64,000 nucleotides of DNA, from NCBI GenBank assembly GCA_964247055.1, contig OZ176054.1:12276001-12340000 (forward strand), given 5' to 3'. The notes below the pieces were generated by a model. It saw only the letters and a list, made by a program, of their open reading frames with translations. It was not told where the DNA came from and did no database searches. Made by a program: the position numbers and the translations under genes. Origin of the DNA: Paragordius varius (lineage: Eukaryota > Animalia > Nematomorpha). Below are positions 1 to 64,000 of this stretch, piece after piece. The stretch's first letter is position 1; each line of letters opens with the position of its first letter.

Positions 1-497
1 AATTGGACCCAAAATGGTTCATGAGAAAAGCGAATTGATATCGGGTTGGTTACTAATTCAAGTAAAACCCTCACCAAAGCGATTGCACTTCGAGGACCAA
101 TTGAAGTGTTTAAAAACCAAATATAAATGTTTAAGGACTAGCTTTAAGTGTTAAAGGACAATCTTGAAGTTCAAATGGTTTAAGTACCGGTTTCGTTCCA
201 GCTTGGACCTACATGGCTTCCTTACCAATTTATAAGATGCCCTCAATTCCAACTTCAAAATTTCGCCCCTCAAATTTTCGAGACCATCTCACCGTTTTCG
301 TACCACATATTTGTTTATTTTTCAAATAATAATTATAAAATACTAAAAATTTCATTAAGCACTGATTGATTTTGTTAAAAACATGGATATATATTCAAAT
401 TTGGAAGTCATTCTCGATTATATTTCATTCTTCTAATGATGAAAGATGGAATAGTTAAAGCATTTTTTAATTTATTAAAAGTAAGTTCCGTCTAGAG

Positions 498-2125
498 CTG
501 ATCCTCTTAAACTTTTGTTCCCGACGCCATTTATGATTGCGAATTTCTTAACGACCCCAACAAATATAAAAGAAAAATAATAGTTTCTTCGAAATAACAC
601 CTAGAAATTTTAATGATAATATCTATCAAGATTTTTTCGGTTTTAAGAGATTGACAAAAATCAATCTACATTTTTTAATTTCTATAACATTTTCTGATTT
701 CTGTGAATTTATATACTAGCTGGCCCTGTCACGCTTCGCTGTGACGTAGTCTCACCGATTATTCCGAATATCAAAATATAGAGTTAATGGAGATAAAAAA
801 TAATAAAAAAACATATTTAATAAAAAGAATGTCTTTAATTATTCTTTTACGGGTTTTTGCATAGGTTCAATATTGTTTACTCGAAATAAACCATATTTAA
901 ACTGTCTCTAATTAAAGTTAATATTTAAATTATGATATTCGTTTTACGAAATCATAATAAAAGTTCTATTTTCAAATTGTGTTCACACAGCTGGGATCAA
1001 GAGACATAAAAGTAAATCATTTGTGGTCCCTTTTTAAAGGTAAGAATAATATTATAAAATTCCCCGGAAATGTGTTTAACTGAACTCGTATGGCTTCTTA
1101 AGTTTTTTGAAAATTAGCCCCAAAACTAGGCCATTTTGTATGGCGTCTCAGTTTTAAATCGGTAGACCCCCTACCCATAGACCTATATGGAAAAAGCGCT
1201 GAGTTAAATTCTTTGCCTTTAAAGGGCAAATATTTGGAAACATCTTTGAGACCATCGTCTCATGGGTTCGAAAAAATACCTCAACACTAAATAATTATAT
1301 GATGGCGTATTTTCAGGGCATAAAGGCCCCAAATTAACGACTAATAAAAAAAAACCCCGACCTTATTTTTACCTAGTTTGGGTAATATTTCAAGCTTTTA
1401 ATTAGCTCATATGGCTTCATATCTGTAAATTAGCTCCAAAACAACGCAATTTCTATATGGCGGAGTTTTCGCGATTTTACCCAGCAGCCAATATTAAAAA
1501 ACGCAAGACTAAAATTTTTGCCTTTTAAGAGGGAAAACTTGGAATCCTCATTAGATTTTAACCATCTCATACCCTAGGCAAAAAATTATTTAGTTTTTTT
1601 GATAAAAATGGCATTTTATGGGGGGAGCGGGTCAAGAGAGCTTAAATTAAAAAAGTAAGCCGACTATGTTCGGTGCAATCGAAAACAAGTTAAAAAAACA
1701 TACTTGAAATCAACCAGCACGTTTTCCGGAAATTGTCTCAAAGACACGATTTTTGTGGACTTGTGTTGTCCAAAAAACTCGTTTGTTACACCGGAGTGGG
1801 CTCGAACTGAGGGCCTAATTCAAAAAAGGGCTAAGCTATTATTGGGGTATTCATTGATTATATTTTTTTGACAGTTGGATTTGGATCTACTGGTTTTCCG
1901 GAAACAGATACCAAAGCCGGCATTTTCCATTTTTATAAATATATAGATTATAATGAAGCAATAGAAATGCTAGTATAAACAGTCTTTCCGAACCAGAAGA
2001 TTTTATGATATATTATCTTCGATGATTGCCATTTTTCTTTATAACATTAATTTTAAAGTTAAAAATTTTTTTGTTAAATTGTATTTTTATCACTCGCGAC
2101 CCCACCCATAGTTTAAAAAGCCCTG
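498..2125. mobile_element. hAT (Charlie/Buster-type) non-autonomous element interrupted by a Helitron
   Basis: Identical 8-bp TSD GTCTAGAG at 490-497 and 2126-2133 (NTCTAGAN-type target). Right end gtttaaaaagccctg; degenerate left end ctgatcctcttaaact (11/16 match); gcgaccc subterminal motifs. Confidence 0.55.
716..1947 (-). mobile_element. Non-autonomous Helitron (1232 bp)
   Basis: Minus strand starts A|TCTATATATTTATAAAAATG and ends in a GC hairpin (gtcac-agcgaagc-gtgac) followed by GGCCAGCTAG|T. No TSD, A/T insertion site. Second copy at 47497-48978. Confidence 0.8.
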
Positions 2126-2618
2126 GTCTAGAGAGTTTTAACTTTATTGATAATCGAAGTGAAGCAAATTAATATGTATTCACCCCTTCGAAATTGAAAA
2201 CCGGTTATCATAAGGCAACTTTGGAATTTGCGGAATTAACAGCGTCTGATTTTAGCGATCAAAAGGTTATTATAATGTTTTTTTTAAAAAAATATTTCCC
2301 AACGATAAAAGGGATATATTTTTGCATTTTTATAGCGTAATAAATAAAAAAGAGGAACAACTCAAAAAGACTTTTGTTTATGCTGCGATATATTTGCTTG
2401 TTATATAATAAATGAACAAAGTATCAAAAAATAAGGCTCGCTAAAATTTATTGAAGCTGTAAGAATGGAAAATAGATGGCATCTAACCGATTGGAAGGCA
2501 TATACTAAAATATAGAAAATTTACTATTTTCAATTAAAAAGATAAAACATATGAATTCGACAAAAAACTGTTTTCCTAGTCAGCCAATATTTTGGAAACG
2601 TGCCGAAAATGACATCAC

Positions 2619-3772
2619 TAGTTGTGCTCACCAAATCATGACCCGGTCAGTGACTATTATTTTTGACCATGGTCATTTAAAAAACAGCGGCTTTTTAAAA
2701 AATTTGCTAGTAATTTTTTTTAAAAAAAGACAGTAAGATTTTATCACTTAATATATTCTTTAACACTTAGATACAACACATTTATTTTAGTCCTTCGATT
2801 ATAAATTGTTTTGCACTTATCTAACATTATTAAACCGAAATATATCAAAAATGACATGTGTGCAATGGTAAAATTGAAAAATAATACAAAATAAACCGCT
2901 TTTTCTATTTCTATCAATGTTAGATGTAATTTAATAAAAAATTAGCTTTAGTTTCACCAAAATTAAATGAAGACGATATTATGCAAAAATTTTGTAAAAT
3001 AAAAATGGCATCGAAGTAGTTTGACATGTTTTTTTCAAAACAAAATTTATTTAGATATTTTGGTATATTTATATAATTTTTATTAGGATAGAAGCATATA
3101 TTTAAATTATGACCGTTTCCTTAAGTAGTTTTTCCAAAATTATAACTCAAATTTAGTTTGGGGTATTTAGATACCCCAATTTGAATTGAAGTAAAAAACA
3201 TAAATTAAATATTTAAATATACAAAATAATCGAATATTAAATATGCCTATTTAACAATATTTTAAAAATTGTTAAACATGCATTCTTATAACATTAGTAT
3301 TAAAGCTTATCCGGTTATTTCGAATAACAAAACAATCAATCCTTGTGCAAAAATGCAATTATTCCATCATGTGTAAACCAATAAAATGAAAAAACATCTT
3401 ATAATTATATATTAATTCATTGATGAAAGATATTGTATAACAAACTAAGTAAAATTTTTTTGAAATATCCTGTATTAAAAGTTATGTTTGAGATTTAGAA
3501 AGCCACTGGCAAAATTTATTTAAAAACAAAATTATTGATTAAATTGGATTGAATATTTTGCAAATAATAATAATATCAAAAATTATGTTGAAACTTTTAA
3601 GAAAAACATGACATCATTAGTGAAACGCAAGTGTCGTTCAAGCATTTTTTTCACAATCTCCAATATCGCATGATATTTACGTAATTAAAAAGTGGTCATG
3701 CCATGGTAATGACCATGGTTTGACTGGGTCTGACCGGACTTTTTGGAAAAAGCAGTCAGATGCACAACCATA
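2619..3772. mobile_element. hAT-type MITE (TAGGGTTGTGC family) with an internal insertion
   Basis: Degenerate TIRs ta-gttgtgc / gcacaaccata; TSD gacatcac/cacatcac (7/8); homologous to 45134-45757. Confidence 0.65.
2764..3210. mobile_element. TTAA-flanked (piggyBac-like) MITE nested in the hAT MITE
   Basis: Homologous to 35004-35573 (ttaa|cactt.gatacaacaca... and ggggtatttagatacccc subterminal palindrome); right terminus eroded. Confidence 0.4.
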
Positions 3773-5471
3773 CACATCACGTTATTATTACTTATAACAG
3801 ATTTATGTCTAAGGAGGCTTCATATTTTTTAAGGGGTAATCTATCGTAATTAAGACTATGTTTAAATTTCTTTAAATATGTGATAATTAATTAAACATTG
3901 AAGATACAAAATAGGGTTGTAGTGTTGTATAATTCTTCCATTCAATTTTACTTTAATTATATTTATACCTAAAAACCATAGTTTGGTTTATATTTATTTT
4001 ATACGGATTTACCTCATAAAATAATTAGGTAACAAAATCCTTATAGGAAAGAGAGTTACCAAGCTGGCAACTTAATCGCAATGTTAGATTGGTTCTCCGG
4101 TCCAAATTTTTAAAGACATCTTAGGTCCATTATTAAAATTTATAATTCCGTTATAAAAGCATAAAAATTTATTCGACCCGGTTAAACCAGCCTTTAATGT
4201 CATGGGTTTTTCTTTATATATCTTTTAACTAGCAACGATTTTTAATAAAAGTAGTCGACAAATTTGGACATTTTTGAGCACCACAACTCAATAAATTATG
4301 ACTAATTTCAGTGTTATAAAACCGAATCTGAAAAAAATTTTGATCCTTCCAATTTGAATTTTGAGATATTATAGGTTTTTCAATATTTCAAAAACAAGAG
4401 AAAATTGAGAGAACATTTAATATAACTTTATAATAAAAAGTTATTATGAAAGTAAAATTTATATAATTAAATAAAGCGTTTTAAACTCTATCTTGAATAT
4501 AAATATGTCATTTAAATATCAGGGAGAAAAAAATAGTACGGATATAAACGTCAAAATTCCGTTTTTTTTCAAGTTAATTTTAAACATGTATAAATTTATA
4601 TTAAAAAAATACTAAAAGAGTCATTCTATGGTATAAACCTCGGCTTTCAGATTAGGCTATATTTATTTTGTTAGTTTTCGTTATTTCAAGTACTTATTAG
4701 GGTTTTTCTCTTTGGTTGATTCTTACGAAAATTCCTCTATTTACACCTAGTGGATATTATTTATTTTTTAAAATAATTGGTTGCCCTGTATTTTGAATTT
4801 TAGATGGATGTTAGCCACTTTTAGTAAAATATACTGTTATGGGATTGGACCATTTGTATTTACCTAATCTCTTTATTCGATTTAATGGTAGAATTTATCT
4901 AACTTTATTCTATGAATTGGTTAATTTGACATGTCAATGGATATTGCTTAGAAGTCACTCCTATCGGGCTTTACGATTACTTATTGTTACCTTTGCCATA
5001 TCTGGCATAATTATAGGATCGCTTGGGGGATAAGTTGCAGAGCTTTGCAAGCCGCCCGGATCTATTACACCATACATATGCCCTTTTAAATTTTTAATAT
5101 TATGGCTCTTAGCTTGTTTAGTATCTTACTTTGTTTGATGCCTAGAATTTTGTTATTCATGCAAATAAATTTTTTGTACAAATTTTAGTGTTGATTATAG
5201 TCTATATATCCATTTACTCGTATATCTTGAGAGGCACCTCCACAAAAAATTGTAGAAATACATATTAAAATTATTCTCAATATTTTCATTTTCTTTTTAA
5301 CTACAAATTAATATATTCAATAAAATGAATATTTATTTATTGTATATATTTAAAATAATAATTATGTAGCATTAAAATTCCAGATAAAATCAGAAATATT
5401 GTTTCGCGAGTTGTATCTCGCTTCAAATCTTTTATGTTCATCTATTGTGTAGCTTCATAGTCATTCTAGAG

Positions 5472-7312
5472 CAGTGGTACTCACCAAAAAAATTTGACGG
5501 GCCAAATAAAATATATTATTTTTTTGAGGGCCATGAACCAATGACAAATATTCCATAGCTATTTGACACATATGCAATACACTAAATCAGCACAATGAAT
5601 TTTATGCGAATCGCATGTAAATCCAGCTAAAAACTCGTTTTGCACCATTTAAAAAATTAAAATATTTCGTTAACATTTATTTTGATATTAACCAATTATT
5701 TTTGACAAATTTGGTTTCGCCTCATGACAGGCCAATCTTAATACGTCGTCCATATGATCATCGGAAGCGATTTCTGTATGTATTCTTGGCATACTTCAAT
5801 TTTAAATATGCCGCCTCACACTTACAAGTTGAAGGAAAAACAGTTAAGATAACTTGAGCACATTTTCTTATATTCTTACATTTATTTGGCACATCTTGCA
5901 AAACTCTACATATCTTTCTTCCCCACGATTCTCCTTGAATATAGCCCCCTGAAATCATTTTTAAGATCAACGAATTTTTCAATGATATGCGCCTGTCAAA
6001 ACCGAAATGCTCTAGTTGCTTAATATTGGATGTATCCATATGCCATGGATTTTCAACGAGTTTAAAGCAATTTTTACTATTTCTTAATTCTGAATTTCAT
6101 CTCATTAGATAAAAATGTTGATAACCTACGCGGTAATGCAAAGGTAGGCTAATAAAACCCACTGTTTGTCGCTATTATTTTGCTCGTCAAACTTTCTGTT
6201 ATCTTTTATACATAATAGAATTTCATGCCTTAAAACAAAAAATATATTTAATACTTTGGTAAGGCTAAGCTATCGCACAGCGGTGCACAAATATGGTCAA
6301 ATTCACTGTGGATATCTTTCAGAAGGTTTTTTTAATTTACGGCCGTTGAATTCTTTGCCACGGATGTGGTTAACTATACCCACAACCGTTTTAATTACTT
6401 AATTGAGTGATTCATCTTTTGTACGCGAAACCAAGTTGCTGATGAATAAAGCAGTAAACGGACAAAATATTTTGCAAATTTGTTTATTCCAATGATAGAG
6501 GGACACCCATCTGTGCACAAAACCAATTTTTTCATAGATATGCCATTATTATCGAAAAAAATTCTAATTATTTTTAGGAAATTACTTCTTTTCGTGGTAT
6601 TATTCATTGGTAAAAATAAATACTCGTTGATTATGTTATCGTTGCAAAATCTCACGAAGAGCGCACATTGAGATGTCTTTCCATATTGTATTTTTTAAAA
6701 TTATGTGGTCCTTACATATAAGGCAGGTAACATTTTTAAAAACGACAAAAAAAATTTCTTCCTATTCTTTTTTAAAGGAGCGATTTTCATCGGATAATTT
6801 ATATTTTAGCATTAGATGTTATCCTTTTAATTTATGTTTAAATATTATGTAAATTTTTACAAAAAAATAGGAATATAATTTGATTATGCTATAAAAAAAA
6901 CAGGACGAAATTTAATGATGTTGATTTGAAAAATATTTTATGGAAATGAGTATCAGAAAATGATGTAAGATAGCAATGAAAAGAATATGTAAGTTTGGGT
7001 GAAAGGCTTGCTTTACAAAAAAGGATTGCAAAAAAATTTTAAAATAGAAAATAAAATAAAATACAGAAACAAAAACAACGTGTACCAAAATTTTGAAATC
7101 ATTTTAATGTGGGAAAATTTTTCTACATTTCAAATTGGTTAAAAAATAAAAATTACCAAAATTAAATTTAAGGAAAATAAATTAATATTAAAATATGTCG
7201 CTTATGTGTATTTTAAAAAAATGATAATTTATGTATCTATTTGGTCATAGGGCAATTTTAAAGAACTCTTAGGGCCGCATGCGGCCCGCGGGCCGCGGTT
7301 TGAGTATCACTG
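5472..7312 (-). mobile_element. hAT (Buster/ZBED5-like) DNA transposon, internally deleted and decayed
   Basis: TIR cagtggtactca / tgagtatcactg; perfect 8-bp TSD TTCTAGAG; gggccgcatgcggcccgcgggccg subterminal motif. Minus-strand transposase remnants LCTDGCPSIIG (6395-6655) and FPSTCKCEAAYLKLKYAKNTYRNRF (5758-6039). Confidence 0.9.
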
Positions 7313-8179
7313 TTCTAGAGCCTACATTTTATAAAATAATATACCCATCCGATGGTAACTTTCTACAACCTCTTGGCCTAATATTTTATACTCCTCTGAC
7401 TTATGTGATCCTAATATTTAAAAAAATATTATACCCCAGTGTTGAAATCTTTTAAAGCTTCAAAAGCTTATTTTCCTTTGCAGATAATAGGTTTATAGTT
7501 ATCTTAAAAATTTTTTTTGATTAAAGGCCCATTAGCTATCTCAGCCCCAGCTTTGGCTTTACTGAGTTTATAATGATTCTGAAAGTACATTGAGGCTGAA
7601 TCTTTCTCAAGATTTTTTATGAATAAGCAGCATTTTTAGGCAGTTTAGATAAAGTTTTATTTAATGGATCACCACTAACATTTTCTGTAAGGTCTTCGTT
7701 AGAAAAAATGGGGGGCTTATGCTCTGTCATTTTCAATTTTGGTATCAAAATATTTTGCAAAATGTTTTCCAGTATTAACATCGATATTCCGCAAGTTATT
7801 TTTCTTAAATATATATTTACCACAACAGATGCAAAATTTATTTGGATCATTTTTGCATTTTCGTACTAAAATTATATGAAAATACCTGGATCTGGAATGT
7901 TACTTGTATCGACGGCTCGTTTAAATATTTAAACATATGTACACAAGGAATGATTGTTTTTTTAAATTAAATACAAAATTAAAAATTAAATTTTGGAAAA
8001 ATCCTATTGGTGGCCATAAATTTTTTTTGTTTTGGCCTTTCCATGCCATTAGTTATCAATCCAAAAAAATGGGGTGGTGCAAAACCTTGTTGAGCAGTGT
8101 AATTTTAAGTGAAGGGTCAGTTGTTAGTGTATTTTCATTTTTTCTAAAGATTGCCGACGCCCTTCCCCCACACTTATTT

Positions 8180-8303
8180 TACTTTTTTGATGAATATGAT
8201 ATTGTTAATACCATAGAGCTCTTGTTTTTCCATTCTTTACCAAATATTTATACCCATTAACGAAAAAAAGTAAATTTTTGTAAAAATAAAGTATACATGA
8301 CTG
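8180..8303. mobile_element. Right half of Tc1/mariner-type MITE (CAGTCATG family)
   Basis: Matches 59750-59872 and ends catgactg|ta; left TIR not found. Confidence 0.45.
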
Positions 8304-10724
8304 TAATGAAAATGCGAATTTAAATCATTTAAATCTAATTTATTATAAAATAAAACTTAGTTCTTTAAAATTATCTTTTAAATGTTCTATAGTTGATTTC
8401 CATGTTTTGCTAAGAAATTTAATATTTCGCATTCCATATTATTGAAATTTATTATCAGAAACCTGTTAATTACGAATATACATATTTATCCTTGAGAAAA
8501 ACAATACATATGAATCATTAATTGTGTAAGTTTTCCCATTATATTTAATAATTTGATTATACAAACGAAATGACAAAAAATGTTTAGTCTAATAATTAAA
8601 TAAAGTCCAAACTTCGGATATTTTAGCAATTTTACAATGCTCTTTGATTAACCGATGGAAGGCAGCGTTAAAGGTCCATTGATAGAGATAATCTTAAAAA
8701 AATCTGAGCTGTTTCGCTAAAGTATAATTTTACGAGGCTTGAAACATATAAAATGTACTCATTTACAAACATGCGGTGTGAAAATTATAATGCTATCACT
8801 AATTGGTATGATCGACAAAACATCTACTTAATATAAAGTTAAGTACCGCAATGTTTATAGTATTAGACATTGATCCTAACCAATACAAATAATATTTTTT
8901 CTGAAATGTCATTCTCTATCTTTCGCCAAAAACTATAGATCATATCAGTGGTATCCCCGAAATTAGGGGGCCAAATTTTTTCGGTTCCACGGATCTAGTA
9001 TCATATAATTTTAACAAATATTGAATGGAAAAATTAAGGCCCTAAATTAGTATATCAAATAAAAATAACTTATTCAATCCATTTTTCGTCGTCAGAAAAT
9101 CAATGGATTACACTAAAAGCATATTGATACGCAAAAATGGGTGGCGGGTTGACAGAAGAAAAACCTGATAATAATATTTAACCAAAATTTGTTTATTAAA
9201 TATATAAAATTGTAAAATCCTCATTTTTAACTTTCTGGCCGCCTTTATTTCTATAAATTTTTTTAATTCGCTAATACACGGGCATACTATATTATGGTTA
9301 AAAAATATAAATAATTAACTTTAAGGGACTATCAGGCTACTTTTTACCAACAAAAACTTGAATTTGTATATATTAACTGTTATTTCTATCGTGTTTTGAA
9401 GCTGTGCCAATTGTAGACTCTATAAAAAACTGTAAGAAATATAAGCTTTTTTTATCCCATACATGAGAACAGTGTTTGATAATTAAATTATATCAAAAAT
9501 AACTTTTTAAATAGTAATTCTTTACAATATCGTGGGATATAAAACTACCCAAAGTATAAATTGGACGAAAATGAAAAGTTAATGAAGTAATAAAGTTTTT
9601 ACCTTTGTTGTAAGTATTTCAGAAATGACATTTGATCACATTTTTTAAATAACTCCTGTTAGTTTAAGCTAAAGGCTTCATTTCAAAATATGACTATATA
9701 TCATAAACTACATATAAAACCAAAACAATATTTTTGAAAAATTATTAGATGTTAATATTTCTTTAGTCGGGAATGAATTTTCGGCATATAGACCGCCATA
9801 ATGCTTTCATATAATTTTCAGTAATTATAAAGTAATAAAATTCTAACCTTCTGTCAAAAGCATATCTGTAGCTACCATTACCAAAATCAACATAAACCAT
9901 GTCTGCTTCGTCATTTTCAAAAAGATATCAAAAAATTTGTAAAAATAAGAGACGATTTTAATTGCCAAAAAGCGGTACAGTATAAATTTTCTTACCTGCT
10001 ATATATCATTGATGCTCTTTTGATATAAACACAACCAAAAAGATGTGAGATGGTAATATATTTGGATATTGTTTGACAATATCGGCAGCCATGTTTTGAA
10101 ATGCTACCATGAGTTTTTATTTTCATAATATTGTAAAAATACATATTATAATGGTCCAAATTTTTCTATCTTGAATAAATTAATACTGATTATCATTATT
10201 CTAGCTTTTACAGTATTATAAAAAGTAGGAGAATCCATGAAATTATAATTAAAGCATATTTGAATAAACACCTAATAAAGTTAATAATTTCAATTATATT
10301 AAATTCCATTTATATCCAAATTTAATCGTAGCTTAATGATAATGATAATTACTGTCCTTTAAATAATATGATCATTCGAAAACTTCAATATTAAAGCAAT
10401 AAATTTTGTTATAGAAATAGTTAACGATCATAAATAATATTGACGAATTTTTAAAATGATTTAACCTTTAAAACATTATTTCAAGGTGTGAGACTGTATT
10501 AAAAAGCATTATTTTGTGATATTATAAAGTAAGATTAATAATTAAATGTTTATAATGGTTTGAATTCTTTTATAACTAAAGATATCGAATCAACCAAAGA
10601 AATAAAAAACAGTTCATCTTTTGGTTTATCCTGAAAACTGGTGCAAAACTTATGATACATAGTTATGATTCCGATATATTCGGCACACAAATTGCAGAGA
10701 AGTGAGTTTTCAATGCGCTTAAAC

Positions 10725-11190
10725 CAGGGGTGTCCAACACTCGCCTGAAAATAGCTACACTTTATGAATATGTATAAACTCTAAGTTTTAAAAAGACTTT
10801 AAATCGACCTTTTTTATTATGGCGCGTTTTGCAAAAATTGGAATCCAGGCGTTAATTTAAAAAGACACTTAGCTACAATTTGTGTTTATATAGACATTGT
10901 CATTCTATGTTTTATGGTTTTATAAGATTTTTAAAAATTGGCTTTAAAGCCATGTTATTTTAAATGGTGGCGTATTTAAAGAGGATGGTTCTCTGGCCAG
11001 TATATAAAAAATGGGAGTAACTACCCTTTATACAGGAAATTTCTTAACCATTATTTATTTCATAATTTTTTGTTGGTCAGCTTAAAGCCACATTATTATT
11101 TTATAGTGGCGCATTTTACTGTAAATGGAGCTCTACCCAAGGGTTAATGTAAAAAATAGGCTGGTGACTGGGGACTACAAGTAATGTCAA
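10725..11190. mobile_element. Possible hAT left end (caggggtgtccaac) with ggcg-containing subterminal repeats
   Basis: TIR-like start resembling 19607; no matching right end with a TSD. Confidence 0.3.
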
Positions 11191-11289
11191 CGGTATTTTT
11201 ATTGTATATATATTGTATAATGATATATATATATATATATATATATATCTAAAATAATTAGGTCTAATGTATTCACATATATCAAGTTG

Positions 11290-11481
11290 TGATGTTTGCT
11301 TTTATACAATTAACTCAAGGTATAAAAAAGTCACACGTGATGGTATAATTATATAATAATACTACACACATAAGTTAAAAGGTTAATATAATAATATATA
11401 ACGAATGTTGTTTGTGTGGTTAATCTAATCGTGTAATAACAGGTCTATTCAAATTAGCCTGTCAGTTACACTCTAACATCA
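11290..11481 (-). repeat. 3' LTR (192 bp) of the Gypsy element
   Basis: Begins TGATGTT immediately after the polypurine tract AGGAGGGGGTAG (11482-11493) and ends AACATCA (7-bp terminal inverted repeat, TG...CA). Confidence 0.8.
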
Positions 11482-12657
11482 CTACCCCCTCCTAACGAAA
11501 GCGGTGAATTTCTGACGACTTCTTGTCGGGAACCTTCGTTCTTGTGTTTTCGCGGGGGAGTAGGTTGTCGCAGATTCCTGGGTATTATCATTATTTGGAC
11601 TTTCGGCTGTCGGAGTAATTGGTTCAATTTCGTCCTTTGAATTCATCGTGTTTGGTTGCGTTTCGGTGATTGTTCCATCATCGGGGGCAGTGGTTACATC
11701 CTTCTCACTTGTGTTGCAGTCAGTGGTAGGTTGTGGTTGTGGCTGGTGTACTATTTGGTCAGCGTGTTTCCTCACAATTTTGTCTCGGTCTTTGTCCCAT
11801 ACCTTGTATGAAAATAACCCTGTACGGTCCGTAATCTCTCCGGCGCGCCACCCTGGCCTTAATTTTTTAATCATTACCTGGTCATTAATGGCAAACTGCC
11901 GTGGGGGGCCGGGGCCTCTAGCAATCTCGCCCTACTATTTACCAGGTTAAGGGGGTATGGGGAGTACGCTTGAACATTAACTGGGCTGGGGTTTCTTTCG
12001 TTGTTGAGTGTATCGAATTTCTATACGCCCATAGGCTAGTGTTAAACGCTTCGTGGGTGGATATCGCATTATTTTTTTTGTATTTATTTTTTATTGTAAC
12101 TACTAACCTTTCTACCATCCCATTACTTTTAGGATGGTAGGAGGTAACCTTAATATGTTTCGCCCCTAACGTACTTAAGGTTGACGTGAAGTACTCATTA
12201 CTGAAATACGAGCGTTATCGCTAACGATTTCTCTTGAAAAGCCAAACCTTGCAAATGTTTCTTCTACTTTATGGATTATATTCGCTGCGGTTACCTTTTT
12301 TAGAATAAACCCTTCTGCCCATTTCGAGGCACTATCGATTATCAACAACCAATAAAAACCGTCTACCGGTCCGGCTATATCAATATGCAAACGCTCCCAC
12401 ACAGCAACATTATGATCCCACTGATACGTGGGATTCTGAGTAACATTCGGCCTACTACGTTGGCACGATTCGCATTGACTACTGTCTTTTACCAGGTCAT
12501 TTTCTAATTCTGGCCAATAACATGTAAATCTGGCCATCGCTTTCATGGTCTCTACGTTGTTATGCCCGCTGTGTAGGTATCTCACCACCTCTTTTTGGAG
12601 GGGCTTCGGAATTACTATCCGATCATTTAAACTTAATAAGCCATATTGATATGCCAA
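11482..12657 (-). pseudogene. Gypsy integrase (H2C2 zinc finger, core, C-terminal tail), frameshifted
   Basis: HSGH...CESC, WERLHIDIAGP, VSDN; out-of-frame YHPKSNGMVERLV near 12110-12140. Terminal ORF 11482-11874 stops inside the PPT. Confidence 0.88.
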
Positions 12658-12671
12658 CTCGTCTTTACGGT

Positions 12672-13229
12672 TTACAAACTTTCTAATTCTGGAGAACTCC
12701 AGTCATGGTTGTTAAACGCTTTAATTACTTTTTGTAATACTACATCTAATGCGGTTTCTTTTCGAATTTTATCTCTGCTTCTCCGCACGTTATGACAATT
12801 CAAAAAACTCAGATATCTGGTAACCGGATAATCTTCATCATATGCAACGATCTCGTCAATCGGCCATCTCGATAAATAATCATCTCTATTTTGAGCCCCC
12901 TTTTGGTGACTTATTTCGAAGTCATTTATAATATTAATCCATCTTAGTACTTTAGCATTATGTATCTCTTTTAAATTTCGATCTCTATTTATTAAATTTA
13001 CTAAGGGTAAATGGTCAGTTAATATTATAAATTTTCTACCATATACGAAACTATGAAACTTTCTTAACGCAAACAATATTGCCTTTAATTCCTTCTCAAT
13101 AGTGGAATAATTCCTTTCAGCGTTGCTACACTTTTGTGAGGCATACGCTATCGGTATTCTTTCACTATTAACTTCATGACTTAAGATACACCTGAATCCT
13201 AAATCTGACGCATCAGTTTTTAGTATCAA
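12672..13229 (-). pseudogene. Gypsy RNase H
   Basis: LKTDASDLG, RNYSTIEKELKAILFALRKFH, ILTDHLPL motifs. Confidence 0.92.
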
Positions 13230-13444
13230 TTTCCTATCGGATTATATGGTGTTTAAAAACAATTTTTCGCTTAACAAGTTCTTAGCTGCTAAGCTTTTCT
13301 CATGTTTCTCGGTCCAAGACCATCTTGTATTTTTACTAGTTAATTCATATGGACCGACTATCATTTGTAATTTTGGTATAAAGCGTTCATGAAACGTCAA
13401 AAAACCTAAAAAACTACGTAATAACTTTTTATCTAATGACCTTT

Positions 13445-14098
13445 TTAGTTCCTTAATTGCTTTGATTTTGCTTTCACATAGCTTTTACCCTTTTTCGATA
13501 TTTCAAACCCTAAATAGTTTACTGATTCTGCATCTATCATTTTTTTATCTTGTCTTAATTTAAATCCGGCCTTATCGAGACGACTTAATACGTTATTTAA
13601 ATTGTTGTTGTGCTCATTTTCCGTCCTACCAGTCACTGGGAGGTCATCTAAATATACGCAAGTTCCCGGACTATCAGCCAGCACCTGTTCTATCACTCGT
13701 TGGAAGATGATGGGTGCTGTGGCCAGTCCAAACGGCATGCGTTTGTATCTAAAAAAACCTTTATGTATTGAGATAGTTAACAATTCTTGACACTCCTCTG
13801 CCACTGGCATTTGGAGGTAAGCATCTTTTAAATATATTTTTGTGAATGTGATACCTTCACCTATTTTCGACACCAACTTATCAAACGTGGGGATTATATG
13901 GGAGATATCTTGCAACCACTTATTAATCGTTACCCGAAAATCACTGCATATTCTTAATTCGCCATTCGGTTTAAGTACATTAACCGTAGGCGTGGCCCAT
14001 GTCACAGGCGTAATGTTAGGATCAATCGGTTCTAAGATGCCTAATTTTTTTAGCCACATCAGCTCTTTCTCCACCTTTTCTCTTAATAGAAAAGGCAC
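13445..14098 (-). pseudogene. Gypsy reverse transcriptase
   Basis: WATPTVNV.KPNGELRIC.DFR, RMPFGLATAP, VYLDD, YLGFEI motifs. Confidence 0.92.
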
Positions 14099-14214
14099 CC
14101 TGCGACATGGCCATACTTTCGGGATCGCATTCTCTGCAATGCGAATTTTTACAGGGTCCTTATAACACCCTAACTTATTTTCGAATAAATTTTTAAAATT
14201 TTCACAAATCTCAT

Positions 14215-14955
14215 TTAATTTAAGATAATTAACTTTGACCTTTGGAATCTCAATCTGTATTTAGCCATCCAGTCCAGTCCACAGATCAGCGGAGCCATCT
14301 CCATCGTTTTGTTTAGGACACATATGTCCCCGACCATTTGTTTGCCATTTACCTGGACCTTAACACTTGCTGTCCCCATCATTGGCACTGTAGTGTTATT
14401 GTAAGATTTCACTGGTGGTGTCGGTCTCAGCTTGGATTTACCAATTTGCTCCCACGTTGCAAAGTTTATTACACTAATATCCGAACCGGTATCGTAGATA
14501 AAGTCTTTTAAACCGTTAATTACTAATGTTATCAGTAAGGGTGTTTGCGCATTACGATCTATCCTGACTTCCTTCAATAATTGCCTATTGAAGTTCGGTC
14601 TTTGTCTCTTGGCCACACACATCCTAGCAAATGGTTCAGCTTTCCGCATTTGTTGCAAGATCGTCTCTAGGCTGGACACTTGTTGGGTGGGTGTGTGGTG
14701 CCGCAATATATACATGTAGTAGAAGATTTTATTATTGTTTGTCGATTGGATTATTATGTTGTAACCGATTGATATTATTATTGCTGTTACTATATAGTCG
14801 CTATTGTTATTACTATTATTGTTATTCCGTAATCCAGCCCTAGCAGCCTCATGTGCTAGTGCGATATCTACACTTAAAAAGCAGCGCATTCCGCATTCGA
14901 TATTACGGGCATTCATAAATAATTTTTCGATTAGACATAAGACTGTAAAATACAA
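14215..14955 (-). pseudogene. Gypsy gag C-terminus plus aspartic protease
   Basis: FIYDTGSDISVIN protease motif. In an alternate frame, two tandem knuckles CIYCGTTHPPNKC and CNKCGKLNH(fs)FARMC near 14630-14720, with a TAG between them and a 1-nt frameshift. Confidence 0.85.
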
Positions 14956-15473
14956 AAATTTAACATTTTAATTCGTTACCAATATATCAGAATTGCGTAA
15001 GAAATATGAATATTATTAAGTTTTAAAATGCATATTTTTGCATATGGATTTACAAAGTTTTCGCGGGCCGCACAAAGAAACTCGGAGGGCTGCTTTTGGC
15101 CACCCTTGGACCAAATGATAAATATTATATAAATTAAAATAAAATTTATGTTTAAGATCCAATGAGTGTTAAATGACCTTTGAGATAAAATGGTATATTT
15201 TTGTAATTTTTATTATTTGATCCGTGACTATAGATTGCCAATAATATTAGTGTGAACCATCGATAAAATAAAAATATTATCTTAAAAACATCTCAAATTC
15301 CAAAAATATAACTTTTAAAGAATAAGTCAGTATGTGCACTGGAATATAATTGGAAAAACTGTCATTCAATAATTGTGTTTTTATAAAAAATAATATCCTA
15401 ATATTACGCTGATAATGGTTAAACGTTATTTTTACTTATTTTGATATTTATCATCAAAAATAAAACCGTTTAT

Positions 15474-15641
15474 ATTGACTGGGAAAACGTTTTTATTGAT
15501 TGGGAAAATGTTTTTATTGCCTGGGAAAATGTTTTGATTGACTGGGAAAACGTTTCGATTGACTGGGAAAACGTTTCGATTGATTGGGAAAATGTTTCGA
15601 TTGACTGGGAAAACGTTTATTTTGACTGGGAAATGGTATAT
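15474..15641. repeat. Minisatellite, 8 x 21 bp (ATTGACTGGGAAAACGTTTNN)
   Basis: Units start at 15474, 15495, 15516, 15537, 15558, 15579, 15600, 15621. Confidence 0.95.
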
Positions 15642-16899
15642 TATACATTCAGTAATCATATCAGTTTATGATTCTTTTTTTGGTGATTAGTTGTCTGAAA
15701 ACATTCATATTTGAAATTATCTGTCAAAACCAAGATTCGTTTTTCCATTTGCTAAAATTTTTTTTATTTTTATGTCATAATATATCATGTATTTAATATT
15801 GATATCGCGCAAATTCCGCCAACGTTTATTTTATGCAAACCGGCCCATTGACATCCAAATATTTGAGACTTTGTTAACAAATTTATATTTTAATAAGTTT
15901 TCTTTTTGAAACATAGTTTGTAATTTATTTTTTTACAATAAAGCAGTAGATTTTTCCCAAATTATACAATATGCGCTTGTTTTTCTATGTTTAATATGGA
16001 AAAATTACCTCCAACTTTCAAAAAGCACCAAATCCAAATGCATTATGGGAATCCTGATGCACTCTGTACTTTGCTTTAAAATGAAATTTTTCATAATATA
16101 ACATAGCTTAATATTAATTCAACCAATTGTGAAAAGTAATATATAAATAACTACCTTTACCAGCGCATGTTTTAGCATGATATTAGTAATTTAAGTTCTT
16201 AACCCAGTACTGACAAAATTATTTCAATCATATTCATCGTGAATAAATTAATTAGAAATTATTCATAACACACTGAGTAGAAATAAAACTTGTTGTTACG
16301 ATCTTGATAAATCTTGTTATGTATTTACAGTCCTTTTTAATCAAATATTCGATTCCTTTCATTTTTAAAATACATTCGATTGACCACCGTTCTATTTCAT
16401 TTTTAGCTAGTGAGAAACCTAGATCGGAAGAATATAATATATCAATAACGATACGTCAAAATTAAATTTTAAATTATTTATCACCATCAAAAATGGAGTT
16501 AGGTTAGTGATTAAATGAGTAAGCCTTAAAGCCAACACACCATAAAATCCTAATACCATAGTCTGCCAAAAATTTTACAGTATATGTTTTGTGTACATTC
16601 TGTAATGTTAAAAGACAAATATACCTAATACCAATTAAAAATAATTTGTATATATATATCATTTACATTTATTTAAAAATAATTAACATTAGTATATAAT
16701 CTTAAAACGTTCGCGAATAGCATAAACATAAATGTGTCATTGTTCTAAAAGCTAGGAATGAGTTACATTAGGATCAGTGCACTTTATAGGCTGTATGGAG
16801 TTTGGCTTTTGACTTGTGTGGTGGCCCAAGTCAAAAACCTTTGGTAACGTTAAAATGAGTTGATTTTCTCTCTCATATCTGCAAATCCAAATAATTTGA

Positions 16900-17600
16900 A
16901 ACGAGTTAATTTTATATATTCTTCCTATTGTGTGGTATATTGCTTTGTGAGAATAAAATTGAGAATTGTAAGAATCAAAGCATACTGTGAAGCAATTTCA
17001 ATCTGGCGACATTGAAAATGCCCACGTGATTGGACTTATGGTAACAAAATTTATCTCGCTACCAAATAATACAATGTTGATCAGGCGAATTATGTGTGAC
17101 ATTTTCAATGGTGGTGTTTGAAAATGCAAACATAATTAACCTTTTGTTTAGAATTTTTTGGTCCTTGCTCCAGAATTGCGGAATATTCAATGATTAAAAT
17201 ATTTTTCATTCCATTAACCACGGTTTTAGTTGATTTAAATATATGCCAATCACAAATAGAAGAAATACTGTTAACTCGTTTCAATTGATCAAATGTCTGA
17301 ATTAAATATCAGATAAAGAATGCAGAAGTATTTTCCTTTTTGAGTTTTCTTGATTACAAAAAACGTAAAATCAAATATTTCGAATATTTGGCGGCTATTT
17401 AATTTATTTTAATTTACGCTTTTAAATAATCAAGAAATCAAGGAATATGAATTTCATTACTGAAGTCAGTTAATGCTTCTTCCGTTTTAATCCATGTTTG
17501 CTTTTCATTTAAATAATCATTAATATAAAATTCATCCCAATTATAAATTTAACATTTTTATTTAAAAAGTAGAACAAATATTCTATTTTAACGTATTTTA
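16900..17600 (-). pseudogene. Decayed coding sequence, possibly Mutator-like transposase
   Basis: Long protein-like minus frames broken by isolated stops and frameshifts; SICDWHIFKS resembles the MULE CxWH motif. Confidence 0.3.
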
Positions 17601-19212
17601 GAATTGTTTACATATACGGTGTGTGGACAAAAAAAATATGTTTATAAACATATATAAAGTTTTTCTAATTTTTATCTAATGGCCAAAATCAAAAATCGCA
17701 TTGTTCTAGCACATTAGGTCAAACAATTATTATAATGCTTAATTTAAAAATTAATTAAAGTTTAAAACTCTTTAAGAACTACTTGCCAAATTCACAAGGT
17801 AAAAAATTGGAGTAAAATTTAACCAAATATTTTGGTATCGCGTCTTTTGTGGTCACTTGCATCTGTTTCAATTAAACAACTAAATTTTCATCTTATACCT
17901 ATTATTAATATCTATTGATATGATGGTGTAATGGCAGTTATTGGAAAATAAAAATTTAGTATTAACTGATTCGGAAACTTTATTTAATTATAAGGAAATG
18001 AGATTGGGTTAGTATAATGGCGATCGACCTAGAAGAAATGGTATGACCAATTCTTAGATTTTGGCTTAAAAAATAGTTTAAAAAATTATATCAAGCGATA
18101 ATTTATATTTCTTTTTAATCGAAATACTAAATAAAAAATATGGAATACTGATGTATTGTTTCTGCGATACTTTTGTTCATGTACTCATTATAGTACCTTA
18201 GATATATGTTAAATGTGCTGATTTATGCCAAGCCATAAGCCTCTAATCGAAAATATTGAAATTCAAATATATATTTAATAACCATACAGATCTTTTTATA
18301 GGGTTTTAAATGAAACGTTTTTAAAACTTAAATATGCTAAAACCATAAAAATATCGTTTTGTAATAATTCTCTTCTCTAAAACCATGTGAGAGTTTCAAA
18401 ATACGCCACTTATGTCTAAGTTAAAAGTAAAAATTTTGAAAGTTATTAGGATAAATTATGACCAAGAGAGCGATACAAGGTTTAAGACTTTTTTGAGAGA
18501 TTGATCTTGCGATTAATACACTGTGTGCAAAAAAGAGGGTTAATTTAACAAAAAAATTTTCATGAGATAGCTTATGGCCAGCGAAATCATTTGCCGTAAA
18601 AATTTAAATTTGTTGACGACCTAATTTTTGAAATAATAAGAGAAAATCGAAATCGGGCAAAAAGTGAAAATTATTGATAATTAAGGATAATTAAAGAATA
18701 ATGATAAAAATTAAGATATTATGGTTTTTTATCCTTTAGGAGATATTTCCATATAAATAGCCAAAAATCATATAGTAGGTTTTTATAAAATAGTACATAA
18801 AATGGAGTTTTTCTTTTAATATAACTAAAAGACATTTTTTATTTCAAGCTAAACTCACAAAAATTATAAAATTCATTTATTATACTTATATATTAAAAAT
18901 CTAAAAAAATTGTTTTTTATCTTTTGATTTTTTATAATCTGGTTTATAAGTATATAAAAAATCTATAGTTTAATTTTACAATCTTACATGATTGCAAATC
19001 ATCAACTATATAATATATACGCATAAATTTTAAAGTAGTGGAATATCAATTACAAATCTCTGTAAAATTTGTTTTAACATAACTTAATATTTTTACTGGT
19101 ATACACTACTTGTGATTTTTATTTATTAAATAATTCCCGCTCATGTAAGATTCCAAAATAAGAGAGTAATTTTTTATATTAACTAAATGGATGGATGGAT
19201 GAATCTCTGTTG

Positions 19213-19606
19213 TCAAGGGGTCCCTTGGCATCCCGTCGTGACGGGGTTTAGGTGTTTGATCATTGCATTGAAGTATTTTTTGTTTAACCAGTCCCCGGCT
19301 TTTATGTTTTTTGACTGTAGGTCTTGGGTAATGTTTTTGTCCCATGTTATTGCTGGACGACCAACTCTGTTTTGTTTGTTTGGCTTAAGGTTTGTTATAT
19401 TTTTAATCCAATTATCGTTATCTAATCTTTGAATGTGACCGTAATAGCCAAGTCTACGGATTTGAATATATTTTGAGATTGGTAGGATTTGTTTATCATA
19501 AGAAATTGTTTGCTTAAATGTATTTATCATTCTTTGTTCCATATTATCCAGCATATTTTCCTGTGTTTTACTTATTTGCCATGTTTCGCAAGCATAAGTT
19601 ATAGTG
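19213..19606 (-). pseudogene. RTE ORF C-terminal part
   Basis: Removing the hAT and one TSD rejoins GVRPTIT|YACETW...RLGYYGHIQR...GRPAITW in frame. Confidence 0.9.
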
Positions 19607-22332
19607 CAGGGGTGGCCAACGAGGTGACCGCGGTCACTTTCGTGACCGCGACAACTCAAAAAGTGACCGCCTGAAAATATTTTTTTTTAAAAAATTTTAT
19701 TGATTTTTTTCGGATAGTTGGCTACTTCTGAGCGAATTTAAATTTAAAATACAAAAAAATACGGTTTAAATTAAAAAAAAACGTCTAAGAAAAGGGTGTA
19801 AAAAATTATTTTATTAATTATAATTCATATGTTTTGGAGAATTTGCATTAAAACTTAAAATCAGTCATTTCCCTTGAATATATCAAAACTTTGAGCAAAG
19901 CTTATTCATAAATCAGAAGCATAATCGTGAAGTTAGATTTGATTTGATACACCAAAAGTAGGTTTTTAAAACTTATATTTTAGAATGAGCCAAAAAAAGT
20001 TGTACAGATACAAGAAAGATTGGGAGCATGAATACTTTTTTATTATGATAAATGAAACATGCACCTGTCTAATGTGCAATAGTACTGTTGCTTTGCCGAA
20101 AAAGTCAAATATTGAAAGACATTATAGATCTCTGCATCCACATTACTCCAAAAACTACCCCTTACAAACTCAAGAACGCAACATTAAAGTAAAGGAATTA
20201 AAAGAACAATTATCCGCCTCACAAAATAGCATACTTAAATACAACAAAGACTATAAAAATGCTACGATTGCTTCATTCAAGGTAGCGGAAATACTCATTC
20301 GGAACAATAAGCCATTCCAAGATGGTGAAATATTTAAATAAGCCTTTATTAGCGCTTGTGATATTTTATTTGAAAATTTTGATAACAAAAATAATATTAT
20401 GACAGCTATTAAAAGCATAAGCTTATCGAGAAATACCGTTATGCGCAGGGCTGAAGATATTAGTAATAATCTTGATGAAATTTTACATGAAAATATTAAT
20501 AACTGTATTTTTTTTCCTTGCAACTCGATGAGTCCACCGATTATGTTGAAATCGCCCAATTATGCATTTTTATTCGTATGATATTTAGTGATTTATCTGC
20601 AAAGGAGGAATTATTAACTATAATACCTCTCCACGAACGAACCAGAGGGCAGGATATTTTTGATTCTTTTTATAAATTTATCACAGATACGAAACTTCCC
20701 ATCGTAAAACTCGCTAACTACTGATGGAGCTCCAGCTATGATTGGCGTTAACAACGGCTTTATCGGTTTATGTAAAAATCACAGTGCATTTCCCAAGTTC
20801 ATTGATTACCATTGTATAATCCATAATCAAGTTTTATGTTCAAAAGTTTTAAAATACCATCATGTAATGAACCCCTGTTTTAAAATTGTTAACGCCATTC
20901 GAACAAAAAGCTTGTCCCGCCGCCAATTTCGAATTTTGTTAAATGAGTGCGGCGTGGAATATGGAGAACTTTTATTACATACTGATGTAAGGTGGTTGAG
21001 TCGTGCCGCATTTTTAATTAGATTTAGGCAACTTTTACCACAAATAGAAATTTTTTTAGAGAATTCTAAATTTTCATACCCTGAATTGAAAGATCAAGAT
21101 TGGCTGCTTGATCTTGCATTTTTATGCGATATCACGGAAAAATTGCATAAATTAAACATCCAATTACAAGGAAAAGATAAAACAATAATGGATATGATGG
21201 GTGCTTTAAAATCTTTTAAGGAAACACTAACAGTAGTAGAAACACAATTAAAAAACCGAGATTTAAAACATTTTTTTAATCTGGCAGCGGTGTCTGAAAA
21301 AATAGAGAATCTCTCTTTTGAAAAATATGCAGATGATATTGGTCTGCTTATTAATGATTTTGAAAAACGATTTTCATCTATAAATAAACTTGAAGACATC
21401 GCTATTTTTTTATCATGCCCATTTAATAATAATAATAATGTTGAATATATTGCTCAAAAACTCAGCCACTTTCTTGGTGTACCAAATTTTAACAGAGTTG
21501 GAAGAGGAATTAATAAATGTTAAATGCGATATCCATCTAAAATCATTAGGATCAGATATATATAAATTTATAAAGATAAATACCCCCATATTTGGAAAAC
21601 CGCTGCATTATTCAATTCTTTTTTTGGATCAACATATTTATGTGAATCGGCTTTTTCAATTATGAATGCTATCAAAACTAAACAGAGGTCACAATTAACT
21701 AATAAATTTAGAATCATGTTTAAGAATTGCTTTGACTTCATTTGAACCTAATTTAGATAAACTTTCTGAATTTTTTCGCAGTCGGGCGTTTTAAATATTT
21801 TTTTCTTTATTAAATATGGATGTTTATCGAGTTGTATTTTCGCTTAGGAAAAAGCCGATTGACTAAAAAATATGTGGATAGAATTAAAACTGATACAATT
21901 TTAATGTACTCTTATTTATGTTCAAATTATGGTTCTAAATTGGAATGCTATTTTTTATTTCTTTTATTTTTTGTATCATAATGTATTCTCCCCTGTTATT
22001 TCAAATGCATTGTTTAAATTTTTATATTGTAAAATTTCATATAATAGAATAATAAATAAATATTTTGAAGTGTTTTATGTTGGTTAAAAAATTAAGGTAG
22101 TTAATAACCCGTTGTCTTTTAATTAAAATTATTTTTGTATTTGGTTGATAGATAAAAAAATTACAATTTTAAAATGGTTTAAACAAGTCACTCTAATCTG
22201 TAAAGCAGGTATATACATCATTTAAAGTGTTGATTGAGTTTTTTTGATAAATATTTCTGGGTGACCGCGAACTCTTTTTTTAACAAAAAAGCCAAAAAAA
22301 AGGTCGCGACAAAAAAAGTGTGGCCACCCCTG
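19607..22332 (+). mobile_element. hAT (SPIN/Buster-like) DNA transposon, full length 2726 bp
   Basis: Perfect 12-bp TIR CAGGGGTGGCCA; perfect 8-bp TSD TTATAGTG (19599-19606, 22333-22340); GTGACCGC subterminal repeats. Confidence 0.95.
19985..21780 (+). pseudogene. hAT transposase (BED finger, DDE core, dimerisation domain), disrupted
   Basis: CLMC...RHYRSLH; LQLDESTD; TDGAPAM; HCIIHNQ; HTDVRWLSR; FGSTYLCESAFS. One in-frame TAA (20339-20341) and several frameshifts. Confidence 0.9.
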
Positions 22333-25049
22333 TTATAGTGGGTCTAACGCCAATTAGGTATATTTTGTTTTTTGTTTTTGTAGATATGTGTTTATTGGTA
22401 AATATGTATTTATATTGGTTGTATCTACCCCAACCAATTCTTATGCGATTTTTGATGGCTTCAGATGAACCTCCTTGAGCGGAAATGGTATCACCAAGGT
22501 AGGTAAACTTTTGTACTTTTTGAATTTCGCTGTCACCTATTTTAAGGTAGGTTTCAGCTTCTATGGGTGGAATAAATTGTTTGGATAGAGTACATGGGGT
22601 GCATATATAATTATTATTATTTTTTAAAGTTCCATTTAATCCCGAACATGGTTTGTGTAACCAGTATTGACACTTAGTGCATTGGATGGAGTTTAGACCT
22701 ACATTTTTTAAGCATGCGCGGCATGGGTATTTGATTTGATCGGTCTTTTTGTCGCCTGTTATCATAACCTTAGTTTTTTGAATGTTGATTGTGAGACCAT
22801 GTCGCTCAAGGCAGGTTTTCCAGAGTTTGAACTTTTGACTGAGTTCGTTTAGATTTTCTGACGTTAACAATAAATCATCAGCGTAGATGAGCTCCCAAGG
22901 AAGACCAGCACGGATCTCATCACTGATGGTGTCTATTATTATGGTGAATAGAAGGGGGCTAAGAACAGAACCTTGGTGTAGTCCTGTTGTGATGTGGAAT
23001 GGAATTGTGTGCCCGAAATGTGTGTTAACACAGGTTTTACTGTTATCATATAATAACTTTATTGCATCTATGATCCATTTGTCTACTCCTTTTTTTTGAA
23101 GACACCAGAAAATGAGCGTTCGAGGGATTTTATCGAACGCTTTCTCCATGTCAATAAATAGATGGTATAATTGGCTTCCTTTAGAAAGATAGTTTTCTTG
23201 AAGGCGCCTTAATATAAATATGGGGTCTGTTGTGCTGCAGCCTTGACGGAAGGCAAACTGCATGTTGTCAATATTAACTATGTCCCTTATTTTCTGAGCT
23301 AAAATTGATTCAAAAACTTTCATAGTATGTTCTAGTAGTTATTGGACGATATGACGCGCAATTAAGTTTATTTCCTTTATTTTTGTAGATTGGAATGGTT
23401 ATACTATTTTGCCAATCGGATGGGATCTTATTCTCGATTATTATTTTGTTGAAAAGGGTTGTTAAAATGGGACTCTTAAACTTTATACTTTTCAATAAGT
23501 CAGCTGAGAGTTCAGACGGTCCTGCCGCTTTATTGTTTTTCATTTTTTTAATGCGTTTTCTATGTCGATTTCATTAATGAGTGGTGTGGGGCCAATGTTA
23601 AAAGGCAATGTTGGCAGTTCGTCGACGTGATTTGATTCATTTAAAACTCCCTTCATATATTCAAGCCAAGTTAGTTTCACGTCTTCTGGTTTGGTCATAG
23701 TTGTACCGTCTTTATCATTAAGATATTTATTGGTTGGTATATCTTGCTTATTTTGTATTCTATTTTTTACTTTTCTAAATATTCTCGAATTGGATGTATC
23801 TCTTTCAATTTCATCAGCTATTTCTCTGCTCCTCTTGTTCTTTTGGACATCAATCAACTTATTGACATATTTTTTATGATTTAAATAAGCTAACTTATCT
23901 TTATCGAGGCCTGATTTTTTCCATTTTTTAAACAATTCAAATTTTTTCTATGTGTGACTTTTAATTTCATTTGACCACCACCATTTCTTTTGTGGCCTAC
24001 CGCCATACTTTTTTCTGCCGCAAACTTTAAGTGCAGTCTTTACTGCCCCGTTTTTTAAGGTGGTCCATATATTTTCAATACTCATATTTTCATCTATAGC
24101 TATATTGGCTGTCTCATTTTGAAAGAGGTTCATCTTTTCTGGTTTGGAGAGGGCATTACTATTTATTTTAGCTTTTAAGACTATATTTTTATTGTTATTA
24201 CTATTTATCTGTAGTTCTGCTACTATCAAAGAATGTTGTGTTTCACATGCATAAGTCTTTATGTTCCTTATATAATAGCGGTATTTTTGATTTATTAGGA
24301 TGTAATCAATCATTGATTCATTATCATTGCTACGATAGGTGATTAAAGCCTTATTTGGTTTTGTAAAGAAAGTGTTAGATACAACTAAATTTAAGGAATT
24401 GCAGAAATCAAGTATTGTTTCTCCTTCATCATCTCTAAAGCCAAATCCATAATTACCATGAACATTTTCATAATCATCGTTTTTTCCTCCAACATGTCCA
24501 TTCAAATCGCCACCAATTAGCACAATATCATTTGGTGGTATCTTATTGCATATATTGAATAACTGTTCCCAAAAAGCAGTTTTGTCAGATTGAGTTCTCC
24601 CTTTCTGTGGAGCGTATGCTGATATTACGTTAAATATCTGTTTACTGATGACTACCCTAAGTTGTATTAATCTGTTTGAATGCCTGGTTATAGATACTAT
24701 ATTTTTTGCAAGTTCTACTTTCAAAGCAATAGCAACCCCTCCTTGGCTTGTTTTATCGCCTTGATGAAATAATTTATAATTCTCAATGACCTCGTTTCGT
24801 CCATCTTTGTATCGTGTCTCTTGAAGGCAACAAATGTCTATGTTTTTGTTTGTGAGCTTGGAGATGATAGATAGGGTTTTCCCTTTGAAAGATCCTATAT
24901 TGTAAGTGGCAAACTTAAATTTTAACTGTTTCGTATTATTATTTTTAATATGTGAGGAAAAAACGTATTAGTGGTGGTTTGTTTGGAGATGTATATTGTT
25001 CAGAATTAAACAGTTGGATTTTATTATTGCGTTGATTTCGTTCAGTCAT
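22333..25049 (-). pseudogene. RTE ORF, N-terminal part: apurinic endonuclease + RT + PHD finger, several frameshifts
   Basis: APE motifs FATYNI, DICCLQET, SAYAP, GGDLNGH, IDYIL; RT motifs IDMEKAFD, QGSVLSP, IYADD, FTYLG; C4HC3 at 22592-22723. Confidence 0.92.
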
Positions 25050-25533
25050 AATACCATTAAGATTATAGTTATTAAATACAATATAATAGATAAATTATGT
25101 ATATAAATAAATATATTTTTTTTTTGGTGTTGGTGCAAGTAAGAAAATGAAATAAAATAGAGGTGTTTAAAAGCTTTTGTTGCAGTATAATAGTTGAAAA
25201 TTTGGTTGCATTGATCATATTATTATTAAGCAAATGTTTTATGATTGCATGCCTTTGCAATATCAACCTCTAGCTCCGAGGAGGAGATAAACATATTCGG
25301 CGTTTACAACCTAGGGAATCGCCTTACCAGGCTAATGGAGTTCCCTCTCCACATTCTAGTTTAAAATAATTCTGGAGTTGGGGTCTTGCATTATTATATA
25401 TTGTCATGTTTTTGGCAACTGGTTAAAGCGCCAGAGAGCCCGCTTGGAATTTCGTGTGAATACAGGTATTGTGGCATTTTATAAGTCTTGACTTGCCAGG
25501 AGCCAAAACCACCAACCCCACACATTCTTGACG

Positions 25534-25582
25534 CCTCTTCCGTTTGTCAAAGTCCAGGGTGCACGACGGGGACGAGAAGAAG
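25534..25582 (-). ncRNA. Candidate degenerate/5'-truncated HDV-like ribozyme at the RTE 5' end
   Basis: P2 cttcttc/gaagagg, P3 tcg/cgt (one mismatch), L3 tccccgt, putative P1 3' strand gcaccct, P1.1 gg; no P1 5' strand found. Confidence 0.4.
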
Positions 25583-25600
25583 GACTCATAATTATAAACA

Positions 25601-25632
<32 letters not shown>

Positions 25633-25805
25633 GACAACACTAAAAAACGCAAGTAGGAAAAATAATATTGAATAAAAAAAATTCATAAATTTTAAACTAT
25701 TTAATATTATTTGATGTATTTCCCCGATATCAAATGTTATTAAACTTTTTTGCATAGTTTGATATTAATAACCGCGGTCTCCCCCCTCGTTTATAAATAT
25801 ATAAA

Positions 25806-26108
25806 GACCCGAAAGATGGTGAACTATGCCTGGGCAGGGTGAAGCCAGAGGAAACTCTGGTGGAGGTCCGAAGCGATTCTGACGCGCAAATCGATCGTCA
25901 AACCTGGGTATAGGGGCGAAAGACTAATCGAACCATCTAGTAGCTGGTTCTCTCCGAAGTTTCCCTCAGGATAGCTGGTGTAAATGGAAAACAGTTTTAT
26001 CCGGTAAAGCGAATGAGTAGAGGTCTCGGGATCGAAACGGTCTCGACCTATTCTCAAACTTTAAATGGGTAAGCAGCTTGTGTCGCTTGATTGGACTGAG
26101 CTATGAAT
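25806..26108 (+). rRNA. 28S: Isolated 28S rRNA gene fragment (rDNA pseudogene, about 300 bp)
   Basis: Conserved LSU blocks gacccgaaagatggtgaactatgcctg, ggggcgaaagactaatcgaaccatctagtagctggtt, ccgaagtttccctcaggatagctgg, ggtaaagcgaatg; flanks are non-rDNA AT-rich sequence. Confidence 0.92.
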
Positions 26109-27840
26109 GTTTATATTAACTAAATGACAAAAAAATGAAAAAATATTTTTTAGTTGTTATTTACGGTAAAATATGAATGTTAAGATTTTAATAGTGAGTT
26201 TAGCTAACAGAAATTTAAAAAAAAAATTTTATGGTTTGATAAAATTTTTTTATATTTTGGGTGTGTTAAAGCCACCTTTTAAACTGAGATTTTATAGAAA
26301 CGGTGATTATATGATTTTAGGCTATTAATATATTGAATATATCTGCAAAAAGACTAAAACACCATGATATCTCAACTTTTGTCATTGTTTTTTGAAATAT
26401 CCTTAATTTTCACTTTTTGACCCATTTCGATCCTCTCTTCTTAATAAAAAACTAGTTCGTCAACGAATTATAATTTATACGGTAATGAATGCGCTAGTCA
26501 TAAGCTATATCATGAAAAAAAATCATTTGCATAGTGTCTATGTATCTACAGATCATTTATCATTTTGATAATAAAGAATAATAATTTATTTTTCTATAAT
26601 TTCATAATGATAGCATGTGATAAATCCTTGATCATAGTTTTGACTTCTGGTTGAACCTAAAAACAATAAACAAATATTTTAAATTCAATCAAATTATCCA
26701 ATTTTATAAAATTTAATATGAATCTGTGGTTTTATATAATAATACCTTAAAAAGAATCGGTCCTTATTTATAATTTTTACAATATTAAACTATTTAACCC
26801 AAAAACCAGTAATCAAAAATATCTTTAAATCCTAAAATCTAGATGCAATATGGTTATATGCACATTTATAAACCAACACAAAATTATATAATAATGAAAA
26901 AGTATAAACCGTATGTCGATTATTAAAAAAATATGTAATATAAGAATAATCCTTTATATTAAAAAAAACATCTTTAAATCGTAAAATCCAAATGCAATAT
27001 GGATATATGCACAAATAAAAACAAGTTATTATCTGTAAAAACAATACAATTCTACAACAAAATAACCACAAACGATAAATATACCCTAAAACTAGAAATT
27101 TTTTATTTAATTTAATATCCCGTTCAAATTTGATAAAAAACTAAATATCTAACAATATATTTAGGTTAGAACCCTATTTTTTCAAAAAAATATAAATAAA
27201 ATATCATTTGCTATGAAATTCAAAAATTTACAAAAGTGGCAGGGTGTCGGTGGAAAGATTTTTATATCCATCTCATGATTTCATACAACATTGTTTTATT
27301 GTTCAGGGAATCCAAAACATTGTTTGATTGAAATAGCTTCCCAAGAAACCGTAAGAGGTAAATCAAAAAGCTAAATAGTATATATATATATATATACTAA
27401 AATTAATTTATAAATAAAATTATTGGTAAAAATCGCATAATATAACTTTACGAATAAATTTAAAAAAATATTTTTCAGCTATTTTAGTAAAATTTTTTTA
27501 TCCATTAATATAGCAAAAATTAAGAAAAAATAAACATAAACATCCAAATTAGAGTTATATAGCAAAATGAAGGGTAATATCTATGTTTGAGGATAAATAT
27601 TGTAATAAAAAATGGGAAACCACAAAAAAATAATTTTACTTTGGTGAATTATTATTTATGGAGAATAAGGAACCGATTTCCTGTTCAAAAGATTCGAAAT
27701 TTTTAGCGTTTAAAATTTCCATTATGTCCGACAACTTAACTACATATGGTAAATAAATATTAAAAATATAAAATTATAATTTAATTAAATATTATAAATT
27801 TGAACATATATATATATAAATATATATGCCATTTACAAAT

Positions 27841-28071
27841 CAAATTCATCCTTGAACAATTCGAATGCACCTTAAAAATAATATATGCGTTTTCGAACTA
27901 ATATACCTATCATTAATATTAAACATATCTCAATGACATAGTTTATCATTTTTAGCATTAATTTAATTTTAAACAAAATCTAATTTTTTAATTTAAAAAA
28001 TATAGATAATTTCTAATTTTAATAAATCAAATTATTTTAGGGTAAATTTAAATTGTTCGATGGTGAATTTA
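27841..28071. mobile_element. Hairpin MITE, family C copy 1
   Basis: About 40-bp imperfect TIR caaattcatccttgaacaattcgaatgcaccttaaaaataa; homologous to 29277-29520. Confidence 0.55.
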
Positions 28072-29276
28072 AACTTTAGATGGTGTTATATAAATTAAAA
28101 CTATTTATAGATTACTCAATATTTTAGCATAAGGGCCCAATGTTTCAAGAGGTACTTTCCTAAATGAAAACGCGTAATCCTCAATACACGTATCAGTTAA
28201 TGTATTGTCATTAAGCAATCTATTAATTGAACAAAAAATAAAAATTTTGATATTTTAAAGGATATTATTATATTTATATGGTAAAAATAAATGTTTGAAA
28301 AGCTATGATTGTGTTTAAAAAAATTATGCCTTTACTTTTTACGTTTTTATGTATAAATTCAATTTTTAATGAAAAAAACAAGGTTTCAAATATATATTGT
28401 CTTTTTTTAAAAAAAATTAGTTCAATTGTTACGTTTTGTTTTTATAATATCAATTTTATGTAATTATTAAAAAAATTTAAATGTTAAAAAATTTAAAAAA
28501 ATATTTTTTTACTTAAAACAAATCTCTTCAACCAGTAACTTTGATTGCTTAGAACGAAAAGCCCATGCTAACGCCATATCATATTGATTTTGTCGCAAAA
28601 ATTGATTAACCATAATTTTACATAGGGTATCAGCTTTTGGTATAAAATAAATTAATTTCGTGGAAAAAAAATGTAATATATTTTTCAATATTTTAAATAA
28701 TATAGTAATTTTGGCAATAATCTTTTGTAATTTAAAAAATATAATCACTTTTTTTATTAATCTTAAAATTTGCAAAAATAAGTTTGTCATGGTTTTTGAA
28801 CAAACCCATTGGAAAATAGTTTAATTTATTAAATATGGTCAAATGTGTAAAATTTTAGATAGTGAATAAAATAGTCATTTGTTTTTCTACTATTAATATA
28901 AAAAAAGTTTAAAATTAATAATATTAGTTTTAAAAACTCTATTGGTTAATCAGTTATTAAGAGTTTTGAAAGATCGAAAAAATTTTTTGTATTGTTAATT
29001 TATTATACATGTCAAATTATTTAATAATTAAACATTACGATTCCGTTGATATAAATTAGTAGATTATTATTTTGAAAATCTTTTTTAAGAATTCAAAATG
29101 ATAAGATTGTAAAAAAATTATAAACCATATACAAGTCCTCTTTTTTGACATGCTTGATAGATGCGTATAGCTAAATGACCATATTCAGGATCGAATATGG
29201 GGATACGTGAGTAAAATATGTTTAAATAATGTCTACAAATTTTAAAATCAATATAAATAATATTCCATTTATTATT

Positions 29277-29520
29277 CAAATTCACCCCTCGAACAATTTA
29301 AATTCACCCTAAAAATAATTTGTAATTTCGGGCAGCTAATATAACTCATTATTAATATTAAATATATATTTATGGCTTAATTTAGTACATTTTCAGTATT
29401 ATTTTAATATTAAACAAAATATTATTTTTTAAGAATATAAAACATATAGCTAATATATTTCATCTTAAAATACACATAATTTATTTTAGGGTGAATTTGA
29501 ATTGTTCAAGAGTGAATTTG
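29277..29520. mobile_element. Hairpin MITE, family C copy 2
   Basis: TIR caaattcacccctcgaacaatttaaattcaccctaaaaataa / ttattttagggtgaatttgaattgttcaagagtgaatttg. Confidence 0.55.
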
Positions 29521-29709
29521 TAGTGGAAATGGTATAGAAATAAAAAATTTATAATTGCGTAAATTATTTTAAATATTCCAAATTTTTATGTCGGGGAATC
29601 GATTTTGCCATAAAAATTTTTAGGGAAAACTTTAATTGTAAAATAGAGTATTGGTTAATTCGGTTTTTTTATATAAAAAATAATTATCTGTTTAATTTTA
29701 TTTAAATTA

Positions 29710-30562
29710 CAGTAAAATTGAAATTATATGAACAAAACGTAAAAATATAAAGACAAATATATTTTTATAAAAGATAACCATAGTTTTTTAAACCGAAATT
29801 AATTCTGTAAAGTACTTAATAACAAGCCTAAGTATATAAGTGATTATGTTACCAATATACATCTCTATTTTATACTTTGAAAATAAAAAACAATGAGTTA
29901 AATTTAAATTAATCAAAGTTTAAAAAGTATGGTTGTCTTTTAGAAGAAATTATTATATTTTAACGTTTCCGTATAATATCAATTTTTATTTAAATTAATC
30001 CTCTTTATTTTATATGTTATATTTTAGCAAATATAATAGTTTATCAAGATATTAGATCATTAAAATTATTACTTTCCTAACACCGGGCATGTATCCAAGT
30101 ATATTGACCAAATTTCATGCAAACTAAAATAAATAATATATGTAATAATTTTATTAAAAAATTAATTTTGTCATAAAATTAATACCAAGGGTATGTATAA
30201 AATAAAAAGATGAAATAAAGAGCAAGAAATAGTGAATATAATTGACACAAATTTGATATTTTAAAAAATGAAAATAAATGATTTATTTTTAATGTTTTTA
30301 AATTTGGTATTTTATGATAGATTTAGATGTAATTTTTTTGGAGAAAACATGGAAAGCGGTTTATAAATATCTCTATTGTCAAATATTTAAAAATAATACT
30401 TAACAAGCATTGTTTAATATAAAATTTTAATTAATTAAAACAAATGTATAAATTAAAGTTTTGAACTAAAATATATTACCTATAATTATCACTCATACTA
30501 GAGACGTATTCATAAACAATAAATTCCCTGAGATCAAATTGTTCGTTTACTGTTCTATAGGA

Positions 30563-30598
<36 letters not shown>

Positions 30599-31604
30599 TG
30601 AGGTTAAAAAATTTTTTTGGTAAAATTAAAATAAACGCAAAACATAAAAGTCAAATAAAAAAAAAATATATTTTACAAACTTTTTTAGAAAGGATAAATC
30701 AGTGTTATAAAATGATAAACAAACTAAAAAATATGGGTTTGCTTGGAATATTTAGTTCACTTTAAAAGAATTTTGTTATTACAGTAAACAAAATGTTAAA
30801 ATATAAAAACATTTTTCTTTTCAAAAGACAACCATACTTTTTAAACTTTAATTTATATTAGAGTAAAATATGTGATTGATTGTGTTACCAATATACATCT
30901 CTATTTAAATACTTTAGAGTTTAAAAAAATACGTTATAATTAAGTAAATTAAGATTAAAAAGTATGAGTGTTTCGGTAAAAAAAATTTTGTCTTTAAGTT
31001 TTTAGGTTTTGTCCGTATAATATCAAACTTTACTGTTTAATTTTTTTACCACACAAATATAAAATACTTATTTTCACTCCGAAAATTTTTGATTGCATCC
31101 AAAAACACGTCTTTGAAAAGTGGACTTTTATAGAATTGATCGCACAAATGAACTGGAAACATCCAATCATCATATGAATTACTAAACAAAATATATAGTT
31201 AAAGTTTTATAAAATAAAAATTATTAATTTAAATGAGATTTTTTTTGACTTTTGCATTATTGTTCATTTTTAATAATATTTTTATCGACATTTCTTAAAT
31301 TTTGTGACATTTAATAAGTTAAAAGCTTAAATAGTTACAGTAAAAACTGAAATTATACGGACAAAACATTAAAATATAAGGACCATTATTTCTTTCTAAA
31401 AGACAACCACCATACTTTTTGAATTTTAATTTTTTTTAAATATACCTCATTGTTTTATACTGCATAATATGAAATTGATATGATTATTTGTAAGGCAAAC
31501 AATTAAATTATATAAAAAAATTAAGGCTTAAAAAAATTATGGTTTTCTTTTAAAAAAAATATGTGTATTATTTTTACATTTTGTCCGTATAATTTAGTTT
31601 ATTG
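29710..31604. mobile_element. Cluster of three Tc1/mariner-type MITEs (family B): 29710-29992, 30782-31035, 31338-31604
   Basis: TA|CAGTAAA...TTATACGGACAAAAC termini, inverted ends gttttgtccgtataat...tactg, shared interiors; partial copy at about 28330-28460. Confidence 0.65.
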
Positions 31605-31615
31605 TATATAAGACC

Positions 31616-31625
<10 letters not shown>

Positions 31626-31663
<38 letters not shown>
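31626..31663. repeat. (TA)n microsatellite (others at about 11222, 25606, 27378, 30562, 39882, 43985, 55692)
   Basis: Direct reading. Confidence 0.95.
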
Positions 31664-31667
<4 letters not shown>

Positions 31668-33063
31668 AGTTAAATTTCAAATGATTTAAGGGCATTAAAC
31701 ATTACATAAATAAAATTAATTACATGGATTTTTCCTGCATCCTTAGTTTGAAAATATTTTACAAATAAAAATTAATTTTTAAAAAGTTTTGGATGATTAA
31801 CTATAAAGACTCTTGATTATATTTTAGGGACAGATTTGGCTTAAAAAATTATGCTTTAATGTTTTTTGATTATGCGTACTGATTTAAAATATTTTCGAAT
31901 ATAATAGAAATGAAGGTAGTTTTAAATAAAATATTTTTACCAAATTTTAACGACAAGCGAGACTGGGTCCATAGAAAATGCTTGAAAAATTATAGCTTCC
32001 AAATCATCATTTTCATTTTCATCCATCAGGTCAGGGTACCATAAGGCTTGAAATTTCTAAATACAAAAAATAGTTAAGAAAATTTTATATCAAATATATA
32101 TTGTTTTTTGTCTTATAAACTTTTAAATCTATAATTTAAAACATAAAATCTATCAATTTAGAAAATGTTAATATAATGAAGCTTTTAACTAACTTTCACG
32201 TAAAATGGTAAATTTGTTTTGAGATCATTCAGTTGAGATGACATTTGATATATGATTTGAGCCAAAAAAATTGAAAAGGTCGGCAATGTTAAGTTATCGC
32301 TTTTCTTAGTATCTTGTTCTTTATTGCCTAGGAAATTTTACGGGTTTACAGTGAAATTTTAAAGCAAATTCATTAAGATAAAACATAAAAATTTGAAGAC
32401 TAATATTATATTATAAAACACATCACATTATTTAAAAAATTTGTTTTTAATATTTTAGTTTAGATTAACGATATATAGAATAGGGATTTATATTGGTAAC
32501 ACACGCAATTTTGTATTTCACAATTGAAATTATATATGTTTACTTAATAAAATTAGGGTTTATGAATATAGTTACTTAAAAAGTTGGCCCTTTATTTTTA
32601 AATTTTTGCCTTTAAAATTATAAAATTTTAAGTTTATACTTGATTCGTTATTTAACAAAGAGTTATCGCTTTCTGGCATACTAATGGTAAAGGTTGATGG
32701 ATTAAAGCACGTTTCGTTTCCCGTAATAATCTATGCGAATATAAAAATTAAAATTATAGCAGACCTTTCATAATGAATGCCCCTGCATAATTGTTTAAAA
32801 AATACAAGGCTTATGCATCATAAAATTAAAATAAAAAAGGGTAATAAGGTTTTTAATTTATAAATTTATTTATAAACAAAATTTTTAACAGAAAATAATC
32901 AATGTAACAAAAAATTGAAATTCATAAAAAAAAATAATTGATTAATAATTATTTGGTAGCTCAAGCTTAAAAGAAAAAGTATACGTTACTTTAACGATAA
33001 AAATGTTTTGAAACTCAGACCAGTATCTAATTAAATTATAAAGATAATGTTTTTAAAAAATCA

Positions 33064-34200
33064 TTATAAAAATAGATTTCCTGTATTATCATATAGAGTT
33101 TGGCAAAAACTAAACAAAATATTCAATACTTTAAAAACACAAATTAATAGTTCGATATAATTGTTGTTAGAATCAGTATTATTGTTTAAAGCTTTTTCAT
33201 ATTGGGTTAAATCGGAAAGAATTTGTAGACCTTCGTTTCTCCAAACATCACAACAAGTTTTAAATTCATAATCATGTATGAATCCATCCATATACTAGGC
33301 ATAAAATTTAAAAATGATATGTATCGATTCGAAAAATCTCAAGACTTTTTTAATACAATATTGAAACATAAACATATTATAATAAAACAGTTTATTACAG
33401 TTATATAAATGGTAATCTAAGATTATATTTAAAATTATTATCATACGTATTTTTTTGGAAAATAGAAAAGATAGAAAGTTAGGGCGCATTTAAATAATTT
33501 TTGATCAAAGGAATTATATATAAATAAAAAATTATACCAAATATAAATAATAATCACAATAAAATATTTTAATTTTAAGGTTATAACACAAAAAGTAATT
33601 TTTAGGTAAAAACTGATAAAATTCATTCATACCTTATAGAAAGGCCAAGCTTTTAAGTGCATACATGCATTTTCTATCATAGAATTCGAGTCTTCATGGC
33701 TATTAATTTGGGCAAAAAAATTGGATATTATATCTAATTGTCCTTGATAAGCTAATATAAGGATCTATGCATTACATAAGATTAAAAACCGATTCCCATA
33801 ATTTATTATCCAATAATATATTATTATTGTGCATATTATCGCAAATATATTGAGCCGATCCCATATAAGAACAAGAAATCAATTTAAGAACATTAATTAA
33901 TACATTGATTTCTTTATCTATAAAAATTATTCGAAAAAAAATTACCATCAGTGAAATAGAGAACATGTATTATATTCCAAACAAAATAAATTTCGGAATA
34001 AAGGGTTTTTAGGGCTGTTGTGTCTTTAAAATCACCACAATCCAAATTTTGTAAAAAAGATTGCAATATTGCGCAATATTTAATGTTAGAATCGCTGTAG
34101 ATAATATAATTTAATTACTTGTTGTCACACGCATATATACCTTATATTATAAAAAAAATATATATACTTGCAAATTCTTTTATTAATTTATATTCTTTAT
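33064..34200 (-). pseudogene. Putative multi-exon host gene or pseudogene with very short introns; product unknown
   Basis: Protein-like exons (33064-33291, 33640-33917, 33946-34094) separated by GT-AG intervals, e.g. 33918-33945 (28 nt) and 34095-34140 (46 nt). Two in-frame TAA in the 33640-33917 exon. Confidence 0.4.
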
Positions 34201-35003
34201 CAGTCCGTACCCTATTTAATTGTTTGATATTCAACTTTTGTTGATTAAACAACAATAATTTATTATTATTTATCCAGGACATTTCAAATTTTAAATAATA
34301 ATATGTGAACTACCTCAAAAATGTTTACATTTGAATAAATAATGTTCCATACTATTTGCGGAAAATAATATACTTTTAATATGTTTTTACAGAAAATCAA
34401 AAATTATTTCTTATTTAATTACCCCAACTTTTGGCCGACAATTTTTTGAAAACTTGGAGGAAAGCTAGTCCAATATGTAATCTAAAATTGAAAATGTGGT
34501 GTCAAAAAGGTTATATGCGCAACATAGAAGTCAATATTTCAATCCGATATTATCGTAAGCATACAATAGTTTTATCATAATATAACCATTTCATCATTCT
34601 ATCACGAAATCGGCAAGTATATATATATTTATTGTTAATGGAAAAGAATATAATATTAGGTCAAGAGTTTTAAATTAATAAAATACATCATTAAAATAAT
34701 GTTTTTATAATATAATTATACGCACGTTACATAATGGTTATAAAAAATTGGATAAATCTACCAGGATTTTCAGAGGGCTTGGTTTGCCTCACGAAGGATA
34801 TAAGAGAGACGTAACTTTGTGTTATATAAATATTAGAAAAAAGCGAAATCGGCTCACATTGCTTAATTATTTATTTGGGTGAAAAAACGCTTATCCTAAT
34901 AATTATCATTAATAAAAAAAACAATAATTTTTTATATAACATTTTAGATTTGGGTGAAAATCTCAAATTATTTAACCCATCCAAAATTGACATGTTTTCT
35001 TAA

Positions 35004-35573
35004 CACTTGGATACAACACATTCATTTTAGTCCTTTGATTCAAATTGGGGTAGTTAAATACCCCAGGCCTGTTTATAATTAAATTTTTTAAAAAATATGG
35101 AATGAATCGAAACCATGGCAAAATCTTGCACTTATATAACATTAATAAACCCAAATATATAAAAAATTTTAAATTACTTGATATAACTTATTTTAAGCTA
35201 AAACCGAAAGGTAAAAATTTAGTCAATGTGATATACGTGCAATGGTAAAATTAAAAAACAATACAAAATAAACAGCTTTTTCTATTTCTATCAATGTTAG
35301 ATGTAATTTAAATCAAAAATTAGCTTTGATTTTACCCTTAAAATTAAATAAAGACGATATTTTGTAAAATTTTTATAAAATAAAAATGGCGGCCAAGCAG
35401 TTTGACATGGAGCTTTTTTTTAAAAACAAAATTTTATTAAGATGTTTTTACATATTTATAAAATTTTTATTAGGATAGAAAGATAAATTTAAATTGGGAC
35501 CGTTTCCTTCAGTAGTTTTTTAAAAATTCTAACTCAAATTTAGTCTGGGGTATTTAGCAATTTGAATAAAGTG
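35004..35573. mobile_element. TTAA-flanked (piggyBac-like) MITE
   Basis: TTAA|CACTT ... AAGTG|TTAA; subterminal inverted repeat ttcaaattggggtagttaaatacccca / tggggtatttag-caatttgaa. Confidence 0.55.
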
Positions 35574-37249
35574 TTAAACATGCAGATATACCGATAATGC
35601 CCGATAATATTTTGAACATATGATGAATTTTGGCATCAGAAAATTTTTCTTAAAAACGGATATTACGCTTAAAAATTTTATTTTTAAAAGTTTTGGTAGT
35701 TTTAAGAAATTTTAAAGAATAGATATAAATCATTTTAGGTTATTATCAACATTTTTCTTGTGATACCACGATGCTAATCATTCTCTCAATCAGAATAATT
35801 CCGATATTTACAAAGACAGTTCTGTGTTTCACAAAAAAATCAATTAATTTTGGAGTCGAATACATTAAATTAAAGATGTGGGTGATAAGGATGATGATCA
35901 GGCTCATCGAATAAACTGTATTTTATTATCCTAGAGTGTTTTATTCCGTTTCCATCCTGCTTCATAAAACTCGCTTCAATAAAATTTTGCTATAAATTAA
36001 CTTTATTTTATGTCAAAATTTAGCATATCTTTATTTATCGCGTAATATCGTCATTTTTGATTTTAGTTAAAGAACTGCCCATTTTAGACGGGCCCAAAAT
36101 CTTTAAACTTTCTTAGCTTACATACAAAAATTTTATTAAAACTCTTGTTATGATATTTTTGAAATAAATCGTTTAGCTTTCACCGAGAATTTTTATTTAA
36201 TTTGATATGAGTTAAATTTTTTGACATGAAAAATTACCACAAAATTGGAAAAACTGAAAGCACCATATGAATCTTGATAGATTTTCCCTGTATATATTTT
36301 TCATCAGTATTTTTTGCGCTTTTCATATAGTATATGTATAAGGCAATCAAATCTATTAACCAACAAATCACATAAGCTATTATCAAAAATTAGCCGGGAG
36401 AATATAACTAAAGGTATATTTTTTGAACATAATACATTTTTTGCCAGTTGTTAAAGTTTTTAAATATTTTTTCCGAAAGTTTTAGATGATGATTTACAAT
36501 TGTGCATGCTAAAAAAATTGTATTACACTTAAAAGTCCGTAAAAGGCTTATTTTATTGGTTCAATATCATATTAACTTTTATTATTATTTGTATTCGCCC
36601 CAGGAAACTTCAGAATAATGTATTAAAAGTTACTAAATTAATGTTTTTTACCATCTTTATTCCTTATATAAGATAACTTTTGCTATGCTGACTCAGATAT
36701 GAGGTAAAGGTCCCTGTACGGGCACAGACAACGGTAAAAGACTGAAATTTTTACTTGATAAGTGTAATTATTTGAGATAATGTTTAAATAAATATAAAAA
36801 ATGTTAAAAAGATTCAACGATTATAAATATTATATAATTAATCAGAAAAGTGGATAAACTGTAAAATACTTATATATTATGTTTTAGGCAGGGGTGTATA
36901 AGACAATGGCTCTAGTAATTTCCAAACTTTGCGGGACGCAATAATGTATAAAACTTAAAAATTCGTTGATTATATTCTGACAGAAAATTTTATGAAATGA
37001 TTTTTTATTGTTTCAATTGGAGTTTAGTGCTTTTCTAGTAAAAGATCTAATTTTATCACATGAATATAGTAAATTACGATCATAATGAGTTATTTTATAG
37101 TTACAAATGCTAGAAGATAAATCTATCTTTAATTGCTTATCTTATAATGTTGAAAGATACATACTATGATTATTTACAAATATTATATGATATGAATACT
37201 AATTATGAAACTTTTTTTTGGTTGGACTGCTAGAACCTGATGCAATAGA

Positions 37250-38062
37250 GCACGCCGTCTCTCAAAACTCATTGTTTAATCCGTTGTTTTCAAAATATGT
37301 ATGAATGAGGTGACCAAAGTTGGTATTCCAAGGTTAGGATTACATGTATGCAGATGACATAATCATTTTATTGTGTCTGATTCACTGGGTGGTTAAAGTA
37401 AACAGTATAATGTGGCTTATGAAATTGAACGAATGCGGTCTGAGTGTCAACAAAACTAAAATAAAATTTATTAGTTTCAAGGAGTAACAACATGAGATGT
37501 AGGTTGATACGAGTTAGGTTTTAAAGGGTCAAAAAGGTGCAAATATTATAGGCCAATGAAAAGTTTTCAGTTGGCCCGTTGACTGATATTAATTTCATTA
37601 AGAGCCGTTGTTGAAATTGGAAGAAAATTTCAGTATGGTAAGATATATATTAGTTGTTTAACCCACAAGTATGTGCACGAATGTGAGGTTTCAAAAAAGC
37701 CGAAGAAAGCCATTTATAGAAAGGAAAAAGCTATGGACTTGTGTGGGGAACCAAGATCAGGGTAAGATTAAGTATAAATCTAATCATGAAACACGGGTGT
37801 TGAATCAAAGCGGAAAAAATGACAAAAAAAGACTGAATTGATTTAGGCATATTAAAAAGATAAAATCCTATTATGTAAAAATATAGTGATATATTTTTAA
37901 GAAAACGAGGACGTAGGCCTCCTAAAATGATATGGAGGAAAATAAATAGTGAACTAGCAAATAACAAGCTTAAGCTAAAGGCGTATATAGAGATATATAG
38001 CGTTAGAGAAATACATTACCGCTCTCACGATGGAAAACATGTACTGTAATAATAATAATAAA
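37250..38062 (+). mobile_element. Old 5'-truncated RTE LINE fragment
   Basis: MYADDIII (37344), GLSVNKTK, RLN*FRHIK, KRGRRPPK..W, (TAA)n tail near 38047. Confidence 0.7.
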
Positions 38063-38200
38063 ATCCCCTTCGACCACAATTTATATCGTCAATAAACTTT
38101 AGCAATTAATATATGATTATATGCTAATTTTATTTTTTGGTAAAAATACTCTAAATTAATATAATATAATGATGGACAAAATAATGAAATAATTTAAAGT

Positions 38201-39882
38201 CTATCCCCTAGGTCTTATGTTTAAAGCATATTGATTATTAATGATGCCAAGACGATCTCCTGCCGACAAAAGCAAATCCCTACAATTATCCGCTCCACAT
38301 TGAATTGAATAACGGTAGTTAAAATGGCCATTATACACTGACATCCTTGTACTATATTGATTTGGTAGGAGGTAAGGTTTGATTTGATCCCAGGTACCTG
38401 CTCTATTGTTCCATTCAATATCTAAAATATATTTTTGATCATTAGGTATTTAATTATACATTTCAACCAATAATATCTTGGAACAATTTTGTCATTTGGG
38501 TACTGTACTTAAAAAATGGTGATTAAATGCTTCATAACTAAAAGGCTTTTGATAACTTTTCTGGAAACCTTAAAGCGTGGGAATGTGCCCTAAATGTTAA
38601 ATTTGAATTTTATGTTAGGAGTATTGTGTAATCAATCAGTTATAAAAATTCATACCACATTCGTAATTTTATACACGGTCTTTAGCGCCAAAATAACATA
38701 TATATTAATAAGATGTATCTAAACTCTCTTTAATTAAACCTTTCGATCTAGATTTGCACTGCTGACGCTCCAATTTGATTTCATGAAGGGAATTCGATTT
38801 TTTCAGATAAATTTTGGAGTATTTGGATATTTCTGTTCTAGGACCACTTATTATCAACCTATCTTTATCCATGTAGGCTTCCAATTTGGTCAGATATTGG
38901 TAGGAAGGGCCAAGCAGTTCAACATCTTTCACATTCCATCCCAGTGTTGAAAAACTAACAATCTCTTCACACTGATAGTATTTTCGAGTACTCTTTGCTA
39001 AAACAATATATTTAAATTGTAAAAATCTTTTGCATTTGGCTCATTATCTTCGATTAATTAAAAGTATTTTATATGTATATATTTAAAAACCCAAAATCGG
39101 GCCCTTAAAATTATCATGATAATAAATGTACATTTTGATAAAATAATCCACAGGATTATCATTGTTCTTTTTTGAATTTACCAGTGATATAAAATTATTG
39201 TCTTTTGTGTTAATTGAATAAAATTGCAAAATAGTCGCACATTTTGCTGATTAAGTTTTTTGGAGGAAGCTAAACGCTTCATTCCAAAAAAATATCATCA
39301 AATTATATAATAAACTATAGAAGAAAAAGCACCACAGCGATTTTTAAAATTTTGTATGTGGGGTCGGAAAGACATAAATTTTTGGACACGTCTAAAATGG
39401 AAAGGTTTAGTCAAACTAAGCGCAAAATGCTTCGCCGGATAAATAATTAATATGGTATCGAAAAAAGTTCCCAGGAAAATTTAATATTGCTTAGAATTTT
39501 TATAAAGTTTTGGTGAAGCGAGTTTCATGGTATATTGAAGTATGGTGGATACGATTAAAAAACATCAAAAATAATTCGATGATGACACATTATTTTTAAA
39601 AAGGTGCTTTTGTGGAAGGAATCTTTTAATCGAAAATCTGAGATGGTAGAAATATTTTTGCATTATCGGATTATGTAGAAAGGATGTTTTTATAATATCT
39701 TAAGTTTTTGTACACCGTTTTTATCAGGCTTATATATACCATAAAAATCACTTCACCAATATTTTGCTAAATTAAATTTTTAAATATTCAATTTTTCGGG
39801 ATTCGTAAGGATCAAAGCACCATGAAATCCTAATACATTTATCTATTAGAATATATATTCATCAGAGAATTTTTGTGTCCAC

Positions 39883-39914
<32 letters not shown>

Positions 39915-41110
39915 AAATCAAAAATTTAACTTATTTGATAGGAGGATTTTTAAATTAATAAAAAAATCATTCAACATACTTAGTGTCACAATGGTTCTGT
40001 TGGGTAAAGGTCCAAAGTTTCCGGTAGCTTTGTCCCTTATTTCTAAATTGTAAAAATATTAAATCAACATAAATATAAATTGGATTATGTATCTCTATAA
40101 AAAAAATGAAAAACCATGAGTCTTTATCTTCCATGTGAGATAATGTTCACCATTCAGATACAATTGCAAATATTGATTATCAATCGCTGCTCTATTGATT
40201 CGAATTGATCCGATAGAGGTTTGTAAAAGAGTACTTCCACTCTTCAAAGTAAATTGACACGATTTTGCTAAGGTTTGATTTTCAAACAAATTTGAACATG
40301 CTTGTTGATTAATTAATCTCCCATTGTAACTTACATAAGCCGGAATGGGATTGTCAATTTTTGTGTAGAACCTAACCTTCTTACCATTTATTGTTAGGGT
40401 CAAATGTCCAATATAATCAAATATACCGGGTAGATCAAAATTTAATTTGGTTTTGTTTGACACTTTGAAGGGAACCCGTTTTCCATACATGGTGGTTAAT
40501 TGAATGTTAGGAGGGGATTTCGAAGATTTATTATAGGGTTGCCAATAATCATTTATATCGGCTTCGATTTCTTTGATATGATTGATTTTGACATATATTT
40601 TATCTGCATATTCTGGTAATCGGCAAAAATATATTTTTTAAACATATTCGCTGTTTAAAAGCAATGTTTTCTAATCCCTAGATATTTTTATTTTAATACA
40701 ATATTAAATAACATCTACTCTGACATTTGAAATTAGAATTTGATATAACAAAACATAAACTAGTGTATATCAGAATCTCAAAATAAAAGATACATCAATT
40801 AAAATATAACTATACCATATAATAAATTTCCTTTTGTCATCGTGATTCCATTTTTTATAACTGAATAAGGGCCATCTACCAGGTTTAATTTTGGCAGTAT
40901 TCCTTGATCAATAAACTCTGCGTATGTCACGTTTGTGTAAGTAAATTTTCCATAGGCAAAATTGACAGTTATATTGGCTCGGCCTTGGAATTCATTTAAA
41001 AGTTGGTAGTAAAATTTCGAGCGATACCCCACGGAAACATTATATTCTAATGGCTTTTGAGCCAAAACACTGCAGCACCCAAACAAGAGTAAAATTATTG
41101 CTGTCAACAT
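38201..41110 (-). CDS. Secreted protein of unknown family, paralog A, 444 aa; exons 41110-40816, 40612-40115, 40042-39980, 38997-38740, 38421-38201
   Basis: Manual splicing: four GT-AG introns, all phase 1; 1335-nt open frame ending TAG; signal-peptide-like MLTAIILLLFGCCSVLA; splice sites conserved with paralog B. Confidence 0.85.
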
Positions 41111-41929
41111 TATCAAAAAAATTAAATAATTTGAATAATAATTTTATGATATGATAGTTAATCTTATAGAGGCCCGTTTTTATGACAAAACATTTACCAA
41201 ATTTTGCCCTCTTTGCTCCAACAGGACATTAAACAAATATTATTGAATAGTTTTTGGACCAAGGCCTAATTTTTTGTATTTCGATAAAAAGTACGTGCGC
41301 AGTTAGCTAGTTTAAAATGTCAATATTTGCTTCAAATTTTAAATCAAAACAACTTTTTTACAGTTAGATAAAAACTACAATAATATATTTCGATCATGCT
41401 AAAGGCACAATAACAAATCTGGTTAAACCTGATCTAAAATAGGGGTGTCAATAAGAGGCATGCAGATGATATTCGGTCTAATATATTTTGCATGCCCACA
41501 AAAAATTTGGATTTATACCAAATAGTAAGAAAATTCAAACAAAAATATGGTAACAATTTATTTTTTGATCTAAATAATCTCTTACTAATTTATGGCGCAA
41601 CGAACTAGCAAAATTGGAAATATATAGTGGTTATAATGTTGTCGCTACTTTTTTTATAGTTTTTTGTTTAGAAACAAATGAAATAATTATTTTAAATATT
41701 AAGGTATTTAAAAGTTATTATTTTAAATAATAAACAAAAAAATAACCTATTTATGAATACGGCTTGAGTTTAATTATATTTTTACAATGCAAGGGCTTGC
41801 ATGGAATAGGAGGGCGTGCCGTAACGGATTCATGCACTGGAAGGCGGCCTATCCTTTATGTTGAATGCCCCTTTTAAAACAAAATAATAGATAAATAGTC
41901 AAAATATAAGGTTTTACAATTAATTAAAT

Positions 41930-44358
41930 CAGTGGTACTCATCAAAAAAATTTGACGGGCCAAATATATTTTTTTTCGATAGCCATGAACCTTATAATGG
42001 CAAAATTTCATAGCTATTTGACACATATGCACATATTTATACTCTATATCAGCACATTTTACCGTATCGCATAATCCAGCAAAAAACTCGTTTTGCTCCA
42101 TTTAGTTTAAAAAATTAAAATATTTTGATAACAGCAGTATTGGACATTAACCAATAATTTTTGATAAATTTGGTTTCGCCTCATGACAGGCCAATTTTAC
42201 AAAGTCGTCCATATGATCATCGGTTAAGCGATTTCTGTATGTATTCTTTACATACTTCATTTTTGAATATGCCCTCTCACACGTGTAAGTTTGAGGGAAA
42301 AACAGTTAGGATCAATTGAGCTCATTTTTTTATATTTTCATATTTATTTGGAAGATCTTGCCAAAACTCTACATATCTTTCTTCCCTATGATTCTCCTTA
42401 AATATAGCCCCAAATTAGAATCATTAAAATCTGAGAATTCTTCAATGAAATGCGCCTGATCAAAACCGAAATGCTCAAGTTGCTTAATATTGGATATATC
42501 CATATGCCATGTATTTTCAACGATTTTTAAGCAATATAAAATATTTCTTTTGAAATCTGAATTTCATCTCATTAGATAAAAATGTTAAATGATTGTCTAT
42601 TAAATTAATCTCCGCGGTAAATTCCATGTTTTCTTCATGAATCGTTTTAAGTGTTGGAAAATATAGGAGAGTTTTATTGATAAAATCTTGTATATATATT
42701 TTAGTTTTCTTCATAAGCTAATATATGATTAGCAGATTGGGTTATTTTGCTCCCTTGAACTTGTATTAAAAATACTAAGTTTATAAGTAATATCGCAAAG
42801 GTCTAATAAAACCGACCATTTGTCACTATTAATTTCTTGTCAAACCTTCTGATACTTTTAAAAATATAGAATTTCTTGTCTTATAACAGAAAATCTTTTA
42901 AATACTTTGCTAAGGCTTAGCCATCTCACAGCGGTGTACAAAAGAATATCAAACTCACTGTGGATACCTTTCAAAAAGTTTATGAAACAGCGGTTGAATT
43001 CTCTGCAATGGATGTGGTTAACTATATACACAACCGTAAAAATAACTAAATGAAGTGATTCATTTTTACACACGAAACCAAGTTTTGCTGATGAATAACG
43101 CAGTGAAAGGATAAATATTTTGCAAATTATTTGCTTTTCAAAAGAGAAATAAATCATTGAGGGACAGCTATCTGTGCAGATCGAAACCAATTTTATCATA
43201 GATATATTATTATTATCGAAAAAAGCACTAATTATTTCGTGAAAACTTCCTTTCGTGGTTGGTAAAAATTTTAAATATTCCTCGTTGTGTTGTCGTTGAA
43301 ATCGCACGAATAGCGCACTTTGAGGTGTTGAACTTATATCATTGCTAGCTAATATCAATAGCAATACAAAAATATTTGCAGTTTTTCAGAGCTAATAATG
43401 TTTTGTTAAAAATATATTTAGACATATCTTCAATGCGTCGATTGAATCAGAAAAGTTTTTTAATTTGACTCATGATTTGATCTTGATTATTATTTATCAA
43501 ATAAAAAAGTGCAACCAATTATTAGACATTCTTTTATTAGTTGGGAATGGTTTTATATTTTTTCCTAAAAAATAGCAAATTTCATACGAAGTTAATGTTA
43601 AAGCTATTTCCTGGGAGAAAGCCATGGACATAATAGATTTTTCTTTCTGGTGTATTTTTCGTTTTCCGCATTATTTATGAGAAATTTGGATTGTAAAATG
43701 TATTTATAGTTATGTTGTCCTTACATATAAGGCAGGTAACAATAATTTAAAACAACAAAGAATTTTTCTTGCCATTCTTTTTTAAAGAACCGATTTTCAT
43801 CGGATAATTTAAGTTTTTTAGTATTGATGTCATCATTTAAATTTATGTTTAAATATTAAATAAAATGTTCCAAATAGGAATATAATTTGAATTACGCTAT
43901 AAAAACAAGTCGAAATTTAATTATTTAATGTGAAAATTTTTTTATGGGAATGAGTTATAAAAAATGATGAAGGATTGCAATGAAATATATATATATATAT
44001 ATACATATATATAAATGTATATATGCAAGTTTAGGTGAAAGGCTTGTTTAAATACAAAAAAGAATGCAATAAAAATTTCAAAATCGAAAAAAGAATACAG
44101 AAATAGAAACAACGTGCGCCAAAATTTTGAAATCATTTTAGTGTAGGGAAATTTTTCTACATTTCGAATTGGGTAAAAAATAACAATTACCAAAATTAAA
44201 TCTAAAAAAATAAATTAATATTAAAATAAGCGAAAATTCGTTTGTATGTTAAAAAAATTATCAATAAAAAAATAATTTGTATCAATATGGTTAAAGGACA
44301 ATTTTAAAGCGCTCTTAGGGCCGCATGCGGCCCGTGGGCCGCGGTTTGAGTACCACTG
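41930..44358 (-). mobile_element. hAT (Buster-like) transposon, same family as 5472-7312
   Basis: Perfect TIR cagtggtactca/tgagtaccactg; remnant VSICTDSCPSM...LLYTAVRWLS (42858-43364); absent from the right arm; TSD only 5/8. Confidence 0.9.
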
Positions 44359-44920
44359 TTTTAAACTAACAGACAAAATTATATAAGGGACATATTGTTA
44401 AAATCAAAAGACTAAAATTTTTTTATGTGGACAAATTTAATTATACGGACAAATTTTTTTATACGGACAAAAAACCGAAATAAGATATGGAGAGGAGCCC
44501 TCATCTATAATTAAATAAAAACCCTATGAGTTGGCTAAATGTTTACCATGTATAATTAAATTAAAACTATAACATAGCATTTGATATACACCGATTAAAA
44601 ATAAACCATTTTTTGATTAAACATCAATTAAGATAATATATGAATAGGATTTAATAAATCTCGCATTTTATTTAATTGAAAATAAGGCAAAATTTTCCTT
44701 TTACATTATTAACTCCAATCACCCTGTCATATAATTGTAAAATGTTATTATAACTATAATAATTTTAGAAAAGCTGCTTACTATGGAATATTATTCCAAA
44801 TTTTCATCATATTCATCTTATTTTAAACAATGTTTCCTACATATGCGTTTAAATCTTTTAATAAGGATAAATAAATAATATCAACAATCCAATGGACTTC
44901 TACACCGACTGTGTATTTTT

Positions 44921-45120
44921 AAATTACAGTATGAGTAAGCATACATTGCTAGAAAGTTATTAATTATTGCCAAATAGTAAATACAACAAAGGGCAGTATT
45001 ATTGGCTTATAGTTATTTTTTTACTTTTTACTATTATTAGCCAATAATACTGCCCTTTGTTGTATTTACTATTTGGCATTAATAACTTTTAGCAATGCAT
45101 ACTTACTCATACTATAATTT
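44921..45120. mobile_element. 200-bp palindromic MITE (family D)
   Basis: About 85-bp imperfect arms around a short loop; copy at 51546-51733 and half copy at 59083-59182. Confidence 0.7.
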
Positions 45121-45133
45121 ACATATCATCAAC

Positions 45134-45757
45134 TAGGGTTGTGCTGATCAAGTTATGACCCGGTGAGGGCAGTGACTATTTATTTTTTGACCATGGTCAT
45201 TAAAAAACAGCTGTTTTTTGAAAAATTGCTCGTAAATCTTTTTTGGATGAAACATGGTAAGATTTTATTGTTTTTTGATATATTTTTTTAAAAATAAAAA
45301 TTATATATTTAAATATGCTTATTTAACAATATTGTTAAACATGCATCCTTATAACATTTGCATTTAAGCATATTCAGTTATTTTGAAAATCAAAACGATC
45401 AAGCACTTTGCAAAATATGCAATTATTCCATATCTGTGAGCCAATAAAATAAAAAACATCCTATAATTGATATTTTTATGATGAAAGAAAGTGTCCAGTA
45501 TTAAAAGCTATCTCTTTGAAGATTGGCCATAAAATGTGGCAAAATTCCTTTGAAAACAAATTTCGTGATTAAATTTGACTGAAATTTGCAAATAATAAAT
45601 ATTAAAAAAATGTATAATAAACTAAAAATGACATAACGCAAGTGTAATTTGAATATTTTGACAATCCAATATCGCATGATACTTACTTAAGTAAAAAATG
45701 GTCATGACCATGGTCTGACCGGACTTTTTTGAAAAAGCAGTCAAATGCACAACCCTA
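45134..45757. mobile_element. hAT-type MITE, 624 bp
   Basis: TIR TAGGGTTGTGC/GCACAACCCTA; perfect 8-bp TSD TCATCAAC; empty site catatcatcaact at about 59184-59196. Confidence 0.82.
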
Positions 45758-45774
45758 TCATCAACTTAATATAT

Positions 45775-45916
45775 TATTAAGATAATAATTTGTATTCTCG
45801 TAAAATTTATTAAAATCAAACTATATCCAAAATTTTCGATACATGAGAGTATCTTTTTCAATGGATATAGTTTGATTTTAATAAATTTTACGAGAATACA
45901 AATTATTATCTTAATA
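45775..45916. mobile_element. Mutator-like MITE, 142 bp
   Basis: Perfect 55-bp TIR, 32-bp spacer, 9-bp TSD TTAATATAT; absent from the paralog at about 59200. Confidence 0.75.
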
Positions 45917-46514
45917 TTAATATATTATTTCTTAAGACAATTTCCAATTAAAGAGAATTTGTGACTCTGCTTAATTTTAGATGTCTTACCGTGTAAGCTC
46001 TTAAGCTGACGATTAGTCTACTTTTGATGATATTGTTAATCCCATAGAGCTCTTGTTTTTTCCATTCTTTACCGAATATTTAAACCCATTTAACAAAAAA
46101 AATAAATTTTTGATAAAATAAAGGCATGACTAATATAGTATGCATTTAATTGTCTGTTAAGTAAAATCACAAATAAAAGAAATGGTTTATCAAATGTGAA
46201 AAATACAGCTCCACAAAATTATTTCATATTACACCTATGAAAGAGGAATGAGGTGAGAATTATAGGCTTAATTTGATGGATGTTTTGTAATGCTAAATTT
46301 TGAGAATATTTTGGCAATTTATGTTTACATTTAAATTTATTTTTGATACGTATTTAGATGCGGAATTGTGTGGGTTTTTATGTTTAATAAATTAATAAAA
46401 AGAATATAGGAATTTTAAGATTTTTAAGATTATTCCTAATTAAATTTAATTAAATTTTCAACATGATAAATACCTCTATTGATACTATTATTTTATATAG
46501 TTGTTATTACTAAT

Positions 46515-49500
46515 TAAAAAATACACAAACAACATTTGGGTTTGTGAAATATGTAGATTTTAGATTTTTTGTTTTTTTTGGTTTTGCATTGTTAATTAAT
46601 AATAATTTTAAATATTATAACATATTAACAAATACAGGTAAAAATATTTGTTGTGAAAATTTATGTAGATTTGAGATTTTTTGTTTTTTAAGTTTTAAAA
46701 TGTTAATAATAATTTTTAATTATTTTTGACATATTAATAAATACTATTTTGTTGAGAAAATTTTTGTAGATTTAAGACTTTATGTTTTTTATGTTTTGAA
46801 TTGTTATTTTATAATAATTTTAAAATATTTTTGACATATTAATGAATACAGGTAAATATATTTGGGTTTGTGAATTAAGTAGATTTTTTTGTTTTTTAGG
46901 TTTTGCACTGTTTAATATTAATAATATATTTTTGATATTTTAATAAATACATGTATTACGGTTTTCAAATTTAGTAAAATTTTTATTTTTATTGTTTTTT
47001 TATTTAACATTCTTAATTGTTATCAATTATTAAACACTTTTGAAATATTGATAAATAGAGGTAAAAATTTCGGTTTTTAATAAATTTAGTTAAATTTTAA
47101 TTATTTTTATGTTTTTTATGTTTTGTATTGTTAATATTAATAATTTTTCATTATTTTTGACATTTTAATAAATAGAGGTAAAAATTGCGGTAAATTTAGT
47201 AAAATTTTTATTTTTTTGTTTTTTTATATAATATTGTCAATTGTAATTTATTACCGAATATTTTGGACGTTTCAATAAATACAAGTAACCGGTTTTTAAA
47301 AATTTAAATTTTTAATTTTTTTTAGTTTTTTATTGCGCATTAATATATTTTTTATTTTTGATATTTTAATAAATAGCAAAAAATGCGGTTAATTTAGGAA
47401 ATTTTTTTATTGTTTTTTTATTTAACATTGTTAATTGTAATTAATTACTCAATTTTAAAATCCTAATAATTACAGGTAATTGCGGATTTTTATTAACCGA
47501 TAACTATTCTTAGTATTTGCAATAAATAATGGAGATAAAATAATAATAAAAAACAAATTTAATAAAAAGAAAGTCTTTAATTATTCTTTAACGGCTTTTT
47601 GCCTAGGCTCAAATATTGTTTACTCGAAATCGACCATATTTAAACTTTCCTTTATTAAAGTTAATATTCAACTATCATTGGATTTATTGAATTTTTATCT
47701 AACGAAATTATGGTTAAAAGTTTTATTTTATTATGTTCACACAGTTGGGATCAAAGGATATAAAAAGTAAATCATTTGTAGTCCCCTTTTAAAGGAAAGA
47801 ATGATATTATACAAATTCCCCAAAAATGTGTTTAACTCTCGTATGGCTTCTTAAGTTTTTGAAATTTGCTCCAAAACCACGCCATTTTGCATGCCGTCTC
47901 AGTTTTAAACCAACTCTACCCATAGACCTATATGAAAAAAGCGCTGAGTTAAATTCCTTTTTGCCTTTATGGGGCATATATTTGGAATCATCTTTGATAC
48001 CATCGCCTCATGGGTTATTCGAAAAAATACCTCAAAACTAAATAATTGTTATAGGATGGCGTATTTCTAGGGCATAGAGGGCCTAAATTAACGGTAATAA
48101 AAAAAAGCCTGACCTTAATTTTACCTAGTTATGGGTAATATTTCCAGCTTTTAATGAGCTCATATGGCCTCATAAATTTTCCGAAAATTAGCTCCAAAGA
48201 TACGCAATTTCTATATAGTGGCGCAGTTTTTGACGGTCCTTACCCAGGGGCAGGTATAAGAGACGCTCGATAAAAAATTTTGCCTTTTCTTAATAATTTT
48301 TAAAGGAATAGCTTCAAAAACAAAGAATATATTAATGATAGCGCATTTTTTAGGGCCTAAAGAGCCTAATTAACAGATAATTTTTAAAAAAGCGCACGGC
48401 CTAATCTTTGCTTTGTTAGGGGTAATATTTTAAGCACCTATTAAAATCATATGGCCTAATGGGTTTTCTAAAATTTAGCCGCAAGGGCACGCTATTTCGA
48501 TATGACGGGGTAGTTTTTAGCGGGTATTACTTACCCAACAGCCAATATATTGCCTTTTAACGAGAAATACCTGGAATCCTCATTTAATTTTTACGTTTTC
48601 ATACCTTGGGCAAAAAATAGATATCAAAAAATTATTTTTGTGGACTTAATTTTGAAAAAAGTGGAATTTGACGGGGTAGAGGGTAAAAAGACGGCCTATC
48701 CAAAAAAGCGAGCCGATTATGTTCGGCGTAATCTAAGAAAAGTAAAATAATTCATATTTGAAATCGAATTGTCCACCAAGTTTTCCGGAAGATAGTCCCA
48801 AAGACACGATTGTGGACTGCTGCTTTCAAAAAACCGTTTTTTACAAGGGGTGGGCTAAGCTATTGTCGGGGCATTGATTAATGATTATATTTTTTCGACA
48901 TTTGGATATGAATGGGTCTCTCGGCTTTCCGGACAGATCACAAAGCCAGCATTTTCCATTTTCAAAAAAATTTATAGATTAACTGGAATTAATTACTACA
49001 TATTTTGGACATTTTAATAAATACAGACAAAAAATTGCGGTTTTTAATAAATTTAGTAAAAAGTCTTATTTTTTCGTTTTTATATTTAACATTGTTAAAT
49101 TACTAAATATTTTTGACATTTTAATAAATCAGGTAAAAATTGCGGTAAATTTAAAAATTTCATTTTTTTGTTTTTTATTTAACATTAATAATAATTAATA
49201 ACTAAATATTTTTGACATTTTAATAAATACAGGTATTGAATTTTTATATTGGTTAGGTGGTTGTTAAAATATACATAGTTAGATTTTAATAATTAATATG
49301 TCAAACATAAAACCACATGCATTTTTACCTGTATGCATAGATATCTTAACTATATTTAATATATGTGGTTATCAATGTAAAATAAAAAAATAATTTTCCT
49401 GCCGCAAACCATCGTAATTTTTTCCTGTATATATCAATGTATTAAAAACATATAGTATTTTATAACAATTAGCAAGGTTGAACTAAAAAATTAAAATTTT

Positions 49501-49885
49501 TACTAAATTTATTAAATTTTACCTGTATTTATTAAAATGTCCAAAAATTTTACTAAATTTACCGTTTTACCTATATTTGTTAATATGTAAAAAATATTTA
49601 TAATTTTTTATTAATTAACAATTCAATACTTAAAAACAGAGAAACCCAAAATCTAAACAGAGAAACCCAAAATCTAAATAAACAAACCCAAATATTTTTT
49701 CCTGTATTTATTAATATGTCAAAAACATTTAAAAAATTATTATTAATTAACAATGCAAAACCTAATAAACAAAAAAATCTAAATTCTTCATATATTTTCA
49801 AAAACCCAAATTTATTTACATGTATTTATTATTGTCAAAAATATTTAATTATTAATTAACAATTCAAAACATAAAAGACATAAAC
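46515..49885. repeat. Foldback-like element: arms of degenerate ~95-120 bp tandem units, inverted around about 49280
   Basis: Anchor taataaatacaggtaaaaa recurs on + from 46628 to 49222 and as tttacctgtatttatt from 49326 to 49830; 46520-46640 matches the reverse complement of 49680-49830. Confidence 0.55.
47497..48978 (-). mobile_element. Non-autonomous Helitron, second copy, 3' end lost
   Basis: Collinear with 760-1947; 5' end A|TCTATAAA at 48978; hairpin and CTAG missing. Confidence 0.75.
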
Positions 49886-50089
49886 ATCAACACAATGGTA
49901 TTTGATTGCAATTAATAAATAATCGGAAAAATATAATAACGTTAAATGTGTATAACTTCAATTATTTGTTGTTTTTTACCCATATACTACTGTTTGCTAT
50001 ACGGCAATCAAAAAATGTTTACCAACATAAATGTGCATACTCTAAATATATATTATAAATGTATTGGCCTCTTGTCAAAAATACCTAGT

Positions 50090-50550
50090 TTCTGACACGT
50101 CCCGCTTTAAACGCAGCGGTCTTTTACAGTTCCATATAGAAACTATAGTCTCTCCAGAATGGAGAAAGGAGATATGTCCATGCTTAGGGATTGCTAGTTC
50201 CTAGAGCCTTTTCTTTCTTAAAGCCCCTATACGGTCTGGGCACCGTACTCGGAGTGTATTGGCCTGATAATCAATGGCCCCATCTATCGGCGTGCGTTCC
50301 TACTCCCAACAGTTTGCCAACCTTGTTGGAGGCTTGCTGTCCTGTGTCGCTTAGGTTCGACACCCGCATCTTTATATCGAGTATATAGTTAACCTTTTCG
50401 ATCGTAACCGTACCGTTTTGTAGCAGTTAAGCTCTCATACCGCCACGACTCTGAGATCCTCCAATGCCGACCCAACCCTCCCGTTGGCCGTCATGAAACC
50501 GCTGACGTTGCCCGGTGATCACCACCTGGAGGTGGGAGGATTTGACCACC
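50090..50550 (-). mobile_element. Short non-autonomous retroelement (461 bp) beginning with an HDV-like ribozyme
   Basis: GC-rich island flanked by TSD (C)AAAAATACCTAGT at 50076-50089 and 50550-50563; single-copy empty site at 60198-60211. Confidence 0.85.
50474..50550 (-). ncRNA. HDV-like self-cleaving ribozyme (77 nt)
   Basis: P1 GGTGGTC/GATCACC; P2 ATCCTCCC/GGGAGGGT; P3 ACC/GGT; L3 TCCAGGT; P1.1 CC/GG; GCAA junction; P4 CGTCA/TGACG; G-C-C-A-A with the catalytic C in the genomic-HDV register. Confidence 0.85.
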
Positions 50551-50913
50551 AAAAATACCTAGTACACCCATCAAAATAAAACTTTATTTAATTTTATTTA
50601 TACCATTCCAAACTATTTTTTTTGTTTTTTATCATGTACACATAATCGTTTTTTCATCTATATAAATCAATTTTATCTCAATTTGATAATTTCAGATAAA
50701 ATTAAATAATATTTATCTGATGTAACACACATATGGAAATAGTGATTTCATCTCTGAATTTATTTGATGATTGTACAAAAAATCGTTGTGCTAGACGCTC
50801 ATCGCCTCATCTTCATCTTTACGTTCGGAACCAAACCTAGAAGACACATAATATATCCTTATCTGTATAACACAGCCTATATCTATTATTTAAAATGTTT
50901 GGGATGCTTAATA

Positions 50914-51122
50914 CAGTCATGTATCTTTTTTTATCAAAATTTTTTTTTTCCCTTAAATGGGTATAAATATTTGGTAAAGTATGGAAAAAACAAAAGCTCT
51001 ATGGCAATTCTTACGCTTTTTTGATGAATAAATATTGTTTATACTATAGAGCTCTTGCTTTTTCCATTCTTTTACAAATATTTACACCCATTAATTTTTG
51101 ATAATATAAAGATACATGACTG
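50914..51122. mobile_element. Tc1/mariner-type MITE (CAGTCATG family)
   Basis: TA|CAGTCATGTATC ... GATACATGACTG long imperfect TIR; paralog at 59650-59872. Confidence 0.7.
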
Positions 51123-51545
51123 CATATTAATTTTATACACCATCATGAAATATTTTATATTTCAACAGGCTTATGTCAATGGTTAAAAATTTCTTCATTA
51201 CAATCATGAAAAAAAATGCAAAATGTTTTAGCCTTCTAATTTATGCGATCGATAGGGTAATCAGTAAGTGTTTTCAGAAGATATTTCTTAGGGCATTTAC
51301 CAGTGTTTTAATTTTTTTCTCGATTATTTATTATTTACAATACATTATCAATATATTGATGTTATTTTCAGATAAATATTATATTACTAAATAATCACTG
51401 CGTTTCTTTTACATTCATTTTAAAATAGTATTATAATTATATTTGATACCAAAGGCAGACGAATATTATTTAATCGTCTGCTTAAGAGCTTACACGGTAA
51501 GATATCTAAAATTAAGCAGAGTCCCAACTTCTGGTTAATTGGGTA

Positions 51546-51733
51546 AATAACAGTATGATACATTGCTAAAAAGTTATTAATTATTGCCAAATAGTAAATA
51601 CAACAAAAGGCAGTATTATTGGATAATAGTAGTAAAAAGTGAAAAAAATAACTATAACCCAATAATACTGCCCTTTGTTGTATTTACTATTTGGCAATAA
51701 TTAATAACTTTCTGGGTATGTATACTGTAATTT
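51546..51733. mobile_element. Palindromic MITE family D, right-arm copy
   Basis: Same hairpin as 44921-45120. Confidence 0.7.
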
Positions 51734-51979
51734 CAAAATACAGTTAATGTAGACCATTGGATTGTTAATATTTTGTATTTCTTATAAGATTTTTACGCAT
51801 ATGTGGATACATTGTTTAAATAGATTAATATGATAAAAATTTCGAATATAATTCCAATAGTAAAGTAGCTTCTCTAAAATGAGTATAGTTACAATAATGT
51901 TTTTTAAAAATTTAGAATTTTACAATTATATGACAGGGTGATTGGAGTAAATAATGGAAAAGGAAAATATGGCTTATTT

Positions 51980-53485
51980 TAATGTGACCAGATATTTTTA
52001 ACTTTGACGCAGTACAAAATTAAAACACACTTTGTTTTTACACCATCGGTGTGGTATATTAACACAGTACAAAAAATATCCTGATGAAACAAAATATTCT
52101 GATAGGAAAATATCAGGATTATCATGGTGTCTTTGGTTTTAACCTTTATTATTAAAGAGGGTTGTTTACACTTTTGTAATAAGTGCTCCGTATAAAATTG
52201 CAAAAGGTTCGCAATTTCAAATATATTTTGTGGTGAAAACTAAATACTTTATTTCAAAAAATATCACTAAAATATAACATAAACTACATATAAAAAGCAA
52301 AGCAATCTTTTTAAAAATTTTAATAGGTGGGGTCTAAAGGTCCCAAATTTTTTGGCTCTTTTGAAACATACGTTCTCTTAAAAAACGCAAAAATCCGACA
52401 TTGTGCAATTATTTCAATATGCTATATTTTGATATCAACTAAATATATTTTTAAAAAATGCATTCGAATATTTAATTTTTAGCAAAATTTTGTTGAAGCG
52501 TATTTCATACTATTTTGAGCACGATGGAAACGATATAAAGGGTTAAGATGTTGGACCATTTATATATATAATTCAATAATGCTAAACATTTTTCTCATAA
52601 TTTTGATTAAAATATTCGTTCGTTTTCAAATTTATGTCAAATAAAAAATTTTTTTACAAAAAATCACCAAAATCCAGCAAACAAACCTTTAAAAATAAAT
52701 TCTTAACCTATAGTAATGGTAATCAAAATCAAATTATTTTGAAAAAGGGTTTATTATATCTTAAAGCGTTATCCCGTTTCCATCATGCTTTAAAATAGTT
52801 TGAAGTACGCTTCAACAAAATATCTCAAATTTGTTTATGTAAAAAAATAAGTAAACTAAATATTAAAGTTTAGGGAAAAAATTAAGTGACACACCTCCCA
52901 CCTATGAGTATGGAAACTTAAAAACTCTTAATTATTACGAAATAAAGATTATTTTGAAATCATATGCCATATATAATAAATTATAATAGTTACAGGAATA
53001 ACAAATTTCTATATAATTTTCCGTTTGATAATTATAACAAAATAAATGTGATCAAACATTTATTAAATTATCATAAATTAATGTAAATTTCGGCAGCCCT
53101 GTGTGAAAGAGCCATAAGCCTGAAACTTACGGTGGAGTCCGAGATTTATAGTTTCGCCACTGCTCGATGCAATGAAAAGCGGTTTGATCGATCCAAAATC
53201 CAATTTTATGTATAATTATAGGAGAAATAATATTAACCAATTAATAATAGGTCAATCTTAGTTTTCCCCAAAATGAACCATTTCTTTACAAATTATGGGG
53301 TTGTTTTACAGAGGGTAATATAAAAAATAATATTTCTTATGAATAAATAAAAGGTAATTAATATATATTCATAATTAATTCACTTTTTTTTCAAAAAGCG
53401 GTACAAAAGTGGGCGCAGTACAGCCGCAGTTATTTTCTAAAAATCCAGTACTGTACTGCGAAAAACAGCCTATCTGGTCACTTTA
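51980..53485. mobile_element. Non-autonomous hAT element, 1506 bp
   Basis: TIR TAA(T/A)GTGACCAGATA (14/15); perfect 8-bp TSD GCTTATTT; empty site in the left arm near 44680; SAALCERAIS remnant near 53090 resembles the hAT C-terminal ER motif. Confidence 0.8.
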
Positions 53486-54508
53486 GCTTATTTTAAGTTA
53501 AATAAAATGCGAGCATTAAATCCTATTCATAAAATATCTTAATTCATGTTTAATCAAAAAATGGTTTATTTTTTAGTCGCTGTATATCAATTGTTATGTT
53601 ATAGTTTTAAGGCTTTTTGATACATGGTAATCATTTAGCCAACTCATAGGGTTATTATTTATCAATTATAGATGAAGGCTCCTCTTCATATTTTATTTCG
53701 GTTTTTTGTCCATATAACAAAAAAATTGTCCGTATAAAAATTATGTCCGCATAATTAAATTTTTCTGCATAAAAATTTTTTAATCTTTTGATTTTAACAA
53801 TATGTCTGTTATAATATTTTATCTGTTAGTTTTATTCGTCCGGAAAATTACAAATTACTGTAAAAATCACATACCTATATTGTATTCAATTTTTTAGCAA
53901 AAAAGATGTTATTACGTGAGTAAATGTTTGTTTTTTTATTAGTTACTTTATATTTTTACTATTTATCTATTATTTTGTTTTAGAAGGGACATAAAACATT
54001 AAGGATAAGCCGTATTCGCAAAAATTTGGGCAAAAATAAATTGTTAGCATATTTTGTTAAAATTTCTTATATTAAAATTTTTTGTCGACATGCAAAATAT
54101 ATCAAAAGACCGCACGCTATCCGCAGGCCGCTTATTGACACCCCTATTTTAGATCAGGTTTAAACCAGATTTGTTATTGGTTTAGCCTGTGTTAAATATA
54201 TTATTGAATATTTAAGTTTTTCTTGTAACTGTAAAAAAGTCGGTTTGATTTAAACTTTAGAGCAAATATTGACATTTAAAACTAGCTATCTACCCCCGGA
54301 TGATACTTTTTTTTTCGAAAAACAAAAAATTAGGCCTTGATCCAAAAAGTATTCAATAATATTTGTTTAATGTCCTGTAATAATACTTTTGGACCATGCC
54401 AAATTTCAAAGAGGGAAAAATTGGGGAAATAATTTGCTATAAAAACGGGTCTTTATTAAATTACTAACACATTTAAAAATTTTATCCAAATTATTTAATT
54501 TTTTTTTA

Positions 54509-55688
54509 ATGCTGACAGCAATAATTTTACTCTTGTTTGGGTGCTGCAGTGTTTTGGCTCAAAAGCCGTCAGAATATGATATTTCCGTGGGGTATCGCTC
54601 GAAATTCTACCACAAACTTTTAAATGAATTTCTAGGCCGAGCCAATATAACTGTCAATTTTGCCTTTGGAAAATTTACTTACACAAATGTGACATACGCA
54701 GAGTTTATTGATCAAGGAATACTGCCAAAATTAAACCTGGTAGATGGCCCTTATTCAGTTTTAAAAAATGGAATCATGATAACAAAGGGAAATATATTAT
54801 ATGGTATAATTATATTTTAATTCATGTATCTTTTATTTTGAGATTTTGCCCATACACTAGTTTATGTTTTGTTAAATTCTAATTCAAATTTCTAATGTCA
54901 GAGTAGATGTTTTTTAATATTGTATTAAAATAAAAATATCTAGAGATTAGAAAACATTGCTTTTAAACAGCGAATATTGTTTTAAAAATATATTTTTGCC
55001 GATTACCAGAATATGCAGATAAAATAAGTGTCAAACCTAATCATATCAGTGGATTCGAAGCCGATATAAATGATTATTGGCAACCATATAATAAATCTTC
55101 CAATTCCCCTCCTAACATTCAATTAACCACCATGTATGGAAAACGGGTGCCCATCAAAGTGTCAAACAAAACCAAATTAAATTTTGACCTACCCGGTAAA
55201 TTTGATTATATTGGACATTTGACCCTAACAATAAATGATAAGCAAGTTAAGTTCTACACAAAAATTGATAATCCCATTCGGGATTATGTAAGTTACAATG
55301 GGCGATTTATTTATCAACAAGCATGTTCAAATCTGTTTGAGAACCAAACCTTAGCAAGATCGTGTCAATTAAGTCTAGTAAGTGGAAGTACTTTACATTC
55401 ATCTAACGGATCAATCCAAATCCATAGATTAGCGATCGATAATCAATATTTGCAATTGTATGTGAACGGTGAACATTATATCACATGGAACATAAAGACT
55501 CATGGTTTTTCATTCTTTTTTATAGAGATACATAATCCAATTTATATTTATGTTAATTTAATATTTTTACATTATAGAAATAAGGAACAAAGCTATCGGA
55601 AACTTTGGACCTTTACCCAACAGAACCATTGTGACACTAAGTATGTTGAATGATTTTTTATTAATTTAAAAATCCTCATATAAAATTT

Positions 55689-55727
<39 letters not shown>

Positions 55728-57397
55728 TGGACACAAAAATTCTCTGATGAATATATATTCTAATAGATAATATCAGGATCTCAAAGTGTTTTCGTTTATG
55801 ATCCATACATCCAAAAAATTGGACCTTTGCTTAAAAATTAAATTTAGCAAAATTTTGGTGAAGTGATTTTTATGGTATTTTGAAGCCTGATGAAAACGGT
55901 ATACAAAGACTTAAGATATTATAAAAACACCTTTTCAACTTCATTCGATAATGCAAAACATATTTACCATCTAATTTTCGATTTGAAGATTTTTTCTAAA
56001 AACACACACAGTTTTAAAAACAAATAATGTGTCATCGTCAAATTATTTTAGAAAAAGTGTTTTTTAATCGTATCAACCATACTTCAATATACCATGAAAC
56101 TCGCTTCACCAAAATTTTGCTACAAATAAAAATTCTAAGCAATATTAAAATTTTCTGGAAACTTTTTTCGATATTTACGACATTAATTATTTATCGGGCA
56201 CAGCATTTTTGCGCTTAGTTTAACTAAACCTTCCCATTTTATATGTGTCCAAAAATTTGTGTTTTTCCGACCCAACATTCTAAATTTTAAAAATCACTGT
56301 GGTGCTTTTTCTATATAATTTATTATATAATTCAATTATATTTTTTCGGAATCAAGCGTTTAGCTTCCTCCAAAAAATTTAATCAGCAAAATGTGCGACA
56401 ATTTTGCAATTTTATTCAATTAACATAAAAGATAATAATCTTATATCACTGGTAAATTCGAAAAGGAACCATGATAATCCTGTGGATTTTACTATCAGAA
56501 TGTACATTTCTTATCATGATATTTTTAAGCCCCCCATTTTGGGTTCTGTGTATACATTTAAAATACTTTTAATTAATCAAAGATAATGAGCCGAATGCAA
56601 AGGATTTTTACAATTTAAATATATTGTTTTAGCAAAGAGTACTCGAAAATATTATCAGTGTGAAGAGATTGTTAGTTTTTCAACACTGGGATGGAATGTG
56701 AAAGATGTTGAACTGCTTGGTCCTTTCTACCAATATCTGACCGAATTGGAAGCCTACATGGATAAAGATAGGTTGATAATAAATGGTTCTAAAACAGAAA
56801 TATCCAAATACTCCAAAATTTATCTGAAAAAATCAAATTCCCTCCATGAAATCAAATTGGAGCCTCAGCAGTGCAAATCTAGATCGAAAGGTTTAATTAA
56901 AGAGAATTTAGATGCACATTAACATTTGTATTATTTTGGCGCTAAACACCGTGTATAAAATTACGAAAGTGATATAATTTTTTATTACTGATTGATTACA
57001 CAAAAAACTTAACGTAAATTTTAAATTCATTTATTACACATTCAACCGAAAAGTTAAGATCAAAGCGTTTTAAAAAATCACCATTTTTTGAGTACAGTAC
57101 CCCAAATGACAAAATTGTTCCAAGATATTATTGATTGAAATGTATAATTAAATACCTAATGTTCAAAAATATATTTTAGATATTGAATGGAACAATAGTG
57201 CAGGTACCTGGGATCAAATCAAACCTTACCTCCTGCCAAATCAATATAGTACAAGGATGTCAGTGTATAATGGCAATAACTACCGTTATACAATTCAATG
57301 TAGAGCGGATAATTGTAGGAACTTGCTTTTGTCGGCCGGAGATCGTCTTGGCATTATTAATAATCAATTGATTTTAAACATAAGACCTATGGGATAG
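54509..57397 (+). CDS. Secreted protein of unknown family, paralog B, 442 aa; exons 54509-54803, 55010-55504, 55578-55640, 56633-56890, 57180-57397
   Basis: Same five-exon structure; 1329-nt open frame ending TAG. The exonic indels between copies are single codons. The true frames of exons 3 and 5 differ from the ORF track. Confidence 0.85.
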
Positions 57398-57539
57398 ACC
57401 TTGAATTATTTGATTATTTTGTCCATCATTACATGATATTTAGTTAGAGTTTTAATCAAATAAATAAAATTAGCATCTAATCATATTAATTGTTAAAATA
57501 TATTGACGATATAGGTTTTGCGGTCGAGCGTGATTTTAT

Positions 57540-58310
57540 TATTATAGTCTATTTCTGTAACGCTATAGATCTTAATATACGCCTTCAGTTTAAGCTTGTT
57601 ATTTGCTAGTTCTCTATTGTGTTCTATATCATTTTAGGAGGACCACGTCCTCGTTTTCCTTAAAATATATCACTATCATTTTTGCAACATAATAAGATTA
57701 TATTTTTTTAATATGCCTATATCAATTTAGTCTTTTTTTGTCATATTTTCCGCCTCGATTTAATATCCGTATTTCCCGATATTTCTTCATAATCTTACTT
57801 TGATCCTGGTAGCCCACTTCCTAGCATTTTCATTTCTCTAAATGGCTTTCTTCGGATTTTTGGAAACCCGTCCGTGTACATCATTGTGGGTTAAACAACT
57901 AATATTTATCTTACCATACTGAAGTTTTCTTATTTAACCAACTGCTCTTGATAAAATTATTATCAGTTAACGAGCCATCTGAAAACTTATCATTGCCCTC
58001 AACTATTAGCACCTTTTTGACCCTTTATAACCTAACTAGTATCAACCTTCATCTCATGCTGTTGCTCCTTGAAACTAATAAATTTTATTTTTGTTTTGTT
58101 GACTTTCAGACCGCATTCGTTCAATTTCATATGCCACTTTATACTTTTTGCTTTAACTCAGCCACTGGTTCAGACATAATGAAATGATTACGTCATCTGC
58201 ATACATTTTAACCTAACCTTTGAATAGAAACTCTGGACACCTTATCAATACATTTCATAAACAGCAACGGAATAAGCGATGAGTTTTGCGAGACGGCGTA
58301 CTTTATGCTC
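57540..58310 (-). mobile_element. Duplicate of the old RTE fragment
   Basis: MYADDVI on minus strand near 58190; collinear with 37250-38062. Confidence 0.7.
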
Positions 58311-59082
58311 AAGGTTCTGATAGTCCTTGACCTTCCTAAAAATTTATTCATAAGTAAAATTTATATCATATTATATTTGTTAATCATCGTGATAGTATGT
58401 ATCTTTCAACATTATAAGATAAGCAATTGAAGATACATTTCATCTTTTAGCATTAGTAACTACAAAACTCATTGTAAACGTAAATATAACTGCATTCATA
58501 TGATAAAATCTGATATCTTTTAAACTAGAATAGCACTAAACTCCACTTGAAACAATAAAAAATCATATCATAAAATTTTCTGTCAGAATATAATCAAACG
58601 AATTTTAAAGTTTTAAACATTATTATTGCGTCCCGCAAAAAGTTTGAAAATTATATTTCTACCAAATCCTAGCAAAATTGATTTAAACAATTTTTTTCCA
58701 TTCGGGAGCGACAGAAAAATGGGAGATAATGGTAATATTTCATTTTAAGAGTTGTAATAAAACATTAATGACCATGTATTTATCTGATATCACCCGCCCT
58801 TTTTTGGGTTAAAGAGCGGTGCGCAAAGACATTATGTTATTCACCTCTGCTTTAAAACATAATATATATGTATTTTTCAGTTTATCCATTTACCCGATTG
58901 ATTTTTTATAATATTTAGAATCGTTGATTTTTAATATTTTTTATGTAAAATATTTTTAACACTGTTTAAAATAATTAAACTTATTAAGTAAAAATTTCAG
59001 CGTTTAGACCGTTTCCTGTGCCCATTCAGGGACTTTTAACTTTATCTGAGGCAACATAGCAAAAGTTATCTATGTTTTAAAA

Positions 59083-60330
59083 TTTTACTATTATTAGCCA
59101 ATAATACTGTCCTTTGTTGTATTTACTATTTGGCAATAATTAATAACTTTCTAGCAATGTATACTTACTCATACTGTAATTTACATATCATCAACTCTCT
59201 TTAATATATTATTACGTGTGACAATTTCCAATTAACGAGAATTTGTGACACTGCTTAATTTTAGATATATTACCGTGTAGGCTCTTAAGCAGATGATTAA
59301 ATATTATTTGTCTGTCTTTGGTATCAAATATAACTATAATACTATTTAAAAATGAATGTAAAAGAAACGCAGTGATCATTTATTGATATAATATTTTTTA
59401 TATAAAAGCATCAATATAATTACAATCAATTGTAAATAATAAATAATCGAGAAAAAAACAGACACACTGGTAAATGCCCTAAGAATATCTATGTCCGCAA
59501 ACACTTAATATGAGCCTATCGATCTCATAAATTAGGAGGGGAAAACATTTTGCAGTTTTTTTTCATGATTGTAATGAAGAGTAAACTATTGGATATAATC
59601 CTGCGGTTGAAATATAAAATATTTCATGATGGTGTATAAAATTAATATACAGTCATGTATCCTTTGTTTTATGAAAAATTATTTTGTATCGTTAAATGGG
59701 TATAAATAATTTGTTAAAAAATGGAAAAATAAGAGCTCTCTACTATTAACATTATCATATTCATCAAAAAAGCGTAAGAATTACCATAGACCTCTTGGTT
59801 TTCCATCCTTTACCAAATATTTATACCCATTTAACGAAAAAAATAAATTTTTGATAATAGGATACATGACTGTAATAAGCATCCCAAGCATTTTAAATAA
59901 AAGCTATAGACTGTATCCAGATAAGGATATATTATGTATCTTCTAGGTTTGGTTCAGAACGAGAGATTAAGATGACGGCGAGAATGGTGGTGAGCGTCTA
60001 GCTAAACGATTTTCAGAAATTCAGAGAAATAACTATTTCCATATGTGTGATGCATCAAATTATTATTAAATATTTTCTGAAATTATTAAATTGAGAGAAA
60101 ATTGATTTATATAGAAACGATTATGTGTACATGACAAAGAACAAATAATTAGTTTGAAATGGAATAAATTTTAAAAAATACAAAAATTGATGAGTGTACT
60201 AGGTATTTTTGACAAGAGGGCAATACATTTATAATATATATAGAGTATGCATTTTTATGTTGGTAATTTTTTGATTGCCAAATGGCAAACAGTAGCATAT
60301 GGATAAAAAACAACAAATAAATTCAACTTA
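59083..60330. repeat. Third partial copy: inverted duplicate of about 49950-51620
   Basis: Collinear reverse-complement homology; also a direct copy of 45025-46016 minus two MITEs. Confidence 0.85.
59650..59872. mobile_element. Tc1/mariner-type MITE (CAGTCATG family), paralogous copy
   Basis: TA|CAGTCATG...CATGACTG|TA with an intact TA duplication. Confidence 0.72.
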
Positions 60331-60725
60331 CTCATTTCCTTTTTTACAACATTATTTTTTTGTTTAAGTATTTAAACCTAAGTAAAATACGGAAATGCAA
60401 TTGTGTACCAAATATAAGTTCATTCTAATTGACCCTACTTACTAAAATACTGAATACACCCATCAAATAAATTTTAAACTTTATTAAATTTTTTTAATAA
60501 CAATTCACACTAATCATTTAGTCTTTATATTGTACCCATATTCGTTCTTCTTCTATTTTCAGAAAATATTTTATAATAATTATTTTTTGCTTAAAATTAA
60601 TTATTGATGGATCACACCCACAAATAATTATGTCACCTTTAAATTCTTTGATGATTCGTAGAAAATGGTGGATATAGATGCTCACCATCACTCTCGCCTT
60701 CATCACCATTTTCATCCCTATGTTA

Positions 60726-63700
60726 TCAACCATATATTTTCAACAATCAAAAATTATTACCCAATAATATTTTAATGTTTCCAACAATCAACCATATATT
60801 TCCCACAATCAAATAAAATTTTAATCAATATTACCCAAATTATTTTAATGTTTTCAACAATCAACCATATATTTTCAACAATCAATTAATATTCCCAACA
60901 ATCAAAAATGATGCCCAATGATATTTTAATGTTTCCAACAATCAACCATATATTTTCAATCAAATATATTCTTAACAATCAAAAATTATTTCTCAATAAT
61001 ATATTAATGTTTCCAACAATAAACCATATATTTTCAACAATCAATTAATATTCCCAACAATCAAAAATTATTTCCCAAATATTAATGTTTCCAACAATCA
61101 ACCATATATTTACAACAATCAACTAAATTCCTGAAAATCAAAAATTAATACCCAATAATATTTCAATGTTTCCAACAATCAACCATATATTTTCAACAAT
61201 CAATTAATGTTCGCAACAATCAATTATTTCCCAATAATATTTTAACGTTTCCAACAATCAACCATATATTTTCAATCAAATAATATTCCCAACAATCAAA
61301 TAAAATTACCCAGTAGTATTTAATGTTTCCAACAATCAACCATATATTTTCAACAATCAAATATATTTCCAATATTTACCCAATAATATTTTAGTATTCC
61401 CAACAATCAACAATTTTTCAACAATCAAATAATATTCCAACAATCAAAATATATTACCCAAAAAACAATCAACCATATTTTTTCAACCATCAAATAATAT
61501 TACCCAGTAGTATTTAATGTTTCCCAATCAACCATATATTTTCAACAATCAAATATACAATAATTAATATATTTTACCCAATAATATTTTAGTATTTCCA
61601 ACAATCAACCATTTTTCAACAATCAAATAATATTCCCAACAATCAAATAATATTACCCGATAATATTTTAATGTTTCCAACAATCAACCATACATTTTCA
61701 ACAACCAAATAATATTCCCAACAATCAAATAATATTACATAATAATATATTAATGTTTCCAACAATCAACCATACATTTTCAACAATCAAATAATATTCC
61801 CAACAATCAAATAATATTACATAATAATATTTTAATGTTTACAGCAATCAACCATATATTTTCAACAATCAAATAATATTACCCAATAATTTAAGGTTTC
61901 CAACAACCAACCATATATTTTCAACAATCAAATAATATTCCCAACAATCAAATAATATTACTCAATAATTATTTAATGTTTTTAACAATCAACCATATAT
62001 TTTCAACAATCAAATAATATTCCCAACTATCAAATAATATTACCCAATAATATATTGATCAATCAACCATATATTTTCAACAATCAAATAATATTACCCA
62101 ATAATATTTTAATGTTTGCAACAATCAACCATATATTTTCAACAATCAAATAATATTCCCAACAATCCAAAATTATTTCCCAATAATATAATAATGTTTC
62201 CAACAATTAACCATATATTTTAAACAATCAAATAATATTGCCAACAATCAAATAATATTACCCAAAATATATTAATATTCCAACAATCAACCATAAATTT
62301 TCAACAAATAAATAATATTCCCAAAAATCAAAAAGTATTCCCCTATAATATATTAATATTCCAACAATACCATATATTTTCAACAAATAAATAATATTCC
62401 CAACAATCAAAAAGTATTACCCAAAATATATTAATATTCCAACAATCAACCATATATTTTAAACAATCAAATAATATTGCCAACAATCAAATAATATTAC
62501 CCATTATATATTAATGTTTCCAACAATCAACCATACATTTTCAACAATCAAATAATATTCCCAACAATCAAAAATTATTTCCCAATAATATAATAATGTT
62601 TCCAACAATTAACCATATATTTTCAACAATCAAATAATATTGCCAACAATCAAATAATATTACCCAAAATATATTAATGTTTCCAACAATCAACCTTATA
62701 TCAACAATCAAATAATATTCCCAACAATCAAAGAATATTATCCAAAATATATTAATCAATCAACCATATATTTTCAACAATCAAATAATATTCCCAACAA
62801 TCAAAGAATATTACCCAAAATATATTGATGTTTCCAACAATCAACCATATATTTTCAACAACCAAATAATATTCCCAACAATGAAAAAGTATTACCCAAT
62901 AATATATTTATGTTTCCAACAATCAACCATATATTTTAAACAATCAAATAATATTGCCAACAATCAAATAATATTACACAATATTATTTTAATGTTTCTA
63001 ACAATCAACCATATATTTTAAACAATCAAATAATATTGCAAACAATCAAATAATATTACCCAATAATATTTTAATGTTTGCAACAATCAACCATATATTT
63101 TAAACAATCAAATAATATTGCCAACAATCAAATAATATTACCCATTATATATTAATGTTTCCAACAATCAACCATATATTTACAACAATCAAATAATATT
63201 ACAAACAATCAAATAATATTACCCAATAATATTTTAATGTTTGCAACAATCAACCATATATTTTAAACAATCAAATAATATTGCCAACAATCAAATAATA
63301 TTACCCATTATATATTAATGTTTCCAACAATCAACCATATACTTTCAACAATCAAATAATATTACAATCAATCAAATAATATTACCCAATAATATTTTAA
63401 TGTTTGCAACAATCAACCATATATTTTCAACAATCAAATAATATTCCCAACAATCAAAAAGTATTCCCCTATAATATATTAATATTCCAACAATCAACCA
63501 TATATTTTCAACAAATAAATAATATTCACAACAATCAAAAAGTATTACCCAATAATATATTAATATTTCCAAAAATCAACCATACATTTTAAACAATCAA
63601 ATAATATTCCCAACAATTAAAAAGTATTTCCCAATAATATATTAATGTTTACAACAATCAACCATACATTTTAAACAAATAAATAATATTCCCAACAATT

Positions 63701-64000
63701 AAAAGTATTTCCCAATAATATATTAATGTTAACAACAATTAACCATACATTTTCACCAAATAAATAATATTCCCAACAATTAAAAGTATTTCCCAATAAT
63801 ATATTAATGTTTACAACAATTACCCATACATTTTCACCAAATAAATAATATTCCCAACAATTAAAAGTATTTCCCAATAATATATTAATGTTTACAACAA
63901 TTAACCATACATTTTCACCAAATAAATAATATTCCCAACAATTAAAAGTATTTCCCAATAATATATTAATGTTTCCAACAATCAACCATACATTTTCACC
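60726..64000. repeat. Higher-order satellite, ~78-100 bp units built from ~20-21 bp CAACAATCAA-core monomers; runs off the window end
   Basis: Typical unit tttccaacaatcaaccatata-ttttcaacaatcaaataata-ttcccaacaatcaaataata-ttacccaataatattttaatg; near-identical 78-bp units from about 63670; plus strand almost G-free. Confidence 0.95.

Follow-up and report, generated by a model that had tools for sequence, protein, structure and literature searches.

What is the GC-rich island that interrupts one segment of a Paragordius varius contig, and what moved it there? The window, the whole 64,000-nt stretch analysed (GenBank assembly GCA_964247055.1, contig OZ176054.1, positions 12,276,001–12,340,000), contains at 50090–50549/50550 an insert with a GC content of 50%, against 20% and 26% in its flanks. 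The plus-strand 14-mer CAAAAATACCTAGT borders the insert on both sides in identical copies (50076–50089 and 50550–50563), forming a perfect target duplication of 13 or 14 bp, and its reverse complement occurs once only, at 60198–60211. When 50090–50563 is left out, the joined flanks form one continuous alignment (86% identity) with the reverse-complemented 60070–60345, within a broader paralogy of about 1.1 kb (50550–51645 versus 60211–59075, 79% identity). The first-pass annotation, made from the letters alone, had described a GC-rich insert bounded by a 13–14 bp repeat with a single empty target in a paralogous segment, and both parts of that description hold. It had also allowed that the empty site might be a deletion product or an assembly artefact; with paralogous flanks only 86% and 79% identical, the site belongs to an old inverted paralogue rather than to an assembly duplicate. 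Judged from these alignments, the insertion is younger than the local inverted duplication. Base 50550 is ambiguous, being either the 14th base of the duplication or the first base (G+1) of the element; we count it as G+1 because the copies in 28S genes described below begin ggtggtc.

Inverted paralogous segments frame this region as a whole: in addition to the 79% pair, 36916–41565 matches 58653–54032 at 85%. The short element is present in one arm only of the inverted pair. Beyond the empty site, 60829–63998 is occupied by an 81/82-bp tandem satellite of about 39 copies with 83–89% matches; its plus strand is nearly free of G (GC skew about −0.8), and it continues past the window end.

Turning to the 5' end of the insert, nt 1–76 on the minus strand (nt n lies at position 50551 − n) carry helices P1, P1.1, P2, P3 and P4 in the canonical nested double-pseudoknot order, both by hand placement and in the Rfam alignment (Table 1). 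P1 pairs GGUGGUC with GAUCACC, and P2 pairs AUCCUCCC with GGGAGGGU. The full nested double pseudoknot starting at G+1 that had been read by eye is thus borne out by the helices and by Rfam. Three Rfam models match, each beginning at, or no more than 2 bases from, 50550: RF02682 (HDV-F-prausnitzii, 43.7 bits), RF00094 (HDV_ribozyme, 33 bits against a cut-off of 50) and drz-agam-1 (24.5 bits against 37). The window ribozyme has the best HDV-F-prausnitzii score in the genome, and our own model, R1, scores it at 87.2 bits. The cytosine at nt 64, in J4/2, aligns gap-free with GGCnAA of RF00094 and RF02682; this predicted catalytic base is invariant across all family members. Two peculiarities had been noted at first reading. 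An extra C before P2' proves to be no anomaly, since the stretch from J4/2 into P2 aligns gaplessly to the HDV consensus GGCnAAnGGGA. The first pair is indeed G-C and not G-U, but this is the norm of the family (nine of ten sequences) and the RF02682 consensus, not an oddity. From this structure we infer an HDV-like ribozyme predicted to cleave 5' of G+1, at 50550/50551.

Table 1. Features of the insert, its target sites, the other copies of the short element and the LINEs of the 28S genes. Plain numbers are window positions; L numbers denote loci and C numbers contigs of the assembly.
Feature	Position	Strand	Remarks
Target-site duplication, element 3' side	50076–50089	.	CAAAAATACCTAGT on the plus strand
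Probable SIDE-like short non-autonomous retroelement, full length	50090–50550	-	460/461 nt; missing from the paralogue
28S-like 3' tail	50090–50112	-	gtttaaagcgggaCgtgtcagaa; copy of 28S left of the LINE bottom-strand nick
Element body, non-coding	50113–50474	-	unique to the short-element family; no match elsewhere in the genome beyond a weak extension next to the ribozyme
HDV-like ribozyme (predicted), nt 1–76	50475–50550	-	Rfam RF02682 match and own model R1
P1	50550–50544 with 50520–50514	-	nt 1–7 with 31–37; 7 bp, one G-U
P2	50541–50534 with 50482–50475	-	nt 10–17 with 69–76; 8 bp
P3	50533–50531 with 50523–50521	-	nt 18–20 with 28–30; ACC with GGU
L3	50530–50524	-	UCCAGGU
P1.1	50529–50528 with 50513–50512	-	C22, C23 of L3 with G39, G38 after P1
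P4	50507–50503 with 50493–50489	-	nt 44–48 with 58–62; 5-bp stem
Predicted catalytic cytosine, nt 64 (HDV C75 equivalent)	50487	-	J4/2, GGC-C-AA-C
Target-site duplication, element 5' side	50550–50563	.	50550 shared with ribozyme G+1
Unoccupied paralogous target site, inverted	60198–60211	.	single copy of the target
Short element, window copy	C5	-	only ectopic copy with an intact head
Short element, L002	C2:12.86 Mb		first ~7–14 nt missing or decayed; degenerate ~19-bp duplication
Short element, L006	C7:8.51 Mb		5'-truncated at ~nt 200
Short element, L004/L007	C1:4.74 Mb		two opposed 5'-truncated arms, each with terminal tail; flanks tttt(ga)taacc
Short element, L005	C1:14.96 Mb		28S, short element (ribozyme internally deleted), 28S-like tail, LINE-A ribozyme
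Short element, L003	C1:14.956 Mb		LINE-A 3' end and duplicated 14 nt, then ggtggtc...
LINE-A	L031, 683 to ~4724		ORF 1234 aa
LINE-B	L062, 231 to ~5040		ORF 1230 aa

A BLAST search of the species' own assembly (110.6 Mb, 44 contigs) with the full element returned, among other matches, about 30 to nt 15–71 alone on contig C2 between 1.8 and 3.2 Mb, which is the rDNA array. There, about 30 28S genes are interrupted at one nucleotide by two LINE lineages, LINE-A and LINE-B, whose ribozymes directly follow 28S ...cacagggat. The ORFs of both encode Exo_endo_phos, RVT_1 and C-terminal zf-C2H2 domains, the fingers scoring above the Pfam cut-off in LINE-A and as weak matches only in LINE-B; the two proteins are 41% identical, and the 14-bp duplication gttaccacagggat borders each element. 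Both LINEs are RTE-like, carrying an APE, a reverse transcriptase and C-terminal C2H2 fingers. Their closest relative found outside this genome, P0001, is 26% identical and lies on a 3.2-kb contig with no ribozyme match. Each LINE is headed by an HDV-like ribozyme homologous to that of the short element (about 78–86% identical; over nt 15–71, 86% to LINE-A and 81% to LINE-B by BLAST). Model R1 matches short element, LINE-A and LINE-B alike and finds 21 LINE-A-type and nine LINE-B-type heads in the C2 array. Mobilisation in trans by a partner LINE had been suggested for the insert, and a LINE family with a homologous 5' ribozyme and a duplication of the same 14-bp length is present. One LINE-A head lies outside the rDNA (L044/L029, C7:6169606), in a locus with no LSU match; it is preceded by ...ttttactctgggat, only partly like the 28S target ...gttaccacagggat, and appears to be an off-target LINE-A insertion.

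Could the pseudoknot be a non-cleaving look-alike, the product of decay or chance, with the 5' end set by, for example, a promoter or the end of reverse transcription? The RF02682 score lies 0.3 bits under the gathering cut-off of 44, the first pair is G1-C instead of G-U, and the nested part alone is not unusually stable (folding z −0.6, a value little informative for a pseudoknot). Against this, the E-value of the RF02682 match is 1.5e-6 over 1.1 kb and 3.8e-5 for the whole genome, the consensus of that very model has a G1-C pair, and every position of the core (UCC..G, GGGCAAC, GGCnAA) is invariant between the short element and the LINE ribozymes. In a model-based alignment of ten family sequences, 95.2% of helix cells are paired, compared with 26–60% in slid registers. 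Three pairs have changed on both sides (2:44 and 8:39 in P1, 21:80 in P2), and the observed covariation score was reached by none of 500 shuffles, the support being drawn from three independent lineages only. P1 reads GCUGGAUC/GAUCCGGC in LINE-A and GAUGGCC/GGCCAUC in LINE-B, where the short element has GGUGGUC/GAUCACC, and the inner P2 pair covaries between lineages as C-G or U-A; the covariation that the first-pass annotation had named as a check is therefore found, in both P1 and P2. Finally, the predicted cleavage site coincides with the junction of element and 28S in three lineages and with the insertion boundary in the window. We regard a non-cleaving look-alike as very unlikely. In turn, the short element adds a third independent ribozyme lineage, and with it the case from covariation for the partner LINEs' ribozymes becomes stronger.

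By genome BLAST, the short element itself occupies about six loci including the window, with 79–94% pairwise identity, and its copies fall into two subfamilies with diagnostic changes. Two loci (L003 and L005) lie at the LINEs' 28S nucleotide, starting directly after ...cacagggat and adjoining a LINE copy; the other four are ectopic. The two 28S-site copies belong to one degenerate rDNA island outside the main array (L063, C1:14953000–14962999). The order in this island is the 5' part of 28S, a short element, a LINE-A copy about 88% identical to those of the array, and a second short element that breaks into non-rDNA sequence. No copy was found by genome BLAST in the main C2 rDNA array of the assembly; with 28S-site copies confined to the degenerate C1 island, the family may be extinct. 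The ectopic copies have target duplications of about 11–19 bp, differing 5' truncation points and unrelated flanks, which are not segmental duplicates of each other in the stretches read. The window copy, L002, L004 and L006 all sit in AT-rich insertion sites that differ from the 28S target; in the window, the nicked strand reads cctagt^acaccc, without resemblance to that target. Among the copies the 5' truncation is variable and the 3' end constant, and target duplications and an empty site are present. The two opposed arms of L004/L007 give the impression that priming on the 3' end of the RNA took place from both target strands. No circle junction was seen in the copies, and an exact-pattern scan of metagenome contigs for a conserved body motif gave 0 matches. 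The first-pass reading of the insert as one member of a non-autonomous, ribozyme-headed retroelement family fits these data: further copies with 5' truncations and target duplications, a G+1 shared by the 28S-site copies, covarying helices and a partner LINE.

The constant 3' end is a copy of 28S. The last 24 nt of the window copy match 28S immediately upstream of the LINE duplication at 23 of 24 positions. This tail ends ...gtcagaa, 16 nt shorter than in other copies: in both arms of L004, in L005 and in the more divergent L006, the 28S-like stretch runs on through the duplicated 14 nt to ...cacaggga(t), and none runs past this point into aactggc, the next 28S bases downstream. A complete tail thus amounts to a slightly diverged 28S copy of about 40 nt, made of 26 nt left of the nick and the 14 duplicated nt, and it stops at ...cagggat, the point of ribozyme cleavage. 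Beyond weak motifs it has no similarity to the 3' UTR of LINE-A or LINE-B. A kinship with LINE 3' ends through a CCGC...GCGG hairpin, gtgtca and aaaa was considered and dropped, the pairwise scores being low. The element has two substitutions of its own in the tail, and a tail bearing both is restricted to element copies and one 28S unit at the array edge. This unit (L064, C2:1803000–1810500; tail at about 3130–3175 of the minus strand, C2:1807332–1807354) carries a LINE-B, and the 27 nt before the LINE-B nick show both substitutions (cgCg, ggaCgtg); by its sequence it looks like the footprint of a lost or extremely 5'-truncated short element, or of gene conversion.

For the body, no source was found by blastn, nhmmer or tblastn in the LINE-A and LINE-B loci, in the rDNA (most of 28S, the spacer and part of 18S) or in the rest of the genome. 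An nhmmer search with the family profile lengthens the LINE-A match as far as about nt 150, where the alignment is weak. Since the body has no detectable LINE origin, an internally deleted LINE is a possible ancestor at most; the body could derive from a lineage now extinct or have been acquired by template jumping. Its RNAalifold fold has two compensatory pairs only, with a z-score of about −3 against a rough shuffle control. As first annotated, the element lacks an ORF (none exceeds 65 aa), a tRNA and poly(A); nor does it match any Rfam small RNA other than the ribozyme. A canonical SINE is rejected, there being no tRNA or Rfam small-RNA head and no LINE-derived tail. The motif IVSIWNC near the 3' end, previously taken as a possible relic of an APE N-terminus, was likewise abandoned: when all copies were searched by tblastn with both LINE proteins, no match fell below E 0.1, the best (E 0.12) being one of the scattered ones in no consistent frame.

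On this sequence evidence, we propose that the insert is probably a low-copy, non-coding, SIDE-like non-autonomous element of the 28S LINEs, with the window copy an off-target insertion. An element residing in rDNA would be co-transcribed with 28S and its own ribozyme would set the RNA 5' end at G+1; as the home of the family is 28S rDNA, release would be from Pol I co-transcripts, as in SIDEs, and not from generic read-through, as the first-pass annotation had it. Where a further element follows in tandem, as in L005, cleavage by its ribozyme would leave the 3' end at ...cagggat. With its last 14 nt the RNA could then anneal to the nicked 28S bottom strand, and the LINE reverse transcriptase would copy the element RNA in trans; because these 14 nt are complementary to the bottom-strand primer at the nick, reverse transcription could start by target homology. 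Tail and duplication together rebuild a complete target, which would account for the tandems. The window copy would be an off-target event of the same process, full length at its 5' end and with its tail cut back, a reading that fits its LINE-like duplication length, its tail shorter by 16 nt and its target unlike 28S. Without read-through from a host transcript it is probably inert. A stricter version of this scheme, in which the RNA is excised by two HDV-like ribozymes, ends in 14 target-pairing nt and is copied by the LINE through target homology alone, without a 3' UTR, so that tandems are self-seeding, is offered tentatively, as more doubtful than not. By analogy with retrozymes, such a two-ribozyme RNA, with 5'-OH and 2',3'-cyclic phosphate ends, would also be a circularisation substrate. 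Against mobilisation by the 28S LINEs stand the window target, so unlike that of 28S, and the window tail itself, which lacks the 14 nt proposed to prime.

The family might instead have arisen from the 5' end of the 28S LINEs while its ectopic copies, that of the window included, were moved by a different, non-site-specific RTE-like LINE. The AT-rich sites of the window copy, L002, L004 and L006, unlike the 28S target, would suit such a mover, and with 129 R1 model matches across all large contigs, the genome holds many further RTE-like elements with HDV-type ribozyme heads, and another LINE among them could have acted as the mover. We nevertheless consider this unlikely: when the full element was searched against the whole genome by BLAST, no LINE with its body or 3' end turned up; the tail pattern is confined to copies of the element and a single 28S unit; the 13/14-bp duplication agrees in length with the 14 bp of the 28S LINEs; and the LINE-A copy outside the rDNA indicates that these LINEs can insert off target. 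A further alternative dispenses with a self-propagating family, the copies being pieces of the rDNA island spread by DNA duplication, or one-off template-switch chimeras of a cleaved LINE 5' end, some other RNA and 28S. The six loci are indeed very few, two of them sit within one degenerate rDNA island, and a head joined to an unrelated body and a 28S tail resembles a template-jump chimera, template jumping being a known activity of the R2 reverse transcriptase (PMC3414825). Yet all copies share the three-part architecture and form two subfamilies with diagnostic changes, and the ectopic ones have their own target duplications, differing 5' truncations and unrelated flanks, all of which makes independent chimeras or duplicated rDNA pieces very unlikely. 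A chimera may explain the birth of the family, not its later spread.

Among described LINEs, the nearest relative of LINE-A and LINE-B would be R5, an APE-type 28S LINE of the RTE clade, likened here by description only; Burke et al. (2003) are said to have reported it as a 28S-specific LINE of planaria. We know of no ribozyme, zinc-finger triad or short derivative of R5. Non-autonomous partners of rDNA LINEs are very rare: in Drosophila, R2 SIDEs and R2/R1 hybrid SIDEs make up five families (Eickbush and Eickbush 2012, PMC3414825). Like these, the short element is short and ORF-less, is rare and old, and has a 5' ribozyme homologous to that of its partner LINE and insertions at that LINE's 28S site (L003, L005); hybrid SIDEs also have 14-bp duplications, and the reliance on 28S co-transcription and LINE machinery in trans is proposed here as it is for SIDEs. 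The 3' ends differ: a SIDE ends in an R2 or R1 3' UTR recognised by the protein, whereas the short element, lacking the 3' UTR of its partner LINE, closes with copied 28S target sequence. Moreover, the body of the short element bears no relation to the LINE, the partner LINE is of an APE/RTE-like type with C2H2 fingers and uses a different 28S site, and four of the six loci lie outside rDNA.

HDV-like ribozymes also head R2, RTE, Baggins and L1Tc elements and the derivatives NARTc and TbRIME (PMC6765202, PMC3185411, PMC3774820). The nested double pseudoknot, the cut at the first base of the element and the release from a co-transcript are common to the ribozymes of R2, RTE, Baggins and L1Tc and to the scheme proposed here, and NARTc and TbRIME are likewise short derivatives that retain the ribozyme. 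Since ribozyme-headed LINEs and their short derivatives are established (PMC6765202, PMC3185411), the short element is not a new category; in contrast to NARTc and TbRIME, it shares with the autonomous element only the ribozyme and at most a weak adjoining stretch, and its 3' end is target-derived. Retrozymes and hammerhead-bearing SINE-like elements (reviewed in PMC6765202, PMC7761336) are similarly non-coding, non-autonomous, a few hundred nt long and flanked by target duplications, and retrozymes have the tandem RNA bounded by ribozyme cuts at both ends that is proposed for the short element. Both kinds differ in having hammerhead ribozymes, and retrozymes also in having LTR- or Penelope-type partners and circular RNA, where the short element has an HDV-like ribozyme and a LINE partner. 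Engineered PRINT templates for R2 (PMC13708176, PMC11331408) have the same order of 5' HDV-type ribozyme, cargo and 3' module with rDNA homology beside the nick. They are engineered, keep the R2 3' UTR and end in 4 nt of homology and an A tract, whereas in the natural short element the target sequence spans about 40 nt and a UTR is lacking.

Non-autonomous partners define the minimal RNA needed by an rDNA-specific LINE, and here only the ribozyme is retained, a target copy replacing the LINE 3' UTR. If the short element is indeed mobilised by the 28S LINEs, an APE/RTE-type site-specific LINE would accept a template through 3' target homology, and such LINEs would occasionally insert far from rDNA. 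Both properties would bear on engineered templates that combine a ribozyme, a cargo and rDNA homology (PMC13708176).

Two further observations concern ribozyme heads and LINE-A. About 90 of the R1 matches are dispersed, and the matches include a 67-nt family with at least 17 equal-scoring copies dispersed over C2–C10. Four heads lie about 5.8 kb apart on C8:906878–926813, and others are found, for example, at C7:5743964 and C10:854716; HDV-like ribozyme heads thus seem common in the Paragordius varius genome. In LINE-A, the reading frame is open from just past the ribozyme (L031, position 777), well upstream of the first ATG (945), which recalls proposals that the ribozymes of such elements aid translation initiation.
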